In this document: positions 1 through 63,114 of the stretch, one piece after another
Layout: each line of letters opens with the position of its first letter
How positions within the stretch are numbered: position 1 is the first letter of the stretch
Source: an uncultured Gammaproteobacteria bacterium
GTDB taxonomy: Bacteria; Patescibacteriota; Microgenomatia; UBA10105; UBA927
NCBI GenBank assembly: GCA_964596355.1
Contig: CAZQTD010000005.1
Span: forward strand, 1-63,114
Length of the DNA stretch: 63,114 nt
Reading direction: 5' to 3'
Made by a program: the position numbers and the translations under genes
The notes under the pieces: model-generated
What the model was told of the DNA's origin: nothing
What the model saw: the letters and a program-made list of their open reading frames with translations, nothing else
Database searches by the model: none

Positions 1-184
1 GTCTGATTCAAGTAATTATCTCAGACAACACTCGCACTATACGGGGTATGGGTCATACGATAACGCTGCCGACGAGGAGTATGGCAATAATTCCATACGG
101 AGCCGAAAGTAAACGCTTCATGCACTCCGTATTATATCGTATACTCATGGCATATGGCAGTATGTATACGATAAGAGGATATGT

Positions 185-1870
185 ATGAATAAATGGTGGG
201 TTATTTGCGCCCTCTGTGCATCACTTCTGACAAGTGTTGTTCTGTATGGAAACACGATCCGCGGCGAGTTTGTTTTTGACGATGAATACTTTACTGCATG
301 GGAGGAATTACGCACCCCGCAAAGCCTGACGAATATTTGGCTCAAACCCCTCACGAATAACCGTGATTTTTCCCTTGTTGAAACGTACCGTCCGTTTGTC
401 GTGTTTACCATGGCGCTCAATTTCATCCTTTTCGGTGAGGCAACGACGTCATTTCATGTCGTTAATATCATTCTCAACGGCCTTGTCGGTTTTCTTGTAT
501 TTTATTGTGTCTATCTTCTTTTTCGAAAATTGGTCGTTGCGGCATGTACCGCGCTACTTTTTATGTTTTTCCCCATACACACAGAGGCGGTTGCGTTTAT
601 TAAAGCGCGTGAGGAGGCCCTCGGATCCGGATTTATGCTCCTTTCGTGGATTGCCTTTTTGAATGCAACAGGGAAAACGCATATCCGGTGGAGGTATGTG
701 CTTCTCTCGGTCGTGTTTTTTTTCTTCGGGTGTCTGTCGAAGGAGTTTTTACTTATATTTCCAATAGTATATTTTGGGGTGTATTGGCTACATAAAAAAC
801 CGCGGATCATCGTAACTGTTCAATTAGCTGTCCCTTTCATCATTGTCGGGATCATCTATGTAGCTATGTGGTATACGAGTCTCGGCGGTAAGCTGCCGTT
901 TGAAAATCTTCATACGTATCCGGTGAATCCGATCGCACATGTCGAGCTTCCTGTCAGAGTCTGGACTGCATGTGCTATCGCGTTCACCTATATCTGGAAG
1001 ACATTCGTTCCCATCGGGCTTACGGCAACGTATCGATATAACCATTTTCCGTTGGTCGAACGTCTTTTTTCATACAAATCATTCGCAGGGCTCCTGTTTC
1101 TTATCTGTCTCGGTGTGCCGTTTGTTGTCAAAAAATTTCGTACGTCGGCTCTTGCCGTAGGTGCGCTCATATTTTTAGTTTCCTATTTTCCTTTTTCAAA
1201 ATTTGTGTTTACTGGAGGAGAATTCATGGCCGAACGGTGGATGTACTTCCCATCTATGGGACTTGCGCTTATAGCGGCAGTGGGAATAGCCGGAGCATTA
1301 CGACGATATAAAATTATTACTATGATACTTTTTGCAACCGTACTTGTTGTATATGCCATTACAACGGTTCAAAGAAACCGTGTGTGGTTGTCGCCCGAGT
1401 CGTTGTATTCAAGCATGACCCATGATGCGCCCAACAGCGTATTTGGATACGTATGGCTGTCACGGTATTATCTCGTTGCGCGTCGATTTGATGATGCTAA
1501 GCATAATATCCTGCGGGCGGTACGCATTTATCCGGGCCACCATCAGGTGCAGGCCGCCTATGCAGCGGTACTTGCCCATGATAAGCAATATGAACGGGCA
1601 GAACGTGCGATCATCAGAGCAATTAATCTGAAACCCGAAACAAGCTCATATTATTTCTGGGCGTATATCATGACGAAAATGGGCAAATATGACGAAAGCC
1701 AGCAGGTGATTGACGCATATCTTGGGCCCCGGCGCAGTTTATCAGAGGTAAAATTTTTAACCGCCGTCAACTATTTTCGTATGGGACAGGTAGAAAAAGC
1801 ACGGGAGTATTTTGACTGGAATTCCAAGTTGTCAGAGGAGGAGAAAATCCGTGCGATTAATGAATTCTAA
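185..1870 (+). CDS. TMTC-like GT-C membrane glycosyltransferase with C-terminal TPR repeats (putative protein O-mannosyltransferase)
   Basis: N-terminal FVFDD motif, YRP motif, FPIHTEAV, 'MAERWMYFPS' (TMTC/DUF1736-like), many TM segments, TPR-like C-terminus. Confidence 0.8.
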   Translation: MNKWWVICALCASLLTSVVLYGNTIRGEFVFDDEYFTAWEELRTPQSLTNIWLKPLTNNRDFSLVETYRPFVVFTMALNFILFGEATTSFHVVNIILNGLVGFLVFYCVYLLFRKLVVAACTALLFMFFPIHTEAVAFIKAREEALGSGFMLLSWIAFLNATGKTHIRWRYVLLSVVFFFFGCLSKEFLLIFPIVYFGVYWLHKKPRIIVTVQLAVPFIIVGIIYVAMWYTSLGGKLPFENLHTYPVNPIAHVELPVRVWTACAIAFTYIWKTFVPIGLTATYRYNHFPLVERLFSYKSFAGLLFLICLGVPFVVKKFRTSALAVGALIFLVSYFPFSKFVFTGGEFMAERWMYFPSMGLALIAAVGIAGALRRYKIITMILFATVLVVYAITTVQRNRVWLSPESLYSSMTHDAPNSVFGYVWLSRYYLVARRFDDAKHNILRAVRIYPGHHQVQAAYAAVLAHDKQYERAERAIIRAINLKPETSSYYFWAYIMTKMGKYDESQQVIDAYLGPRRSLSEVKFLTAVNYFRMGQVEKAREYFDWNSKLSEEEKIRAINEF

Positions 1871-3329
1871 GGTCGTTGCTGTTGTTTTTTTTGCCGCTTA
1901 CCTTGTTGTCGGGTTGAGTATCTTCCGCGATTACGGTCTCTCATGGGACGAGCCGATTTCACGTTTAAACGGCATCAAAGCGTACAGGTACGTGTTTGAA
2001 GGTGACAAATCGCTGTTCCGGTATCGGGATCGCTATTACGGTACGGCATTCGAGTTGCCGTTGTACGCACTGGAGAAATGGTCGGGGATTACTGATCCGG
2101 AGAGGATCTTTTTCTTTCGTCACGCCATCACGTTTCTGTTGTTTTATATCAGTGCAGTTATCTTTCATCGTCTTTGTGCAGAAACATTTCATAGCCATTG
2201 GCGGGGCTTACTTGGTGTACTTCTTTATATTCTGCACCCTCGGATTTTTGCCGATAGTTTTTACAATTCCAAAGATATCGCGTTTTCGTCTGCATTTGTC
2301 ATCGCCGTCTACACCGGGTTGCGGTTTGTCCGGAAGCCGACCGTGCTTCGGGCTGTGGTTTTTGCTGTAGCAGCAAGTTTTGCGACGGATATTCGCATTG
2401 CCGGAGGACTGGTGTATCTTCTTATACTTCCGCAGATACTCTGGTCTTATCGGAAAAAACTGAACAATCTGTTCAAGCCGCTGGCCGTTTGTATCGGAGC
2501 GTCAGTCGGTTTTACCTATGCATTCTGGCCTGTTTTGTGGAGCAATCCTTTGGATCGTTTTTTTGAGGCGCTGCGGTATATGAGTTCATTTTCTCAATAC
2601 GAGAACGGCATGTTGTATATGGGGAAACAGACGTGGTCGCATACGGCGCCCTGGCATTATTTATTTGTCTGGATAGGGATTACCACACCGGTCGCACTCC
2701 TTGCATTATCCGTTCTTGGTTTTGTCAGGATACTTATGAAACGGAATGCGTGGGGATTGATGATGGCGGCATGGGCCCTTGTTCCTCTCGTTGCTGTACT
2801 CATTACCCGCCCGGCTTTATATGACGGATGGCGGCAATTTTATTTCATCTATCCGGCTATCGTAGGGCTTGCACTTGAGGGACTTACCTATCTGTGGACG
2901 AAAGGGATACGGGTGCGCGGTGTCGCAGTCAGTGCGCTTGCGCTGACAGGAATACTGACCGTATCGTTCATGGTGCGCAATCATCCGTACCAGAACGTAT
3001 ATTTTAATGAGTTCGTAGGGGGCATCCGAGGCGCACAGCACCGTTTTGATCTTGACTATTGGGGACTTTCGTTTAAGCGGGGGTTGCAATATATCGCAAA
3101 AACAGATTCAGATTATCAGATTCCGGTATTTTTTGCGTTTGGTATCAAAGCACAGGCTGATTTCCTTCCGTTCGAAGATCGCCGTTTTATGCCGTTATCC
3201 GATGCGAACAAGGCCAGATATATTCTTTCAAATTTTCGGTGGCAGATGAATACACCCCCATATCCGGAAATCTATCATGTTGCGATTGATGGAGTGAAGA
3301 TTATGAGTGTATTCCAAGCTCCGGATTGA
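1860..3329 (+). CDS. GT-C (PMT_2/ArnT-like) membrane glycosyltransferase
   Basis: DYGLSWDEP motif after first TM, HPRIFADSFYNSKD, multiple TMs; ATG at 1860 overlaps upstream stop. Confidence 0.8.
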   Translation: MNSKVVAVVFFAAYLVVGLSIFRDYGLSWDEPISRLNGIKAYRYVFEGDKSLFRYRDRYYGTAFELPLYALEKWSGITDPERIFFFRHAITFLLFYISAVIFHRLCAETFHSHWRGLLGVLLYILHPRIFADSFYNSKDIAFSSAFVIAVYTGLRFVRKPTVLRAVVFAVAASFATDIRIAGGLVYLLILPQILWSYRKKLNNLFKPLAVCIGASVGFTYAFWPVLWSNPLDRFFEALRYMSSFSQYENGMLYMGKQTWSHTAPWHYLFVWIGITTPVALLALSVLGFVRILMKRNAWGLMMAAWALVPLVAVLITRPALYDGWRQFYFIYPAIVGLALEGLTYLWTKGIRVRGVAVSALALTGILTVSFMVRNHPYQNVYFNEFVGGIRGAQHRFDLDYWGLSFKRGLQYIAKTDSDYQIPVFFAFGIKAQADFLPFEDRRFMPLSDANKARYILSNFRWQMNTPPYPEIYHVAIDGVKIMSVFQAPD

Positions 3330-3383
3330 AATGCACGAGCGATTGGTTGATGCGTGCGTGGAGAACGTTTATACTGTAAAGTA

Positions 3384-5615
3384 ATGCCCACACGCTTATT
3401 TGTCATTGGGAGTTTTACTCTATTTGGTATGGGAATTATACGGATATTTTTTCCGTATTTTTCATCCCCAACATACGCAGCCGTATCTTCTTGTACCACG
3501 TCAGTGAGTCCGACAAGCATGACACAGTCTTCAACTGGCATATTGGCATTTCGTGTTGAAAATACATCTTCCGAAACAATTCTTTGGGTAAAAGTATCCC
3601 GTCCGGATGATAGTTTTACGGTTAACGGTGCTTCTGCAGGCGGGTGGAATGCATCCAATACGGAAGAAGCAGGAACATTTAGCGGAGGATCCTCTATAGC
3701 CCCGTCAGGATCGGCATATTTTTCACTGAACGTTACTGCGGGTGGCAGTGTAGGAGATCCGGGAAGTTGGACCGTAGAAGTATCGGATGACAGCGGTGGT
3801 AGCTCTCCAACGACATGCACGGGCGACACAAGTGTGTCTATCACGGAAGGCAGCGGCGGGGGAGACACAACGGCACCTACAATTTCTGACATCGTTGTTT
3901 CCGACATTTCCGATACGCAGGCGAAAATTACCTGGACCACGGATGAGTCCGGAACAACAGTCGTTGATTACGGCACAACTGATGACTACGGATCCACGGC
4001 AACCGGTGACTCGGGAACATCGCATAGCGTGACAATTTCAAGTCTCACGGCAAATACGACGTATCACTATAATGTGAAAAGCGCGGATAGCGCAGGAAAT
4101 ACCGGTGAATCCGGAGATAATACGTTTGTGACAGCCAAACAGGGGACGACGACGACCACGACGGTAACCGGAACGACGCGCACAATTACCGCTACCGGCA
4201 CGCCGACGCCGGTTCCTGATAGGACGCCGCCCAAGACCACGATTGTTACCACGCTCAATAAACCCTTCACCGAGGCGCCGACCATAGAAGGCAAGGCAAC
4301 CGATCCAAGCGGCGTGGCTAAACTGGAATACTCGATTGATGACGGCAGGAATTTTCTTCCGATTGACGAGGTCGAAGGATTAGGGAAGGCGTCAGCGACG
4401 TTTACGTTTACCCCTTTGGGACTTTTGGACGATAACTACATCGTAAAAATCCGCGCAACAGACAGCAAAGGCAACACAGGGACAAGCAAGGGTGTCACGA
4501 TGGTGGTTGACCGCCTGCCGCCGTTAGTGGGCGGCGTGGTCTTGACGCTCGGGCCGCAGGTTATCGAACCAACGAAAGACGGAGCGCTGATCTTGCTTCC
4601 ACATGTTTCATACAACCTGACACTTTCTGCTGTTGGAGGCCCTACAGACATTCGTCTCGTAGGTAACCTAGGTAACCTCGGTACCCTACGCAAAAACCTC
4701 GACAATGGCCTCTGGAGTACGACGATCCGGTTTGATACGTCCGGGATGTACACGCTCTGGACACACGCAATTGATGGAGCGGGAAATATAAAAGACCATG
4801 CGTTTCCGTCATTCACTGTTGTTGAGCCCGGACGGGTATTTGGGGGGTCTGTCGCGGTGACCAATGGAACGCTCGTTGTGTATGTGCTTCATGATGATAC
4901 CAAGCGGTTTATCCTGTGGGATGGAGAAGCCTATGGGCAAAACAATCCGCTCCCATTATCCCATGACGGGTCATATGCATTGTATTTGCCTGCCGGCACG
5001 TATTATCTTGAAGTACGCGCGCCGGGGTATACGCGTGCGATTTCCCAAATTTTTTGGTTAGATAAAGGCGCACCAATTGTTGAACCAATTTACCTGACGC
5101 GAAAGCGCGCACTTCGTTTGGGACCGTTTCTTATTCCTCTGCCTGATTTCCGGCAGACAACCATACGATTGACGCTCACGACTCCGTCTATGGACGCGCC
5201 AGCAAGCAGCGTCCGCGATGTGACTGGCGAAGAACTGCCGTATTTTCGGCTTCCTTCTGATGATACGATGATCGCAAGTACGTCGTTGCGCGGCAAACCA
5301 ACAATTATTACCTTCCTTAATTCTTGGTTGCCCCATACGCCGGAACAGCTGGCTGTCTTGCAGGAGCTTGCCCAAAAAAAGGAAATTCATGTGGTAAGCA
5401 TTTTTCCACAAGAAACCGCGGCGGCAGTTTCCATTTTTCGAAAACGGGGGGATTACGCAATCCCGATCATCGCGGATCCCGACGGCACGCTCATAGAAGC
5501 ACTTGGCCTGACATCCTTTCCTGCTCACGTGTTTGTCAGCCGTAAAGGGATTATCGAGAGAGTGGCGACGGGCTTGCTAACAAAGGAGGAGTTGTTGGAT
5601 AACGTGTTAAAATAG
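3384..5615 (+). CDS. Secreted/surface protein: Ig-like and FN3 (purple acid phosphatase N-terminal-like) domains, Thr-rich linker, carboxypeptidase-regulatory-like segment, C-terminal redoxin-fold domain lacking CxxC
   Basis: Signal/TM N-terminus; 'AKITWTTDE...VDYGTT...HSVTISSLTANTTYHYNVKSAD' FN3 motif; 'D.TPP' Ig repeats; C-terminal 'LRGKPTIITFLNSW...DPDG...SFPAHVFV' AhpC/TSA-like. Confidence 0.7.
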   Translation: MPTRLFVIGSFTLFGMGIIRIFFPYFSSPTYAAVSSCTTSVSPTSMTQSSTGILAFRVENTSSETILWVKVSRPDDSFTVNGASAGGWNASNTEEAGTFSGGSSIAPSGSAYFSLNVTAGGSVGDPGSWTVEVSDDSGGSSPTTCTGDTSVSITEGSGGGDTTAPTISDIVVSDISDTQAKITWTTDESGTTVVDYGTTDDYGSTATGDSGTSHSVTISSLTANTTYHYNVKSADSAGNTGESGDNTFVTAKQGTTTTTTVTGTTRTITATGTPTPVPDRTPPKTTIVTTLNKPFTEAPTIEGKATDPSGVAKLEYSIDDGRNFLPIDEVEGLGKASATFTFTPLGLLDDNYIVKIRATDSKGNTGTSKGVTMVVDRLPPLVGGVVLTLGPQVIEPTKDGALILLPHVSYNLTLSAVGGPTDIRLVGNLGNLGTLRKNLDNGLWSTTIRFDTSGMYTLWTHAIDGAGNIKDHAFPSFTVVEPGRVFGGSVAVTNGTLVVYVLHDDTKRFILWDGEAYGQNNPLPLSHDGSYALYLPAGTYYLEVRAPGYTRAISQIFWLDKGAPIVEPIYLTRKRALRLGPFLIPLPDFRQTTIRLTLTTPSMDAPASSVRDVTGEELPYFRLPSDDTMIASTSLRGKPTIITFLNSWLPHTPEQLAVLQELAQKKEIHVVSIFPQETAAAVSIFRKRGDYAIPIIADPDGTLIEALGLTSFPAHVFVSRKGIIERVATGLLTKEELLDNVLK

Positions 5616-5695
5616 CGTATAGAGAATAGGAATAGCGCATAGAGAATAGCGTATAGTTAGTATTACCTAAACGCTATTGACGAAACGCTATTCAA
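5616..5695. repeat. Heptamer-type degenerate repeats arranged as inverted blocks (AATAGCGT / ACGCTATT)
   Basis: AATAGCGT at ~5646 pairs with ACGCTATT at ~5671 and ~5685. Confidence 0.7.
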
Positions 5696-5702
5696 CCTGC
5701 CT

Positions 5703-7283
5703 ATGTGGCTACACTTTATACTTGAAAACATCCATTTTGCCATAAACTTGTTTGCGGCCCTCACGTTCTTTGCCGTGTTTTGGCTCTACATTGATGCGTG
5801 GGAGGAGCGCAAAAGCGCGCACATACTTGGGAAAATCGTCGGGTATCTCCTTCTTTCTCTTTCATTTCTCCTTTCCGGACTAGAAGTTGAGTCTACTATT
5901 GTGGCAGTGCCGATTTTTGGGGAAGCCATCCGTACGATGCTACTTTCGGGCGTGCGGATTCTGGCGTATCTTTTCCTTATTGCTGGCGTAGCAAGCGAAC
6001 CGCTCGAACCGCTTCCCACACGTCCCGCCAATACCGTCGCCGTCTTTCTTGGGATTACCGGATGATCCTTTATCCTTCACCCGATTGCCGCGTCGATCAT
6101 CGCGTTTTTATACCTTCGGCGGGCAACAGTCGGGCTTGAACATCATATCAAGCCGGTGGCGTTTGGATTTTTCCTTATTGCCCTGTCGGAGCTTGTTTCC
6201 ACTGCCGCGCTGTTTCGCGATACGGCGTGGGTATCGCTTTACCGATTGGTCAGTCCCTTTGGGATGTTTTGGATGGTGGAGCATGCGCTGTTGTGCGTGG
6301 GGATTATCATCATCAGCCGCTGGGTATTTGCGTATCTGTTTAAACAATTCCACACGCAGCTATTTATGATCATCACAACCATGATACTTGTCATTTTCCT
6401 TGTTACCACCGTATCATTTAGCGGACTTCTGGTAAAAAACGTTCAGGATGAAAGTTTGCGTCAGCTTGAAACCGATGTTTTGGTGCTTCGCTATTCGCTC
6501 GAAAGTAAAAAATCCCAGCTTGTTTCTGACGCGCAGATGATTTCACAAAATCAGGCAATCATCCAAGGCGTCACGCAACAGAATCGCATGGAATTGGCGA
6601 AGCTGGCAAGCGAGTATTTGTTGACAAAAAAACAAAGCACGCTCCTTGTGGTAAATGAATCCGGCCAACTTATCGCCCGCGGAGAAGACCGCGATCGTAT
6701 CGGAGAATCGCTCTCCGGCGATACGCTGGTTAAGCGTGCGCTTTTGGGAGAATCGGTTGCGTCTGTGGTGACGACGGAGGGGGTGGTGGCGCCGATGGTG
6801 AGCATCCGCGCGGCTGTTCCCATCCGGGGAGAAAACAATGCCGTCATCGGCGCCGTCATTGTTGGCGAGGCAGTGGACAGCGCGTATGTGGACGGGCTCA
6901 AGAAAGCCACCGGGCTTGACGCATCGATCTACGCGGATATGACCGTGAGCGCAACGACGTTCCTTGCGCCGGACGGCGCGTCCCGCATGGTCGGGATGAA
7001 GGAAAACTCTTCCCGCGTCAAAGACAGGGTACTGAAGGATACCATGCAGTACACCGGGTCTGTGCCGGTTTTGGGTACGCCGTACTTTGCGTCATTTTTG
7101 CCGCTTGCCGATGCGGACAACGTGCCAGTGGGGATGCTCTTTGTCGGCAGGCCGCAAGTACATGTCCTGGCTGCCGCCGGAAGATCCATTGAGCTGACGT
7201 TTCTGGTGACGTCACTACTCCTTGTTCTTTCGATAGTTCCGGCATTTATGATATCGACGTTTATCAGCAGCCAGTTGGAATAG
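5703..7283 (+). pseudogene. Multi-TM membrane protein with extracellular Cache-like domain, interrupted by in-frame TGA at 6063-6065
   Basis: ORFs 5703-6065 and 6156-7283 share a frame; reading through gives ...FLGITG*SFILHPIAASIIAFLYLRRATVGLEHHIKPVAFGFF... with no further stop. Confidence 0.75.
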
Positions 7284-7286
7284 CGC

Positions 7287-9616
7287 ATGAGTCTTCGGAC
7301 AAAAATTATTCTGTTCATCATCCTCTCTACTGTGGTTACCACGGTGGTGACATCCTTCATGCTTATTGTCATTATCCTTCGAGAATTTCAGGCGATTGAG
7401 CGCGAACAGGTGGTGCAGAATATCCAGCGCGTGCAGGAAGTAATCGCTGTGGATATAGAGCACCTAGATACCAAGTTAAGCGATTGGACGATGTGGGACG
7501 ATACGTATGAATTTATTCACAATCACAACTCGCGATACATCGAATCAAACCTTCAGGATCTGACGCTGGAGAATTTGAAAATTAATCTCATGGTGTTTCT
7601 GGACTCTGCCGGGCAGGTCGTATGGGAGCGCGCGTATGATGTGACGGCCAAACGGGCCGCCAGTATGCCGGAGGGGTTTCACGACAGTATCAAAACACCC
7701 ATGCGTTTTCCGGCCTATCTTCAGCCGACGATCATATACGCGGTATACTGGTATTTTCAAACACGGCATACCTTATCGCGGCTCGCCCCATCCTTCCTAC
7801 CGACGGCATCGGCGCGCCGCGCGGAACCATGATTATAGCGATGGAGTTTTCCGATGAGCTGTTGAAGCGGTATTCGGAAGTAACCAAGCTTGCCGTTTCT
7901 GCGTATCGCGCGGACGCACCCCGAGATGCCAACGAGCGGGACGCGCTTCATGCGCTTCAATCGGGCGAGCCGGTAGCGATGTGGTTTGCGTCACACGCCG
8001 CGGTTCGCGGGTACGCGCTTGTCCGCGATATTTTTGGGGAACCGGTACTGGTGGTTGGAGTAGATATGCCGCGCAGCGTCTACCAGCAGGGCATGCGTAC
8101 GATCCGATATCTGGGTATTGTGGGGGTTGCAAGCGGAGGAATGTTTATTATCCTCTTTATCATTATCCTTGAACGGTTGATGATTGCCCGGCTGATAGCC
8201 ATGCAGTCTGAAGTGAAAGCAATTGCTTCAAGCGGCGATATCTCCGCGCGATTGCCGAGTGATAGAGGGAATGATGAGCTTAGTCAGTTGACTGGCTCCA
8301 TAAATACCATGCTTGGGTCACTGGAAGAAGCACAGCACGCACTTACCAAAGAAAAAGCAACGCTGGATGTGTACTTAGACGTGGTCAATACGATGATTGT
8401 CGTTTTATCTCCTGATCAAACCATATTGCAGATTAATACAGTGGGACTGCATAAGCTTGGATATGAGGCAAACGATATTGTGGGTAAGTCCTGGAGAGAG
8501 GTTTGTGTGCCGGAAGGCGTGCGGGATCAGGTAAAGAGGGTATTTGATGCTCTCGTCAGCGGACGCCACCAGCTTGCAGAATACTATGAATATCCTATTT
8601 CAACGCGTGACGGACGCGAGCTTCTGGTGGCGTGGCACAATAGCGTGATTCGGGATGAACAGGGAAAGGTCGTTGCCACGGTTTCTTCCGGTGAAGATAT
8701 CACCGAGCGGAGAAAAGAAGATATTGCGCTTCGGGAAAGCGAAGAGCGATTCCGCATGATCGCCCAACAAACAGGGCAGGTCATGTATGATTACCATCTG
8801 GCAAGCGGCGCAATTGTCTGGGCAGGGGCAATTTCCGAAGTCATAGGGTATACGCCGGATGAATTTGCCTTCTTTGACATAAAAAAATGGGAAGAAAATA
8901 TCCATCCGCAGGACAGAGAAGAAGCATTGCGGCTCCTTGAAGAGGCTAGGAAACAAGTCACGAAATACCGCGCAATCTACCGTTTCCGCAGGAAAGACGG
9001 TACGTATTTTATCGCAGAAGATAACGGTGTATTTCTGCGCAATGACAAAGGTGAACCATACCGCATGTTAGGCGCGGTTGCCGACATTTCCAAACGGGTT
9101 GCGGCAGAATCCAAACTTCAGGAGAGTGAGCGCATCTACCGGTTTTTTATCGATAACTCGCACGAGCTCATTTTTATTTTGGATCCCCAAGGCATGATTC
9201 GATTTGTAAATCGCCACGTCATAGAAAGTTTGGGGTATAAAGAAGAAGAGCTTATTGGAAAGCCTTTTAGTGATTTCCTCATGCCGGAATCTGCCGCAAA
9301 AGTAGCAACATCGCTCGCGCTTAGATTTCAGAGCAAACCCCAGCCGGTCATGGAAGTTGGAATGAAGAGCAAAGCAGGTGATGTGTTGATTATTGAAATT
9401 GCAGAAGGGTCGGTGCTGGTGCATGAAAAGGGTGAACTTATCGGTGTTATGGTGAGCGGATATAACATCACGCAAAGAAAGAGGATGGAAGATGCCCTTC
9501 AGCGGAGAAATAAAGAGCTAAAGCACATAAACCAGCTTATGGTTGGAAGAGAACTAAAGATGATTCAGATAAAGCAGGAGCTTGAAGACCTCAAAAAGCG
9601 TCTTGCTTCACAGTGA
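7287..9616 (+). pseudogene. CHASE4-HAMP-3xPAS sensor with coiled-coil tail and no catalytic domain; frameshifted between ~7640 and ~7720
   Basis: CHASE4 'DWTMWDDTYEF' in frame 1; continuation 'DDHIRGILVFSNTAYLIAARPILPTDGIGAPRGTMII' is in the frame of ORF 7829-9616; HAMP 'DELSQLTGSINTML'; PAS/PAC 'DITERR','DISKR','NITQRK'. Confidence 0.75.
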
Positions 9617-9627
9617 TCCTGCGTGGG

Positions 9628-10416
9628 CTACGAATGTTCTGCTACGAAGGTATTGAATAGCTGGATCTGGAAAAAAAGGAAAAAACACCCCGCTGTCAGC
9701 CAAAACAGATCAGGAACACCTCCGTTTGCGTACGTTTCGTTTGTCGTTTGTATGGAAAAAAGCGAATCAGCAGTTATTTGAGACAAAAGCGCGATAATCA
9801 ATAAGAGCGATAATCCCTTGAGCTTTCCTCCGATATACCGCCAGAGCATGAATGTCAAGACGAGGAGAATGGCGTCTCCTAGAGGATGTAAGATATTAAA
9901 CAGTTTTGCTAAATCCGGCAGGCCGCTTGAAACGTCAGGTCTATAGATAACCCCAAACAAGAGGACGCACGATAGAGCAAGAATTCCCACCGATTCGGCG
10001 AGGTTTTGCCACCGGAGTCGCGATTGAACGATTGAAAGAAGCTGCCATACTCCGGCAATCATGCAGGGGATCAAAAGAAGGAAAAATACATCGGCAACAG
10101 ACGGATATGGCACTTCGACGTGCAAGATCATGTTGTAATAAATAACCCAGATTATCGAACCAACGCCCCATGAGCCAATACCGAGTCCAAACAACAGAAG
10201 AGCCTTCCCCACGGCGCTCGATGTTCCTGTTGAGGGTAGGGCATAGAGGCCGACGTAAAGCGATGCGAGGAATACTAGTTGATAAAACAGTTCAAATACG
10301 TTGACGTATATCGTTTCATGAAAGACGAATTGCAGTCCAAGCCACCACAGAAAGGCCGCGATGCTTACAGCAATCGCTGGTAACAACGGTATGCGGCGGA
10401 TGGCGCGCTGGTTCAT
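9628..10416 (-). CDS. 7-8 TM membrane protein (sensor-type membrane domain, no output domain)
   Basis: Hydrophobic helices; 'PYPSVADVFFLL', 'YPxGD'-like 'HPLGDAILL', 'DLFW' resemble membrane sensor modules of GGDEF/HK proteins. Confidence 0.6.
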   Translation of the reverse strand: MNQRAIRRIPLLPAIAVSIAAFLWWLGLQFVFHETIYVNVFELFYQLVFLASLYVGLYALPSTGTSSAVGKALLLFGLGIGSWGVGSIIWVIYYNMILHVEVPYPSVADVFFLLLIPCMIAGVWQLLSIVQSRLRWQNLAESVGILALSCVLLFGVIYRPDVSSGLPDLAKLFNILHPLGDAILLVLTFMLWRYIGGKLKGLSLLLIIALLSQITADSLFSIQTTNETYANGGVPDLFWLTAGCFFLFFQIQLFNTFVAEHS

Positions 10417-10495
10417 ATACGGACGCGTTCTTAGAATTGTGTTCTTTCTATTGTATACTCATACGTAGAGAGAGAATCAAGTAGGAACCGTTTGT

Positions 10496-12529
10496 ATGAC
10501 TGCCCGATCGTTACTGCCAGCTGTATTTGGTCGATTGTTTCGGCATGAAAAAATAGCAGAAGACGGCATCATCGCGTTTCTCCAAGAGCAGATTGTGAGA
10601 AAAGACGCAGTGCGCGAAGCATTGCGGCAGATTGCAAAAGCACAGCGATTGGAGCCAACCGAGCGAATTTTTGCATACATTCCGCTGTACGCTTCGCTGG
10701 AGCAGTTTATTTGCGCCAATAAACTGCCGGTGGTGAACCGCGAGTTTACGAAGGACGAGCTTCGCCGTGCTGTCTGTGCGGCTGTGCCGGTAACTACCAT
10801 GAGCGTCTATTTTCAGGTCCTGTTTCGGGACTCTGTGCAAAAAGCGCTCATCCTCTTTTGGATTATTTCACACGCGTTGCGAGAAACCTACAGCAAGCTT
10901 TTGGGGAGTGATCGCCTCGCAGACATGTTTCGACGGACAACCGATGGAACGCCGCTTGATGGCGTATTTGCCGGCATGACGCTTCACAGCGATGCGGTAT
11001 CCGCGCAGCAAGACGTCGAGGCAATTTTGCCTGTCCTTCAGAAGCTCATCACAATGATGTATGAGGAGATTCGCGGCGGGTTCGGCAATCAGCTCGCTGA
11101 TTCACTGATTGCTTCTTCTGTTGCCCGGATTCGGAATCTGTATGACTATGACACGCAACTTCTTTGTTTTGACATTGTTCCCGAAGCGTATCTTCAGAAA
11201 GAGCGCATATCCATGCTGTCGCGCAAAGACCTTGAGGAGAAAATTGCCTTGGCGACGCAGAAAGAGCGTGATCATGCCGAAAAGCAGGCTCGTCTGGCGA
11301 AAGAACTTCACGATCAGCTCGTTTTGATGGATTAGAAGAATAAACAACTCGTCGAAACACAGCAGGCTATGGTGAATCTTTTGGAAGACGCGCGCGCTCT
11401 GGAAGAAGCGCTGAAGAAAGAAAAAGAAAGTGTCGAGCGTAAAGTTATCGAACGGACGCGCCAGCTCCATGATCAGCAAGCGAGGCTTCTGGCTTCCATA
11501 AACGCGCTCGCGTGGGGGTATGTGATGACCGATACGACCGGAAGAGTGCTTTTGACCAACAACCGCGTTGATCGCATGTTTGGTCCGATTGAAGGCGCGT
11601 GGACGCTTGACGTGTTGCAAGAAAAGGTAGGGAAAAGCATAAGTGTTACCGATACCTTCCACCGGTGTTTAGAAAAGAAGGAGAGCATTGACAATTCCGA
11701 TGTTCCGATAGGGAATCGGTTTTTTCGGGTGATGTTCGTTCCGGTTTTCACTGAAGGGGGAAAGCGGGAAATTATTGGAGAGCTTGTATTGTTTGAAGAC
11801 ATAACCGAGTGGAAAATCCTGGAACGATCGCGGGAAGAATTTTTTTCTATTGCAAGCCATGAACTGCGCACCCCTCTTACGGCAATACGAGGAAATACAT
11901 CGATGATTTTGGAATTTTTTCAAGATGAGCTGAAAAACCAAGAACTTAAAGAGATGGTTGATGATATTCATGATTCGAGCATCCGGCTTATCAAAATAGT
12001 GAACGACTTTTTGGACATGAGCCGGCTTGAGCAGGGGAAAATTGAGTTTAAAAAGGAACCCCTTGATATTACTGCACTAATCCGCGATGTTCTCAAGGAA
12101 TATCAAGCAACAGGATCGCAACGCAAGCTCGCGTTGACCTTTGAAGAACCCAACGAGCCCATCCTTCCGGTGATTGCGGACAAAGATCGCCTCAAGCAGG
12201 TACTTATCAATCTCATCGGAAATGCCTTGAAGTTCACCGAGCAGGGCGGCGTGAGGGTTCGCACGTATATGCATAACGGGTTTGTGCGGATTATCGTTGA
12301 AGATACGGGTAAAGGAATTCCGTATGAAAATCAGGTGCTTCTGTTTCGCAAATTCCAGCAAGCAGGTGACAGCATCTACGCACGTGACACCACGCAAGGC
12401 ACCGGACTGGGCCTCTATATTTCTCGGCTTCTTGTGGAAGGCATGGGGGGGACGATTGGTTTAGAGTATTCACGACCAGGCAAAGGATCTGCGTTTGCCT
12501 TTTCGCTACCTCTTGCAAACAGACAGTAA
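10496..12529 (+). pseudogene. PAS-HisKA-HATPase histidine kinase with uncharacterised N-terminal domain, interrupted by in-frame TAG at 11333-11335
   Basis: ORFs 10496-11335 and 11369-12529 share a frame: ...QLVLMD*KNKQLVETQQAMVNLLED...; H-box SHELRTPL, N-box NLIGNALKFT, G1 DTGKGI, G2 GTGLGL. Confidence 0.85.
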
Positions 12530-12559
12530 TGATTCTATTATGAAGGAGAGGAGCTTGGT

Positions 12560-12958
12560 ATGGCTAAATTGATTTTGGTCATCGAAGACGATCCGTTGAT
12601 GGCGCGGATGTACCAGAAGATCTTTAAATTTGAAAAATACGATGTGGCGCTTGCCGGTAACGGCGAAGAGGGCTTGGAAAAGGCACGGAAATGTAATCCT
12701 AGTCTCATTCTCCTGGACATCATGATGCCTAAAATGAACGGGTTGCAGGTATTGGAGAAGCTCAAAGACGATCTTGATACAAAGAAAATTCCCGTCGTCA
12801 TGCTGACGAACCTCGCCGGCGAAAAAGATGCGGAAAAAGCGCTCATCAAAGGCGCGGTCAAATATATCGTCAAAAGCCAACACGAGCCCAAAGAAGTCGT
12901 CAAAATCGTCAAAGAAATCATCGCCGCTCACTCAAGAGATGATGTGCCGGAGAGCTAG
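12560..12958 (+). CDS. Single-domain response regulator (CheY-like receiver)
   Basis: IEDD, LILLDIMMPKMNG, MLTN, KYIVK receiver motifs. Confidence 0.92.
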   Translation: MAKLILVIEDDPLMARMYQKIFKFEKYDVALAGNGEEGLEKARKCNPSLILLDIMMPKMNGLQVLEKLKDDLDTKKIPVVMLTNLAGEKDAEKALIKGAVKYIVKSQHEPKEVVKIVKEIIAAHSRDDVPES

Positions 12959-12964
12959 GAGAAT

Positions 12965-13036
12965 TTCTAATTTCTAATTGACCTAAATAAGCACCAATGA
13001 CTAAATTGGGACATTGGGATTTTTTAGAAATTAGAA
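12965..13036. repeat. Heptamer repeat footprint with perfect 13-bp inverted repeat TTCTAATTTCTAA / TTAGAAATTAGAA
   Basis: 12965-12977 is the reverse complement of 13024-13036; inner CCAATG/CATTGG also pair. Confidence 0.8.
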
Positions 13037-13060
13037 CGTAGGTCAGTGAGGGTAATTGTT

Positions 13061-13738
13061 GTGAAGCCTGCCGCAAAGAAAAAATCAAAAGTCGCCAAGA
13101 AACCGGTAGAACAACCGGCGCCGGCTGTTGAAACGCCCCAGACAGAAACACATACACACGCGGAAGCCTCTGTTCATGTAGAACCTCCTCAATCTGAAGC
13201 TCCCCAAGAAAACGCGCCCAATTCCAAAGAAGAAGAGAATCTGGAGGCAGCGCTGGAGGAGGCGCCGGCGGAAGAAGCGCCAATTGCCAAAACGAACAAA
13301 CTGCTTTTCACTGTCGGTACGATCGTTGCCACGGCGCTGGTCACGTCGTCAATCGGAATATTTCTTGTCTATTTATCACATCCCACGCAGGTGACGCGTC
13401 AAGAGACAGCGCCGGTGGAAGAAGTCTCTCCGTCAGCAACCCCTGTTCCGGCGCTTGCGAAATCTGACATAACGCTTGAGGTTCTCAACGGCTCCGGCGT
13501 GAAAGGGAGCGCAGGCAAAGCGGCAAGCAAACTTTTGGATTTGGGATACACCGTGGTTGGGACGGGAAACGCAGACGCGCGCTACGATCGAAGCGAGGTA
13601 TTTGTCGCAGCTGCGTTGGGAGAACAGGGGAGAACCATGCTTCTGGGCGATCTCGCAAAAGAATTTTCCGTTAGCTCCGTCTCCGGCGTCCTCGAAGATT
13701 CAACGGTTTCGGCGCGTCTCATCATCGGGAAAGAGTAA
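13061..13738 (+). CDS. Single-pass membrane protein with acidic/Pro-rich N-terminus and LytR C-terminal domain
   Basis: 'LEVLNGSGVKGSAGKAASKL...GNAD...VSARLIIGKE' LytR_C motif; GTG start inferred. Confidence 0.8.
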   Translation: MKPAAKKKSKVAKKPVEQPAPAVETPQTETHTHAEASVHVEPPQSEAPQENAPNSKEEENLEAALEEAPAEEAPIAKTNKLLFTVGTIVATALVTSSIGIFLVYLSHPTQVTRQETAPVEEVSPSATPVPALAKSDITLEVLNGSGVKGSAGKAASKLLDLGYTVVGTGNADARYDRSEVFVAAALGEQGRTMLLGDLAKEFSVSSVSGVLEDSTVSARLIIGKE

Positions 13739-13812
13739 TTTGGCAGGACAGCGGCAGACGGCGAGAAAGTCCCCATAGCGGACAGCTTGTAACTTCAAAA
13801 AAACTCGGTATA

Positions 13813-14562
13813 ATGGGTGATATGCTGGAAAACCCTCGGACAGAGAAACTTTCCCTTTTTTTCAGAAGATATAGCATTCCATTGGGAATCCTCGCGGTTT
13901 TGGTTGCCGCAGTTCCGTCGGTGTACTTTTTTACCAAATATCAGGCCGCCCAAAAGAGATTGACAAACCCCACGCAGTATGCGCAGGAGGAGGTCAAAGC
14001 GATGGTTGCGGAAGTTGGCAAACTCATGCAGCTTCCCGGGGATGAAGTCCCCACGCTTGCGACGGTCAACGATAAAGAGAAACTTCAAAATCAGCCATTT
14101 TTTACGTTCGCGGAAAACGGCGACAAAGTCCTTATCTACACGACGGCGAAAAAGGCGATTTTGTACCGGCCAAGCACGCATAAAATCATCGACGTTGCGC
14201 CGATAACCATCGGCGGCAGCGCAACGGAGTCGGCAAGCGTCGCCGGAGCGGCTACGTCTGTGAGCCCCACGCCTGCATCTTACACGTTCGTCCTCCTCAA
14301 CGGGAGCGGCGTCGTGGGTATTACCAAACGCTATGAAGCGGTGCTGAAGGAAAAAGTACCCAATGCCGAAGTCATTGATCGCGATAACGCCAAAAAGACA
14401 AATTACGACAAAACGATAGTGATTGACAGCACGGGCAAGCGAGCAAGTGAAGCAAAAGCGATTGCGGAAGCGCTCGGCATTACCGTCTCCAGCCTTCCTG
14501 CCGGCGAAGCCACAGCAAGCGGCGACTTCGTCATCATCATCGGAGATGATAAAGCCAAATAG
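13813..14562 (+). CDS. Single-pass membrane protein with LytR C-terminal domain
   Basis: 'LLNGSGVVGITKRY...DFVIIIGDD' LytR_C; 'LPGDEVPTLATV' segment. Confidence 0.8.
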   Translation: MGDMLENPRTEKLSLFFRRYSIPLGILAVLVAAVPSVYFFTKYQAAQKRLTNPTQYAQEEVKAMVAEVGKLMQLPGDEVPTLATVNDKEKLQNQPFFTFAENGDKVLIYTTAKKAILYRPSTHKIIDVAPITIGGSATESASVAGAATSVSPTPASYTFVLLNGSGVVGITKRYEAVLKEKVPNAEVIDRDNAKKTNYDKTIVIDSTGKRASEAKAIAEALGITVSSLPAGEATASGDFVIIIGDDKAK

Positions 14563-14699
14563 CCGTCATCAGCACATTGGTTTTTCCAGTGAGAACAGGT
14601 ATAATACGACCATACGGATGTGTTTTTACGAGTTTCGCCTTATGAACGTCACGACATCCGAGGATCCTTGAGACACGATTGTTCTTTGAGCCCAAAGCG

Positions 14700-14719
14700 T
14701 AGCTTTGTCGACAAAGCTA
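14700..14719. repeat. Perfect 20-bp palindrome TAGCTTTGTCGACAAAGCTA
   Basis: Self-complementary by direct reading. Confidence 0.85.
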
Positions 14720-14748
14720 AGCTTTTATACACATTCGTTGGTATTAGT

Positions 14749-15069
14749 ATGTCTTTCCACGACGATAAACTTTGGCAGCAGGCGTATGTGGCGGTTTTGG
14801 ACATTTTGGAAGCTACAGACGCGCTTGATCAGGCGGATATTGTTTCGGAGGTACGCAGGTACGCGATGATGGTGCTGACTGTTACGTCTGACGCCGTTTC
14901 CCGCCGAGACAGGAGAGAGCGCGACGCTAAACTCCGAGACGCATACTTTAGGACGGTTGCGCTCCGAAGTCTTCTTTCGGTCCTGTGGGCCAAAGAGATC
15001 TTAAGCGATGATGCGTTCGGCAAACTCGACAGCGCCCTCGAAGGACTTTCCGCCGCATTGCCCGCGTAA
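14749..15069 (+). CDS. Divergent four-helix-bundle protein
   Basis: 'FHDDKLWQQAY' resembles the F.DL.VWQKA N-terminus; ~106 aa, all helical. Confidence 0.55.
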   Translation: MSFHDDKLWQQAYVAVLDILEATDALDQADIVSEVRRYAMMVLTVTSDAVSRRDRRERDAKLRDAYFRTVALRSLLSVLWAKEILSDDAFGKLDSALEGLSAALPA

Positions 15070-15233
15070 ACAGTGTTCAAATTCTCCATCTCCTCCGTTC
15101 TTCTGCCTTAAAGGGCTTTCCGCCACCTGAACAGGGTTGTTTTTTATCGTTTTGCCGCATTTATTCCTCGATTGTTCTTGACAGCGTTGCGCATGCGAAG
15201 AAAACATTCTCCCACATTCCTCCCCCCGCCTCC

Positions 15234-15279
15234 TAATTAATATATTTGACTACCACGTGGTAGTCAAATATATTAATTA
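15234..15279. repeat. Perfect 46-bp palindrome (23-bp arms, no loop)
   Basis: TAATTAATATATTTGACTACCAC|GTGGTAGTCAAATATATTAATTA. Confidence 0.92.
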
Positions 15280-15303
15280 ATCCAGCGGTTTTTTGGTTCC
15301 CTC

Positions 15304-15332
15304 TTGAATGTCGTATATTGACTTGTTAGAGT
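15304..15332 (+). promoter_or_regulatory. Putative sigma70 promoter of rpiB operon (TTGAAT-17-TAGAGT)
   Basis: Hexamers at 15304-15309 and 15327-15332 with 17-nt spacer. Confidence 0.45.
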
Positions 15333-15340
15333 GAGAATAT

Positions 15341-15445
15341 GACTCACGGGGAAACTCCTGCGTGCTTCCGAGATCGGAGCGGGTCCCGCGTCGAGGGATC
15401 CTCGCGTCGCAAGGGCGCGTCTACGGCGCAGGCAGTAGAGAGGTA
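15341..15445 (+). ncRNA. Candidate structured 5' leader RNA upstream of rpiB (unassigned family)
   Basis: GC-rich island with several hairpins and a long-range CCTGCG/CGCAGG helix; I do not recognise a known family. Confidence 0.4.
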
Positions 15446-15450
15446 ATGGT

Positions 15451-15894
15451 ATGACTGTATATATAGGCGCTGATCACCGGGGGTTTCATCTAAAGGAGAA
15501 GCTTAAAGCATGGTTGCTAGAGCAGAAGCATGAAGTATTAGACTGCGGCAATTCATACCACGATCCGGATGATGATTTTCCTGATTTTTCTTTTGCCGTT
15601 TCCGATCGTGTGATCAAGGACCCCGGGAGCCGCGGCATCGTCATTTGCGGCAGCGGCGGCGGTGTGACGATAGCGGCAAATAAAGTGAAAGGCATCCGGT
15701 GCGCTGCTGCGGTACACGTAGCAGACGTCAAGCACAACAGGCAGAGCAACGATATCAACGTTCTTGCGCTTTCTGCCGATCACACCGATGCCGACGAAGC
15801 CAAAGAACTTGTGCGGGCTTTTCTAACCACCGAGTTTGTTGGGGAAGATCGCCACGTGCGCCGGCTCAACAAAATTGCGATGCGGGAGGGATAG
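15451..15894 (+). CDS. rpiB: Ribose-5-phosphate isomerase B
   Basis: IGADHRG, ICGSGGG, ANKVKGIR, RHVRR. Confidence 0.95.
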   Translation: MTVYIGADHRGFHLKEKLKAWLLEQKHEVLDCGNSYHDPDDDFPDFSFAVSDRVIKDPGSRGIVICGSGGGVTIAANKVKGIRCAAAVHVADVKHNRQSNDINVLALSADHTDADEAKELVRAFLTTEFVGEDRHVRRLNKIAMREG

Positions 15895-15971
15895 ATTCCA
15901 TTATTCCATTGCTCCGTTGTCATATTATAGTGCAGTATGCCAAGGAAGCTATGGAGCAATAAGTTGGATAC

Positions 15972-16625
15972 ATGATTGAAGTAATCCCCGGTATATTAGA
16001 AAACGATTGGAATGAAATAGAGCGCAAAATTACGCTGGTTGCTCCATTTGTCGAGTGCGTGCAGATAGACGTGGCAGACAATACGTTGGTTCCCAACACC
16101 ACATTTCTGGATGTTGCCAAATTCGAAGCCTTGATAAATTCCTGCTTAAGCATAAAAAAATCAAAACTCTTGCTCGAGGCGCATTTGATGGTTGCCAATC
16201 CTGAAACGTACATCAAGCCGCTTGCTGACGCCGGCTTTAAGCGGCTGATTGCCCATGTTGAAGCGCATGACCCGCGGCTGTTTTTGGATCAAGCACAGTA
16301 CGAACACGTAGAAGTGGGAATTGCCATCGACGGACCCACGGAATTTGAACACGTGGAGCCGTTTTTAGGAGAAGTAGACTGCGTGCTGGTCATGACGATT
16401 GAGGCAGGCTTTAGCGGCCAGCCGTTTCTGATCGAGACGCTTGAAAAAATCAAAACCATCCGAACCAACATCCCCGATCTTCCCATAGAAGTCGATGGCG
16501 GTATCAATGATCAAACCGCGCGTCTCGTCATTGAGGCAGGAGCCACCAGGCTTGTATCGACAAGCTACCTCTTTAAGGATCCAGAAAGAATCGCTGCAGC
16601 TATCGCCAGGCTTAAGGGAGAATAA
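15972..16625 (+). CDS. rpe: Ribulose-phosphate 3-epimerase
   Basis: QIDVAD, EAHLMV, VMTIEAGFSGQ, EVDGGIN. Confidence 0.93.
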   Translation: MIEVIPGILENDWNEIERKITLVAPFVECVQIDVADNTLVPNTTFLDVAKFEALINSCLSIKKSKLLLEAHLMVANPETYIKPLADAGFKRLIAHVEAHDPRLFLDQAQYEHVEVGIAIDGPTEFEHVEPFLGEVDCVLVMTIEAGFSGQPFLIETLEKIKTIRTNIPDLPIEVDGGINDQTARLVIEAGATRLVSTSYLFKDPERIAAAIARLKGE

Positions 16626-16742
16626 AGACAGTAGTACGCCGATTGGCTATGATGTGATTGTCGGCATTGATATTTTTGATATCCATCGATGTATAAACGG
16701 TGGGGCTGGACGCACGGCATCCAATCGTTTATCATTCATAAT

Positions 16743-18650
16743 ATGAGCGATAGTAAAACGCTTGCGCTTCTTGCCCGCCGCATACGTTACGACATCCTCA
16801 CCATGACCACGCGCGCAGGAAGCGGGCACCCGACCTCCTCGTTATCCGCTGTTGAGCTTATGACCGTTCTGTTTTTTAACTATCTTCGCTACGATGTAAC
16901 CAATCCCACAAATCCCGGCAACGACCGCGTAATTTTTAGCAAAGGCCACGCGTCGCCGCTTTACTACGCGCTCTACGCGGCAGCAGGTGCGCTCACGCAA
17001 AAAGATTTAGAAGGCTACCGCACGTTTGACAGCACGCTCGAAGGCCATCCTACGGCGCGGTTCACATACACAGAAGCTGCTACCGGCTCACTCGGGCAGG
17101 GTCTTTCGATCGGATTGGGGGAAGCATTAGCGCTTCGTCTGCAGAGTGGTAACGCTCCTCCCCGCGTGTTTGTCCTTGCCGGAGACGGCGAGCTTGCAGA
17201 AGGCGCGGTGTGGGAGGCGGTTGCTGCCGCGAGCTTTCGAAAGGTCAACAATCTCTTTCTTCTGTGTGATATTAACCGTCTGGGTCAGTCGGATCCGACA
17301 ATGTACGAGTACGACCTTGGAATGTACAAGAAACGCTTCGAAGCGTTTGGGTGGCGCGCGGTGATTGTTGAGGATGGCAATGATATTGAAGCAATAGATC
17401 GAGCATACATCGATACCTTTAAAGGTCCGACCCTTCAAGGGGGGTTGACAGTAATTCTGGCGAAAACGAAAAAAGGTGCTGGGGTTTCGTTTTTGGAAAA
17501 TGCCGACAGTTGGCATGGGAAGCCGTTGTCAAAAGAAGAACTTACGAAGGCCGTGGCGGAGTTGGGGGACATTGACCTAACGCGTGTTGGAACCGTTCAA
17601 AAACCAGAGAATATTCGCGGGTTATCATTCGCGGGTGATCATACCGACAAAACCTTTTCGCATACGCCGCCAAAAGCGAACTATGACCCAGCGAAACCTG
17701 TCGCAACCCGCAAGGCATTCGGAAATGCGCTCAAGCGTTTGGGGGCGAGTAATCCGCGTCTGATTGTTATCGATGGTGATGTCAAAAATTCTACCTACAC
17801 GGAATATTTTGGCAAGGAATTTCCGGAGCGATTTTTTGAGCTGTTTATCGCGGAGCAAAACATGGCGGGTGTTGCTACCGGACTTTCCGCCCGCGGATTT
17901 CGCCCGGTGGTTTCTTCGTTTGCGTGTTTTTTGACGCGCGCTGCGGACCAATTTCGCATGGCGTCATTTTCCGCAGTCAACATGATTGTCAACGGATCTC
18001 ACGCGGGCGTATCTATCGGCGCAGACGGACCGTCGCAGATGGGACTTGAGGATCTTGCGATATTTCGTGCGATTCATGGGTCGACCGTGCTGTATCCTTC
18101 GGATGCCTATTGCACGGAAGCGCTCGTTGAAGAGGCGCTTAAAGCTGGCGGCATCGTTTACATCAGAACGACGCGCCCCGAAACACCGATCCTCTACGAC
18201 GCAAAAGAGTCGTTTCCCATCGGCGGCAGTAAAGTATTTGAGCAGTATAACAAGACGGCAATGAAACAATGCGTGGCAACCGTCGTCGCAGCGGGAATAA
18301 CACTTCATGAATCTCTTAAAGCGCAAAAGGAACTGGCATCCCAAGGTATGTATGTCCGCGTCATCGATTGTTATTCCATCAAGCCTATAGATCAAAAAAC
18401 ATTGCACGCCGCTGCCAACGATTCCAAGGCTATCATTGTCGTTGAAGACCATTACCCCGAAGGAGGATTGGGAGAAGCTGTCCAATCTGCACTCTTTGCC
18501 AGCAACAGGGCTCGACCCTGTCGAGTGGTGCATCTGGCTGTCACCAAAACGCCCCGAAGCGGCAAGTCGGGCGAGCTTTTAGCATATGAAGGAATTGATG
18601 CGCAAGCGATCATCAAAACAGTCCGTTCACTGATTTCTATCCATGAGTAA
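16743..18650 (+). CDS. tkt: Transketolase
   Basis: GSGHPTSSLS, SKGHA, GSLGQG, GDGELAEG, IAEQNM, EDH. Confidence 0.95.
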   Translation: MSDSKTLALLARRIRYDILTMTTRAGSGHPTSSLSAVELMTVLFFNYLRYDVTNPTNPGNDRVIFSKGHASPLYYALYAAAGALTQKDLEGYRTFDSTLEGHPTARFTYTEAATGSLGQGLSIGLGEALALRLQSGNAPPRVFVLAGDGELAEGAVWEAVAAASFRKVNNLFLLCDINRLGQSDPTMYEYDLGMYKKRFEAFGWRAVIVEDGNDIEAIDRAYIDTFKGPTLQGGLTVILAKTKKGAGVSFLENADSWHGKPLSKEELTKAVAELGDIDLTRVGTVQKPENIRGLSFAGDHTDKTFSHTPPKANYDPAKPVATRKAFGNALKRLGASNPRLIVIDGDVKNSTYTEYFGKEFPERFFELFIAEQNMAGVATGLSARGFRPVVSSFACFLTRAADQFRMASFSAVNMIVNGSHAGVSIGADGPSQMGLEDLAIFRAIHGSTVLYPSDAYCTEALVEEALKAGGIVYIRTTRPETPILYDAKESFPIGGSKVFEQYNKTAMKQCVATVVAAGITLHESLKAQKELASQGMYVRVIDCYSIKPIDQKTLHAAANDSKAIIVVEDHYPEGGLGEAVQSALFASNRARPCRVVHLAVTKTPRSGKSGELLAYEGIDAQAIIKTVRSLISIHE

Positions 18651-19161
18651 AGCGGGATACGAATATCTTATCACCTATCATTATGCAGAAGAGATATTCG
18701 ATCTCACTGCACAGTTTGCCGACCGATTTCTCGCTGGTCGAGAGCACGTGCGAACCCGTGAGCAAATGGTCCAGGCAGCAAGATCTGGTAAGCAAAACAT
18801 CGTTGAAGGGTACATGGAGAAAAGCACAAAAGGTTATATTAAGCTTTTGGATATAGCCCGCGCGTCGTTGGAAGAGCTTTTAGAAGACTATCGGGATTTT
18901 GCCAGAAGAAAGGGAATTGAGCTCAGGGATAAGTGGGATAAGAGAGAGAACGGGGAGAAGGGGAAATACCACATTCTCCTTCTTGACCCTCTTCACCCAC
19001 TTGACCCCTTTATCCCGGTGAATTATCTGGTAAACCTTATACGACGGACAACATATTTGCTTGATCGTCAAATTTCAGCGCTTGAGCATAAATTTGTGAC
19101 GGAAGGCGAATATACAGAAAAACTATTTCAAAAACGGTTATCATATAGGAGGGGTGCATGA
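18643..19161 (+). CDS. Four-helix-bundle protein with suffix domain
   Basis: 'GYEYL...RTREQMVQAARSGKQNIVEG...ARASLEELLEDYRDF...LLDRQI..LE.KF..EG' family pattern; overlaps tkt stop and tal start. Confidence 0.88.
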   Translation: MSKAGYEYLITYHYAEEIFDLTAQFADRFLAGREHVRTREQMVQAARSGKQNIVEGYMEKSTKGYIKLLDIARASLEELLEDYRDFARRKGIELRDKWDKRENGEKGKYHILLLDPLHPLDPFIPVNYLVNLIRRTTYLLDRQISALEHKFVTEGEYTEKLFQKRLSYRRGA

Positions 19162-20033
19162 ATTTTCCATCTCATATCTACATCGATGGCGGGGATCCGG
19201 AGGAAACCAGACAAGCCGACAGCATGCTTAAAAAAGCCGGCTACCACGGCCTGGATGGCCAGACGACCAACCCGACGCTCATCGCAAAGCGATTCGCAAA
19301 CTCAAAATCCAACATTCAAAACTCAAAGCAAGACAAAATTTCAGAAAAAGAAGCATTCTCTTTTTACAAACAAACCGTTCAGGAGATCAGCAGGATCATC
19401 CCCAAAGGCAACATTTCCATTCAGGTCATCGGCGATCCCGCTACGTTGACCGCCAACGAGATGATTTCGCAGGCGCGCGACCGCATCACCTGGATTCCCA
19501 ATGGGATCATCAAGCTTCCGTGCACAAAGGCTGGCCTTGAGGCTGCGGAAGTATTTTGTCAAGAAGGCCCAATAAACATTACGCTCAACTTTACGCAGGA
19601 GCAGGCGGCGGCAGTGTATGCGGCTACCAAGACGCATAGCTACGACGTGTATATTTCTCCCTTCGTCGGCAGGCTTGATGACCGCGGAGAAAACGGCATG
19701 GACGTGGTAGCAAACATTCTTGAGATGTACCAACTGGGCGACGGACACGTGCGTACGATCACTGCAAGCGTGCGGAACATGGGCCACCTGCTGTACGCTC
19801 TGTTTCTCAAAAGCCCGGTTATTACAATCCCTTTTAACGTATTTAAACAGTGGGCCGATGCGGGATTTCCGGTTCCTGATAAAGAGCATATCTACGACCC
19901 GCCGGGTTTAACCGACATCCCGTACCGCGAGCTGACGCTCGATAAAAACTGGACGGAGTATGACCTGCGCCATGACCTCACCGACGCCGGAGTCAAGAGA
20001 TTTTGGGAGGATTGGAAGGGAATTGTAGCGTGA
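19158..20033 (+). CDS. tal: Transaldolase family protein
   Basis: GQTTNPTLI, IIKLP, NITLNF, ISPFVGRLDD, ASVR. Confidence 0.93.
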   Translation: MNFPSHIYIDGGDPEETRQADSMLKKAGYHGLDGQTTNPTLIAKRFANSKSNIQNSKQDKISEKEAFSFYKQTVQEISRIIPKGNISIQVIGDPATLTANEMISQARDRITWIPNGIIKLPCTKAGLEAAEVFCQEGPINITLNFTQEQAAAVYAATKTHSYDVYISPFVGRLDDRGENGMDVVANILEMYQLGDGHVRTITASVRNMGHLLYALFLKSPVITIPFNVFKQWADAGFPVPDKEHIYDPPGLTDIPYRELTLDKNWTEYDLRHDLTDAGVKRFWEDWKGIVA

Positions 20034-20035
20034 GT

Positions 20036-21418
20036 ATGCCGGAGCCCGCTACAAATCACGAGCAGCGTAAACCATATTCGGTCTATGCGCCTCTAGGGAT
20101 AAAAGAAGGAGCAATCGTTGATCCACGAAGAGTAGAGAGTGTTAAACCATTACTTCAGGCAACTGGCGTGCTTGATCTTGATCTATGGATTTCGGGCTTA
20201 TCCAACCGCTTGCCTCTCACTGATGAAATGACGCTTCAACAAGAGCTTTCTACGCTTCAGGCGGAAAATCAGCTGGCGATGCAACTTCTTGATGCGATGC
20301 GAGGCGTGTATATGATTGAGCATGTGCTTGAGACTCCAGCCTCTGAGGTATCAGCTCCTGGACTGTCGTTTTTGGCAGAAGAAGCAAATCGTCTTATTCC
20401 TAAACCAGAACAGTCAGGAATTGATAGCGAAGGGTCCGCGTGGTTTGCCGAGGTTGCCGACGGAACCATCGTGTTTCGTTTCGGGGCGGACCTCCCTAAG
20501 GAGCGTGCGGGCATCACCTTGGAGCAACTGTACCAAGCAGAACGAGAGAATTTAGACAAATGTATACGGCTCCTTGCGCAGGAAATCACCATAGATCCAA
20601 ATATGTATTTTGGAGATACCGGCGGTTTACAAGTTAGCGGTAGACCTGACGTGGCTATTTTATTGAAGCGCTTTAGCACCGTTTAGCACGATCTACGAGC
20701 GAAGTTGAGTTTATACATATCAGGATTTGACCTACTGGATGATGATTCTGATGAAAAGGATGCCGTATTGGACATCTTACGAAAAGTTATGGAGGAATCA
20801 AGTACTACGGTGAAAAACGTACGAACTCTGCTTGAATCGCCGCGCGAGCCCGAACGCGTATCCGTTGGCACGCTTATTGATACGCTCCGCGACATATTTT
20901 CAGTACTTACCGATGAAGAGTATATCGTTTCTATTGATGAAACCGCGCGCATCATAGGAGAAAACGGCGTCTTCATCGGGGAACCGGTGCCGATTCGAGA
21001 TTTGTTTGTCTTGTTTTCCGATAGTCTTCTGCCATCCTTGGGTGATAACGTACGAAGTAATACCCGAAAGACATATGCGGCCCGCGATGTGATGGATCCG
21101 AACAGGAAAAGCCGTTTCAGAGAGCTTCGTGTGTCATGGCGGCTCGATAAGAAAGCTCAAACAATTCAAATGGTAATCGAAGATGACGGGGTGGGATTTT
21201 CTCCTGATATTATCGCTGCCGGTAGATTTGTTGAAGCTTTGACTTCATGGAATACTGAAAAAACACGAGTAACAGGTACAGGTTTTGGCATGGCAGCATT
21301 GGCCGATCAGGCAGGAGACTATAAAGCGCGCATCATTCCAACAAACCGTACGCACAGGGAGGGAGATGTAGAAATTATTGACGGGGCAACACTTATCGTT
21401 GAATTCAAATATACATAA
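20036..21418 (+). pseudogene. Histidine kinase (HisKA-like + HATPase_c) interrupted by in-frame TAG at 20684-20686
   Basis: ORFs 20003-20686 and 20705-21418 share a frame: ...KRFSTV*HDLRAKLSLYISGFDLL (H-box-like); EDDGVGF and GTGFGM ATPase boxes. Confidence 0.78.
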
Positions 21419-21421
21419 CGT

Positions 21422-22393
21422 ATGTACCACCACGTTGTCGCCGGCGGGACGTTTGACGCGCTTCACCGCGGCCACCGAGAGTTTTTGAGCCGCGCGTTTG
21501 CGTCAGGGGAGCGTGTGACGATCGGGCTCACCAGTGATGCGTATGTACGGCGATTCAAGCAACAAACAACGATTCGATCGTTTGGAGAGCGCAAAAAAAC
21601 GCTTGTTGATTGGTGTAAAACGCAGGGAGTAGAAAACCGTGTAAACATCGTGGCGATTGATAACATCTACGGCCCTGCGATATTGGGAGACTTTGACGCG
21701 ATTGTGGCAACGAGTGAAACACGCGCCAATGCGATTGACATTAACACGGTTCGCAAGGAGCGGGGACTTCCGGAACTTGCTATTATTGACGTCCCCATGG
21801 TTCCAGCAGAAGATGACAAACCCATTTCCAGTACCAGAGTGCGAAACGGCGAAATTGATCGGGAAGGACACTTAATTCTCCCTGATGCGCTGCGGCCCGA
21901 GCTCCAAAAGCCGCTCGGCAAACTTTTAATTGGAGATGCCATAGGTCGATCGATTGACATGCACAAACGAGGCATTACCGTTTCCGTAGGCGATGTAGCG
22001 ACAGAAGCGCTTCTTAATGCGCAGGTGACGCCAACGCTTGCAGTTATTGATTTTCAAGTGCAGCGAAAACCGTATGTTGCGCTTAAAGATCGGTTAATCA
22101 ACAATCAGCCGTTTGAACGCATTTCCTCCGGCCCCGGGCACATTTCCAAGCAAGCGCTTGACTTTTTTGAGACGTGGGGCAAAGAAATCGGACAAAACCC
22201 AAAGAAACAAACGATCCTAGTTGTCGATGGCGAAGAAGACCTGCTGACGCTTTTGGCTATTGGGCATGCGCCGATGGGAGCGGTTGTGTATTATGGACAA
22301 CCGCCGATTACGTGCCCCGCGGGACTAGTGGAGGTAGACGTCACGCCTGAAAAGAAGCGAGAAATTGCATCCCTGTTGTTAAAATTTCTTTAG
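21422..22393 (+). CDS. coaD: Archaeal/eukaryotic-type phosphopantetheine adenylyltransferase fused to DUF359 (GTP-dependent dephospho-CoA kinase-like)
   Basis: GGTFDALHRGH, GLTSD, ISSTRVR; then 'LRPELQKPLG', VGDV, VDGEEDLL, VYYGQP. Confidence 0.88.
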   Translation: MYHHVVAGGTFDALHRGHREFLSRAFASGERVTIGLTSDAYVRRFKQQTTIRSFGERKKTLVDWCKTQGVENRVNIVAIDNIYGPAILGDFDAIVATSETRANAIDINTVRKERGLPELAIIDVPMVPAEDDKPISSTRVRNGEIDREGHLILPDALRPELQKPLGKLLIGDAIGRSIDMHKRGITVSVGDVATEALLNAQVTPTLAVIDFQVQRKPYVALKDRLINNQPFERISSGPGHISKQALDFFETWGKEIGQNPKKQTILVVDGEEDLLTLLAIGHAPMGAVVYYGQPPITCPAGLVEVDVTPEKKREIASLLLKFL

Positions 22394-22396
22394 CCC

Positions 22397-22435
22397 GTCC
22401 ATGTTACTTACGTTTTAAAACATAGTAACATGGAC
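22397..22435. repeat. Near-perfect 39-bp palindrome between coaD and galT
   Basis: GTCCATGTTACT (22397-22408) / AGTAACATGGAC (22424-22435) with inner GTTTTAAAAC. Confidence 0.85.
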
Positions 22436-22487
22436 AAGCAGGGTGGAAAGTTGGTAGGCTGTATATAGGGTACAGAGGAGGTGTGCG

Positions 22488-23360
22488 GTGGCAAAATACG
22501 TACCGGACGTCAAAACCCAGCGGTGGGTCGTGATTGCGCCCGTGAGAACAACACGACCCGAAGATTTCAGTCGGGACTCAAGCATCCCTGCATTGAGAAG
22601 CGAAGCGCCGAAGTGTCCATTCTGCCCCGGCAACGAAGCACTGACTCCGCCGGAAGTCTACCGCATCGGCCCGGGAGAAAAAGACAAACCCGGGTGGCGT
22701 GTGCGCGTGGTTCCCAATAAATATCCCATTACCGATATCCATGAAGTGTTTATCCATAGCGCCAGTCATGATGATAATGTAGAGAGACTGCCTCTTGAAC
22801 ACGTTGCAACGATTCTTTCTTGCTACCGCGATCGGTATCGCGCGCACGCCACTGACGGACAGGTTCTTATTTTTTGCAATCACGGCTTTCATGCAGGGGC
22901 GTCACTGGCGCACCCGCACTCGCAGCTTGTGGTAGTGCCAAAGCAGATCAATCTGGATTCTCTGTCGCGCGAACCGATCAATAACGTGGTAGAAGAACAA
23001 GCGCATTTTGTAACGTATTGCCCTGATTTTTCCCAATGGCCGTATGAGGTATGGATTGCGCCCAAAGAAGAAGGGCACAAATTTGATGACATACAGGATG
23101 GGGAAGTAAAAGATTTAGCAGTAGTTTTTCAAAAGGCGCTGAAGAAAATCGAACGGGTGTACAAAAAATCTCCCATCAAGCCAAAAGACCGTACGGATGA
23201 TGCTTTTGTCTATAACTATTACATCTCGCACAGCAATAACTGGTTTATCCGCATTGTTCCTCGGTTTATTCACCGTGCCGGATTTGAACTGGGGACCGGA
23301 CTTAATGTGAATATCGTCGATCCTGCAGAAGCGGCGAGAGAACTGCGAGATATTTCGTGA
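22488..23360 (+). CDS. galT: Galactose-1-phosphate uridylyltransferase (HIT superfamily)
   Basis: CPFCPGNE, VRVVPNKYP, GASLAHPHSQ. Confidence 0.9.
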   Translation: MAKYVPDVKTQRWVVIAPVRTTRPEDFSRDSSIPALRSEAPKCPFCPGNEALTPPEVYRIGPGEKDKPGWRVRVVPNKYPITDIHEVFIHSASHDDNVERLPLEHVATILSCYRDRYRAHATDGQVLIFCNHGFHAGASLAHPHSQLVVVPKQINLDSLSREPINNVVEEQAHFVTYCPDFSQWPYEVWIAPKEEGHKFDDIQDGEVKDLAVVFQKALKKIERVYKKSPIKPKDRTDDAFVYNYYISHSNNWFIRIVPRFIHRAGFELGTGLNVNIVDPAEAARELRDIS

Positions 23361-23385
23361 GGCAATTAGCGAACAAAAGATGAAT

Positions 23386-23586
23386 CTACATTTGCCCTTT
23401 CTGTTGCAATCCCAACAGCCACAAAACAGCTTCTTTTTTGTAGCGCCTGTCGCCGCGTGAGTTGATGCGGATGGCAGGCAGTTTGCCGCGTTTGCCCCAG
23501 CGTTTGATTGTCAAGGGGCTGACGCGCAGTATTTTGGCAACCTCTCGAACGGTAAGTAAATCTGGCCAGTCATCTCCGAGTGACAT
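23386..23586 (-). CDS. Small excisionase-like helix-turn-helix DNA-binding protein
   Basis: 'LLTVREVAKILRVSPLTIKRWGKRGKLPAIRINSRGDRRY'; TTGACA-17-TACTGT upstream. Confidence 0.88.
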   Translation of the reverse strand: MSLGDDWPDLLTVREVAKILRVSPLTIKRWGKRGKLPAIRINSRGDRRYKKEAVLWLLGLQQKGQM

Positions 23587-23944
23587 ACGGGACTCCTTTA
23601 CAGCGAGCAGGCGAACGAAGTACGAAACAATACGATCGTTTGTGTTCATAACAGTACAACGCCGGTCAAACATTGTCAAGAGGTATCAAATGTGTTCAGG
23701 AGATGTGGATATGGTGTTGATGCGGGAATACGTTGTGCGACATGTCATTTCGGGAAATATAGTATGGTGGTACGCATACTATTATCCTGTTTTTTGTCCC
23801 ATAGCATATCTTTTTGGCGCTTACTATTCGTGAGTGCGCAACGAAAAATAATTCCATAGCATTCATCGTATGTGAGTGCAAATGCGAAACAGAATTTGAC
23901 AATCTCAAAAAGTCTGGATCCATTTTTTGTGGTATCATAATGCC

Positions 23945-24148
23945 ATGTGCATTGCGCAGTACAAAAAAGTCAAAATGGCCCAAGGAAACACCGCGTTGTT
24001 GACTGACGGCAGAACAGTTCGTCTGGCTCCTTCCATGTCTGTGCAATCTGGAGATTGGGTGGAAGTGTATGCAGATATTGCCCTTGCCAAAGTTAATTCC
24101 GATGAGGTACAAAAGAAGAAGGATCTACAAGGAGGAAATGCATCATGA
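23945..24148 (+). CDS. HypC/HupF-like hydrogenase chaperone
   Basis: N-terminal MC, 'GDWVEVYADIAL' resembling GDYVLVHAGFA; next to hydrogenase genes. Confidence 0.6.
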   Translation: MCIAQYKKVKMAQGNTALLTDGRTVRLAPSMSVQSGDWVEVYADIALAKVNSDEVQKKKDLQGGNAS

Positions 24149-25035
24149 AAAAAGGAATACAATTAAGTTTTGTAACTGCCATCATTTCCGGTTTTTCCGT
24201 ATGGACCAACAGCATCTTCGTGTCAAAGGCAGATCCGCTGGTGTTTGCGCTTGCGCGAAACGCTCTTGTTGCACTGCTTTTAACTGTGGTGCTTGTATTG
24301 ATCAATCAGCATAAAAACCTCAAGCGGCTCTCGACAAGACAGTGGCTGCAGCTCATTGGCATCGGAGCAATCGGTGGCGGGCTGCCGTTTGCGCTGTTTT
24401 TCACTGGGCTTAAAGAAATCGGAGCAGTACACGGCAACCTTATTCATAAAACGCTGTTTCTGTGGGTGGCGTTGTTGGCTGTGCCGATACTCAAAGAAAA
24501 ACTTACCAAACTTCAGATTATCGGATACGGTATTGTGCTCGTCGGCACAATTGGCATTGGAGGCGTCTCTGCCCACGTTTTGGCGGCAAAAGGGTCGTTG
24601 TTGGTTTTGGCCGCAACACTTCTGTGGGCCGCGGAAAATGTCCTTGCGAAAGTAACGCTCAAAGACGTATCTTCACCAGTTGTTGCGTGGGGACGGATGA
24701 TATTTGGACTGCCATGGTTGCTCGTGGCAGTAATTGTGCTGGGGAAGGCGGGCGTCCTTTTTCAGTCAACGACGTACGCAGTTGCGCCGATGGCCGTAAG
24801 CAGTCTCTTTCTTGTCGGGTACGTAACGACGTGGTACGCGGCGCTGTCCAAAGCGCCCGCGACACTTGTCTCGTCTGTGCTCGTTATTGCACCGGCAATT
24901 ACGGTTATGTTGGGAAGTGCGGTTTTTGCACGCGGCATGACGCAGGAACAGATTGTACGCTACGGCATAACTGCCGTTGGTATTCTTTTCATTATCCGCA
25001 AAAGCGTCCCGCGCGGTGCCGTGGTGGCACGGTAA
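24145..25035 (+). CDS. EamA/DMT family transporter
   Basis: Ten TM segments in two repeats; 'LFFTGL', 'ILKEKL'. Confidence 0.88.
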   Translation: MKKGIQLSFVTAIISGFSVWTNSIFVSKADPLVFALARNALVALLLTVVLVLINQHKNLKRLSTRQWLQLIGIGAIGGGLPFALFFTGLKEIGAVHGNLIHKTLFLWVALLAVPILKEKLTKLQIIGYGIVLVGTIGIGGVSAHVLAAKGSLLVLAATLLWAAENVLAKVTLKDVSSPVVAWGRMIFGLPWLLVAVIVLGKAGVLFQSTTYAVAPMAVSSLFLVGYVTTWYAALSKAPATLVSSVLVIAPAITVMLGSAVFARGMTQEQIVRYGITAVGILFIIRKSVPRGAVVAR

Positions 25036-25039
25036 ATGT

Positions 25040-25834
25040 ATGCCCGGAATGAGCAATACTGATTCTGGACTTCTCCTGTGCGCCCGCTATGCGTTTGCTC
25101 CAAACCACTATCACTTTTGCGGGCCGGAAAAACAGCGTGATGTCTTTGAATACGTCAACAAAAACGTCAGCGACCGGGGACTAGCGGACATTCTTCATCG
25201 TTTTGAGACGCTGTATCCCTACCTTGTGTTGATTGCGTCGCAAAACGGTATGAAAGACCCCTTTGATCGACGGGTGGTAGAGGCGTATTGGTTGGGCAAC
25301 GACCTTTTGAAAACCATCAAAGCAAAAGCATTCGGCGATCATCTTTCGGATGCGCTGCAACTAAAAAAGAAGCTTCCGGCACGCCTTTTTTCTCCTATGA
25401 TCAATCACGTTGTCTCCGGCGTGCCTCACCATGTCTTTCATGTGATGAACATATTTCCTCGCACTGGACACGCCATGGCAAACCATACGCTCCATACGAT
25501 GGATGAATGCCGGATTAGCTGGGGGCGCGTTGACAATACGGTGAATGCGGTCAATCGGACACCTGTGACTAGTGACAAAATAATCGGGAACCAGTACGTG
25601 ATACAAACGAGGCCTTTAGAATACAAACACGGAAACCTCGTGCTTGGAGATCCGATACGCAAAGTCGTCACCAGCATAGCCGTGGTCCCAAAAATCGGCG
25701 ACTGGGTGAGCGTGCACTGGGGATTTATCTGCGATGTATTGTCGAAACAGCGCATTCGTCAGTTAGAACGGTACACGCGGTACGCCATAGCGCATGCAAA
25801 TAAAGCTATGCGAAACGAAAGAGTTGCGCCGTAG
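25040..25834 (+). CDS. DUF6390-like protein (hydrogenase-associated), C-terminal HypC-like 'GDWVSVHWG'
   Basis: 'ARYAFAPNHYHFCGP', 'YPYL..IA', 'VVEAYWLGN', 'PHH.FHV', 'MDECRISWG'. Confidence 0.75.
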   Translation: MPGMSNTDSGLLLCARYAFAPNHYHFCGPEKQRDVFEYVNKNVSDRGLADILHRFETLYPYLVLIASQNGMKDPFDRRVVEAYWLGNDLLKTIKAKAFGDHLSDALQLKKKLPARLFSPMINHVVSGVPHHVFHVMNIFPRTGHAMANHTLHTMDECRISWGRVDNTVNAVNRTPVTSDKIIGNQYVIQTRPLEYKHGNLVLGDPIRKVVTSIAVVPKIGDWVSVHWGFICDVLSKQRIRQLERYTRYAIAHANKAMRNERVAP

Positions 25835-25859
25835 AAACACAAAGCACGGTATTCAGCAC

Positions 25860-26237
25860 ATGAACGTATACGTCGTCGGAAATTCAATCGTGAAAAATGA
25901 CAGGTTGCCAATCGCGCTTATTCCTCGGCTTCGCAGGGCCTTTCCTTGCATGAATGTTACAGCGGTTGATCCGAATGAACAATTTATTCCCGAGGAGGAC
26001 TCCGTCATTATTGACACGGTGCACGGAATTACCGATGTTCAGGTGTTTGATTCTCTCGATGCGTTTGAACAGGTGAGGAGCGTAACTCCCCATGATTATG
26101 ATTTGGGGTTTCACCTGCGGTTACTGCAGAAACTCCGGAAAATCTCCCGCGTCACTATCGTCGGTGTGCCGCCCAAACGCACACCGCTTCTTCTCACTAA
26201 GCTCATCTCCGTCCTTACTACTATTACATCGATGTAA
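25860..26237 (+). CDS. Hydrogenase maturation protease-like protein (HycI/HyaD fold)
   Basis: 'VVGNSIVKND', 'VIIDTVHG', 'HDYDLG' resemble GN..DDG / IIVDA / STH motifs. Confidence 0.6.
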   Translation: MNVYVVGNSIVKNDRLPIALIPRLRRAFPCMNVTAVDPNEQFIPEEDSVIIDTVHGITDVQVFDSLDAFEQVRSVTPHDYDLGFHLRLLQKLRKISRVTIVGVPPKRTPLLLTKLISVLTTITSM

Positions 26238-26246
26238 TAGCAGTAG

Positions 26247-26432
26247 TCAGGTGTTGTGTTTGGATGAGGATTTTGTGCGGTTTGTGTTGTTTGTGCCGTT
26301 CGTGCCGATGGTAATTTTAAGGTTGAGCTCTTTTTTCATGAGCTTAAGGACAATGAAACTTAAAAGCCCAACGAGTGCGGCCACCAGCGCCGCGATGATG
26401 CCCATGAACATGAGGATGATTGCTTGAACCAT
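26247..26432 (-). CDS. Small single-TM hypothetical protein
   Basis: Hydrophobic N-terminal half; TATAAT 6 nt upstream of ATG. Confidence 0.5.
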   Translation of the reverse strand: MVQAIILMFMGIIAALVAALVGLLSFIVLKLMKKELNLKITIGTNGTNNTNRTKSSSKHNT

Positions 26433-26444
26433 AGGCGCATTATA

Positions 26445-27734
26445 CTATTTCCACGCAATCTTCAAAAAGTGGGTGGCACAGCTCATGCATGGGTCGTAGG
26501 CGCGGATAATTTTTTGTATTTCTGTCGTGAGCACATCTTTGGATTGATCGAGGTGTGTGGATACGTAGTCGCGGATAGATCGCTCAATACCGATTTGATT
26601 TTGGCCCGTGGGGACGATAACCCTTGATTTGACCACGGCGCCCTCGGAGCTCATGTCCACTTTATGAAACAGGGTCCCGCGCGGCGCCTCTATGATGCCA
26701 ATGCCCGCGGCTTGTCTGGGGGCGAATGATACAGGTTTTTCTTCCTGTCCCTGATACTGATTGATTAAATCGATACTTGCGTCTACTGCGTGGAGCATTT
26801 CTATGGCTTGCGCGAGGTTATTATGAAAAATGTTGTTCGATGGAAACTGCGCAAGCGCCTTGGCGGCATCCGCTTTTGTTTTAGGATGGAGAGCGTCGCT
26901 ATTGAGGTTCAGGCGGGCAAGCGCGCCCACCATGTGAATGTGATCGTCAAACAGGTAGCCGGTCGCTTGAGAGTAGGGAATTTCCCGGCGTTTGAGGCGC
27001 GACTCAAACTCTTCTGGAGCGATCGTGGCATTGTCGCTGGTTTTTATCGTTCCTTCGAGGAATGAAAACTCCGCGTCAACCAGCGCGAGAAACTTGAGGT
27101 CTTGCATAAGGTTAAACGGACACTTCAAAAAAACGTCGATCAGCTGAAGGATTCGCGGCCGAACCTCGGTTAACACCGGAATCAACGCGCGCAGATCTTC
27201 TTTTTTCGGCAGTATGGTGAATCCGCCGACAGTCACGTGCGGCGCGTGCACGCTCCTGCCGCCGGATGCAATGCTTACTTTATTCCCTGCTTCTTTAACG
27301 GCAAAACAGTCGTGGACTAACGCGTGTTCTTCGGGACTGTTATCATCAAACGCGAGAATCGACTCACGATTATAAAGGTCGGGCAGGGCAAATACGTACA
27401 GATGGAGTCCGTGATCTCGGATGATGAGTCCGTAGTTGAGGAGCTTGCGAAGCACTGTTGTTTGCTTAGAAACCTCAAGTCCCAGTCCGCTTTCTACCGC
27501 CTTGAGGCTTGCCAGAAGATGCGCGTTACTGCACGTGCCGCAGATGCGGGAAAGCAAATGGGGAAGACTTGTTATCCTTTTGCCGCGCACCGCCTGTTCA
27601 AAGAATCTGCGCATTTCTGCAATGCCGAACTTGCACTCGGCAAGAACGCCCTCGCGGATTTTTATGTCCAAGCGCGCCGCACCTTCGATTTTGGTGATTT
27701 CTTCAAGCGACAGATCGAGATTGGCGGTATGCAT
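26445..27734 (-). CDS. NiFe hydrogenase large subunit, group 3b-like
   Basis: KIEG, L1 RICGTC, EAPRG, L2 DPCMSCATH plus short C-terminal tail FLKIAWK. Confidence 0.92.
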   Translation of the reverse strand: MHTANLDLSLEEITKIEGAARLDIKIREGVLAECKFGIAEMRRFFEQAVRGKRITSLPHLLSRICGTCSNAHLLASLKAVESGLGLEVSKQTTVLRKLLNYGLIIRDHGLHLYVFALPDLYNRESILAFDDNSPEEHALVHDCFAVKEAGNKVSIASGGRSVHAPHVTVGGFTILPKKEDLRALIPVLTEVRPRILQLIDVFLKCPFNLMQDLKFLALVDAEFSFLEGTIKTSDNATIAPEEFESRLKRREIPYSQATGYLFDDHIHMVGALARLNLNSDALHPKTKADAAKALAQFPSNNIFHNNLAQAIEMLHAVDASIDLINQYQGQEEKPVSFAPRQAAGIGIIEAPRGTLFHKVDMSSEGAVVKSRVIVPTGQNQIGIERSIRDYVSTHLDQSKDVLTTEIQKIIRAYDPCMSCATHFLKIAWK

Positions 27735-27739
27735 GTATT

Positions 27740-27810
27740 ACTTCATTGACTCATTGCTTCATTGGTTTCATTGCTTTAAGACAATGAAACAGTGGAACAG
27801 TGAAACCATC
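27740..27810. repeat. Octamer repeats in inverted blocks (TCATTGCT.. / CAATGAAA..)
   Basis: GTTTCATTG 27765-27773 pairs with CAATGAAAC 27782-27790, flanked by further octamer copies. Confidence 0.75.
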
Positions 27811-27820
27811 GGATGAGACT

Positions 27821-28306
27821 CTAGTCCCTGACGATCTTGAATTCTTTAAGATACCTGTCTAGCAATTCTAAAAACGGTTTCTCATTCATCGGACAGCCGT
27901 TGACTTCCGCATCCACTGTCACAATCTCACGGAGACATTTCACGGTGTCTGCCTGTTTGAAGCGAGCAAGAAGCGCCCTGATTTCCTCTTTGGTTGGTGC
28001 GTCAAAACGGTTCCGTTGCGCGCTTGGCAAACCCGTGCACGCGCACGCGCCGATAGCAACGAGCTTGGTGGAAAGCGAGCGGATTGTTTTGAGTTTTTCC
28101 GCGTGTTCATCTGAACAAATCGCTCCTTCGACAAAGGCCACATCCATGGGCTCCCATTTGTTGGTGTTCTGCAAAACCCGCGCGTGGACAAACTCAATAT
28201 TTTCTTTCCACTCCTTCCAGCGGGTATTCATAAGCTCCATGAAGATAATCGTGGAATCTTCACAACAGGTAAAGGTAAACCATCCGACGCGAAGCTTCTT
28301 TGCCAT
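27821..28306 (-). CDS. NiFe hydrogenase small subunit (NADH-ubiquinone oxidoreductase 20 kDa-like fold), short form
   Basis: TCCEDS, FVEGAI, VAIGACACTG, NGCPM. Confidence 0.9.
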   Translation of the reverse strand: MAKKLRVGWFTFTCCEDSTIIFMELMNTRWKEWKENIEFVHARVLQNTNKWEPMDVAFVEGAICSDEHAEKLKTIRSLSTKLVAIGACACTGLPSAQRNRFDAPTKEEIRALLARFKQADTVKCLREIVTVDAEVNGCPMNEKPFLELLDRYLKEFKIVRD

Positions 28307-28350
28307 ACACGTATTGTAACAAAAGTACCGGAGTTTATTAATCACGTATT

Positions 28351-28378
28351 ACGGCATCCTCTTGCAAGGGGATGCCGT
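28351..28378. terminator. GC-rich hairpin between rplL and hydrogenase genes (possible terminator or REP-like element)
   Basis: ACGGCATCC-T-CTTGCAAG-G-GGATGCCGT; no clear U-tract. Confidence 0.45.
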
Positions 28379-28403
28379 GCGACACTTTCTGTTGCCATTA
28401 TTG

Positions 28404-28796
28404 TTATTTGAGTTCAACCTTTGCTCCTGCCGCCTCTAATTTCTTTTTCGCCTCTTCGGCAGTTTCTTTATTGACTGCGGTTAAAACTTCCTTTGGCGCA
28501 CTCTCCACGAGTGTTTTTGCCTCTTGAAGTCCCAACGTCGGGACCAGTTCACGAACTGCTTTAATCGCTCCTATTTTGTTTTCACCTATTCCTGCAAGGA
28601 CGACGTTGAATACTGTTTGTTCCTCTTTTGACTCGCCAGAGTTGGCATCGCCAGCGGCTGCGGCTTGGGCGGCCACTGCCACCGGAGCGGCGCTGACGCC
28701 AAACTTTTCTTCGAGCGCTTTGACAAGATCGGCAAGCTCAAGAACCGTCATCTCTTCAACTGCTTGTAAAATGTCATCTTTTGATAGTTTTGCCAT
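28404..28796 (-). CDS. rplL: 50S ribosomal protein L7/L12
   Basis: [37 protein letters not shown]. Confidence 0.97.
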
Positions 28797-28817
28797 ATAC
28801 ACCTCCCTTCAGTCGGT

Positions 28818-28921
28818 AAATCCTAAATTCCAAATTCTACATCCAAAATAAATTCAAATGCTCAAAATTCTAATTAGAAATTGAAACCTTGATAGTATTT
28901 TGGATTTTGAGTTTAGGATTT
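28818..28921. repeat. Heptamer repeat footprint with nested inverted repeats, overlapping rplJ 3' end
   Basis: AAATCCTAAA 28818-28827 / TTTAGGATTT 28912-28921; ATCCAAAATA 28841-28850 / TATTTTGGAT 28896-28905. Confidence 0.8.
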
Positions 28922-29446
28922 TGAATTTTTTATGCCATTAAGCGCCCATACGAGTCTATTGATATTCCAGCTTAATGCGTCGTGCAGTCTCTGGATTGGC
29001 GCGTTGAGGTTTGCAACAAATTTGGTCCGTAGGATATCGGCGGAGGGCAGTTGCGCCAGTCTGGCGACCTCTTGGTGATCTAGTGCGTTGCCGGAAAGGA
29101 AGCCGCCTTTAATGCTTCCCGCGCCTGCGCTGGCAAAAAACTTCATAAGCTCTTTAATCGGCGACACTTCATCCGCGTACGCAAACAGTGCAGCGCTTGA
29201 ATCGGAGAGAAATGTTTTGACAGCATCCGTATTGCTTTCTTCGCCGCGGGGCAGGCCGTCAAGCGATCGAAGCATGAGTCTGTTTTTAACAACGACGAAT
29301 TCTCCCTCAACCTTTTTAAGGAGCTTTCGGAGTTCTTCCAGCTGTTTGTGCTTCAGGCCTTTATAGTTAGCAAACACGATAGACTTTGCTTTTGCCACCT
29401 TATTTGCGAGTTTGGCAACAGTATCGATTTTTTTCTGTGTTGGCAT
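28913..29446 (-). CDS. rplJ: 50S ribosomal protein L10
   Basis: KK..V..L..K, YKGL, VVKNRL, KGGFL, LAQLPS. Confidence 0.95.
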   Translation of the reverse strand: MPTQKKIDTVAKLANKVAKAKSIVFANYKGLKHKQLEELRKLLKKVEGEFVVVKNRLMLRSLDGLPRGEESNTDAVKTFLSDSSAALFAYADEVSPIKELMKFFASAGAGSIKGGFLSGNALDHQEVARLAQLPSADILRTKFVANLNAPIQRLHDALSWNINRLVWALNGIKNSKS

Positions 29447-29590
29447 AGTCGGTAGCGATAATATGATTTTTGCTTTTTACGTTTGTTGAAAGCTCACCAT
29501 TATTTCATCAACTCAATGTTTCGTTATGATCAGAGATCTTGTTTGACACGGGCAACGTGAAAAACATGTCGAAACTCTACTGCCCGGCGT

Positions 29591-29790
29591 AAAAAATCCC
29601 GCCTAAAGCGGGGGCGTCGGTAAGTAGCAACGCACGGCATGGTGTTGCGTTGAAAGACTTGTGTCTTTACGACGCACCAACGCAACGCGGTGACCAGCTA
29701 CTTAATGTTCCCTCGGTAGGATTTATTTCGCTTCGCTCAATCCTTCTGTTGGTGGGACTTTGCGTCGCTCAACCTACGGTCTTTAGGATA
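29591..29790 (-). promoter_or_regulatory. L10 leader with downstream attenuator-like hairpin
   Basis: Minus strand AAAGACCGTAGG...AAATCCTACCGAGG core, then CCCGC-TTTA-GGCGGG + ATTTTTT; located upstream of rplJ. Confidence 0.75.
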
Positions 29791-29795
29791 AAGAG

Positions 29796-29825
29796 ATTAT
29801 ATCAAACGTTCGTAGGCCGATGCAA
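29796..29825 (-). promoter_or_regulatory. Putative rplJL promoter (TTGCAT-18-TATAAT)
   Basis: Hexamers directly upstream of the L10 leader. Confidence 0.55.
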
Positions 29826-29970
29826 GCGGCGTGGTGTAACAGCATTAGGTGAACATGTTTAGAAAACGATGAACAGATTCAGAATTCGATATTGTTGGCC
29901 TACAATGTCACTCATGTACAGCTGTATCCAATCCCGCTGGGACGGCAGGAAAAATGAATATAGGGCAGGG

Positions 29971-30002
29971 ACCATAGGGAAACAGAACCATAGGGAAACA
30001 GA
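29971..30002. repeat. 16-bp tandem duplication ACCATAGGGAAACAGA x2
   Basis: Direct reading. Confidence 0.85.
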
Positions 30003-30058
30003 ACTATTCAAGAGGAGAACATAATAGGATCTGTTCAATAGATATATTCATTAAATCA

Positions 30059-30089
30059 AAAAATATGGTAATTTCAACCACGGTCGTGG
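30059..30089 (+). repeat. Left copy of perfect 31-bp inverted repeat flanking PaaX-like gene
   Basis: AAAAATATGGTAATTTCAACCACGGTCGTGG equals reverse complement of 30947-30977. Confidence 0.92.
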
Positions 30090-30095
30090 GATGAA

Positions 30096-30122
30096 TTGAC
30101 ATATATTTTTTAGGAGTATAAT
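30096..30122 (+). promoter_or_regulatory. Consensus TTGACA/TATAAT promoter with short 15-nt spacer, next to the repeat
   Basis: TTGACA 30096-30101, TATAAT 30117-30122. Confidence 0.55.
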
Positions 30123-30156
30123 ATGAAGTTGGATGCGGCGTTTGTGATGCATAGAT

Positions 30157-30945
30157 ATGAAGCGAACAGCGGCTGACCTCCTGTTAGATCTTTCAGATGG
30201 TGCAATTAGCACGGTCGTTGATTTTACACTATGGTTTGTGGCGTTTAGCGCAGCGCTTTCGGTACCGCAATCGACGGTCGGTCAGCTTTACCGCGCACGC
30301 CGAACTGCGGATCGGTTTCTTTGGAAGATCAATTACGACGTTATCAAACGCGGATTAGCCGAAGCAAGGCGCAGGCACTGGTTTAAGCGAGGGAAAAAAG
30401 GAAAACGGGCGTGGCCTGAAATAACAAAAGCAGGAAAAAAGCGTTTTGCGGCGCTGTTTCCTGTATACGACGAAAAACGGATTTGGGACGGCGACATGTA
30501 TTTAATTACGTATGATATCCCTGAAAAGCGGCGCAATGACAGAGACCTTATCAGGGACTATGCCAAGCGGATACGAGGAGCAAAGCTCCAAGAGTCGGTC
30601 TATCTGACGCCGTATGATCCCAGAAAGCTGATTGCTGAATTTATCGAAACCCACAGGATACAGGGGACGATCATCATATCTGACATCGGAAAAGATGGAT
30701 CCATAGGAGATGAATCGCTAACGGAGCTAGTATACAGAGTGTATGGCCTTGACGCGCTCAACGAGCGATACAAAGAGTGGCTAACTGAAGTAAAAGGCGA
30801 AACCATCGATCATTGGGCTGCGCTGCGGTATTTGTCGATTCTACGCGATGACCCGCAGCTGCCTTTTCCGCTGTTGCCTCCATGGTGGAAAGGAAAAGAA
30901 GCGTACGAGCGCGTAAAGCCGTTCCTAAAAAATATGGTAAAATGA
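30157..30945 (+). CDS. PaaX-like regulator: wHTH-like region, Cas2-like central domain, PaaX_C-like tail
   Basis: 'EITKAGKKR', 'WDGDMYLITYDIPEKRR..RD', 'KLQESVYL', 'DDPQLPFPLLPPWWKG..A'. Confidence 0.85.
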   Translation: MKRTAADLLLDLSDGAISTVVDFTLWFVAFSAALSVPQSTVGQLYRARRTADRFLWKINYDVIKRGLAEARRRHWFKRGKKGKRAWPEITKAGKKRFAALFPVYDEKRIWDGDMYLITYDIPEKRRNDRDLIRDYAKRIRGAKLQESVYLTPYDPRKLIAEFIETHRIQGTIIISDIGKDGSIGDESLTELVYRVYGLDALNERYKEWLTEVKGETIDHWAALRYLSILRDDPQLPFPLLPPWWKGKEAYERVKPFLKNMVK

Positions 30946-30946
30946 G

Positions 30947-30977
30947 CCACGACCGTGGTTGAAATTACCATATTTTT
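30947..30977 (-). repeat. Right copy of perfect 31-bp inverted repeat; part of a larger imperfect palindrome 30928-30977
   Basis: CCACGACCGTGGTTGAAATTACCATATTTTT; AAAAATATGGTAA 30928-30940 pairs with its last 13 nt. Confidence 0.92.
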
Positions 30978-31008
30978 CTTGGAAAGTATTGGAAAACATT
31001 AATTTGAT

Positions 31009-31074
31009 ATGGCTATGGTTATGACTATGACTATGACTATGACTATGACTATGACTATGGTCATAGTCATGGCT
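31009..31074. repeat. Hexamer microsatellite (ATGACT)6 with degenerate flanking units
   Basis: ATGGCT ATGGTT (ATGACT)x6 at 31021-31056, then ATGGTC ATAGTC ATGGCT. Confidence 0.92.
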
Positions 31075-31404
31075 ATTGGTAGGACTATTGTTATGGTTAT
31101 TGCTAGAAGGCGTTGTATGGAGGGTTTTTCTTATGCTAGTTGCGCCATCAGGTATTTCAGATTGGCTCCAGTTAAGCTTATCCTCTAAACGTTTGTAAAA
31201 AGCGCTTCACAGCATGCAATTGCAGTTAATGCGGGGGGAAGAGTAATTGATGGCATCGACCACGCGTATTGCCCGCGAAACTGGCTTCGTGCGAACTAAA
31301 GAAACACAGCGTTTTGCGGGTTTTGCGCATCGAGTTGACCTTGATGAGATACAATACCAACCGCGCAAGCGTTTTGTGCGAGCGCATCATCCGGGGACGG
31401 GTAG

Positions 31405-32307
31405 TTAGACAAGAGCGAGTTTAATTCCCGGCCCCATGGTGGCAGTCAGCGTCGCTTTGGTGATTTTGCCCGGGCCGATGGCTTTAATGACCGCAGAAAC
31501 GTTCTCTATGAGCTTTTTGTCATCGAATGACACTTTGCCCACGCTCATATGGATGATGGGCTGATCGGGTTCAGTTTTAACGTGCACACTCCCGCTGCGC
31601 AGCTCTTCGGCGCGCTTTTCGGGATTGTCTGTTACTGTTCCATTCTTTGGGTTGGGCATCAGGCCCTTTGGTCCTAATATGCGTGCAACCTTTGCAAGCT
31701 TGGGCATCATGCTTGGGTGGGCAACAAGAATGTCGAAAGCAATCCTGCCGGCTTCAACGTCTGCCACAAGGGCGTCATCGGCTATAGCCACCGTCACTTC
31801 CTTGCCGGTTCCATGAGGGAGGTTCACGGTAGCGCGCATATCTTTCTTGTTTTCAAGGGTGAGAGGATTGAGGTTTAGATGAAGTTCCACCGTGCCGTCG
31901 AACTTCGTGAGGCTGGTTTGTTTCACCAGACTGACGGCGTCGCGCAGCGAGTACTGTTTGGTTTTATCAACCAGCGACGCTTTTTCCGTGTACCTTTTGC
32001 TTCTTGTACGCGCCTTTTTTTGTTTCTTTTTGCCGCCGCCCTTGTCCGCCGAAGCATCGCCGGTTGTCGGCGGTTCGCCGCTGTGGACCTCCTCGATAAG
32101 CTTTTTAAATTCCGGTTTAATCTCCGTGCCTTCAACGACCGCGACGCGTTCTCCGCCATGAAGCCCAACGCCTTCCACTCGTTGCTTGCCCCGAGTTTTT
32201 TCGAGGGTTTTTTTGGACTTTTTGGTGTCGCGCCTTGCTTCTGCACGACGGCGCTGCTCTTTTTCAAGAGATTCATCGCCCAATGTGGCAACTCTAATTT
32301 TACCCAT
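31405..32307 (-). CDS. rplA: 50S ribosomal protein L1 with ~100-aa charged N-terminal extension
   Basis: TKFDGTVE, LPHGTGK, ILGPKGLMPNPKNGTV, TMGPG. Confidence 0.95.
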   Translation of the reverse strand: MGKIRVATLGDESLEKEQRRRAEARRDTKKSKKTLEKTRGKQRVEGVGLHGGERVAVVEGTEIKPEFKKLIEEVHSGEPPTTGDASADKGGGKKKQKKARTRSKRYTEKASLVDKTKQYSLRDAVSLVKQTSLTKFDGTVELHLNLNPLTLENKKDMRATVNLPHGTGKEVTVAIADDALVADVEAGRIAFDILVAHPSMMPKLAKVARILGPKGLMPNPKNGTVTDNPEKRAEELRSGSVHVKTEPDQPIIHMSVGKVSFDDKKLIENVSAVIKAIGPGKITKATLTATMGPGIKLALV

Positions 32308-32378
32308 AATTCGTTAGTTGGTTATTTCGTTAATTCGTATGTTGCTTTACGAAGTAACGAACGAACTGGTATCGCTAA
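32308..32378. repeat. Octamer repeat footprint (TTCGTTAG/TTGGTTAT .. TTACGAA/CTAACTAA) between rplK and rplA
   Basis: TTCGTAA/TTACGAA inverted pair; same repeat vocabulary as 42203-42447. Confidence 0.7.
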
Positions 32379-32807
32379 CTAACGTTCTACTTCGATGCCC
32401 ATTGATCTTGCCGTTCCTTGAACTATCTTCATTGCCGCTTCGAGATTGTCGGTATTGAGGTCGGCGAGCTTATCCTTGGCAATGTGTTCTACTTGTGTTT
32501 TGGTGAGTTTGCCCGCTGATTCGCGGCCAGCTTTGCCTCCGCCCTTATCAATATTGAGCATCCGTTTGATCATGGCCGCAACCGGCGGCAGTTTGGTAAT
32601 AAATGAGAATGTGCGGTCCGCGTACACCGTGATCACTGCAGGGATTGTCTGTCCCTTGAGTTTGGCCGTTTTTTCGTTGTACGCCTTGATGAATTCCATG
32701 ATCGGCAGTCCGTGCTGACCCAACGCAGGCCCCACCGGCGGCGCGGCAGTGGCTTCTCCCGCAGGGAGGTTGAGCTTGATGACGGTTTTAATTTTTTTCG
32801 CAGCCAT
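32379..32807 (-). CDS. rplK: 50S ribosomal protein L11
   Basis: APPVGPALGQHG, VITVYADRTFSF, GTARSMG. Confidence 0.97.
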   Translation of the reverse strand: MAAKKIKTVIKLNLPAGEATAAPPVGPALGQHGLPIMEFIKAYNEKTAKLKGQTIPAVITVYADRTFSFITKLPPVAAMIKRMLNIDKGGGKAGRESAGKLTKTQVEHIAKDKLADLNTDNLEAAMKIVQGTARSMGIEVER

Positions 32808-32996
32808 GTGAATTACTTCAAAGTGAAGAACGGTTTGAGAAAGAGGAATAGATTCGAGAAAAGATAAAAAGTAGAAAAAAATTTCAGTACTTCATGATCC
32901 AGACTCGAAACTGTTCCAGTTTCTCCCTCACACATGCGAGGTGGGAATATACTACCATAACGCAGAGCAGTTTGACAAGGCTGATTTTAGTTTTCC

Positions 32997-33599
32997 TTAC
33001 AGCTTCGTTACTTGCAGGAAGTCCAGCTCAACGGGCGTTTCGCGTCCAAAGATCGATACGAGAACTTTCACTTTGCCCTTTTCCTCATCAATTGCATCTA
33101 TGGTGCCCAAAAAGTCTGCAAACGGTCCATCGACGATTTTGACCGCTTCGCCCATGCTAAAGGAGGTTTTGTACGTTGGCGCTTCCATCTGCATGAACTT
33201 GAGGATGGTTGTGACTTCTTTGTCAGAAATTGGCGTGGGTTTGTTGCCGGCTCCGACAAACGCTGTCACTCCCTGCGTTGTTCGGACGGCAAGCCATGAG
33301 GCATCGTCCAAAACCATTCGTACCAAGATGTAGCCGGGGAAGATTTTTTCCTTCTGCTCTTCCTTTTTGCCGTGCCTGACCGTGACGACATTTCTGGTGG
33401 GCACGACGATGTCAAAGATTTTGTCCGCGAGCTTCATTGTCTCTATTCGTTGCTTCAAATTGGCGGCCACTTTGTTTTCATGGCCCGAGTAGGTGTGGAC
33501 GACGTACCATTTGGCGTTTGCCGGCACATCCGTTCTCGGTTGCTCCTGCAGCGTGGGAGGCTGTTGTTGGTTAGGATCATTGGCGATGTGGTCATTCAT
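32997..33599 (-). CDS. nusG: Transcription termination/antitermination factor NusG
   Basis: WYVVHTYSGHENKV, FPGYILV, GPFADF, IFGRETPVEL. Confidence 0.97.
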   Translation of the reverse strand: MNDHIANDPNQQQPPTLQEQPRTDVPANAKWYVVHTYSGHENKVAANLKQRIETMKLADKIFDIVVPTRNVVTVRHGKKEEQKEKIFPGYILVRMVLDDASWLAVRTTQGVTAFVGAGNKPTPISDKEVTTILKFMQMEAPTYKTSFSMGEAVKIVDGPFADFLGTIDAIDEEKGKVKVLVSIFGRETPVELDFLQVTKL

Positions 33600-33712
33600 A
33601 TGACAATTAAATTGGCTATTGAGAACGTAGAAATTTGGGTACGGAAATTGGAATGTGCTCACTTCGCCTCTACCATGTTTATTGCACACGTCCCTTTCCG
33701 GACAGCTCCTTT

Positions 33713-33928
33713 CTATCTTCTAAATAGTAGTGACGTTATTTTGAGAAACGCAAAATCCAATCCTCCGATAAACGCCGCGACAAGGAGGGAAATGGCAATT
33801 ACGACCGCTGTCAGCTTAATCGTTTCTTCACGCGTGGGCCAGCTGACTTTCTTTAGTTCGCTTGCGACTTCTTTTAAGAATTGTACTGTCGGTACGTTGG
33901 GCAGCGTCGGCACGTTGGGCTTGTCCAT
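33713..33928 (-). CDS. secE: Preprotein translocase SecE
   Basis: 'FLKEVASELKKVSWPTREET', single TM; directly upstream of nusG. Confidence 0.93.
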   Translation of the reverse strand: MDKPNVPTLPNVPTVQFLKEVASELKKVSWPTREETIKLTAVVIAISLLVAAFIGGLDFAFLKITSLLFRR

Positions 33929-33993
33929 ACGATAAACCCCCTCCGAGGGGTCACTGCTATATAGTAACAAAGAGCGTGTGAAAAGTAAAGCAT

Positions 33994-36900
33994 TCATATG
34001 CCAGGGTTGGCGGTGCCGCACTGGTACGATGGTACGCAGTGCTGGTAGATATATTCCCCGTACGAGCAGCCGTTGAGTCGGGGAATTGAGGCTGCGCTTC
34101 CAAAGTAGCGGTTGCCCGCAAGCATGATTGCCCGCGCCTGCGACTGCGGGGGGCTATTGGACAGACCTTGCGATTTTTGTTGCAATATCGACACGGCCTG
34201 CCGTGCCGAAGCATTTATATCGCACGGGCTGATGTCAGACGGCGTCATGGGCCAGTTGTTGTTCCACGCGTCCGGACACGTGCGCGAACCGTCTGCCCAG
34301 CTTGACCCGCACTGCCGGCATTGATTGCTCAACTGTGTGCCTGCGGAACCAGGCGGCATCTGGTACACGCCATCCGGCATGGGGTACGGCGCATAGCCGG
34401 TGGTTATCTGGAATGGCCCGGCGGCAGAACAGCGGTTGATTCTGCACTGCGTGGACGGCTCCCACCCCGGGCCGGTTTCGATGTATTTGACTGCTTCAAG
34501 GATACATCGTGGAATTTTACCTTGAGTGGCTTCTGTAATTGCTTTTCCCACATCGGAAGTATCAAGCGGAATAGAGAAGTCTTGGTCAAGAGGCGTCGTA
34601 TCACCTTCAAGCGCCCACGTGCTGGTATTTGCTACCGATGAGTCCGACCGAAAGTCTTCGCAGTTAAAACCGTGTTCTTTTTGCTTGCTCATCGGCAGGA
34701 TGGCGCAGTTCATCGCGTAGATATTGGTCTTGATGCCGGCGATGTGGTTAAGGATGAGCTTGCCGAGCACCGGTTCGCCGCCGGTGCCGATAGCTGGCCC
34801 CTGGGCTATCATCTGGTCTGTTTCCGAGTGGTCAATCGGCATAATTCTGTTGAGAACAGTCATAGGCAGAAACGCGTTGGTAAAGCCTTTGGTTTCACCT
34901 TTGACAAACTGGTTCATTTCATCTGAATACGGGATGAACGACCCGAGCTTCATAAACTTCTGCAAATTTTTGGTGATATTGCAGACCGAAAGAGGGCAAA
35001 GGTTGCCGCTTGCGATTCCCTGCAAGACACGCTGAATCAGGCTTTGGGACAGATGAATTGCCGCCGAATAGAACTCGCTACCTTCATAGTACTTATGTTT
35101 GTTAAAATTATCCAGTTGGACTGTTTCGATAGCTGTGCCGTGATCCCGCTCGTCACAGCGGGGTCCGTCTTTGTCTTTGATGATGCGGTTGGGGTATCGC
35201 GGCGGAAAATTAAAGGCAGCGGGGTCCATCTTGTGTCTTCCAATGGTTGCGGCGGTAATTTCCGAAAATTGAAGCAATACCGAATTATCCAAATACGGGG
35301 TTTCCCAAATTCCGGTTGGAAGGAACCATGTTTGTGTTTCTGATTCCGGCGCGCACACTGACCCGCTGAATGATATTGCAAGCGGCTTGTCTCCTGGCTT
35401 ATCCACTTCCGGTATATTCGTCGTTACCTCTTGTATCGTCAGCGGCGTTAGGTATGGCGAGGCGGTCTTTAGTTGCCTTGCTTCCCGAGAAACAGGAGGA
35501 ACATTTGTCTTTTGTTGGTGGGGAAAGGCTTCGCCGAATAAGTGGTGGACCGCGTCTGAAATACAGAAAACAAATTTTCCATCATCTACACAGCCAAACG
35601 TTTTGTTAGATGGTATGGGCGCTTCGCCCACGCGCTGGTAGGTGGCGTCAAACAAACAGGTTTCATAGTTGACGGTTACCGGATCGCTCGACGGCGCTAT
35701 AGATTGCGCCCGCATGACACTAGCGCCCGGCCCCAGCCCAAAGAGCGCGCGCAGGACGTTCTGGTTACTGTAAAGCCACTTGTTATCGACTCCCTGCCGG
35801 TCGGGGTCGTAGTTGAACATGCAGGTGGCGATAGCGTTTTGCCAGTTGCCGCGCGAGCGGGTGAGGTAGTCCACGGTTTGATTGGCGGCGCCGCTATAGA
35901 CAACCAGCGGGTCATTGCCAAGGAGCGCCACACCGGTTTCAGCTATCACAATGGGCTTGCCCGGCGCATAACGCGCGGCAAGATCGGCAATGAGACCTTG
36001 TTTATATGCATGGGCAGTACCGTCTAACTGTGATCCGCTGTACTGGCCGTACGGCGCGATGGCAAACGCGGCAAATTGGCTAAAAAACTGCTTGCCGCCG
36101 AGAGCGTCCAGATAGCCTGTCCCTTGATCTGCCACTTGGTACGGATCGATCATCGGTGACGTCAGAAGATATCTCGTATTGAGAACGCCGGCGTTATTGA
36201 GGCGCGCGGCAAGAGCGGAAATAAACACGCGGACGGTAAGGGGATCCACCTGTCGGTCGCTGATTTGCACGTTGGGCTCGTTGACAGGCATGAGCCACAC
36301 GCGAGTCGTCAGTCTGCTGGCATTTCTGGCAAGCGCATCGCCCCACGCAGTTGCCCATCCTTCGTCAAGCGGCGTGCCGGGGTAGTGGAGGCGGATCATG
36401 TAGTTATACTGCGGATGCTGTGAAATGGTTGCGGCAATGCTGTCAAACCATTCAGGCCTCGCCATGATGTAGACCCACCCGCGGACACTCAAGCGTTCCA
36501 TGGCAGAGAGCGCTCCCTCTATGGATCCGCCTCGGCCGCCTGCCCAGTCGCCGATATTGATACACCCTTTGGAATTTCTCACCGGACCGGTGATCGGAGC
36601 TGTTGACTGGACGACGGTGATGGGCGCAGACGTAAATGTAAAGAGTTGGCACTGGTCCGGCGTTCCCGGCTCGTGGCCGATATTGGGAAATAGAATATTA
36701 TGACACACACCTTCGGCGTCTCCGCAGCCCAAGACGTTGGCGTTACATATCACCAGTCCTCTGCCGTTTGACTCATACGGGATGCCGTTAAATGTGAACG
36801 ATTCGGGTACATTGATTACGCGCCATGTATTATTGATATCTTCGTCCGTGCCGGCTATCTGCGCGCGATTACTCATCGCAGTGATTTCAGAACTCGTGCC

Positions 36901-37272
36901 GCCGAGAGCAAATGAGAGGCCGCTGCATTTTATATCGCCGCCGCATTCCCAGCAGGTGGAGTTTGTTTGCCCCAGCTCTTCAGACGAGCCGCACAGCGGC
37001 GCGCGCACCGAGTCAACAGAGTTTGCTTCGGTTTGAAAGTCACAGCAGACGGAATACGTGCCGTTGGGAAGCTGATTGCCTCCGGTACATTGAGCGCTTC
37101 CTGAAATATCCAGCCGATAATTCATCCGCGGGTATTTGCCCTGCTGCCGGCAAATTTGGGCTTGGGAAGGAGAATTATCGATTAGTTTGCACGCCGCCCA
37201 GACACGTGAGGGAAGCGAAAGAAAAAAGAAAATAAACAACAAAATTCCCAGCAACAGCACGGGTTTCTTCAT
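33994..37272 (-). CDS. 1092-aa secreted protein: Cys-rich N-terminus, GH-A clan-like domain, C-terminal lysozyme/lytic-transglycosylase-like domain
   Basis: Signal peptide; 'PVNEPN' and 'IAETG' catalytic-like motifs; 'ILEAVKYIETG...AGPFQIT...AIMLAGNRYFG'. Confidence 0.6.
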   Translation of the reverse strand: MKKPVLLLGILLFIFFFLSLPSRVWAACKLIDNSPSQAQICRQQGKYPRMNYRLDISGSAQCTGGNQLPNGTYSVCCDFQTEANSVDSVRAPLCGSSEELGQTNSTCWECGGDIKCSGLSFALGGTSSEITAMSNRAQIAGTDEDINNTWRVINVPESFTFNGIPYESNGRGLVICNANVLGCGDAEGVCHNILFPNIGHEPGTPDQCQLFTFTSAPITVVQSTAPITGPVRNSKGCINIGDWAGGRGGSIEGALSAMERLSVRGWVYIMARPEWFDSIAATISQHPQYNYMIRLHYPGTPLDEGWATAWGDALARNASRLTTRVWLMPVNEPNVQISDRQVDPLTVRVFISALAARLNNAGVLNTRYLLTSPMIDPYQVADQGTGYLDALGGKQFFSQFAAFAIAPYGQYSGSQLDGTAHAYKQGLIADLAARYAPGKPIVIAETGVALLGNDPLVVYSGAANQTVDYLTRSRGNWQNAIATCMFNYDPDRQGVDNKWLYSNQNVLRALFGLGPGASVMRAQSIAPSSDPVTVNYETCLFDATYQRVGEAPIPSNKTFGCVDDGKFVFCISDAVHHLFGEAFPHQQKTNVPPVSREARQLKTASPYLTPLTIQEVTTNIPEVDKPGDKPLAISFSGSVCAPESETQTWFLPTGIWETPYLDNSVLLQFSEITAATIGRHKMDPAAFNFPPRYPNRIIKDKDGPRCDERDHGTAIETVQLDNFNKHKYYEGSEFYSAAIHLSQSLIQRVLQGIASGNLCPLSVCNITKNLQKFMKLGSFIPYSDEMNQFVKGETKGFTNAFLPMTVLNRIMPIDHSETDQMIAQGPAIGTGGEPVLGKLILNHIAGIKTNIYAMNCAILPMSKQKEHGFNCEDFRSDSSVANTSTWALEGDTTPLDQDFSIPLDTSDVGKAITEATQGKIPRCILEAVKYIETGPGWEPSTQCRINRCSAAGPFQITTGYAPYPMPDGVYQMPPGSAGTQLSNQCRQCGSSWADGSRTCPDAWNNNWPMTPSDISPCDINASARQAVSILQQKSQGLSNSPPQSQARAIMLAGNRYFGSAASIPRLNGCSYGEYIYQHCVPSYQCGTANPGI

Positions 37273-37327
37273 GCCCTTTTATCTTATCAAATTGACAAGG
37301 GGAATGCAGGGGGGATAGAATCACCCT

Positions 37328-38197
37328 ATGAGAAAGATTCGTAAAGCTGTCATTCCGGCAGCGGGCTTCGGGACGCGGTTTTTACCCCAGACCAAGGCGA
37401 TGCCCAAGGAGATGCTGCCGATTGTCGACAAGCCCGTCATCCAGTACGTGGTAGAAGAGCTGGTTGCGTCGGGAATTACTGATATTATCATCGTTACCGG
37501 CTGGCACAAGCGGTCGATTGAGGACCACTTTGACTATCCGTTTGAACTTATCACCCTGTTGGAACAGCAAAAGAAGCACGAGCTTCTTGAGGAAGTCAAG
37601 CGCACGGCATCTCTTGCTAACTTTATCTACATCCGCCAAAAGGGGCCGTACGGCAACGGGACGCCGGTTTTGTGCGCCAAGCCCATTATCGGCGACGAGC
37701 CGTTCGTGGCCATCTGGGGAGATGAGTTTATCTACGCCACGCCGCCGCGCGCACGCCAGTGCATCGAGGTGTTTGCCAAATACGGCGATCCGGTGATTTC
37801 TGCGGTGCGCGTGCCGGAGGGAGACGTATCGCGGTACGGTATCGTGGAGGCAATCAAAGTGGAAAAGAACATTTGGCAGATTAAGCGTCTCGTGGAAAAA
37901 CCGACTAAAGAAGAAGCGCCGTCAAATCTCGCTGCCCACGGGTGCTACGTTCTTACCTCCGATATTTTTGACATGCTGGAGCGTACCAAGCCCGGTCGCG
38001 GCGATGAGATATGGTTGACCGATGCAATTCGCGACCTAATGAAAACCAGGCCGGTCTATGCGTGCGAAGTACGCGACGCCGTGTATTACGATACGGGCAA
38101 TAAGCTAGAGTACCTCAAAACCGTCATCGAATTTGCGCTTCAACACAAAGAGTTAAATGGAGAATTTCGCAAGTACCTCAAGGGATTACCGTTATGA
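37328..38197 (+). CDS. galU: UTP--glucose-1-phosphate uridylyltransferase
   Basis: KAVIPAAGFGTRFLPQTKAMPKEMLPIVDKP, LVEKP, YDTGNK. Confidence 0.95.
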   Translation: MRKIRKAVIPAAGFGTRFLPQTKAMPKEMLPIVDKPVIQYVVEELVASGITDIIIVTGWHKRSIEDHFDYPFELITLLEQQKKHELLEEVKRTASLANFIYIRQKGPYGNGTPVLCAKPIIGDEPFVAIWGDEFIYATPPRARQCIEVFAKYGDPVISAVRVPEGDVSRYGIVEAIKVEKNIWQIKRLVEKPTKEEAPSNLAAHGCYVLTSDIFDMLERTKPGRGDEIWLTDAIRDLMKTRPVYACEVRDAVYYDTGNKLEYLKTVIEFALQHKELNGEFRKYLKGLPL

Positions 38198-38268
38198 TAT
38201 CCGCCAGCGAATGACCAATTGAACACCAGGTTGCTTGAACAAGCAAATTCTTTTATCATGAATACCAT

Positions 38269-38805
38269 ATGAGAAAAGGCGTCGCAAAGATAAAAGGATT
38301 GGGCTTTGTGACGTGGCACGCTAAACACGAGGTATTTCATGTTGTGCTTGGAGTGAGTTTAGCGTGGGCGCTTCAGGAGATCTGGGGGGAGTTTCATGTC
38401 AAGTGGGTTATCGTTGCCGTGGTCGGATCGTTATTGCCCGATGCCGACCATATTCTCTATTTTTTAACATACGGGAGAAAAGATCTATATACCAAAGAAA
38501 TTGTTTCGATGTTCAAAAAACACAGTTGGCGATCGCTTGCGGTGTTTCTTGAACAAGGACATAAACAAAATACGAATTTAAGCTACCATAATTATTACTT
38601 CGTTGTATTCCTCGTTATCCTCGCTGTTGCATCATATTTCTACGACTGGCGCACATCGGTTGTGTTTCTGGGTTCGATGCTGACGCATTATGTTTTTGAT
38701 ATCATTGATGACATTTTGATGCTCGGATACGTAAACCCTAACTGGAAACGATGGGGAAACCGAAGGAAAAAGTCTATTCTTCCCAAAACGCAACAATTCA
38801 TTTGA
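38269..38805 (+). CDS. Membrane-bound metal-dependent hydrolase (YdjM-like)
   Basis: 'HEVFH', 'GSLLPDADH', 'THYVFD'. Confidence 0.75.
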   Translation: MRKGVAKIKGLGFVTWHAKHEVFHVVLGVSLAWALQEIWGEFHVKWVIVAVVGSLLPDADHILYFLTYGRKDLYTKEIVSMFKKHSWRSLAVFLEQGHKQNTNLSYHNYYFVVFLVILAVASYFYDWRTSVVFLGSMLTHYVFDIIDDILMLGYVNPNWKRWGNRRKKSILPKTQQFI

Positions 38806-39194
38806 AACTCACGTGCTATCAGATTTTAGGAAAAGGCAGGGGGAAGCTCTTGGGGTTTCCGACGATCAATTTGGCCGTACAAGGAAGTGCCTTGCATAAC
38901 ACTGCGCTTGACGATGGAATCTATGCCGCGTGGGTGACGATTCGGGGTAAGCGGTTCATGGGCGCGCTCCACTGTGGCCCCGTGCCGACATTTCATGAGA
39001 AAGAAAAGAGCGTGGAAGTGTTTCTGCTTGATGCTTCGGACGAAACGCTTGGAGAAACCCAAAATGCGCCGATTACTGTTGAACCGGTGAAGCGCGTGCG
39101 AGACGTTCGTGCGTTTGCCAATTCGCAAGAACTTATTCGCCAGATGCGGCAGGATGTTGAGCAGGTGCGTCAAATCCTTGCGAACGCTGGGTAA
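38802..39194 (+). CDS. Stand-alone riboflavin kinase domain
   Basis: GKGRGKLLGFPTIN, DGIYA, GPVPTF, VEVFLLD, VRAF; start uncertain (TTG 38802). Confidence 0.85.
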   Translation: MKLTCYQILGKGRGKLLGFPTINLAVQGSALHNTALDDGIYAAWVTIRGKRFMGALHCGPVPTFHEKEKSVEVFLLDASDETLGETQNAPITVEPVKRVRDVRAFANSQELIRQMRQDVEQVRQILANAG

Positions 39195-40373
39195 TTACGC
39201 AGATGTAATCGGCGGGGGAGCGTTGGATCGCGGCGGCTTGCGCTTGAGAATGAGAATGATGAGCCCCAGCGCCGCAGCGGCAATGGCAACGATGACCCAC
39301 GGATTTTTCTTGGGCGTTTCTTGTTCGTCTTCGGTTAGGCGTTGTTGCGGGATGTTAAGTTGCGGCCGCTTATAGCGAATTGTGGGGCTCGGCGTGTCTG
39401 CGATGATGCTGACGACCTGAAGAGTCGGGGTAGGTGTTGCGGTAGCGCCTGCTTTTTTGCTTGGTGTGGGTGTTGCCGCCTGGCCCGAAGAGGCTTGACT
39501 TTTTCCTGCGGCGATTTTTATGATTTTTTTGCAGTCCGAGGAGATGCCTGAATACGCATTGTTGCTGTCAAACATCCGGCAGCTGGCGCCGAGCGACCCA
39601 ATTTGCGTATAGGTGTGCGTGATGCTTATTGATCCCGAGTCGCCGATTGCCTTTGGGACGGTTTGGCTTGTGCGATCGCCGAATATAAATTCCGCTCCGG
39701 TTATGTTGCCGTCTTCGTCCGTGCCGGAACACGTGAATGTGACGGCAAGCGGTACACCGGTGCCGGCAGTGGGACTGGCAGAAAGTCCTGTGCAAACCGG
39801 CGGGATATTTGCTTGCGCTTGGTTCGTTGTGGTTGTGGTCGTGGGGGTATTGGTTGGCGTGGCGCCGCTTCCCGAGTATGTTAAAGAAACCATATTGAGG
39901 TTCGCGCACGATAAGATGTTGGTTCCGCTGGTATTGAGAATCTGTGTGTCGACGCCTGACCCCGTGCAAACATAGGAAATTGTACTACTCCCTGAATCGT
40001 TTTTGGCCCTGAATGTGATGGTGGCAAATGTCCCGTTGCCTGCTCTGCTTTCATAAAGCGACGAAAAGTATCCGTGAAGTTCAAGTTTACCTGTGGGGGT
40101 ATTTGCTTTGTTAAACTGGGGGAAAAATCCGCCGTTTGTAACATTGACGACCTCAAGGTCCGCGCCGGCGTAGGTGACTACAGCGTCTGCGCCAAAGGTC
40201 TGCTGGCTTTCGACGTTGATTGCGATGGAAATATCAAACAGTGAGTCTTTGACGACTGTTTGACTTGCCGGCGCAAACTGAAGACTCGGCGCCGCCTGCG
40301 CGTGACGAGCAAACGCCAAGCTTGTAATGACGATGAAAAACGATATGAGAATGGTGTGCAGTTTACTGTTCAT
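39195..40373 (-). CDS. Cohesin-domain + PKD-like surface protein with C-terminal TM anchor
   Basis: 'LQFAPASQTV...GADAVVTY...GNGTFATITFRAK' cohesin-like; 'FIFGD...HTYTQIG' PKD-like; hydrophobic C-terminus plus basic tail. Confidence 0.75.
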   Translation of the reverse strand: MNSKLHTILISFFIVITSLAFARHAQAAPSLQFAPASQTVVKDSLFDISIAINVESQQTFGADAVVTYAGADLEVVNVTNGGFFPQFNKANTPTGKLELHGYFSSLYESRAGNGTFATITFRAKNDSGSSTISYVCTGSGVDTQILNTSGTNILSCANLNMVSLTYSGSGATPTNTPTTTTTTNQAQANIPPVCTGLSASPTAGTGVPLAVTFTCSGTDEDGNITGAEFIFGDRTSQTVPKAIGDSGSISITHTYTQIGSLGASCRMFDSNNAYSGISSDCKKIIKIAAGKSQASSGQAATPTPSKKAGATATPTPTLQVVSIIADTPSPTIRYKRPQLNIPQQRLTEDEQETPKKNPWVIVAIAAAALGLIILILKRKPPRSNAPPPITSA

Positions 40374-41310
40374 CGTACCTTGTTTGTAGCGTTTGCCGCA
40401 TGAGGAACGCATCGCGCACATTGATGCACCCATTGTAATCCAAATCGGCAATCAATTTGTCCTCGGCCGTCAGGCTGTCGCAGGATTTGTTCAGGAGCGT
40501 CATGATGCGTTCAAAGTCATCGCCGTCTGCTTTGCCGTCCTGCGGCCACACGTCTCCGGGCGGAAGCGGCACGCCGGTTAGGTCAAAGTTGTAAGTGAGC
40601 GGTATAGGATTTGGGACTGTGATAAATTCATCATCTTCGCACGGGCCGGTTTGGCCTGCCTGACGGCAAAATTTAACCGCGATATGCTTTTCACCTTTAA
40701 TAATCAGCGTAAACGCAGTGCCCGCGGGCATGGGATTGTTAAGCACAACTGATGCTTCATATACATTGTTGTCAGCAGACGTAAGCGTGAGCGGTACAGG
40801 AAGCTGGAGAGTTGGGGCGTTGCGGCGCTGGAATTTGACGGATATCGTTGCGCCTTCTGCGGCGGCACCGCTTGCGCCGCCGAGTGTAACGCGAAGCCGC
40901 ATTGTTTGGGGAGCGACCGTCGGCGTCAGCAAGAGCGTAGGTGACGGTGTTGCCTCGGGTGTGGCTTGCGGCGACTCGGTGGGTGTTGGCATACCGCAGT
41001 TATCCAGGAATGGACGGCCGTTATTCACCCATTCCGTGTACCCTGCAAGCTCTTCGTCATTAAGCGGAGTAATCACCTGCGGGCAAACGACGTCGCTGTT
41101 CGGTTCCACGTGGGCGCCTCGGCACCCGTCAGGCCAGGCAAACGATTCTTCGTGCGCAATGACGCGGTTATAACATGGGGTAGACGATTCCTCCGCGCGT
41201 TTTCGCAGTTCTGTTCTGTGCGTTATAACAGCTAATACAAAGAACGGCAGCGCGATGAGAAGGGGAATGAGAATGATAAACCGCGGCACGCTTGAGGACG
41301 CATGTTTCAT
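40363..41310 (-). CDS. N-terminally anchored protein with C-terminal dockerin-like duplicated Ca-binding loops
   Basis: 'GDVWPQDGKADGDDF' and 'ADLDYNGCINVRDAFL'. Confidence 0.65.
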   Translation of the reverse strand: MKHASSSVPRFIILIPLLIALPFFVLAVITHRTELRKRAEESSTPCYNRVIAHEESFAWPDGCRGAHVEPNSDVVCPQVITPLNDEELAGYTEWVNNGRPFLDNCGMPTPTESPQATPEATPSPTLLLTPTVAPQTMRLRVTLGGASGAAAEGATISVKFQRRNAPTLQLPVPLTLTSADNNVYEASVVLNNPMPAGTAFTLIIKGEKHIAVKFCRQAGQTGPCEDDEFITVPNPIPLTYNFDLTGVPLPPGDVWPQDGKADGDDFERIMTLLNKSCDSLTAEDKLIADLDYNGCINVRDAFLMRQTLQTRYDEQ

Positions 41311-41565
41311 TACTTTAATCCTACGCGGGGAAGCAGAAGAAAGTCAAGGAGCCATATGTGATTTCCTGTGGTGCTGCGGTTGGAAGAATTCAAGGGAGGC
41401 AAGGCCGTCAATTATGCCTTGCGCGAGGGACGCATTATAGCATTGTGCTGTTTCATAACACAGCATAAACTGGTACAATACGTAAAGCTGGATGATCGTT
41501 GTTCAATTGGGAGAGCGGTCGTTCCCGAATCGCGCGCGGCAAAATCAGTAGCAGGTTTTTTGCGT

Positions 41566-41636
41566 AGGTCCGTGGTGAAACGGTATCACAGAGGTCTCCA
41601 AAACCTCTATTCCCCGTTCGAATCGGGGCGGACCTG
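41566..41636 (+). tRNA. tRNA-Trp(CCA)
   Basis: Acceptor AGGTCCG/CGGACCT, anticodon loop CTCCAAA, T-loop GTTCGAATC; no encoded CCA end. Confidence 0.93.
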
Positions 41637-41676
41637 CAAGAACGCCCACCGTTTCACACTGCATCGCAAGATATTC

Positions 41677-42201
41677 CTACCGAATAAGGCGAATGGTTTG
41701 GACAGCGTTATTGTACGTTTGCCCGTAGCCGGCGATAAAAACGTCCATCCCGTTGGTCGGATGAGTGAAGAGAAGCGCGTCAATGGGTGTACCGTCTTTG
41801 GCTGACGTTTCGTGGTAGAGCGAGGCTTTTACTCCAGGGGTGCCTGCGGCGCTTGCAATATCAACTGACTCGATTTGTCCAAGCGGCAGAGAAGAACGAG
41901 GGATATCTTGTTTGCACATAATGACGATTGCGTTATTTGGATCTTCAGGATTACTCAAAATCGCGCTGCCACTGGCGTTTTCCAATTTTTGAAACCCGTT
42001 AGGGATCGTAAGCGAAAAGCCGCAGTAGGAGTTGGTATAGAGCGACCCGGTTTGGTCAACGGCAGTCATTGGTTGTGCGGCTTGAGGCGTCGGTGCTGGT
42101 TCACTCATCGTTTTTCCAAACTTTCGTCCCACGTTGACGCCCAAAACCAATGCGGCAAAGACAGCTAGAAGCGTGATGACAAGGTACGTGTTGCGGTGCA
42201 T
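41677..42201 (-). CDS. Hypothetical secreted/single-TM protein
   Basis: N-terminal TM, 'YTNSYCGFSLTIP' PsbP-like start. Confidence 0.6.
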   Translation of the reverse strand: MHRNTYLVITLLAVFAALVLGVNVGRKFGKTMSEPAPTPQAAQPMTAVDQTGSLYTNSYCGFSLTIPNGFQKLENASGSAILSNPEDPNNAIVIMCKQDIPRSSLPLGQIESVDIASAAGTPGVKASLYHETSAKDGTPIDALLFTHPTNGMDVFIAGYGQTYNNAVQTIRLIR

Positions 42202-42214
42202 TGTTCGTTTATTG

Positions 42215-42428
42215 GTTAGTTCGTTAATTCGTTAGTTCGATTATATCTCAAATTTTTGAGTGAGAGGTACACATTCATACCATGATCCTTGAGCAATAGT
42301 AAGAAATCGATATTCATTTGGCCATCGGCTTGTAACGTGATATATCAGAAGAGAAAATTGGAAGGCCTCTTGATAGACCCGGAGTTCTTCAAATGTAAAC
42401 TTCATGTGCTTCGAATTAACGAACTAAC
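42215..42428. mobile_element. Four-helix-bundle remnant flanked by a perfect 17-bp inverted repeat made of octamer repeats
   Basis: GTTAGTTCGTTAATTCG 42215-42231 / CGAATTAACGAACTAAC 42412-42428; mobility is inferred. Confidence 0.55.
42241..42405 (-). pseudogene. Internally deleted four-helix-bundle gene (54 aa) not in the supplied ORF track
   Basis: MKFTFEELRVYQEAFQFSLLIYHVTSRWPNEYRFL-TIAQGSWYECVPLTQKFEI*; central SQ.RRA..S...NIAEG segment missing. Confidence 0.75.
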
Positions 42429-42444
42429 GCGTGTTGCCAACTAA

Positions 42445-42618
42445 CTAATCCAGTTTACTTGACTCTTTGTGCTCCGTATGTTTTCTGCAGCGGCGGCAAT
42501 ACTTTTTGAGCTTGAGTTTCTCGGGTGTATTGAGTTTATTGCGTGTTGTGACGTAGTTTTGCGATTTACACACCGTACACACCAGAGCAAAGAGTTCTCG
42601 CTGTTCCTTTTTTGCCAT
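42445..42618 (-). CDS. rpmG: 50S ribosomal protein L33 (zinc-ribbon form)
   Basis: CTVCKSQNYVTTRN, LKKYCRRCRKHTEHKE. Confidence 0.95.
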   Translation of the reverse strand: MAKKEQRELFALVCTVCKSQNYVTTRNKLNTPEKLKLKKYCRRCRKHTEHKESSKLD

Positions 42619-42666
42619 ACGATGACTTATTATACCGCATGCACCGTCGTACTCCAAGAGGGTTAC

Positions 42667-43554
42667 TCAAAGAAGCTTGTTTCTTATTATCGCTTCGACG
42701 ACTTTTTGCGCAAACAGCGCCTTGCCCGCATCACTTGGGTGGATGTGGTCGCCTTGGTTGATATACGGTTGTTTGCCTTCACCAAAAGCATCCAGACTCG
42801 GGTGGTAGGCATCTGCAAGCGGCAGATGCTGGCTTTTGGCAAATTGTACTGTTGAATCCAGATGGCGCTTGATGACGTCGGTCCGTTGCTGTTTGTCTAA
42901 AGGAGAAAAAGTAAGCCCCGGCGCGCCGTCACCAAACGTTGCGCTATTGGGAGCGATGGTGGCCGCCATGACGATAGCTCCTTGTGGGTTTACTGCTTTG
43001 AGTTTGTCAACCATAGCTGCAAGCCCCAGCCAGTGACGATCCAAACCGCCCTCGGCTTGGGGGAATGGGTTATAGCCAAACGATTCAATAACGACAATAT
43101 CCGGCTGAAGATTTGCCAGCGCCCTCATTTCTTGATTCTGATAGGTATAGTTTCCTGTAATACGAGCAAGGCCCTGTTCGATGGTGCTTGCCCCCACGCC
43201 GTAGTTATGAATTGTGAAGTGAGTCGTTGGAAACGCGGCCTTGAGTGCGTTTGCAAGGTGCGGGATGCCCGGACCGAGCGTATCGACCATGGAATCGCCC
43301 AGGACGGCGATGGTGTAGGATTGTTTCTTTGTTTGTTTGGCTTCCGGCGTCTGCGTGGGTGACGGCGTTGGGGTCAGCGTGCCTGTCGCTGCCGGTGGCG
43401 CCGGCGTCTGCGAGGTAACGATGAGTTGAGCAAATGATACTGCGGGTTTATGTGAAGCTTGCAGAGGATGCACAGTGGTTGCCTCATCGGCAAGCGGAGA
43501 AAGGATGCTCTCTGCGGCAAAGACCGCGGTGGCAACAAGCGAAAAAAGACTCAT
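42667..43554 (-). CDS. SGNH/GDSL hydrolase family secreted protein
   Basis: LGDSM, NYGVG, FGYN, DHIHP; the ORF-track start (43641) lies inside a tRNA, so start moved. Confidence 0.85.
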   Translation of the reverse strand: MSLFSLVATAVFAAESILSPLADEATTVHPLQASHKPAVSFAQLIVTSQTPAPPAATGTLTPTPSPTQTPEAKQTKKQSYTIAVLGDSMVDTLGPGIPHLANALKAAFPTTHFTIHNYGVGASTIEQGLARITGNYTYQNQEMRALANLQPDIVVIESFGYNPFPQAEGGLDRHWLGLAAMVDKLKAVNPQGAIVMAATIAPNSATFGDGAPGLTFSPLDKQQRTDVIKRHLDSTVQFAKSQHLPLADAYHPSLDAFGEGKQPYINQGDHIHPSDAGKALFAQKVVEAIIRNKLL

Positions 43555-43599
43555 ATACCCATAGTACAGGATTAGGGGCGTTTGAGGAAGGGCTCCTTG

Positions 43600-43671
43600 A
43601 GCCGCCGATGGGAATCGAACCCATGACCTAGTTCTTACCAAGAACTCGCTCTACCACTGAGCCACGACGGC
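43600..43671 (-). tRNA. tRNA-Thr(GGT)
   Basis: GCCGTCG acceptor, anticodon loop TTGGTAA, GTTCGATTC. Confidence 0.93.
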
Positions 43672-43714
43672 GATTGTTCCCTTATTCTATCAAAGATTAT
43701 GGTAGACTTCATGT

Positions 43715-44707
43715 ATGCGATGGATATTAATTGTTGCTTTTATCTTGGGTATAGCGGCGGGAGGATTTCTATACGTGCAACGTCGTTCGGACGGGCAGAC
43801 TCTTTCTCCCTTGGGAAAACGTATCGAAAAGCCCCTAGAGAACTATACGATTGAACAATTAAGCCGGCGCGAATTTGTTGGCAGCCGGATTGTTTTTGAT
43901 GATGCTGTGGCCACGACGAGTTGGTATACGGTTTATCTTTTTCATTTCGTAAGCGACGGCAAAAAAGTCACTGGCCTTGCGCACGTGCCGCGCGACGCGT
44001 CGGAAACGAATAAAAAGCCAGTTATTGTGCAGCTGCGCGGTTATGTGGACAAAGAGACGTATACGCCGGGAGAAGGGACGAGGCGAAGCGCAGAAGTATT
44101 TGCGCGGAACGGATTTATTTCCTTGGCTTCGGATTCATTGGGATATGGCGGAAGCGACATGCCGTCAAGCGATGTATTTGAGGAGCGGTTTCAGACATAC
44201 ACCACGACGCTTAACCTGCTTGCGTCAATTCCCACGTTGCCCATGGCAGACGCTGATCGGGTCGGTCTATGGGGACACAGTAACGGCGGGCAGATTGCGC
44301 TAACTGTCCTTGAAATACTCGGGGAGCGAGGCAGGCGATATCCTACGACGCTGTGGGCGCCGGTCACCAAGCCGTTTCCATATGCAATTTTGTATTACAC
44401 GGATGAGGCGGAGGATCACGGCAAAGCGCTTAGAAAGCGTTTGGCAGAGTTTGAGCGAGAGTATGACGTTGAGCGTTATTCACTGCCAAACTATGTTGAT
44501 CGCATCCGCGCGCCGCTCCAGCTTCACCAAGGAGGGCTAGACGAATCTGTGCCGAAGGCGTGGAGCGATGAGTTTGTGGCGCGGTTGAAAGAGAAACTAA
44601 AGGATATCACGTATTTTACCTATCCAAACGCAGATCACAACATGCTTCCCTCGTGGAGTACAGTGGTGAGCCGTGATATTGAGTTTTTTCGACGCGCCCT
44701 CTATTGA
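43715..44707 (+). CDS. Secreted alpha/beta hydrolase (S9 peptidase-like)
   Basis: GHSNGG nucleophile elbow, DESV, ADHN. Confidence 0.85.
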   Translation: MRWILIVAFILGIAAGGFLYVQRRSDGQTLSPLGKRIEKPLENYTIEQLSRREFVGSRIVFDDAVATTSWYTVYLFHFVSDGKKVTGLAHVPRDASETNKKPVIVQLRGYVDKETYTPGEGTRRSAEVFARNGFISLASDSLGYGGSDMPSSDVFEERFQTYTTTLNLLASIPTLPMADADRVGLWGHSNGGQIALTVLEILGERGRRYPTTLWAPVTKPFPYAILYYTDEAEDHGKALRKRLAEFEREYDVERYSLPNYVDRIRAPLQLHQGGLDESVPKAWSDEFVARLKEKLKDITYFTYPNADHNMLPSWSTVVSRDIEFFRRALY

Positions 44708-44719
44708 CGGGTGATGTGC

Positions 44720-45223
44720 TTACGGCCTTGGCATGAGGAAGACTGCCGAGCAACTCGCTTTGGCGTCTTTGTCATCAACAAGCGCTACATCAACGGTTGT
44801 CGGGACATTGGGCTTAAGATCAATCCCTTGCGTGGTGCACTTAAATACATTGCCGTTTCGTTCGGCTTTGGCTGTTAAATCCGTTGATGTGACCGTCTCT
44901 GTTGCAACAACCTTGTTTTCCTGTGATACGGTGAACGTACAGTCAACCTTTGTTGCTCCGGGCACGTCGCTTCCTTCGACGGAAAGATAGTATTTCGTAA
45001 ATCCGATGACGGGATTGTAGTATTGATAATCGCACCCAAGTTTCGTGATTGGCCCCAGCGTTGGCGTCGGACCAGTAGAAACCGCTGCGCCCATCTGTTC
45101 TTTCGCCGGTTGTGCCGGTTTGGGACGCAAAAGATAGCCTGCGCCGATGACTGCAACTAATACGACCGCGCCAATAATATAGTAGAGCGTGTTATTTTGG
45201 TTTTCCATTGGTTCTTCTTCCAT
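44720..45223 (-). CDS. Hypothetical single-TM protein with Cys-containing beta domain
   Basis: N-terminal TM, four Cys. Confidence 0.6.
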   Translation of the reverse strand: MEEEPMENQNNTLYYIIGAVVLVAVIGAGYLLRPKPAQPAKEQMGAAVSTGPTPTLGPITKLGCDYQYYNPVIGFTKYYLSVEGSDVPGATKVDCTFTVSQENKVVATETVTSTDLTAKAERNGNVFKCTTQGIDLKPNVPTTVDVALVDDKDAKASCSAVFLMPRP

Positions 45224-45286
45224 ATGGAATTCAGTATATACAGGTTGTTATCCGTTGCGCAATAGGGAAAATAGTTCTATAGGTTG

Positions 45287-45371
45287 TGCTGAGGCCAGGA
45301 TTCGAACCTGGGTAGCCCGTAAGGGCGTCAGATTTACAGTCTGATACGATTGACCGCTCCGCCACCTCAGC
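45287..45371 (-). tRNA. tRNA-Tyr(GTA)
   Basis: GCTGAGG/CCTCAGC acceptor, anticodon loop CTGTAAA, long variable arm. Confidence 0.93.
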
Positions 45372-45460
45372 GTTTCGATACCGAATATATTATACTGAAT
45401 TTTTTCATGAGATGCATGGATGGCATTTATCACGCCAATCATGTATGCTTACGCGTAGTT

Positions 45461-45784
45461 ATGCTTACCCGTGGGCGATTGAAAGAAAACGTTGCGCCGT
45501 TTGTCAGGCGCGTTCGCGGTATCGCGCAGACATATCGCATGGCAATATTGTACCTTCTTTCGTACGATCCTCTGGAGGTGCGGGACCTTACCGATTATCT
45601 TAAGATAAAGGAAAACCTTGTTTCTCACCATCTCAAGCAGCTTCTGCGTACCGGTTGGATCGTTCGCGTCAAGCAGGGGCGAATAGTGACGTACCGGCTG
45701 CGCGAAAAAAACTTCTTTGAATTTTTCCGGCTGTTTGAAGATACGCCGTTTGGCCGTGAGGTGCTGTCCAAACAAAAACCGTGA
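45461..45784 (+). CDS. ArsR/SmtB family transcriptional regulator
   Basis: 'YRMAILYLL..DPLEVRDL...ENLVSHHLKQL...G.IVRVKQGRIVTYRL'. Confidence 0.85.
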   Translation: MLTRGRLKENVAPFVRRVRGIAQTYRMAILYLLSYDPLEVRDLTDYLKIKENLVSHHLKQLLRTGWIVRVKQGRIVTYRLREKNFFEFFRLFEDTPFGREVLSKQKP

Positions 45785-45855
45785 GCCGACGAGAGGATTT
45801 GAACCTCCGACCAGCCGCTTACAAAGCGGATGCTCTACCGCTGAGCTACGTCGGC
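45784..45855 (-). tRNA. tRNA-Thr(TGT)
   Basis: GCCGACG/CGTCGGC acceptor, anticodon loop TTTGTAA, GTTCAAATC; one mismatch at top of anticodon stem. Confidence 0.9.
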
Positions 45856-46148
45856 ACTGCCAAGATTTTTATTTTATCAGAGTAAAAGCTGAACGGCAAC
45901 GCGTCGGGGTTGTCAAGAGGGAAGAAGGAAATCATTTCGCCCGGTGGCCTTGAAGTATTTTCCCCGATCTATTCAATCGGATGGACTAAGCCGATATCCA
46001 CGGACATCGAGCTACATTATCCTGTTGCCTCTTACATCGTAAGAGACTACCTCATTTGTTTTGAACTTGTAGAGGAAAATTATCTTCAAGCTCTCCACAC
46101 GGGCATATGTATGCTACCGTACTTGGGATTTTGTTGTCAAGGTGTGAT

Positions 46149-46316
46149 TTATCGACCAAGAGCGATTAGCTCGATGATGGTAATAATCGCGAGAGTATTG
46201 CTGATAAAAAATATCCATGCGGCTTTCTCATTAAGCGGAAGCGGTTCCCAGGCGCGCTGAAATGTTTTGGTCCATAGCTGGACATTGATGACGATGATGC
46301 GCGAGATTGTCTTCAT
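46149..46316 (-). CDS. Possible 55-aa membrane peptide
   Basis: MKTISRIIVINVQLWTKTFQRAWEPLPLNEKAAWIFFISNTLAIITIIELIALGR; hydrophobic C-terminal half; no homology check. Confidence 0.35.
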   Translation of the reverse strand: MKTISRIIVINVQLWTKTFQRAWEPLPLNEKAAWIFFISNTLAIITIIELIALGR

Positions 46317-46329
46317 TATTCACAAACAA

Positions 46330-46373
46330 GATACCCCTCGTATCCTTGTGACGTATGTGATACGAGGGATATC
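46330..46373. repeat. Inverted repeat CCCTCGTATC-N14-GATACGAGGG downstream of NDT-RHH gene
   Basis: 46335-46344 / 46359-46368, extendable with one mismatch. Confidence 0.75.
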
Positions 46374-46449
46374 AGAAAGAACTCAAGCGGTAGTATAAAC
46401 GGATTCAGCAGTTTTTGCGATGCATCACGGTGATGTATATCTGATTATT

Positions 46450-47013
46450 TCAAATATCTCGGCGTTCTTTGATGTGTTGCTCGATGAGTTTGCGCAGGTA
46501 AACGGATTTGGGAATTTTTTCTTTTTTGGATACCTTTTCCAGAAACGACGCGATTTGCGACGTTACGTAAAACGTAAATCTGCTGTCCGCCGCACCGCTT
46601 GCGTAGGAGAGAAACCCTTCGAGGATTTCCGGAAGGCTTTGGAGCGTATATTTTTCACAAAGGACGTTTTCTTCCGAATGGTGGATGAAAAGCGACGGCG
46701 GGGCGCCATTGGAATATAGCAGCAAAATCGGCTTTCGGTTTTGAATGGCAAGCGATATTTCATAACCGACGCTGATACTGGGAAACGATACCTCTGCGAC
46801 CATTGCATCGCATTCCTGTATCCACTCTTTAAGCTGTTTGTGAAACGTCAGTCGCTGTTCGCGCGTTTCTAAATGAATTTGCGATTCGGTAGTGTGCAAA
46901 ATGTGGTCGGCGGTCACTATATATCCTTTGGCGCGGATGAGCGACACAATCGCTTCATACTGCTTGACGTACTGCCGTTTGCCAACAATCGATGCGGTAA
47001 AGTAGACGTTCAT
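46450..47013 (-). CDS. Nucleoside 2-deoxyribosyltransferase-like domain fused to C-terminal ribbon-helix-helix-like domain
   Basis: 'VYFTASI', 'ECDAMVAEVSFPSISVGYEISLA...KPILLLY'; tail 'RFTFYV......FL...SKKEKIPKSVYLRKLI'. Confidence 0.7.
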   Translation of the reverse strand: MNVYFTASIVGKRQYVKQYEAIVSLIRAKGYIVTADHILHTTESQIHLETREQRLTFHKQLKEWIQECDAMVAEVSFPSISVGYEISLAIQNRKPILLLYSNGAPPSLFIHHSEENVLCEKYTLQSLPEILEGFLSYASGAADSRFTFYVTSQIASFLEKVSKKEKIPKSVYLRKLIEQHIKERRDI

Positions 47014-47084
47014 GAACGTAGTATACGATGAATTCAGCCGTTTGCAAGGCTGTAATTCAATGAGTTCAATGGTATACTGCACCC

Positions 47085-47273
47085 ATGAGTCACGCTGAAG
47101 GAGAACCGATTCACACTGTTGAAAAGATGAAACAGGTTGCCTCTGTCGTGACTATTCTTTTTCTTGGAATCCTTTGTCCTGTGATGGCATTGCCTGTCAT
47201 CGGCGGCATGATTACAGAAAACGCCATACAGGATATGCACGAATCAATGGCCGAAGGCGGCGGCGGCCACTAG
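47085..47273 (+). CDS. Small hypothetical membrane protein
   Basis: 62 aa with one hydrophobic segment. Confidence 0.4.
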   Translation: MSHAEGEPIHTVEKMKQVASVVTILFLGILCPVMALPVIGGMITENAIQDMHESMAEGGGGH

Positions 47274-47944
47274 ATTACCGGCGCCGCAGGAAGAAGGAGA
47301 GCAAGAATGAACGTGACAATCGGAGAAATCAGGCGACTGACAGGAGACACGCTGCCAAAGAGTGGAAAAATGAGGAAGAGGAGAAATATCATGCCATACG
47401 GCTCAAGCTCTTTCCATTGCCGCGCGTATTCGTCCGGCAGGATGCCTTCAACGATTTTAAATCCGTCCAGCGGGTGAACGGGAAGGAGGTTAAAGACTCC
47501 CAAGATAACGTTGAGAAGAATGATGGGCTGGAGAAGTCCAATTGCAAGATAGACAAGCGCGTTGACAGATGTCAATGAAAGCGCCGTCAGGCGGAAACGA
47601 AAGAGAATCTGAAAAAGCACGGCGCAGACGATGGCGAGAAGAAAATTTGACACAGGACCGGCCAGTGAAATGATGGCGCTGTCGCGCCTCGGGTGTCGCA
47701 AGTTAAATGGATCGAACTGGACGGGCTTGCCCCAGCCGAATCGGGCGATAAGAAGCATGATCGTTCCCAAGGGGTCCAGATGGGCAAGCGGATTAAGTGT
47801 CAATCTGCCCATGAGCCTCGGCGTTGGGTCTCCCAGATGCTCTGCGGCATACGCGTGCGCGTACTCATGAACTGTGATCGCGATGACAAGCCCGATGAGA
47901 TAAAACAGAAACGAAAGGGGATTATTGAACAATTCGCCGATCAT
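47270..47944 (-). CDS. Site-2 protease (peptidase M50)
   Basis: HEYAH, LAGPVSN, NLLPVHPLDG. Confidence 0.92.
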   Translation of the reverse strand: MIGELFNNPLSFLFYLIGLVIAITVHEYAHAYAAEHLGDPTPRLMGRLTLNPLAHLDPLGTIMLLIARFGWGKPVQFDPFNLRHPRRDSAIISLAGPVSNFLLAIVCAVLFQILFRFRLTALSLTSVNALVYLAIGLLQPIILLNVILGVFNLLPVHPLDGFKIVEGILPDEYARQWKELEPYGMIFLLFLIFPLFGSVSPVSRLISPIVTFILALLLPAAPVI

Positions 47945-48009
47945 ATGGTATCATTATACGTTATTCAACTGAAAGCTGAAACCCGACACTTGCCGCTTCA
48001 GACTCAACT

Positions 48010-48252
48010 ATGGCGTATCAATGCGACATCTGTTCCAAAAAATCTCGTGCCGGCAGGCAGCATACGCATCATGCGGGCGTTGCCGGCGGGCAATGGAAAA
48101 AGCGGGCGCAAACCACTACGCGCAGCTTTCGACCGAATCTCCATTGGGTGACGCTTCCAGTAGATGGAGTCATGAAGCGCGTGCGAGCGTGCGCAAAATG
48201 CATCAAGCGCGTCAAATTTAATCTCGCAAAGAACTCCATTGCCACTGGTTAA
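48010..48252 (+). CDS. rpmB: 50S ribosomal protein L28
   Basis: CDICSK, RSFRPNL, RVRACAKCIK. Confidence 0.9.
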   Translation: MAYQCDICSKKSRAGRQHTHHAGVAGGQWKKRAQTTTRSFRPNLHWVTLPVDGVMKRVRACAKCIKRVKFNLAKNSIATG

Positions 48253-48524
48253 TTATCAGAATATGCTTCGCAGACAAACGTTGGGCACCCGCGAGCCACA
48301 TCCCGCTGATATTTCCATGTGCCCGGACAATCCTCCGGTCTTGGAAGCATTACACGGGGACACGCCAAGCCAGCCTTGCTTCGTACGTCGTGACTTGTTT
48401 GCGTCATGGCGGAAAGCACGATGACAAGGAGCATGAACGCCAGAAGCAAAAAGAGGATGAAATTCCACGCTGTTATATCGCGCAACACAATGCGTCTCGT
48501 TGAAGTTGTTTTTCTTCTTGCCAT
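48249..48524 (-). CDS. Small single-TM protein with Cys-rich C-terminal motif
   Basis: TM then 'ACPRVMLPRPEDCPG...GCPTFVC'. Confidence 0.55.
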   Translation of the reverse strand: MARRKTTSTRRIVLRDITAWNFILFLLLAFMLLVIVLSAMTQTSHDVRSKAGLACPRVMLPRPEDCPGTWKYQRDVARGCPTFVCEAYSDN

Positions 48525-48569
48525 ATGCATCACCTCTCTTTCTACCGTACCGTGTCAGCGGTAAATCTG

Positions 48570-49667
48570 TCAAGAGGAGAGAGAGCGCAGATGAGCTGAG
48601 GCAAACTGCCTGAAGCTGACAGGCTTTTTGCCTTCGAGCTGGACAGTGTAAAGAACGAGCTTTGAGCGTCGAGCATCGAGCGTCGTGTCAAGATGAACAG
48701 AAAGAATTTTCAGTCGCTTTTCTTCCGACTTTGGATCTTCAATTCTCGATCCTCGAACAAGAGTCCACACCCCCGGCCACGGAGCAAGGGCGCGGTGAAA
48801 CCGATCAATGAGCGCGGCAAGCGATTGTTCCTGCTTCCAATTCGTTTGATATCTCATATAGTCTTTGATAATGGCGACGTGGCTGTACAATTCTATGGTT
48901 GATACAGGTTCGGCGTTCATTGCCGCCTGAATAAGTTCCCAAGGGAGAAAGCCATCGTCCCGTGTGAACCTCCGTGCATACGGCTGTCGTGCATACGGCT
49001 GTGGTCGAGTTGCCGCCCGGGGGTGTGCAGAGATGTTCACCCCAGGGGTGTGTTGGCTAGACACCCCTTGGGTATTGCCAAGGTAGCGTGGGAGGGTGTC
49101 GACCAGAAGCTGTGCGCCGATCGTAAATAGTTTTGTGCGGAGCGAATTCGCAAGCTCGTTCTGCGCAATAGGAATTTTTTCCTGCGCGATTATTGTGCCA
49201 GAGTCATAGCGCTGCGAAAGCGTGATAATCGTGACGCCTGTCTGCCGGTCGCCGGCGATCATGGCCCACGGCACCGGATCTGCGCCGCGCCAGCGGGGAA
49301 GGATGGATGGATGGACGTTGAGTCCGCCATACCGCGCCGCTGTAATGGTTGCGGCGGGGATTTTTTGACCGTACGACGCGGCAATCAGGATATCTGCGTT
49401 GAACTGTTGAAGCGTGTCGATAACGCTTCGTTCATCTTGGTACCGGCTTGGTCGATCAGGATCGCTCGGAAAGGCAACCACTGGTATTGCGCGGCGCTTG
49501 GCCCATGCTTCGACCGGCGTTGGCGTCAATATTCTTGCTCTCCCCACGGGTTTCGGCGGCTGGGTGACGACTGCTGCGACATGAAGCGTAAGTTTTCGAC
49601 TTTGAGCGTAGAGGCTTGAGAAGATGATGACGGAGTCAGAAGTGGAGCCAAAAAACACAACATTCAT
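48570..49667 (-). CDS. fmt: Methionyl-tRNA formyltransferase with several repeat-derived insertions
   Basis: VVTQPPKPVGR, AASYGQ, LNVHPSILPRWRGADP, DSG. Confidence 0.93.
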   Translation of the reverse strand: MNVVFFGSTSDSVIIFSSLYAQSRKLTLHVAAVVTQPPKPVGRARILTPTPVEAWAKRRAIPVVAFPSDPDRPSRYQDERSVIDTLQQFNADILIAASYGQKIPAATITAARYGGLNVHPSILPRWRGADPVPWAMIAGDRQTGVTIITLSQRYDSGTIIAQEKIPIAQNELANSLRTKLFTIGAQLLVDTLPRYLGNTQGVSSQHTPGVNISAHPRAATRPQPYARQPYARRFTRDDGFLPWELIQAAMNAEPVSTIELYSHVAIIKDYMRYQTNWKQEQSLAALIDRFHRALAPWPGVWTLVRGSRIEDPKSEEKRLKILSVHLDTTLDARRSKLVLYTVQLEGKKPVSFRQFASAHLRSLSS

Positions 49668-49670
49668 AAC

Positions 49671-50216
49671 TTATGTCAACTCTATTTCCTTAAGCACCTC
49701 TTTTCCCTCGGCGTCTTTGGCGGTTTGATACAATGTGCCTTTCTGCTCAAGCACGCGTTGAGTAAAGAGGATGCCGTTTACGTGATCGGTTTCATGCTGG
49801 ATAATTGTTGCCGGAAATCCGTGAAATTCTTCTGTGCGCCTTTGACCCGTTTCATCTTGGAAGGCAAGTTTCAGCGATGCCGCTCTTTTCACCTTTCCCC
49901 AGATTCGCGGGATCGAAAGACAGCCTTCGAGTTTATGTTCACGTCCGGGGACGCCGTCGGTGCGCTCCTTCAACAGTTCCAGAATTTCAGGGTTTATGAA
50001 TATGCGAATGGGGTCGCGTATTGTCGGCCGCATGGCAAACACACGAAAGGGTTCTCCGATTTGGGGAGCGGCAAGCCCCACGCCCTTTGGATTTTTTGTT
50101 GAAATGAGCGTTTCTTTGATTTCACGAATAAGCCGCGCAAGCCGCTTATCAAAAAAGGTAACAGGACGTGCCGGGGTGGAAAGAATGGTGTTGGGGATTG
50201 TGACGATGTGCTTCAT
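49671..50216 (-). CDS. def: Peptide deformylase
   Basis: GVGLAAPQIG, EGCLS, QHETDH. Confidence 0.96.
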   Translation of the reverse strand: MKHIVTIPNTILSTPARPVTFFDKRLARLIREIKETLISTKNPKGVGLAAPQIGEPFRVFAMRPTIRDPIRIFINPEILELLKERTDGVPGREHKLEGCLSIPRIWGKVKRAASLKLAFQDETGQRRTEEFHGFPATIIQHETDHVNGILFTQRVLEQKGTLYQTAKDAEGKEVLKEIELT

Positions 50217-52432
50217 GGCGTACTGCCTAACAGTTCCGTAAACTGAACATCGGTGGGATCGACCGTGTCAACGTATTCTTTAATAACCAACCGGGCGCGG
50301 TCTTTCTGACCGGCTTCCATATAAAACACATAGAGCGCGTAATACGGGTCGCGGTAGTTTGGCTTGAGTTCCTTGGCGCGGGTGAGAAACTCGATAGCTT
50401 TGTCGGCTTTGTTTTCCCTGCCGTAGAGAATCGCGAGGTTATAGTAAATTTTCGGATCGTTGGGTGATAGTTCTTTTGCTTTCTCAAGCGCGCCGATTGC
50501 CGCGCTGTTAAACGACGGATCAACAGAAGCCAATGTATAGTAGATTTTTGTCCGCGTTTTCCAGAAGTTGACGTTTTTTGGCGATATCGTGAGGGCCCGG
50601 TCGCTTTCCTGCAGGCTCCGCGTGGCCAGTTCTCCTGCAGTTGTTGCATTTTTTTCATTGGCAAGCGATGCAGCCAGTGCCGCGAGGGTGCCCGCGGCCT
50701 CGTCGTGATACAGCGGTTCACCGGGATTAAATCGGATTGCCTGCTCAATAAGCGGCAGCGCGCGGGCAAAAAGGTCGCTGCGAGCCAGCCGGTAGCTTGA
50801 CGCAAAAAGCGTATCTGCCCGCCAGCGCAGGGTTACTACTGTCAAAAGAACGAACGCCGATGCGGCGGTTGCACCAATGAGGACAGCCGGATGCCGCAAC
50901 CGGATTGAGCGCGTGATGCATGGAGCGGTTTCACTCGTTTTCTGCCGTAAAACAAATGCCATGGCGGGAAAAAGAAAAAAGAATAGCTGGATAATAACGA
51001 CCGAAAAGCCGAAGAAATTCGTCACCAGAATAGACAGCCAGCCGGCAAAAAGAGCCAGGACAATGACTCTGCTTTGTAATTGATCTAACGGACCTCGTTG
51101 GGATGGAGCGTTTTGCGCTTGATTAGGCATGGGATGACCAGAAACGAGAACTTTTCTTATAAACCACAGGATGAACGCCAGAATGAAAATCGCATAGCTT
51201 CCCAGCCCGACGGCCCCCGTCGTCGCCAGATAATTAAGATACTCGTTGTGCGCTTTGTTATACAAGAAATCCCATTCGCTTGTCAGGTTGTGCCCAACCG
51301 GTCGAAAGCGGTAAAAAGCAAATGCGAACGTTTCCGTGCCGGTGCCGATGAGAAACGTTTTGGTTGTGCTTCGCCATGCTGTCACAGCTGCCTGCCAGAC
51401 GTACTTTCTGATCGTTCCTGACTCGGTGCCGCCGACCTCCAGAAGCGGCCCCACGGGCTTGGTTTGAGCTGGCGGTGCGTGTTTTGCCCTGTTCGTTATG
51501 AGGGATTGGAGTCCGGACAGTGTCGCGTAGCGATCAATCTGACTGACACTGGTGCCGTTTATGCATACGATTGCGGCAAACACCAGATGCAGAATTCCTG
51601 CGGTGTAAAGGAACCGTCTGTTTTTAACGCCGGTTGTTATGAAAAACAGCGCCCAAAATATGATATCGGCAACAAAGATGCCCGCAAGCCCCGATCGCGA
51701 ACGAGTAAAAAGAAGGACGAGGAAAAAGAGGACAGAAGATAGAAGGCAGAGAGTTGAAGATAGGAATGTCGTATGTATCCTCCATCTCCCATCCCCACTC
51801 TTGGCGATACCCATTGCCATGGCTATCGGCACAAGCGCCGCCAGATAGGCCGCCAGCCAGTTGGGTTGACCCAAGCTTGAAAAGACGCGGTTTTGCACAT
51901 CCTGGACCCAGAGGTGTTTATCAACTCCCAGCCGTTCGGCTACGCCGTAGAGGGAAACGACTGCGGCTGTGGCGACAGCGACGTTCAGAAAAGGGATGAT
52001 CGAGGACAGAGGAGAAAGCGATGGTTTTTTTTCCTCTTTCGGCATGCGAGAACCGTTTGCGGTTGCGTGCGACACAAGGGCGTAATATAAAATGACGTAT
52101 GAAATAATGGACCACATCCCGCCGTTAAACCGCGAGTAGTAGCCGTTCCACGACACGTGCGGATCGATGGAAAAAAGCGTGCTAACAAGTTGCGACGCTA
52201 CAAATAGCGCGATGGGGATATCAAGCGGCGTTTTGGCAATGCGAATGTGGCGGTTTTGGATCATTTGCACCGCCCACGCGGCCGCAACAATCACCGTCAG
52301 CGCATAAACGAGCATCATTTTGTTATACTCAAACAGTTCGTAGTTCCACGGGGTGAGAATCAACGGAACAAAGATAAAGAGCAAATAAAACGCCCACCGG
52401 ATGACGCGCTCGGGCCACAGACTACCGTTCAT
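50213..52432 (-). CDS. O-antigen ligase (Wzy_C)-like membrane protein with C-terminal TPRs
   Basis: SSLGQPNWLAAYL, TRSRSG, GTGTETF, KAHNEYL; TPR tail. Confidence 0.85.
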   Translation of the reverse strand: MNGSLWPERVIRWAFYLLFIFVPLILTPWNYELFEYNKMMLVYALTVIVAAAWAVQMIQNRHIRIAKTPLDIPIALFVASQLVSTLFSIDPHVSWNGYYSRFNGGMWSIISYVILYYALVSHATANGSRMPKEEKKPSLSPLSSIIPFLNVAVATAAVVSLYGVAERLGVDKHLWVQDVQNRVFSSLGQPNWLAAYLAALVPIAMAMGIAKSGDGRWRIHTTFLSSTLCLLSSVLFFLVLLFTRSRSGLAGIFVADIIFWALFFITTGVKNRRFLYTAGILHLVFAAIVCINGTSVSQIDRYATLSGLQSLITNRAKHAPPAQTKPVGPLLEVGGTESGTIRKYVWQAAVTAWRSTTKTFLIGTGTETFAFAFYRFRPVGHNLTSEWDFLYNKAHNEYLNYLATTGAVGLGSYAIFILAFILWFIRKVLVSGHPMPNQAQNAPSQRGPLDQLQSRVIVLALFAGWLSILVTNFFGFSVVIIQLFFFLFPAMAFVLRQKTSETAPCITRSIRLRHPAVLIGATAASAFVLLTVVTLRWRADTLFASSYRLARSDLFARALPLIEQAIRFNPGEPLYHDEAAGTLAALAASLANEKNATTAGELATRSLQESDRALTISPKNVNFWKTRTKIYYTLASVDPSFNSAAIGALEKAKELSPNDPKIYYNLAILYGRENKADKAIEFLTRAKELKPNYRDPYYALYVFYMEAGQKDRARLVIKEYVDTVDPTDVQFTELLGSTP

Positions 52433-52451
52433 GAAGGTAAGTATAGCATAC

Positions 52452-52706
52452 TTATTTGCGGCGATTCTCGGAGAGCGTAGGCTTATATGCTTTGCCAATG
52501 AGCTCCATATTCATTTCTCTATCTTCAGGGTCCATTCCAGGGAATAGGCTGAGTGCATGTGAAATTGCTTCATTCGTTAACCGTCGCTCTCCTATGGGAT
52601 CGCGCAGTATTCGTTCAAGGTCGCTTTGCGGCGGCACGCCGTTGGGAAACGCAGGCGTAAAGACAGACCATGGTTGGGAGGTTTCTTCCCGTGATGGCGC
52701 TTTCAT
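52452..52706 (-). CDS. Hypothetical 84-aa protein
   Basis: ATG with TACAAT 7 nt upstream; no recognised motif. Confidence 0.4.
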   Translation of the reverse strand: MKAPSREETSQPWSVFTPAFPNGVPPQSDLERILRDPIGERRLTNEAISHALSLFPGMDPEDREMNMELIGKAYKPTLSENRRK

Positions 52707-52764
52707 GAGAATCATTGTACGGCATTGGGACGAAAAATCAACCGTGTGATAGAATGAGGCAACG

Positions 52765-53820
52765 ATGTTAAACGCCTTCTTTGGTCTTTTGTCGCATGAT
52801 TTGGGCATTGATTTGGGAACGGCAAACACGCTCGTTTTTGTGCGCGGCAAAGGCATTATCATCCGCGAGCCGTCGGCGTTTGCACGGCATAAGAAAACCA
52901 AGCAAACGGTTGCCATAGGCCGCGAAGCCAAGCAGATGATCGGTAAAACGCCCGCGACGATCGAAGCGTTTCGCCCGCTCAAAGACGGCGTGATTGCGGA
53001 TTTTGACGCGGCATCGGCGATGCTGAAGCATTACATCCAATTTATTCACCGCCAGCCGAAAAATTCGATGCTCCCCAGTATTCCGCGGCCCAAAGTCGTC
53101 GTCGGGATCCCCTCCGGGGTGACGGAAGTGGAGCGCCGCGCGGTGCAGGAGGCGGCAATTATCGCCGGCGCGCGCGAGGCATACCTTATTGAAGAACCCA
53201 TGGCCGCGGCAATCGGCGCGAACCTTCCGATCCACGAAAGCACCGGCAGTTTTATCTGCGACATCGGCGGCGGCACGAGTGAAATAGCGGTTCTTTCTCT
53301 GGGCGGCATCGTCGTAAATAAAAGCATCCGGATTGCCGGCGATGAAATGGATGAAGCCATTGTGAGCTTTATGCGGCTCAAATACTCGCTTCTTATCGGC
53401 GATCAGACGGCGGAGGAAATGAAAATGGCTATAGGGAGTGCGTATCCGCTTGGTTCATCCGATCGGCAGACGGTCGTGCGCGGCCGCGATATAGAGACGG
53501 GTCTGCCCAAGTCAATTCGCGTCAATGAAGCAGAAGTGCGTGAAGCGCTTGCGCCCATTATCCACTCGATCGTCGAAAGTATTTCAGAGACGATCGAAGA
53601 AACGCCGCCGGAACTTTTAGGCTCCATCATGGAGCACGGCATTGTTCTGGCAGGCGGCGGCGCGATGATCCGCGGGATCGACAAGCTGATAGCTACCGAG
53701 ATTAAGATGCCCGTGTGGATAACCGACGACCCGCAGACAGCCGTCGTGCGCGGCTGCGGCAAGCTCCTTGACGACAGGGAGCTTCTCCATAAGGTCCAAG
53801 TCGCAGCAAGAAAAACATGA
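52765..53820 (+). CDS. mreB: Rod shape-determining protein MreB
   Basis: GIDLGTANT, DGVIADF, EEPMAAAIGA, DIGGGTSE, LAGGGA. Confidence 0.97.
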   Translation: MLNAFFGLLSHDLGIDLGTANTLVFVRGKGIIIREPSAFARHKKTKQTVAIGREAKQMIGKTPATIEAFRPLKDGVIADFDAASAMLKHYIQFIHRQPKNSMLPSIPRPKVVVGIPSGVTEVERRAVQEAAIIAGAREAYLIEEPMAAAIGANLPIHESTGSFICDIGGGTSEIAVLSLGGIVVNKSIRIAGDEMDEAIVSFMRLKYSLLIGDQTAEEMKMAIGSAYPLGSSDRQTVVRGRDIETGLPKSIRVNEAEVREALAPIIHSIVESISETIEETPPELLGSIMEHGIVLAGGGAMIRGIDKLIATEIKMPVWITDDPQTAVVRGCGKLLDDRELLHKVQVAARKT

Positions 53821-53893
53821 GGTGTTCACGGTGAGCGGTTGACGGTTCACCGAGAAACGGATGTGGAGTATTATGAACGATGAACTATGAACG
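53821..53893. repeat. Heptamer repeat footprint (GTTCACG/GTTGACG .. TGAACGA/TGAACTA)
   Basis: GTTCA-containing units followed by complementary TGAAC units. Confidence 0.65.
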
Positions 53894-54441
53894 GCCAACT
53901 GCGCGCAGCCGCTATCATCTCTCGCGTTTTTGAACCTGCGTTGACGCTGTCCATGGCGTTTATTGTCTATGCTGCGCACGCGGGCATTGCGGCGGGTCGT
54001 ATTGCGCTGTGGGCTGCGGTCATTATTTTCCCTCCCATGACGCTTCGCATCTGGGCGCATCAGGCGAAGGGGCTCGATTGGGATATCCATGAAAGGAAGA
54101 AGCGCGTGGTGCCGCTCCTTATTTTGCTTTTCCTTCTTGCGTTTGATCTGGTGCTTTTTTGGCTGTTTGAGCCGCGGCTTCTGGGGGCGTTGGCTCTCTT
54201 TTTTCTCTGGACAACGGGTTTTTTCATTATCACGAAATACTGGACCAAAATATCGGGCCACACGAGCGCCAACGCGCTTGCGTCAGGAATGGTTGTCCGC
54301 ATCTTTGGATGGCGCTTCTGGCCGGTTCTTCTCATCGTTCCCCTTGTTGCGTGGGCGCGCGTAATACGCAAGGATCATACGGTGGGCCACGTTGTCTTGG
54401 GGGCGGCGTATTCATGGGGATTGTTGGCGTGCGGCGTATGA
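53887..54441 (+). CDS. PAP2-like integral membrane protein
   Basis: 'KISGHT', 'WARVIRKDHTVGHVVLGA'. Confidence 0.65.
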   Translation: MNGQLRAAAIISRVFEPALTLSMAFIVYAAHAGIAAGRIALWAAVIIFPPMTLRIWAHQAKGLDWDIHERKKRVVPLLILLFLLAFDLVLFWLFEPRLLGALALFFLWTTGFFIITKYWTKISGHTSANALASGMVVRIFGWRFWPVLLIVPLVAWARVIRKDHTVGHVVLGAAYSWGLLACGV

Positions 54442-56342
54442 AGCTCGGAAAAGCCTTTGCCGATAGCGTGGTCATTGAGCAAAAGACCAAAAACCGCTTG
54501 GGGCGGGAGCGCGGCGACTCATGGTGGCTGGGGGCGGGCCGCGCGCTCATGTTTTTTACCATTCTTTTTATCTGTTTTTTTATCCTCTTGTGGCGGCTGT
54601 TTGACCTTACGATTGTTCAGGGGCACCATTTCCGCGCGCTTGCCGACGGCAACAGAACGCGCGAGCTTATCCGCCATGCGCCTCGGGGAATTCTTCGCGA
54701 TCGCACCGGCAAGCCGCTCGTAGAAAATGTGCCGTACTACCGGCTCCTCAAACCGTGCGAAAACAACGCACGCGTTGATTGCGTAACGCCGATTTCGCGC
54801 GAAGAGGGAGATGCGATGGTAGAGAAGGGATTGCCAGCCGGCACCTTCCTGGAGGCTGATTACCAGCGCAGGTATCTTTATCCGTCTATTGCGAGCCACC
54901 TCATCGGGTACACAGGAGAGATTACGGCAAAAGAGTTGCGTGACGACTATTTTCGTCTGCGCGACTACCGGTTTGGCGATCGCGTTGGTCGCGCCGGCAG
55001 CGAGGCGGTGTTTGAAGAGACGCTTCGCGGCAGAGACGGCAGGGAGCTGGTGGAAGTGAATGCTCGGGGAGAAATTCTGCGAACACTGGGACGCGATAAA
55101 GAACGAGCCGGCAGTGACGTCACACTTGCTTTGGACATCGCGCTTCAGAAAGTCGCGGCAGAGAGTTTTCCGGCGGAAGCCAAGGGCGCAGTGGTTGTCA
55201 GTAAGCCCACTACCGGAGAGATTCTCGCGATGTATTCCAGTCCAAGTTATGACCTTTCGGCGTTTGCCGGCAATATACGCGCTGAAGACTATGAAGCGTT
55301 GCTTGCCAATCAGGATCAGCCGCTGTTTAACCGTGCCATTGGCGGCACGTATCCGCCCGGAAGCACGTTTAAGCTTGTCACCGCGCTTGCCGCGCTTGAA
55401 GAGGGAGTAGCGACGGTGGATACTGCGGTTGAGGATGTGGGTGTTTTGAATGTTGGAGCTTTTCGCTTTGCCAACTGGTATTTTACCCAATATGGCAAAA
55501 CAGAAGGTCGTGTCAATATTGTAAAAGCGATTCAGCGCAGTAATGACATCTTTTTTTACAAAATAGGAGAGTGGCTGGGCATTACGAAAATCGTCTCTTG
55601 GGCGCGCAAGGTTGGTATTGGCAAACCGCTGGGAATAGAACTCGCTGGAGAATCAGGGGGGCTGATGCCTGACCCTCAATGGAAAAAGGAACGATTTTCT
55701 GCACTTTTTGATAAAAACGCAAGACATGATGAGTGGTACTTGGGAGACACGTACAATGTAGGTATCGGTCAGGGATATTTGCTTGCAACGCCGCTACAGG
55801 TCAATGCATGGACGAATGTGATTGCTAATGGCGGAAAACTCTGTCGTCCCACAATTCGCAGAGTGCAGACGGGCAAGCCCCGTGATCCACAGTGCAAAGA
55901 CCTTGGCGTGAAACAGACCTCAACTGATCTTGTTGCCGAGGGCATGCGTTTGGCGTGCGAGCCCGGAGGCACGGGATGGCCGCTTTTTGATTTTTCAATC
56001 GCCAAATTAGACCAATTGGGCAACGGAGACGAATTAGAAGGCACCTCATCCGCGAAGCGGCGCGTTCGCATTCCTGTCGCCTGTAAAACCGGCACCGCTG
56101 AATTTGGGGATCCCCAAAACCGTACGCACGCGTGGTTTACCGCCTTTGCGCCGTTGAAAGCCGAATCCGCCAGCGGGTCAAAGAAGGCGGGATTGCCTAA
56201 GGACGATGCATTACAAGGCGACGCCTTTATTACCGGCGACCCAGAAATCTCCGTCACCGTTCTTGTGGAAGGCGCGGGAGAAGGAAGCTCGGTTGCCGCC
56301 CCGATAGCCAAAAAGATTTTAGAGGAGTGGTTTGGGAGATAA
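54438..56342 (+). CDS. mrdA: Penicillin-binding protein 2
   Basis: APRGILRDR, PGSTFK, SND, KTGTAE. Confidence 0.92.
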   Translation: MKLGKAFADSVVIEQKTKNRLGRERGDSWWLGAGRALMFFTILFICFFILLWRLFDLTIVQGHHFRALADGNRTRELIRHAPRGILRDRTGKPLVENVPYYRLLKPCENNARVDCVTPISREEGDAMVEKGLPAGTFLEADYQRRYLYPSIASHLIGYTGEITAKELRDDYFRLRDYRFGDRVGRAGSEAVFEETLRGRDGRELVEVNARGEILRTLGRDKERAGSDVTLALDIALQKVAAESFPAEAKGAVVVSKPTTGEILAMYSSPSYDLSAFAGNIRAEDYEALLANQDQPLFNRAIGGTYPPGSTFKLVTALAALEEGVATVDTAVEDVGVLNVGAFRFANWYFTQYGKTEGRVNIVKAIQRSNDIFFYKIGEWLGITKIVSWARKVGIGKPLGIELAGESGGLMPDPQWKKERFSALFDKNARHDEWYLGDTYNVGIGQGYLLATPLQVNAWTNVIANGGKLCRPTIRRVQTGKPRDPQCKDLGVKQTSTDLVAEGMRLACEPGGTGWPLFDFSIAKLDQLGNGDELEGTSSAKRRVRIPVACKTGTAEFGDPQNRTHAWFTAFAPLKAESASGSKKAGLPKDDALQGDAFITGDPEISVTVLVEGAGEGSSVAAPIAKKILEEWFGR

Positions 56343-56456
56343 TGTCAGCACATTTCTGATTTGACCCATCGTTTCATTATATATACCGCGGCTCGCTGTC
56401 GCAGTTGGGAAATAGGGAATGACATCCGTTTGATATTTTGTGTTAGTCTAGTGGTA

Positions 56457-57566
56457 ATGGATGACGAAGGGGCCTACTGGGTGGCGTTTAGCGTATTTCC
56501 GGGCATCGGGCCGGTGCGGTTTCGATTGCTATTAGACTATTTTGGCAGCGCGAAAAAGGCGTGGAACGCTTCGGCGGATGCGTTGCGCGCGATAAAACTT
56601 CCGGAGCGGCTGATCAACGAATTTATTGACTTTCGAAAGACGCATGACCGTGAAGAGTACCTCGCGCGGCTGGAAAAGGAGCGAGTGTCTGTTTTGACGC
56701 TCAACGATTCTAAGTATCCAAAGCTCCTTAAGCAGATTCCCGACGCGCCGTTTCTTTTGTATGTCAAAGGGCGCAACAACAAGACAGCAATCAATCTTGA
56801 ACGTACGATTGCGGTGGTTGGTACGCGTAAAATGACTCTGTATGGTGAACGTGTAACGCACCGTTTGGTTTCCGGCCTGGTTTCGTACGGGTTTACGATC
56901 GTATCCGGTCTTGCCTACGGAGTGGACGCGGCGGCGCACACGGCGGCGATTGAATCCGGAGGCAAAACCATCGCTGTCCTTGGCTGCGGTATAGACATCA
57001 TCGCGCCGCCAAGCAACACCGCGCTGTATCACCAGATAGCGGAAGGGGGGCATGGCGCGATCGTTTCTGAAATGCCGCTTGGGTTGCGCCCCAACAAAGG
57101 CTTGTTTCCCGCAAGAAACCGGATAATAAGCGGGCTTTCGCTGGGAGTCGTCGTGACTGAAGGCGCGGATGACAGCGGCGCGCTTATTACCGCACGCAAT
57201 GCCGCTGAACAGGGCAGGGAGGTATTTGCCGTCCCCGGGCCCATCACGAGTCCTTTGAGCGGCGGGCCAGCGAAACTTCTCAAAAACGGCGCGAAGCTGG
57301 TTGAGTCCGTAGATGATATCATCGAAGAACTTGGCATAACGGCTGATCCTTGCAAGACCCTGTTTCATAAGGGGACGCCGTTGAAAGCTGACACAAAAGA
57401 AGAGCAGGCAATTCTTGACTGTCTGACTCGTGGCTCCATGCACATTGACGAGATTGTTCGCGCTTCAGGCTTGACAATGGCGCAGGCGGCAGCTACCCTA
57501 ACAGTTCTTGAAATGAAAGGATCTATACGAGATTATGGAGAAAAGGAATATGGATTATGCGGCTGA
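56457..57566 (+). CDS. dprA: DNA-protecting protein DprA
   Basis: VVGTRK, IVSGLAYGVDAAAH, FPARNRIISGLS, SGALITA. Confidence 0.95.
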   Translation: MDDEGAYWVAFSVFPGIGPVRFRLLLDYFGSAKKAWNASADALRAIKLPERLINEFIDFRKTHDREEYLARLEKERVSVLTLNDSKYPKLLKQIPDAPFLLYVKGRNNKTAINLERTIAVVGTRKMTLYGERVTHRLVSGLVSYGFTIVSGLAYGVDAAAHTAAIESGGKTIAVLGCGIDIIAPPSNTALYHQIAEGGHGAIVSEMPLGLRPNKGLFPARNRIISGLSLGVVVTEGADDSGALITARNAAEQGREVFAVPGPITSPLSGGPAKLLKNGAKLVESVDDIIEELGITADPCKTLFHKGTPLKADTKEEQAILDCLTRGSMHIDEIVRASGLTMAQAAATLTVLEMKGSIRDYGEKEYGLCG

Positions 57567-59641
57567 TTATCGTTGAATCACCGACCAAGGCCCGAACGCT
57601 TATGCGGTTTCTTAAAGGAAGCTATGCGGTGGAGGCCACTATGGGTCACGTGCGAGATCTTCCAAAGGCAGAACTCGGCGTTGATGTGGAGAAACATTTT
57701 TCTCCCAAATACGTTATTCCGCGCGCAAAAGCTGCGTATGTTAAAAAGCTCAAAGAGAAAGCCGGCAAGGCTGATTCCATTATTCTTGCGACCGATCCGG
57801 ACCGCGAGGGAGAAGCGATTGCCTGGCATGTGGCGGAGATTTTGAGATTAGACGGCAGAAGCGCGACGTTAAATTCAAATCAACGGTCTAACATCAAGCT
57901 TCAGAATCAAACGTCAAACGTCCAAAGCCTACCATCTATGCAACGGATTGTCTTTCACGAAATTACGGAATCTGCGATTAACGATGCCCTTGATCATCCG
58001 CGTCCTATTGACCGCAAGCTTGTCGATGCCCAGCAGGCCAGACGGATCCTTGACCGGCTGGTGGGGTATAATCTTTCGCCGCTTCTTTGGAAAAAGCTTT
58101 CCAAACGGTGGCTTTCTGCCGGACGGGTGCAGTCGGTTGTTGTCCGGCTTATTGTCGAGCGCGAGCGGGAGATTGCGAGCTTTACGAGCGTCCAATACTG
58201 GACCATCAAAGCAACATTTCAAGGAAAATCCGCACAAGGCAAGCATCCGCCTCCTCAAATCAATGCGTCACTTGTCGCCAAAGGCGAAGTGCCGTATGAA
58301 GAAACCTTGTCATTTGATCTCTTCGACGGAACATACACGACTAAAAAAACGTCAATTGATACACCCGAAGTTGCGGCATCCATCATTCATGACCTGAAAG
58401 CGCCGTTTACCGTATCCGCTGTTGAGAAAAAAGAGGTGAAGCGCTATCCTCCCGCTCCATACACAACCAGTACGCTTCAGCAGGATGCTGGCAGACGCTT
58501 ATACTTTTCTGCCAAACGGACGATGCAGATTGCGCAGAAACTCTATGAGGAAGGGCTCATTACGTATCACCGCACGGACAGCGTGAATCTGGCAGAGAAA
58601 TTTGTGAGCGAAGCGCGAAGCTATATCGTGGAACAATTTGGAAAGGACTATGTGCCCGTGAAAGCCCGCAGGTATCAAACGAAATCCAAAGTCGCACAGG
58701 AAGCCCATGAGGCAATCCGGCCTACCGACGTACGCGTGACAAGCGACCGGCTGAATGGATCAGGGGAGCTTAACCGCGACCACCACCGGCTCTATGAGCT
58801 TATCTGGAAGCGCGCGCTTGCGTCTCAAGCGCGCGAAGCGACGTTTGACGCCACCACGGTTGTCATCACAAGCGCCAATGACTATCGCTTTGAGGCGCAG
58901 GGGTCAGTTGTCACGTTTGATGGATTTCTGAACATTATGGGCAAAGACAGTGATGAAGTGGTTATTCCCCATGTCGCAGTGGGTCAGACACTGGAACTTG
59001 TTGATGTCAAATCCGAACAGCACGCTACGAATCCGCCGCCACGGTACACCGAGGCGAGTCTCGTCAAAACACTGGAGGAAAAGGATATCGGTCGTCCAAG
59101 CACCTACGCGCCGATTATTTCTACCATCCAAGAGCGCCAGTACGTTACCAAAGAGGACAAAAAGCTCATTCCCACGGATTTAGGGAACGCCGTTACCGAC
59201 TTTCTGGTCCAGTATTTTCCGGAGATTATGGATTTACCCTTTACTGCCAAGCTTGAGGAAGAACTTGATGAGATAGCAAACGGAGAAAAAGACTGGGTGC
59301 CGGTCATCAACGAATTCTATCAGCCGTTTGCCAACGATGTATCTACTACCTACGAGAATGCAGAAAAAGTAAAATCACCGGTAGAAGAAACAGGGGAGAA
59401 GTGCCCTGACTGCGGCAATTCGCTGGTCATCCGGCTTGGGCGCTACGGCAAGTTTGTCGCGTGCAGTACATTTCCGGTATGCAAATATACGCGTCCGTAT
59501 GCGGAAAAAATAGATATGGCGTGTCCAAAGTGCGGAAGCGATATCGTCATCAAAAAGAGCCGCCGAGGCAAGACATTTTACGGCTGCAGCAATTACCCCA
59601 ACTGCACCTTCGCCGCGTGGAAGAAGGAAGATATCAAATAG
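57557..59641 (+). CDS. topA: DNA topoisomerase I with two C-terminal zinc ribbons
   Basis: IVESPTKA, LATDPDREGE, SAGRVQS, ITYHRTDS, AHEAIRPT, GRPSTY. Confidence 0.97.
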   Translation: MRLIIVESPTKARTLMRFLKGSYAVEATMGHVRDLPKAELGVDVEKHFSPKYVIPRAKAAYVKKLKEKAGKADSIILATDPDREGEAIAWHVAEILRLDGRSATLNSNQRSNIKLQNQTSNVQSLPSMQRIVFHEITESAINDALDHPRPIDRKLVDAQQARRILDRLVGYNLSPLLWKKLSKRWLSAGRVQSVVVRLIVEREREIASFTSVQYWTIKATFQGKSAQGKHPPPQINASLVAKGEVPYEETLSFDLFDGTYTTKKTSIDTPEVAASIIHDLKAPFTVSAVEKKEVKRYPPAPYTTSTLQQDAGRRLYFSAKRTMQIAQKLYEEGLITYHRTDSVNLAEKFVSEARSYIVEQFGKDYVPVKARRYQTKSKVAQEAHEAIRPTDVRVTSDRLNGSGELNRDHHRLYELIWKRALASQAREATFDATTVVITSANDYRFEAQGSVVTFDGFLNIMGKDSDEVVIPHVAVGQTLELVDVKSEQHATNPPPRYTEASLVKTLEEKDIGRPSTYAPIISTIQERQYVTKEDKKLIPTDLGNAVTDFLVQYFPEIMDLPFTAKLEEELDEIANGEKDWVPVINEFYQPFANDVSTTYENAEKVKSPVEETGEKCPDCGNSLVIRLGRYGKFVACSTFPVCKYTRPYAEKIDMACPKCGSDIVIKKSRRGKTFYGCSNYPNCTFAAWKKEDIK

Positions 59642-59730
59642 CAGCACGAATGTTTTTGGTTGCGAAGAACAGTTGTTTTTTCTGCGCACTCGGCCTTGCC
59701 GGTCTTGCTACGTAGCGATATACTTAGAAT

Positions 59731-60054
59731 ATGGATGATCGCAGACGGACCCTTGCCGCCATTACGTTCATCGTCGGTATTATGGTGCTCGTTGCTATCG
59801 TCGTGGGGGTTCTTGTTTCCGGCAAAAAAATTCTTTCTCCCATACCGGAGGACAATGCGATAAAAATTATTTTTATTTCTCCGACTCCTATTCCTGCCAT
59901 TTCCTTGACGCCTGCGCCTTCAGACACAACTGAACCAACCGCAAAACCGACACGCGCATCTTCGCCAACTCCAACAGCCGTTTCCAAAGCGACAGCGACC
60001 CCCACGCCGACACCCGCGGGAACAAGTACGTCCACACCGACAGAAAAGCCGTAA
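59731..60054 (+). CDS. Single-TM protein with Pro/Thr-rich tail
   Basis: TM followed by SPTP repeats. Confidence 0.6.
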   Translation: MDDRRRTLAAITFIVGIMVLVAIVVGVLVSGKKILSPIPEDNAIKIIFISPTPIPAISLTPAPSDTTEPTAKPTRASSPTPTAVSKATATPTPTPAGTSTSTPTEKP

Positions 60055-60057
60055 TCG

Positions 60058-60615
60058 ATGGAAACGCTTTGGTATCTAGATCATCAGGTGTTTTTGTATA
60101 TCAATCATCTGCCGCATTCGGCACTTGCGGACCGCATTGCGCTGTTTCTTTCATTTGTCGGAGGCAACGCACTTATCTGGATTATCCTTATTGCCATTGT
60201 CGTATTTCGCGAGGAACGAAAGGATCATTGGTTTATTCTGCCATGCTTTGTCGCAGGCGGGGCAAGCTGGCTTTTCTCCTCCGTACTTCTTAAGTCATGG
60301 TTTGGGAGAGCTCGGCCGCTGGTGCTTGATGGGACTGTGCTTGTGTGCCCCTCTCCGTCGAGCTACTCATTCCCGTCATCTCACGCGGCGATTGCGTGGG
60401 CGTTCGCCGCGCTCCTCATGCGCGAAGAGCCGCGGTTTCGGTGGTTGTTTGGCGCGCTGGCAACACTGATTTCATTATCCCGCATTTATCTGGGCGTCCA
60501 TTACCCGTCAGACGTGGTTGCGGGCTCTCTTATCGGCCTTGCCGTCGGTTACGCGGCAATGGCGCTTGAGGCTTATGTCGCGCGTCAATGGAAGCACGCT
60601 AGGCGCCATTCTTGA
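60058..60615 (+). CDS. PAP2 family phosphatase
   Basis: K..FGRARP, SFPSSHA, SRIYLGVHYPSDV. Confidence 0.9.
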   Translation: METLWYLDHQVFLYINHLPHSALADRIALFLSFVGGNALIWIILIAIVVFREERKDHWFILPCFVAGGASWLFSSVLLKSWFGRARPLVLDGTVLVCPSPSSYSFPSSHAAIAWAFAALLMREEPRFRWLFGALATLISLSRIYLGVHYPSDVVAGSLIGLAVGYAAMALEAYVARQWKHARRHS

Positions 60616-60627
60616 TATAATGGCTTC

Positions 60628-61164
60628 ATGCTCAAGTTGAACGCGAGGGAGCTTCGTACCACGCCGGTTGATCCGGCGGCGGCCAAAGCCGTCAAAAAAC
60701 ATCCGATTACGATTATCCTTGACAACGTACTTGATACTTATAACGTGGGATCAATTTTTCGCTTGGCAGATGCCGTGGCCGCGGAAAAGGTCATCCTGTG
60801 CGGCGGCACCCTTACGCCCCCCAACAGCAGGATCAAAAAAGCCTCGATTAACACGTGGCAGTGGGTTGATTGGGAATATGCCGCGACAGCAAAAGCCGCG
60901 GTCGAGAAATGCAGAATGTCAAATGATAAGTGCCAAATTGTTGCGGTCGAACAAGATAAAAGAAGCAAGCCCTTTTATGAAGCGCGATACGAGTTTCCCA
61001 TGGCGATCGTCGTGGGTAACGAAACGAACGGCGTTTCAAAAGAAGTGCTTGATATGGCGGATGCCATCGTCGAGCTTCCGATGTGGGGGATCAATAAATC
61101 ATTAAATGTGATGGTGTCCTGCGGGATCATTCTCTATACAATTATGAACAAGTGTTTACGATGA
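60628..61164 (+). CDS. TrmH/SpoU family RNA methyltransferase
   Basis: DTYNVGSIFR, VVGNETNGV, PMWGINKSLNV. Confidence 0.9.
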   Translation: MLKLNARELRTTPVDPAAAKAVKKHPITIILDNVLDTYNVGSIFRLADAVAAEKVILCGGTLTPPNSRIKKASINTWQWVDWEYAATAKAAVEKCRMSNDKCQIVAVEQDKRSKPFYEARYEFPMAIVVGNETNGVSKEVLDMADAIVELPMWGINKSLNVMVSCGIILYTIMNKCLR

Positions 61165-61218
61165 GCCTGCTTGCCCTGAATTTTTCGAATGGGCCGGAGG
61201 GCGGCATTATCTAAAAAG

Positions 61219-61935
61219 ATGAAGCAACGATCCACCCTGGTTATTCTTGCCGCATTGTTTCTTCTTTCTTTTTACGGATTCAGCCGATTCGTCAGAAGCG
61301 GGGCGATGGACGCGGTTGATTTCGCATTTACTGTCAAGCTGCAGGAGCGCATTGACACGTCCCCGCGGCTTCGTACCGCACGGCTCATCGGGGAGATCAT
61401 GGAAGGATCGACGGTGCTGGTAAGTCCGGCGGTTTCCATTTTTGCCGTGCTGTCGCTTGCAGGGGTGTTAGCTATGCAGGGGTTGCTTGCGTCCGGTGCG
61501 TTCAGCGGACGGCTCGCGCCCTTCCAACGACTCCGGTGTTTCGCGCGGCCGATTGCGCTCCTTATTGCGTTTGGACTATTGGCGCTTGGAGAGATCTATG
61601 GCAAAACCGTCGTTGACCAGCCCGCGCCGCCGTTTTTCATGATCAAAAATCCGACAACCGTCTTCCCGAAATATCATGTGGTGGAAACGTTTAGCTACCC
61701 TTCCGGCCACGCCGCGCGGGCAGTGTTTCTTGGTATCGTACTGTTTTTTTTAGCAATGAAACAATGGAGCAATGGAACAATGAGAAAAAGATTGTGGGTA
61801 ATTCTGGGGCTGGGACTCTACGGAGGACTTGTCTCAATCAGTAAGATCTACCTGGGCCACCACTGGCTTTCCGACGTCATCGGCGGGGGACTCCTCGGGG
61901 GCGGCATGGGATTTGTGTCATTAGCATTATTATAG
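61219..61935 (+). CDS. PAP2 family phosphatase
   Basis: SYPSGHAAR, SKIYLGHHWLSDV. Confidence 0.85.
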   Translation: MKQRSTLVILAALFLLSFYGFSRFVRSGAMDAVDFAFTVKLQERIDTSPRLRTARLIGEIMEGSTVLVSPAVSIFAVLSLAGVLAMQGLLASGAFSGRLAPFQRLRCFARPIALLIAFGLLALGEIYGKTVVDQPAPPFFMIKNPTTVFPKYHVVETFSYPSGHAARAVFLGIVLFFLAMKQWSNGTMRKRLWVILGLGLYGGLVSISKIYLGHHWLSDVIGGGLLGGGMGFVSLALL

Positions 61936-62982
61936 TTGCACCACGACTGCGGTTATATCGTCGGGCTTAGAACGCGTCATGCCCAAGGCGCCCGCCACAC
62001 TCTCCTTGTAGGCAGCGTCAATAAGCGCTTGGGCGAGCGATTGAGAAAAGGCCTCTTGTGATATATGAGAAGAAATAATCGCTTGGATTTCCGAGTTGCT
62101 AAGGTTGTCATGCACACCGTCTGTCGTGAGAATAACTGCAACATCGTCTTTCTCGAGCGCATAAAAGATAATCTGTGGATCCTCGTGAATGCCGTATGTT
62201 TCATGGCGACGGCCCCAAAACCACGTAAGCTTTATCTTATCAAATGAGTCAACCCCGCACTCATCGAGCGCGTTTTGGAGGCGTCGAAATTCATCAAGAG
62301 TATCCAAGGGTCCGGTGTCTCCGTTCGGGTCAGGACGCAGCTCCTCGTAGCGTCGTTGGAGTATCGGTGCGATATCTCTGGCATATTCTTCCTGACGCGC
62401 TTCAACATCGTGTCTCCCTTGAGCACTGTCTAGTACGGTATTTATAAACGTCAGCGCTTCCGGTTGCATGCGGAAAAATTGCAAGACGTTATTTTCGTCT
62501 GTCGTAAGCTGTACTATCGCTCCGTCTCTTTTCACCACGTACGCTCGGGAATCACCTGTGTGAACAATAGCTGCGTACCTTACCCCGTTTTCTTCGTAAA
62601 AGAGGACGGCGGTTGCTGTTGTGTCGCCGGTTTGCGCAATTTCCTCAATTGAGCGTTCTGCTACTTGCCACATCCATTGAGCAATATTGGTGATGGTATC
62701 GCGCGTGAGGTTCGGGGCATTACGACAGTGATAACCCATGTCTACTATGTGCTTGGCGGCAATCCACGCAGCCCGTTGGCCCTGCTCCAGCATTCCGTCG
62801 CATACACAGATTATCCCCAAATTTGAGTCAACTTTTGCGACATCCTCAATGTTTTGGGGATTTTCGTTTCGCGAGGAGCGTGTTGCTGTAGCCGCATCCT
62901 TCCAGAAGAGCTGGCCTGATGTATTCTCTCGGTTGCTTTGACCATCTTGAGTTGGTTCCGTATCTTCTGCCAGACAATCCAT
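61930..62982 (-). CDS. PP2C/SpoIIE-like protein phosphatase with large helical insertion
   Basis: NIED, CVCDGM, GDTTAT, HTGDSRAY, LTTD, TTDGVHD, DDITAVV; start uncertain. Confidence 0.85.
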   Translation of the reverse strand: MDCLAEDTEPTQDGQSNRENTSGQLFWKDAATATRSSRNENPQNIEDVAKVDSNLGIICVCDGMLEQGQRAAWIAAKHIVDMGYHCRNAPNLTRDTITNIAQWMWQVAERSIEEIAQTGDTTATAVLFYEENGVRYAAIVHTGDSRAYVVKRDGAIVQLTTDENNVLQFFRMQPEALTFINTVLDSAQGRHDVEARQEEYARDIAPILQRRYEELRPDPNGDTGPLDTLDEFRRLQNALDECGVDSFDKIKLTWFWGRRHETYGIHEDPQIIFYALEKDDVAVILTTDGVHDNLSNSEIQAIISSHISQEAFSQSLAQALIDAAYKESVAGALGMTRSKPDDITAVVVQL

Positions 62983-63114
62983 TATGAAAAAATTGATGAC
63001 AAAAGGCAAATGGTTGTTGACTGCTACAGACTACTGACGGCGAGTTGTTGACAATCACTTCTTAAAGTATCAGCAATTTAGTTTACATAACCGGTATCGC
63101 ACAAAGAAGCGACC

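Follow-up and report, generated by a model that had tools for sequence, protein, structure and literature searches.

A hyd2-type [NiFe]-hydrogenase locus in a genome lacking HypA, B, D, E and F, and a candidate maturation route centred on DUF6390

How might a [NiFe]-hydrogenase be matured if the genome that encodes it lacks HypA, HypB, HypD, HypE and HypF? This question is raised by a locus in the window, the 63,114-nucleotide stretch of DNA analysed here. Between positions 23945 and 28306 two operons converge, a helper operon on the plus strand facing the hydrogenase subunit genes on the minus strand (Table 1). The initial annotation had described a large and a short small subunit converging on an operon of HypC-like, EamA, DUF6390-like and protease-like genes, and all six genes are in place. 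The plus-strand genes are tightly packed, with an ATGA overlap between the mini-HypC and EamA genes, an AGGAGG ribosome-binding site before the EamA start, and a 20-nt overlap between the EamA and DUF6390 genes. Between the small-subunit gene, which starts at 28306, and rplL (28404-28802) there is a promoter-like site, TTAATA-17-TACAAT extended by TG, which matches the consensus at 9 of 12 positions. The layout is not due to chance: the same arrangement recurs at seven other CPR loci, and of 80 DUF6390 loci in four phyla about 40 have a large subunit nearby.

Table 1. Features of the hydrogenase locus, with positions in the window.
Feature	Position	Strand	Basis
Mini-HypC, 67 aa	23945..24148	+	Pfam HupF_HypC E 1.8e-5, 25.2 bits (cut-off 28.5)
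EamA/DMT-family permease, 296 aa, two EamA repeats	24145..25035	+	PF00892 E 2.8e-30
DUF6390 protein, 272 aa (gene call P0007)	25016..25834	+	PF19927 E 3.3e-54
Putative divergent HycI/HybD-type maturation endopeptidase, 125 aa	25860..26237	+	hhalign to HycI proteins
[NiFe]-hydrogenase large subunit, 429 aa, hyd2 clade, group 3b-related	26445..27734	-	PF00374 E 2e-28
Truncated small subunit, 161 aa from Met14 of ORF	27821..28306	-	PF01058 E 7e-16
Promoter-like site just upstream of small-subunit start	28313..28341	-	consensus match only

Judged from its sequence, the locus encodes a hyd2-type cytosolic [NiFe]-hydrogenase with an intact predicted Ni-Fe binding site. The large subunit carries the motifs RICGTCSNAH and DPCMSCATH, followed by a seven-residue tail, FLKIAWK. 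All four metal-binding cysteines are kept, as in every large subunit examined from HypDEF-less genomes, and so is the PRG arginine motif typical of CN-binding sites. The nearest solved structures belong to group 3b (5yxy, E 1.4e-50; P. furiosus SH-I alpha) and align from end to end. The group 3b sulfhydrogenases (P. furiosus SH-I/II HydBGDA; T. kodakarensis Hyh; 5yxy, 9nez) are closest to the large subunit in both sequence and structure (E 1e-50) and share its L1 and L2 motifs, and the N-terminal domain of the small subunit matches HydD (positions 4-154 of the 261-position HydD delta model). However, the window proteins score far under the NCBIfam equivalog cut-offs (222 versus 700), and the genome has neither the beta and gamma subunits, nor the medial and distal clusters, nor the Hyp machinery of group 3b. 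The small subunit, which the initial annotation had described as lacking the distal Fe-S domain, stops after the proximal [4Fe-4S] domain and also misses the medial part: the portion of about 100 aa that carries both clusters is gone, including a C-terminal 8-Cys region evident in the alignment with small subunits of 256-282 aa. In place of the usual CxxC stands a tandem-Cys motif, TCCED. The small subunit is thus predicted to hold one Fe-S cluster, in an enzyme without built-in electron-transfer subunits.

The phylogenetic tree places the large subunit within the clade of short-small-subunit enzymes (support 100, branch length 0.82). The minimal hydrogenase module itself is already known as the CPR hyd2 clade (Jaffe et al., 2020, BMC Biol 18:69, PMC7304191), of which the window enzyme is a member according to its tree position, the length of its small subunit (161 aa; clade mean 164 aa), the missing beta and gamma subunits and the hypC-like neighbour. 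It shows no structural difference from hyd2 and is the deepest-branching of the eight members compared. In the description of hyd2 (PMC7304191), the word "maturation" occurs 0 times, and DUF6390, the permease and the protease are not named; nor was DUF6390 mentioned in the literature searched.

The remainder of a canonical system does not lie elsewhere in the genome (G000; 1.10 Mb in 27 contigs, completeness 100, contamination 0.35), as the initial annotation had considered possible. The full-genome search for hyp and hydB/G genes that it had proposed found neither group: HypA, HypB, HypD and HypE were absent from G000, HypF was matched by acylphosphatase and YrdC fragments only, and neither beta/gamma partners (HydB/HydG) nor a second large subunit was detected. 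The lack of hypA/B/D/E/F and of flavin or NAD(P) subunits, first noted for the window, therefore holds genome-wide. HydG/HydE-type enzymes (including in a search for BATS-domain radical SAM proteins) and relatives of a HypC-radical-SAM fusion were likewise not found in G000, and HypC-like sequence is confined to the window locus.

Across phyla, DUF6390 occurs in strict association with hydrogenase genes. Among 301 Patescibacteria (CPR) genomes, a large subunit is present in all 27 with DUF6390, and DUF6390 in none of the 239 without a large subunit. Co-occurrence with hyp absence, suggested earlier as a check, was borne out: HypD was found in 0/27 Patescibacteria with DUF6390 versus 17/274 without, and among 201 Chloroflexota in 0/19 versus 90/182, although these counts overstate the statistical weight of the exclusivity, since related genomes are not independent. 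HypD, E and F were then considered together in 50 DUF6390 genomes; as elsewhere in the comparison, most or all of these are metagenome-assembled. All three are missing from 37, including Chloroflexota of 3-5.6 Mb, and the same 13 genomes, labelled Actinomycetota or unclassified "bacterium", carry all three. In HypCDEF-bearing genomes of the Actinomycetota type, DUF6390 often lies inside the hyp clusters, and its invariant residues are unchanged in all 13. DUF6390 is therefore not simply a replacement for the Hyp set and can operate alongside the canonical pathway. Of 62 hydrogenase-bearing CPR genomes, 20 lack both HypD and any recognisable DUF6390; some of these carry instead, in the DUF6390 slot, an unrelated protein or a HypC-radical-SAM fusion. 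At locus L110 the protease is present and "n11" occupies this slot. The fusion (HydE-like, with HydG; L102, L109, L112) represents another HypC-derived module beside [NiFe]-hydrogenases without HypD, but G000 has no such enzyme and DUF6390 contains no radical-SAM motif.

The DUF6390 protein consists of a helical N-terminal domain (about residues 18-160), which matched no known fold or enzyme, and an OB barrel with the HypC fold (165-261). For the AlphaFold model (pLDDT 89), the best VIA-align match is HypC 2z1c_A (Z 5.3, rmsd 2.2, 70/71 residues), with residues 165-261 paired to residues 2-72 of the chain. In hhalign (probability 95%, E 2e-8), C165 falls on Cys2 and H234 on His51, the iron-binding residues of HypC. 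C165, H234 and H139 are invariant and C35, H142 and C239 nearly so, in agreement with the conserved Cys/His and HypC-like tail seen initially. The C-terminal domain thus shares its fold and the Cys2/His51 equivalents with HypC/HybG/HupF (PF01455; 2z1c, 3vyr-3vyu, 2ot2). In contrast to HypC, the cysteine is internal, behind a 150-residue helical domain, and therefore cannot be a free N-terminal Cys, and a HypD partner is lacking. The mini-HypC has the N-terminal Met-Cys of this family and also matches TIGR00074 (E 6e-4), but differs by its sub-cut-off Pfam score and by a Tyr at the His51 position (VEVYADIAL in alignment A6, versus V.VH.GFA in HypC of HypDEF-bearing genomes).

The protease-like protein had no match in Pfam, NCBIfam or PDB sequences. 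In hhalign, however, an alignment of six CPR sequences matched HycI proteins encoded at loci of Chloroflexota and Actinomycetota (104 columns, probability 85%, E 6e-6), its invariant D14, D52 and H78 align with the D/D/H ligand positions of HycI, and the gene occurs only beside large subunits with a C-terminal tail. The gene could also start at an in-frame ATG at 25794. Only two accessory genes, those for DUF6390 and the protease, are common to all eight DUF6390-bearing hyd2 loci examined (the window locus, L010, L013, L014, L016-L018 and L027).

A conserved DUF6390 helper operon without HypA/B/D/E/F points to an undescribed route of [NiFe] maturation. As a whole, the data are best explained by a hyd2 locus with a HypD/E/F-independent route centred on DUF6390, a reading to which we assign a probability of roughly 0.55. 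DUF6390, as the putative core of this route, may serve as iron carrier or scaffold. An iron unit would be held by its HypC-like domain (C165, H234) together with the conserved C35, H139, H142 and C239, which the proposed mechanism assigns to the helical domain. DUF6390 would then dock on the large subunit in the manner of HypC and hand over the iron unit; nickel would enter next, without HypA/B, and the protease would clip the seven-residue tail before the small subunit binds. The permease, where present, could bring in a small-molecule or metal input, and the mini-HypC, having lost His51, may merely keep the apo-subunit open. Product and order would presumably equal those of the HypCDEF pathway (E. 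coli, T. kodakarensis), namely Fe(CN)2CO and the sequence of iron unit, nickel and HycI-type C-terminal clipping; the difference lies in the missing HypD/E/F, in G000 as in the 37 genomes, and in G000 also HypA/B. Several observations count against this reading: known CN- or CO-making chemistry was not recognised in G000, the helical domain resembles no known fold or enzyme, both mini-HypC and EamA are missing from sibling hyd2 genomes, 13 genomes combine DUF6390 with full HypCDEF, and 20 hydrogenase-bearing CPR genomes have neither HypD nor DUF6390. Of the alternative route via DUF6390 and EamA suggested initially, the DUF6390 part has gained comparative support from its link to hydrogenases, its exclusivity with HypD in two phyla and its HypC fold, whereas import by EamA has become weaker.

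Alternatively, DUF6390, with or without EamA, could be a mere accessory chaperone or metal-supply and sensing pair that does not stand in for HypD/E/F, with the Fe ligands supplied by other, unrecognised genes or with an active site other than canonical Fe(CN)2CO. This is a possible if doubtful explanation, and it would account for the 13 genomes that combine an unaltered DUF6390 with full HypCDEF, the 20 CPR genomes that have neither HypD nor DUF6390, and the lack of a recognisable catalytic fold in the N-terminal domain. It is harder to reconcile with a 1.1-Mb genome that leaves few hiding places for a pathway and has no HydG/HydE-type enzyme, with DUF6390 and the protease as sole conserved accessory genes in the sibling hyd2 genomes, with the lack of overlap between DUF6390 and HypD in two phyla, and with the four cysteines and the PRG motif retained in the large subunit. 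EamA might instead import a ready-made precursor from the environment or a host, to be received by DUF6390 at the membrane; candidates are an iron complex, a metal chelate and a ligand source, for instance cyanide or thiocyanate. CPR bacteria are scavengers with minimal biosynthesis, and in about 40 of 80 loci the gene immediately upstream of DUF6390, often with an overlap, is EamA; the two are neighbours in 27 of the 37 HypDEF-less genomes but in none of the 13 HypDEF-bearing ones (0/13 loci). Import nevertheless appears unlikely, as a search with the window EamA found no ortholog anywhere in four sibling hyd2 genomes that carry DUF6390, the module also occurs in Chloroflexota of free-living size (3-5.6 Mb), and in NCBIfam only amino-acid and carboxylate DMT transporters matched, weakly and under threshold, which gives no clue to the substrate. 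No DMT transporter is known to carry organometallic units.

That the hydrogenase-like pair is a relic or has a non-H2 function, and hence needs no cofactor assembly, is very improbable. The partner subunits are gone and the function of hyd2 has been called uncertain (Jaffe et al., 2020, PMC7304191), but the metal cysteines, cleavable tail, dedicated protease and proximal-cluster cysteines are conserved over a deep clade (branch lengths 0.2-0.6), and the whole cassette persists in 1-Mb genomes that have shed most non-essential genes. An artefact, with hypD/E/F present but missed through incomplete assemblies or insensitive searches, is hardly credible at all. Fragmentation of G000 and the metagenomic origin of most comparison genomes would allow for it, and gaps do occur, two HypD-bearing CPR genomes showing no large subunit. 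However, G000 is rated complete with little contamination, and the same searches detected HypD/E/F as an all-or-none set (E 1e-120 to 1e-238) in 13 of 50 genomes and gave hits in 90 of the 201 Chloroflexota and each of the four hydrogenase-bearing control genomes. HypD was found in none of the 27, 19 and 37 DUF6390 genomes, and among these HypD-less genomes are CPR assemblies of 3-5 contigs as well as Chloroflexota whose loci sit on 2-3.4-Mb contigs. As for its physiological role, the hyd2 enzyme would probably evolve H2 from low-potential electrons, for example via the 2-oxoacid:ferredoxin oxidoreductase encoded on contig 2 of G000.

The hydrogenase region of the window consists of two converging operons, one of four genes on the plus strand and one of two genes on the minus strand, which together occupy positions 23945-28306 with the gene content and layout that the initial annotation had described. 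The plus-strand genes are closely spaced: those for the mini-HypC and the EamA permease overlap in an ATGA with an AGGAGG site ahead, and those for EamA and the DUF6390 protein share 20 nt. A TATCAT box lies only a few bases ahead of the mini-HypC start, and the approximately 580 bases 5' of this gene (23361-23944) hold no convincing gene, the ORF translations being of low quality and matching no family. The minus-strand operon is situated directly 3' of rplJ and rplL (28404-29446, same strand), beyond a 97-base gap that contains the promoter-like site; the position after rplL is usually occupied by rpoB. The 61-codon ORF next to the large subunit gene is predicted to encode a single hydrophobic helix with an Asn/Thr/Ser-rich tail. 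It has no conserved cluster among the related loci and is possibly not a real gene.

Features of the hydrogenase locus and of comparison loci from other genomes (L numbers; positions without a locus number refer to the window)
Feature	Location	Strand	Remarks
Mini-HypC, 67 aa	23945-24148	+	Met-Cys start; Pfam HupF_HypC 25.2 bits, slightly below cut-off
EamA/DMT permease	24145-25035	+	PF00892
DUF6390 protein, 272 aa	25016-25834	+	PF19927, E 3e-54
Protease-like protein, 125 aa	25860-26237	+	No match in family search
61-codon ORF	26247-26432	-	Adjoins large subunit on downstream side
[NiFe] large subunit, 429 aa	26445-27734	-	Both metal-binding motifs
Small subunit, 161 aa (from Met14)	27821-28306	-	Proximal-cluster domain only
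Promoter-like site	Directly upstream of small-subunit start	-	Consensus match only
n11	L096:10398-11174	-	Between eamA and hydrogenase/protease genes
n11	L110:10007-10765	-	Between eamA and hydrogenase/protease genes
HypC-radical-SAM fusion	L102:5308-6609	+	
HypC-radical-SAM fusion	L109:9624-10874	-	
HypC-radical-SAM fusion	L112:5306-6781	-	
Second, ThiH/HydG-like enzyme	L112:3033-4466	-	
Tail/protease comparison, hyd1 side	L011, L012, L021, L052, L086, L096-L109		
Tail/protease comparison, hyd2 side	Window, L013-L018, L027, L110		

In the large subunit, the N-terminal motif RICGTCSNAH (residue 63) and the motif DPCMSCATH close to the C-terminus provide all four metal cysteines, and the latter is followed by the seven-residue tail FLKIAWK. 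The protein passes PF00374 (99.9 bits; gathering score 25.8), and its nearest solved structures, to which it aligns end to end, belong to group 3b (T. kodakarensis 5yxy, E 1.4e-50, and P. furiosus SH-I); its scores against the NCBIfam HydA/ShyA equivalogs are far below the cut-offs (221.8 bits versus 700 and 192 versus 880). Canonical group 3b enzymes (HydBGDA) are tetramers with beta and gamma diaphorase parts and a delta subunit of about 260 aa with proximal, medial, and distal clusters, whereas the window enzyme lacks beta and gamma subunits and its small subunit comprises the proximal domain only. The latter matches positions 4-154 of the 261 in the HydD model. Aligned with relatives of 256-282 aa, it stops after the proximal-cluster domain, and the medial and distal clusters and the eight-cysteine C-terminal region are missing; the lack of the distal Fe-S domain, already recognized in the initial annotation, is confirmed and extends to the medial cluster. 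The first cluster motif is TCCED, with tandem cysteines, in place of the CxGC of the relatives. Such a tandem pair followed by Ser/Asn (TCCEDS) also occurs in the hyd2 small subunits of L013, L014, L016, and L110, while that of L027 keeps one of the two cysteines (SCSEDN); the motif resembles the tandem-cysteine motif of NuoB in complex I.

In a FastTree phylogeny of 47 large subunits, assembled without the sequences of Jaffe et al. themselves, the eight enzymes whose small subunit is short group together in a single clade (support 100, branch 0.82), of which the window sequence is the deepest member. With HydB and HydG homologues of related loci as tblastn queries, no match was found adjoining the hydrogenase, and no beta or gamma subunits in the window or the genome; the sole match was an FNR-like gene on contig 1, next to a thioredoxin-reductase-like gene and a glutamate dehydrogenase gene. 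Jaffe et al. (2020; PMC7304191), who named the types hyd1 and hyd2, reported a mean length of 164 aa for the truncated hyd2 small subunits and the absence of beta and gamma subunits. The window enzyme agrees with this CPR clade in tree grouping, small-subunit size, and missing beta and gamma subunits, and is the known minimal hydrogenase type hyd2, so that the enzyme type itself is already published. Its function was called uncertain in that paper, in which the word "maturation" does not occur. Motif scans over all six frames of the genome detected no classical ferredoxin. A two-subunit 2-oxoacid:ferredoxin oxidoreductase is encoded on contig 2, and such an enzyme adjoins the hydrogenase in L014 and L027.

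Maturation of [NiFe] hydrogenases requires HypC, HypD, HypE, and HypF for the Fe(CN)2CO unit, and the searchable literature holds no established exception. In the window genome (1.10 Mb in 27 contigs; completeness 100, contamination 0.35), HypD, HypE, and HypF are all absent. Six-frame family searches found no HypD, HypE, HypA, or HypB; the only matches for HypF were an acylphosphatase and a fragment of YrdC type. In each search the control genomes gave the expected outcome, with positives in those that carry hydrogenases. HypC-like sequence is restricted to the hydrogenase locus, and the large subunit is present in a single copy. A weak second large-subunit match (window 178-342, E 0.082) is spurious, being antisense to a real 561-aa gene. 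The suggestion in the initial annotation that the remaining hyp genes and subunits are encoded elsewhere must be abandoned after this whole-genome search. What the genome does encode is an intact hyd2 hydrogenase together with a dedicated accessory operon, and none of HypA, HypB, HypD, HypE, and HypF.

The mini-HypC falls short of the Pfam cut-off of 28.5 bits and of TIGR00074 (19.7 versus 48) and has Tyr at the position of His51. Across an alignment of 13 loci, the equivalent of His51 is kept in all three sequences from HypDEF-bearing genomes and is missing (Y, N, A, E, or a one-position shift) in seven of the ten from genomes that lack HypDEF or were untested. The permease matches PF00892 with 105.8 bits in two stretches corresponding to two EamA repeats. 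The 125-aa protein has no match in Pfam, NCBIfam, or PDB sequences, as protein or as profile, and the PF01750 family model was also unmatched. Its profile, however, aligns over 104 columns with the HycI proteins encoded in loci of Chloroflexota and Actinomycetota (85% probability in hhalign, E 6e-6), and the invariant D14, D52, and H78 fall on the D/D/H metal-ligand positions. At the profile level, the protein thus appears to be a divergent homologue of HycI/HybD-type maturation endopeptidases.

The DUF6390 protein passes the Pfam model PF19927 with 184.4 bits (gathering score 25) over profile positions 3-242 of 244. Among 44 aligned sequences C165, H234, and H139 are invariant and C35, H142, C239, and R166 nearly so. 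In the AlphaFold model (pLDDT 89), residues 18-160 form a helical domain and residues 165-261 a beta barrel, whose best structural match is HypC (2z1c_A; VIA-align Z 5.3, rmsd 2.2, 70 of 71 residues, from model residue 165). A profile of stand-alone HypC aligns with probability 95% (hhalign, E 2e-8) and places C165 on Cys2 and H234 on His51; direct comparison with PDB sequences gave weak HypC matches only (E 0.39). The C-terminal domain is a HypC-fold OB barrel with conserved Cys and His, a claim carried by the sequence profile, since the Z-score alone is modest. The initial annotation had already noted conserved Cys/His and a HypC-like tail in this protein. In HypC/HupF the cysteine is at position 2 and exposed at the N-terminus, whereas its DUF6390 equivalent is internal, at residue 165 of 272. 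The His51-equivalent histidine is retained in 44 of 44 DUF6390 sequences. The helical domain modelled alone (pLDDT 77) matched no solved fold (best Foldseek E 1.6; VIA-align Z 4.5 over 65 residues) and gave no usable ESM Atlas match or cluster.

The neighbourhoods of DUF6390 relatives in the genomes of 80 species (labelled Patescibacteria, Chloroflexota, Actinomycetota, and in one case Thermoplasmata) were annotated by GC3-aware ORF calling and Pfam. In about half of the genomes EamA lies directly upstream of DUF6390, and in about half the large and small subunits are located within 8 kb of it. Two layouts recur in the CPR. In the hyd2 layout, [hypC]-[eamA]-DUF6390-protease runs toward the oppositely oriented genes for the large subunit and the short small subunit; this layout is found beyond the window in L010, L013, L014, L016-18, and L027, and in L110 with a different protein, n11, in the DUF6390 slot; stand-alone HypC was undetectable in five hyd2 genomes. 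The hyd1 layout reads hydB-hydG-[hypC]-eamA-DUF6390-small subunit-large subunit-hypA(84 aa)-pgk. In the hyd2 layout, a tail of 7-9 residues (FLK.xW) remains on the large subunit, the small protease is always present, and HypA is missing. In the hyd1 layout, the large subunit terminates precisely at the His of DPCxxCxxH, the protease gene is missing, and a truncated HypA of 84-85 aa is present.

Co-occurrence of DUF6390 with the absence of hyp genes was among the checks proposed in the initial annotation; DUF6390 and HypD did not overlap in either phylum sampled. Among 301 Patescibacteria genomes, the large subunit occurs in 62, DUF6390 in 27, all of them among these 62, and HypD in 17; among 201 Chloroflexota, DUF6390 occurs in 19 and HypD in 90 (including the unpublished genomes G523 and G388, on which no other claim depends). 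As the genomes are related and hence not independent, these co-occurrence data are counts and not probabilities. The hydrogenase-linked DUF6390 family, which contains a HypC-like, presumably iron-binding domain, was nowhere recovered alongside HypD among the genomes sampled from these two phyla. In a set of 50 DUF6390 genomes, 37 lack HypD, HypE, and HypF, among them the archaeon, all CPR, and all Chloroflexota (the largest 5.6 Mb), and all large subunits of the HypDEF-less genomes keep the four cysteines. The other 13, labelled Actinomycetota or unclassified "bacterium", carry all three proteins (E 1e-120 to 1e-238; the same 13 for each), often encoded at the DUF6390 locus or close to it.

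DUF6390 is very probably a maturation factor for hydrogenases. Whether it underlies maturation independent of HypDEF is a closer question, to which we assign a probability of roughly 0.55. According to this main reading, DUF6390 would serve as an iron carrier or scaffold in a HypD/E/F-free maturation route, the protease would carry out the usual final step, and the permease, where present, would provide an input. The 13 Actinomycetota-type genomes count on the other side: their DUF6390 keeps the same conserved residues and occurs together with HypCDEF, so that the protein can also act beside the canonical route. The initial annotation had coupled DUF6390 with EamA in an alternative maturation or cofactor-import route. 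The DUF6390 part of this proposal has gained from the non-overlap with HypD and the HypC-like domain; the EamA part has not, as a search with the window EamA query found no ortholog in four DUF6390-bearing hyd2 genomes, and an import route through EamA appears improbable. We would advance only tentatively the broader proposal that DUF6390 represents a HypD/E/F-independent way to build or replace Fe(CN)2CO, shared by hundreds of Patescibacteria and Chloroflexota and by some archaea, with the helical domain acting as scaffold or even in ligand chemistry, the part played elsewhere by HypD/E/F.

An intact hydrogenase free of HypDEF is the common condition of every DUF6390-bearing Patescibacteria and Chloroflexota genome sampled. 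If DUF6390 carries a second route, ideas on the synthesis of this cofactor would have to be revised, a hydrogenase could be produced in another host from very few genes (two structural ones and two to four helpers), and CPR hydrogen metabolism, so far inferred from genes alone, could be put to the test. An enzyme that lacks CN/CO ligands would be equally unexpected. We found no paper that names DUF6390 and none that joins hypD, hypE, or hypF with Patescibacteria; neither the helper module nor the lack of HypDEF was found in the searchable literature, whereas the enzyme type hyd2 has been described.

Of the 62 CPR genomes with a hydrogenase, 20 lack both HypD and a recognizable DUF6390. In five loci of these genomes the slot after EamA is occupied by n11, a protein of 252-261 aa without Pfam match (L096, L097, L099, and L101 with hyd1 layout, L110 with hyd2 layout), which may be a positional analogue of DUF6390. 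Its similarity to DUF6390 (hhalign E 0.057) and HypC (E 0.48) is not significant, and n11 could not be assigned to either family; its stretch VFHHFGV aligns with the HypC His motif. Another CPR family without HypD and DUF6390 has HypC alone, adjoining a protein of 203-216 aa. In three further CPR loci of this kind HypC is fused to a radical-SAM/BATS enzyme (HupF_HypC 1e-19, Radical_SAM 9e-18, BATS 0.006), and one of these, L112, also encodes a second, ThiH/HydG-like enzyme with the motif CVNDCEYC. The window genome has no relatives of these fusions (tblastn) and no match for a BATS-domain (PF06968) radical-SAM enzyme of the ThiH/HydG/HydE-like type. Five comparison loci (L010, L016, L017, L019, and L021) stem from genomes of about 1 Mb labelled "uncultured Gammaproteobacteria" or "Bdellovibrionales", yet are typical CPR hydrogenase loci. 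Their large subunits fall within CPR clades in the tree, and the labels look like mis-assignments.

Follow-up and report, generated by a model that had tools for sequence, protein, structure and literature searches.

The window analysed here, a DNA stretch of 63,114 nucleotides, carries a PaaX-type gene between the ribosomal protein genes rplJ and rplA, on the strand opposite to both and convergent with rplA (Table 1). The initial annotation placed this gene inside the ribosomal protein cluster, which is accurate; more exactly, the unit lies in the stretch separating two operons, upstream of the conserved rplJ promoter and leader. The promoter and leader blocks are invariant in five Gottesmanbacteria loci. 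Ribosomal protein and hydrogenase genes are the immediate neighbours in the window, and no CRISPR-like repeat array was found within its 63 kb.

Table 1. Coordinates of the PaaX-type unit, its sites and the adjacent ribosomal protein genes in the window.
Feature	Position	Strand	Remarks
rplJ (ribosomal protein L10)	28913–29446	-	Pfam Ribosomal_L10
rplJ promoter (CTTGCA...TGATATAAT) and leader blocks	29709–29826	-	outside the unit, intact
palindrome U	30059–30108		arms 30059–30082 and 30085–30108 around GT; predicted operator, overlaps promoter
left arm of the 31-bp inverted repeat	30059–30089	+	left half of U plus core; exact match
promoter-like site	30096–30124	+	TTGACA 30096–30101, 17-nt spacer, TAATAT 30119–30124
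PaaX-family gene, 262 aa	30157–30945	+	winged-helix (partial), Cas2-like middle and PaaX C-terminal domains
palindrome D	30928–30977		arms 30928–30951 and 30954–30977 around AC; arms 83% complementary
right arm of the 31-bp inverted repeat	30947–30977	-	core plus right half of D; exact match
rplA (ribosomal protein L1)	31405–32307	-	74% identical to rplA of L021

The gene is enclosed by AAAAATATGGTAATTTCAACCACGGTCGTGG and its exact reverse complement, which together form a perfect 31-bp inverted repeat. Each arm represents one half of an imperfect palindrome of about 50 bp, designated U on the left and D on the right. Allowing up to 3 mismatches, no further match to the arm is present in the 63 kb (0 expected by chance), and further copies of the site or its half-site were not detected there either. 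The motif CCACG-NN-CGTGG is confined to positions 30078–30089 and 30947–30958 of the window, against a chance expectation of 0.06. At the outer edges of the unit (AAATCAA on the left versus CTTGGAA on the right) no target-site duplication is visible, and Rfam yielded nothing real for U, D or their flanks.

Exact matching and identical Logan contigs confirmed the inverted repeat and the palindromes that had been described in the initial annotation. The contigs, which come from the sequencing runs SRR10095373 and SRR10095374, match the window at 100% identity. Contig ends coincide with the repeat: L080 corresponds to positions 30060–30976, and L082 and L083 stop at 30088. Breaks of this kind are the usual behaviour of a 31-mer repeat in a k=31 graph. 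A chimeric or artefactual repeat was considered, given that the length of the repeat equals k=31, but two independent assemblies reproduced the sequence; these assemblies cannot resolve the orientation of the inner segment.

U and D agree at 31 of 31 positions of the repeat, including spacer positions that are not contact positions. The identical halves, the left one of U and the right one of D, are those free of promoter or coding constraint. That the 31 bp of the window are perfect was probably helped by gene conversion between the two arms.

The promoter-like site of the gene scores 10 of 12 consensus positions, and its TTGACA (-35) falls within the right arm of U. At the other end, the left arm of D supplies the last codons of the gene, AAA AAT ATG GTA AAA TGA (30928–30945; K-N-M-V-K-stop). 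When folded as RNA, D reached -21.8 kcal/mol (z = -6.4) on the plus strand and -19.4 kcal/mol on the minus strand; an A-tract flanks it on one side and a U-tract on the opposite side. A terminator scan did not call D.

The encoded protein

The domain content of the 262-aa protein was analyzed with Pfam and TIGR profiles. PaaX_M was detected with an E-value of 3.6e-12 (46.7 bits, cutoff 24), PaaX_C scored just under its cutoff (19.7 versus 22 bits), and Pfam PaaX_N was not detected. The family profile aligns to residues 57–270 of E. coli PaaX, a stretch that includes the recognition helix and the wing as well as the WDG and DP.LP..LP..W.G motifs. The window protein has the motifs YDIPE in the Cas2-like middle domain and DDPQLPF..WWKG in the PaaX C-terminal domain. 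The AlphaFold2 model has a pLDDT of 81, with low confidence for the N-terminal DNA-binding domain (pLDDT 45–77), and the top Foldseek matches were PaaX 8A39 (1.4e-6) and Rv0674 (3KFW). The PaaX equivalog profile TIGR02277 gave 41.2 bits, far below its cutoff of 264.55. The 262-aa protein is a distant member of the PaaX family in the broad sense, which is defined by three domains: a winged helix at the N-terminus, a Cas2-like dimerisation domain in the middle and a helical domain at the C-terminus.

A Cas2 domain match was marginal (PF09827, 23.9 versus 23.8; TIGR01573 under its cutoff). The Asp of Cas2 β1, within YDIPE, is invariant in the family and differs in E. coli PaaX. With Cas2 and VapD the middle domain shares the Cas2 ferredoxin-like fold and this Asp. 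Cas2, however, is a stand-alone protein of about 90–100 aa, found with Cas1 beside a CRISPR array, whereas here the domain lies inside a PaaX-type protein. Among 378 homologues found, some are named 'Cas2' in database records, and these labels are corrected here. No recombinase, Y1_Tnp or known transposase domain was found with the Pfam and TIGR profiles.

Paired sites and inheritance across the family

Homologous loci were collected from Gottesmanbacteria and other Microgenomates, and site pairing was scored in 76 of them; a pair counted when its U–D identity over 48 nt exceeded the 99th percentile obtained with non-cognate pairs. A locus-specific palindrome at the promoter is accompanied by a cognate copy over the gene end in 64 of the 76 loci. 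The null distribution had a mean of 25.8 and a 99th percentile of 31, and the window reached 39. An ungapped-score control gave medians of 16 for cognate and 8 for non-cognate pairs. Each genome, of roughly 1 Mb, contains at least four diverged paralogues with distinct sites of their own. Moreover, 20 of the 25 long palindromes in the 678 kb of these loci belong to the PaaX-type gene family. These cognate pairs support, on sequence grounds, the initial view of a self-contained unit whose product may recognise both ends.

The footprint of D spans the stop codon in 51 of the 64 loci. Where at least 150 bp are free downstream, 17 of 24 loci still have D at the stop codon, compared with an expectation of 18% (p about 3e-8). 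The C-terminal tails of the proteins vary as dictated by the site, for example LRPQ encoded by CTGCGGCCGCAA. D often lacks the TTGAC present in U, and the downstream neighbour is on the plus strand in 32 loci and on the minus strand in 44. A function of D as promoter for the next gene was rejected, given the frequent absence of TTGAC and neighbours on either strand. U and D are in direct orientation in 43 loci and in inverted orientation in 21. In L019, L042 and L053 a third copy of the site brackets an adjacent gene in the manner of a cassette array; in L019 the three copies are perfect 45-mers. Helical phasing of the U–D distance was not detected among 48 representatives at periods of 10–11.3 bp (Rayleigh p > 0.26), which is neutral for loops of this size.

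Across the family, palindromic symmetry and U–D identity are highest at positions 2–4 and 14–17 (about 0.8–0.97), amount to 0.6–0.9 across positions 2–5 and 11–21, drop to about 0.3–0.6 at positions 7–10 and decay past position 22. The outer arms are centred about 30 bp apart, and the outer positions 21–23 are T-rich throughout the family. This bipartite conservation of core and outer arms looks like the footprint of a protein. Conservation between U and D does not extend to the central dinucleotide. TTGACA is found at +12 to +17 from the palindrome centre across the family, and in at least 14 loci the start codon of the longest ORF follows at +46 to +49, which implies leaderless transcripts. 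A second class of loci has the palindrome core between -35 and -10.

The initial annotation had proposed to ask of each homologue whether it has its own palindrome pair. Among both orthologues and paralogues the sites change in concert at the two ends. Syntenic orthologues possess differing cores (GCTATAGC, GCGGCCGC, CGACCGG), changed at both U and D, and in the orthologues L015, L024 and L028 D retains the core and outer arms with a spacer diverged from that of U. Site divergence correlates with whole-protein divergence (r about 0.36–0.39). Partial Mantel tests revealed this co-divergence for the whole protein, with no specificity for the N-terminal domain, and the raw mutual information computed for protein columns against site positions is dominated by the hypervariable columns 210–220.

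No conserved neighbour gene, including any linkage to paa genes, was found among 79 loci. Synteny groups are conserved, and the identity of the family proteins tracks that of the neighbouring genes. According to these comparisons the PaaX-type genes are inherited vertically. The place of the gene in the secE-nusG-rplKAJL region shifts: it lies between rplA and rplJ in the window, adjoins nusG in six loci, among them L021, where it sits directly between nusG and rplK, and is found upstream of rplJ in L029. Only the distant L021 has an 'empty' rplA–rplJ spacer, 240 bp long and without the gene. The nearest L10 proteins are only 62–63% identical, and rearrangements upstream of their rplJ genes have brought in HicAB pairs among other genes. 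No homologues on phages, plasmids or viral contigs were found in IMG/VR, phage records and plasmid records. A metagenome-wide scan with the L081-type site retrieved only the U and D of its own locus, which is weak evidence given that other parts of that genome may be unassembled.

Predicted function of the two sites

We consider it probable, judging from the sequence evidence, that the gene encodes a distant PaaX-family repressor for which both palindromes serve as its own cognate operators. The unit is most likely a device for self-repression and not a mobile element, and among the three mechanisms offered in the initial annotation an autoregulated two-site (looped) switch fits best. We infer that the encoded protein binds U and D and that binding represses, and likewise the role of D.

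PaaX of E. coli and Pseudomonas is a phenylacetyl-CoA-responsive repressor. Homology of the window protein to it (8A39) covers the recognition helix, the wing, the Cas2-like middle domain and the helical domain at the C-terminus. PaaX recognises TGATTC-N27-GAATCA and, at its own promoter Px, represses transcription by sterically hindering RNA polymerase (PMC9493321). Its operator is a long palindrome with widely spaced half-sites that overlaps the promoter, and the sites of the window have a similar scale and geometry. Since U overlaps the -35 element, protein bound there would exclude RNA polymerase, and the result would be negative autoregulation as with PaaX at Px. Differences to PaaX are also apparent. 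The paaX gene overlaps paaY, whereas the window gene stands alone without a conserved neighbour. The paaX locus of E. coli K-12 was checked and is without such a pair of sites, whereas the window gene has a second cognate site on its stop codon. The E. coli protein is devoid of the Cas2-like YDIPE, which the window protein keeps. Finally, genomes of roughly 1 Mb contain several diverged paralogues of the window type, and their sites differ from one another.

D would be a second, promoter-less site anchored on the stop codon. It may cooperate with U through looping of the gene of about 870 bp. As a roadblock at the gene end it could halt the polymerase before the stop codon is transcribed, adding a second layer of negative feedback and leading to a truncated, SsrA-tagged product as in the case of LacI and O3. 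At the level of the RNA, D may perhaps act as a bidirectional hairpin terminator. We therefore regard D as a predicted second operator, roadblock or loop anchor and as a possible bidirectional terminator hairpin. Several points speak against the autorepressor. The N-terminal DNA-binding domain is modelled with low confidence and escapes PaaX_N, and site divergence does not follow this domain in particular. A repressor that acts only on itself has no obvious benefit; the perfect identity at spacer positions, seen in both the window and L019, exceeds what binding needs and points to homogenisation or recent duplication; and the anchoring of D on the stop codon is equally expected of an ordinary terminator hairpin.

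In an alternative, judged unlikely, D is mainly an intrinsic bidirectional terminator and only U an operator; their resemblance would then stem from a palindromic module that was duplicated or homogenised by gene conversion. The stable RNA fold of D with its A-tract and U-tract flanks is in agreement with this, as are the convergence of the gene with rplA, the T-rich positions 21–23, a location at the stop codon like that of terminators in compact genomes, and the perfect spacers of the window and L019, which suggest homogenisation. However, a terminator has no need to match U. Specificity has changed many times independently, and each time D has followed U in its core and outer arms, while the spacer positions of D drift. 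The pattern in L015, L024 and L028 indicates selection on contact positions and not homogenisation. In addition, the hairpins are interrupted by the non-symmetric positions 7–10, and D was not called by the terminator scan. Assigning the palindromes to another factor or to structural DNA, with mere co-occurrence of PaaX-type genes, appears extremely unlikely. In favour of this reading, the link between palindrome and protein was drawn from sequence, and a perfect palindrome of similar design at 15234–15279 lies far from any gene of the family. On the other hand, most long palindromes of these loci are found at the ends of family genes, the site sequence co-diverges with the protein, and the dimensions of the sites are close to those known for the PaaX operator; any separate factor would need to have diversified along with each paralogue.

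Very unlikely in our estimation is a present or former mobile, selfish or recombining cassette, with the palindromes as terminal recombination or processing sites and a catalytic Cas2-like domain. RAYT genes with REP hairpins, IS200/IS605 ends or an invertible segment would be the analogues. The precise bracketing of the gene by cognate palindromes, here as a perfect inverted repeat, is compatible with such a cassette, as are the several paralogues per genome with their own repeats, the variable position in the secE-nusG-rplKAJL region, the 'empty' spacer of L021, the array-like third copies in L019, L042 and L053, and the invariant β1 Asp, unlike E. coli PaaX. RAYTs are also inherited vertically. 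Against it, there are no near-identical copies of the unit and no other copies of the site in the 63 kb, the metagenome scan with the site of another member found only its own pair, and relatives are missing from viral contigs, phage and plasmid records. The mixture of direct and inverted pairs provides no consistent topology for excision or inversion, the central dinucleotide is not preserved between U and D, and a target-site duplication is absent. Conserved synteny groups and neighbour-like divergence also disagree with mobility. The invertible segment, mobile element or nuclease module considered in the initial annotation is thus not supported. An insertion sequence or transposon is improbable in view of the missing target-site duplication, the lack of a known transposase, the single copy in the window and the conserved synteny. 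An invertible segment is improbable on account of the mixed U–D orientation and the lack of a recombinase domain. Moreover, the repeats enclose the promoter together with the coding sequence, so that inversion would not switch the gene. In L014 a PaaX-type family gene adjoins a genuine Y1-transposase whose flanks are REP-like; this unit looks different, with GC-rich hairpins and an HUH-family protein.

There is also a slim chance that the gene and its two palindromes constitute a previously unrecognised self-bracketing genetic unit and not just a regulator. One possible version is a cassette, domesticated or selfish, in which the Cas2-like domain with its invariant YDIPE Asp would nick or process the palindromes, perhaps in cruciform shape; it would be a RAYT/REP analogue with the fold of a transcription factor. 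Such a cassette could account for the array-like copies in L019 and L042 as well as for the changing location in nusG-rplKAJL. In another possible version the palindromes and the protein form a protein-dependent gene-boundary (insulator or terminator) system of small-genome Microgenomates.

Comparison with other systems and wider relevance

The proposed autorepressor with two operators resembles known systems in part. LacI autoregulates by a roadblock at O3, located where lacI ends: its own transcript is cut short, and the truncated, SsrA-tagged product is degraded (PMC3711431). In lacI an operator thus lies at the end of the coding sequence of its own repressor and loops with a second operator (O1–O3), as proposed for D and U. 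LacI, however, belongs to an unrelated protein family, its own promoter has no operator, and O3 is part of the neighbouring lac control region, whereas the two sites of the window serve one gene and are about 870 bp apart; a roadblock is hypothetical in the window. In lambdoid immunity regions cI is bracketed by OL and OR, looping sharpens autoregulation, and immunity types are matched repressor–operator specificities. The likeness would consist in a repressor gene with cognate operators on both sides. Lambdoid phages use triple 17-bp operators that control lytic promoters, in contrast to one long palindrome per side in the window, and the window system is chromosomal, vertically inherited and free of phage context. 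RAYTs are single genes flanked by cognate palindromic repeats, with several families per genome and vertical inheritance. RAYT/REP and IS200/IS605 elements depend on an HUH Y1 transposase and have repeats dispersed in many copies, whereas the window protein has a transcription-factor fold and only two to three sites exist, all at gene ends.

Patescibacteria have few recognisable regulators, and their transcription control is almost uncharted. The family described here represents a ready-made set of matched protein–operator pairs for deriving the specificity rules of the PaaX fold, with a long site readable straight from the sequence for each paralogue and promoters that are apparently leaderless. 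It allows autoregulation by looping and gene-end roadblock to be tested outside E. coli, and it offers candidate parts for synthetic biology. Ordinary metabolic genes may also be under the control of the family, as hinted by an orphan palindrome that lies upstream of rpiB.

The PaaX-like gene and its palindromic ends

The initial annotation described a PaaX/Cas2-like gene enclosed by a perfect 31-bp inverted repeat with palindromic ends and without a target-site duplication. This description was confirmed: the two arms match exactly, no further copy with up to 3 mismatches was found in the window (0 expected by chance), and no target-site duplication was present at the flanks. Both CCACG-NN-CGTGG cores of the window lie within the arms. 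Each arm is one half of a longer imperfect palindrome, here called U (upstream) and D (downstream); U, the gene and D form a unit. The gene is on the plus strand; the genes on either side, rplJ and rplA, are on the minus strand. The left arm of D, AAA AAT ATG GTA AAA TGA, provides its final five codons and stop codon. The perfect 31 bp are the two half-sites free of promoter or coding constraint, joined, and probably reflect selection and gene conversion.

Features of the window
Feature	Position	Strand	Remark
Inverted repeat, left arm AAAAATATGGTAATTTCAACCACGGTCGTGG	30059-30089	+	exact match
Inverted repeat, right arm	30947-30977		exact reverse complement of AAAAATATGGTAATTTCAACCACGGTCGTGG
Palindrome U	30059-30082 / GT / 30085-30108		
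Palindrome D	30928-30951 / AC / 30954-30977		
Promoter-like site	TTGACA at 30096-30101		in right arm of U; 17 nt, then TAATAT
PaaX-like gene, 262-aa ORF	30157-30945	+	
rplJ promoter CTTGCA ... TGATATAAT and leader	29709-29826	-	conserved; also in loci L021, L029, L084, L086
rplJ leader block ATCCTAAAGACCGTAGGT	29789-29772	-	invariant
rplJ leader block ATAAATCCTACCGAGGGA	29726-29709	-	invariant
Perfect 46-bp palindrome TAATTAATATATTTGACTACCAC/GTGGTAGTCAAATATATTAATTA	15234-15279		intergenic, upstream of rpiB (15451), then rpe, tkt

Logan contigs from two runs (SRR10095373, SRR10095374) were identical to the window; thus, the sequence was independently reproduced. They ended exactly inside the repeat (30060-30976; ...-30088), because a 31-mer present in both orientations breaks contigs in a k=31 graph, and the orientation of the inner segment lies outside this confirmation. 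Flipping the segment between the arms would restore both palindromes intact.

Pfam analysis of the 262-aa protein revealed PaaX_M (3.6e-12), a marginal Cas2 match and PaaX_C slightly under the cutoff. With the PaaX equivalog model it scored 41 bits versus a cutoff of 264. The family profile aligned with residues 57-270 of E. coli PaaX, including the recognition helix and wing, the WDG motif and the C-terminal DP.LP..LP..W.G motif. An AlphaFold2 model (pLDDT 81, weaker at the N-terminus) retrieved PaaX 8A39 and Rv0674 3KFW first, followed by many Cas2 structures matching the middle domain. In contrast to E. coli PaaX, which lacks the Cas2-like beta1 motif YDIPE, the family retains it with an invariant Asp. 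The protein is a distant member of the PaaX family, distinct from both PaaX proper and Cas2.

Cognate site pairs in most loci of the family

Homologues numbered 378 at 90% clustering and 157 clusters at 50% identity (E <= 1e-30), from Gottesmanbacteria and other Microgenomates. Genomes carry several diverged paralogues; three MAGs gave four loci each among the 79 loci fetched. At each locus, sequence upstream of the start was compared with sequence surrounding the stop. Cognate pairs reached a median score of 16 for the best ungapped U-D match, non-cognate pairs 8. A joint 48-nt search placed 64/76 loci above the 99th percentile of the non-cognate null (mean 25.8, 99th percentile 31; window 39), and a core common to U and D was visible even in several loci under this threshold. 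The expectation that each PaaX-like gene is flanked by its own palindrome pair held for most of the loci compared.

The sites are palindromes of about 44-48 bp whose sequence varies by locus, with cores such as GCGGCCGC, GCACGTGC, GCTATAGC, CCGACCGG and CACGGTCGTG and differing outer arms. Paralogues of one genome have different sites. Even among orthologues of one synteny group the cores differ (GCTATAGC, GCGGCCGC, CGACCGG), U and D having both changed. Palindromes were aligned on their centres, and symmetry and U-D identity were scored by position. Both were 0.6-0.9 over positions 2-5 and 11-21, peaked at about 0.8-0.97 at positions 2-4 and 14-17, were low (about 0.3-0.6) at positions 7-10 and fell off past position 22. 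Judged from the sequences, this profile is bipartite and footprint-like. The outer arms have centres about 30 bp apart, a spacing comparable to that of the known PaaX operator TGATTC-N27-GAATCA (PMC9493321). Apart from those of the family, long palindromes are rare in these genomes: of 25 in 678 kb, 20 belong to family genes, two flank a Y1 transposase gene in locus L014 and one is the orphan upstream of rpiB in the window.

In locus L077 (3971-4677; complete chromosome OY969569.1) the family gene is broken into two ORFs between intact palindromes (18/22 arm positions each), which points to either a recent pseudogene or an assembly frameshift error.

Promoter geometry and the probable role of the paired sites

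In the commonest promoter class TTGACA lies at +12..+17 from the U centre, and in at least 14 loci the start codon of the longest ORF is found at +46..+49. Since transcripts from such a promoter are expected to start there, leaderless mRNAs are probable. In a second class, the left arm carries a -35 and the right arm a -10, with the core between them. With either geometry, bound protein would exclude polymerase. The window has an in-frame ATG at the canonical leaderless position (30133) followed by TGA at 30145; therefore, the 262-aa ORF starts at 30157, a putative start codon with a leader of about 25 nt and without a clear Shine-Dalgarno sequence. Within 30111-30176, a 17-codon ORF in a different frame would begin at ATG (30123), behind AGGAG (30111), and overlap the main ORF start.

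D often lacks the TTGAC of U and retains the symmetric outer bases; it is therefore a promoter-less copy. Its centre lies at a median of +7 from the stop, and its 48-bp span includes the stop codon in 51/64 loci. Among loci followed by 150 bp or more of free intergenic DNA, D remains on the stop codon in 17/24 versus 18% expected under free placement (p about 3e-8, the orthologues being non-independent). The proteins vary in their C-terminal tails, and it is the site sequence that sets them: CTGCGGCCGCAA, for example, encodes ...LRPQ. The next gene downstream lies on the plus strand in 32 loci and on the minus strand in 44.

The best-supported reading is a PaaX-type autorepressor with two candidate cognate operators bracketing its own gene. 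PaaX represses its own promoter sterically (PMC9493321); likewise, protein bound at U, the putative operator, would repress initiation. For D, a roadblock at the gene end and/or a loop anchor is the favoured role. In most loci the upstream edge of D coincides with or precedes the stop codon; we infer that polymerase stalled there would leave the stop codon untranscribed. A documented precedent for the proposed role is LacI, which truncates its own transcript when it occupies O3, where lacI ends, and forms a loop with O1; the product is SsrA-tagged (PMC3711431). The main rival is that D is a terminator alone. A terminator role is possible, since D of the window would fold as RNA on either strand (-21.8 kcal/mol for plus, -19.4 for minus) between A and U runs. 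However, termination alone leaves unexplained why the contact positions of D follow U through many specificity changes while the spacer drifts. U-D distances (median 854 bp) showed no helical phasing.

Of the mechanisms proposed initially, the autoregulated two-site loop thus stands as the best-supported model, while an invertible, mobile or nuclease-based unit is weakly supported. U and D have direct orientation in 43 loci and inverted orientation in 21, with no conservation of the central dinucleotide. The family as a whole shares no conserved neighbour; instead, several synteny groups exist, within which the family protein and its neighbours diverge equally fast (e.g. 58-86% versus 47-82%), indicating vertical inheritance. 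The window contained no second family gene or extra site copy, no relatives were found on viral contigs or in phage or plasmid records, and a metagenome scan with the site of another member returned its own pair and no dispersed copies. Some mobility is suggested by the varying gene position in the secE-nusG-rplKAJL region: the gene adjoins nusG in six loci, among them L021, where nusG and rplK are its immediate neighbours; in L029 it shares the strand of rplJ and lies upstream of it, versus between rplA and rplJ in the window. The 240-bp rplA-rplJ spacer of L021 lacks it. Also counted for mobility was a 45-bp site (AAAACTGTATTTCCAGGTGCGGCCGCATTTCTATTGATTGTTTT) present in L019 as three perfect direct repeats (~2960-3005, 3880-3925, 4735-4780), which enclose the family gene and a 260-aa gene transcribed divergently and without Pfam match. 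A third copy around a neighbouring gene also occurs in L042 (membrane protein) and L053 (LytR_C protein). The L014 transposase gene (1597-2371, and ~1240; IS200-like, Pfam Y1_Tnp, 6.9e-10), beside a family gene, has its own flanking GC-rich hairpin repeats (GCAAGGACTCTCCTTGC...); this REP/RAYT-like unit is a contrast case.

The proposed arrangement, a PaaX-family repressor that controls itself and has an auxiliary operator, belongs to a known kind. The E. coli paaX locus, where paaX is co-transcribed with paaY, has no comparable site pair, and full-text searches on PaaX and Cas2, PaaX in Patescibacteria, 'PaaX-like' and CPR regulators with palindromes turned up no description of the layout. 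Its interest lies in being family-wide and legible from sequence in a poorly understood phylum.

The orphan palindrome and the rplJ-rplA surroundings

The palindrome upstream of rpiB occurs once in the window, with no family gene nearby. TTGACT at -11..-6 and TATATT at +13..+18 from its centre give the geometry of the second promoter class. It may be an orphan operator, the target of a paralogue whose gene lies elsewhere; in that case the family would have regulons as well as self-control.

The unit lies upstream of an rplJ promoter and leader conserved in five loci, and therefore in an inter-operon spacer with neither operon disrupted. The invariant leader blocks hold complementary GTAGG and CCTAC, and the leader is probably an L10 autoregulatory leader; Rfam gave no match at gathering or relaxed thresholds. 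About 150 nt upstream of rplJ, a terminator-like hairpin (CCCGCTTTAGGCGGG, 29598-29612, minus strand) precedes a U run and resembles a leader attenuator; a comparable hairpin with U run is present in L021 and L086.

Between the unit and both rplA and the rplJ promoter lies extra non-coding DNA. It contains an (ATGACT)n microsatellite of about 9 units immediately to the right (31008-31060) and an exact 16-bp tandem duplication, ACCATAGGGAAACAGA x2, immediately to the left (29971-30004); ORFs across both had no Pfam match. Upstream of rplJ in L084, L085 and L086, the Gottesmanbacteria loci closest in L10, HicAB toxin-antitoxin pairs or a Trans_reg_C protein are found without a preceding rplA. 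In this lineage, genes have repeatedly been inserted or rearranged at the rplA-rplJ junction. The rplA product of the window (31405-32307; L1 protein, 300 aa) is extended at the N-terminus by roughly 75-100 Lys/Arg/Glu-rich residues; that of L021 has a comparable length (about 295 aa) and 74% identity over the full length. Similar TTCGTTA-rich repeats (e.g. GTTCGTTAATTCGTTAG) occur at the rplK-rplA junction (32305-32343) and about 10 kb away (42199-42245), and a comparable motif lies beside rplK in L021.
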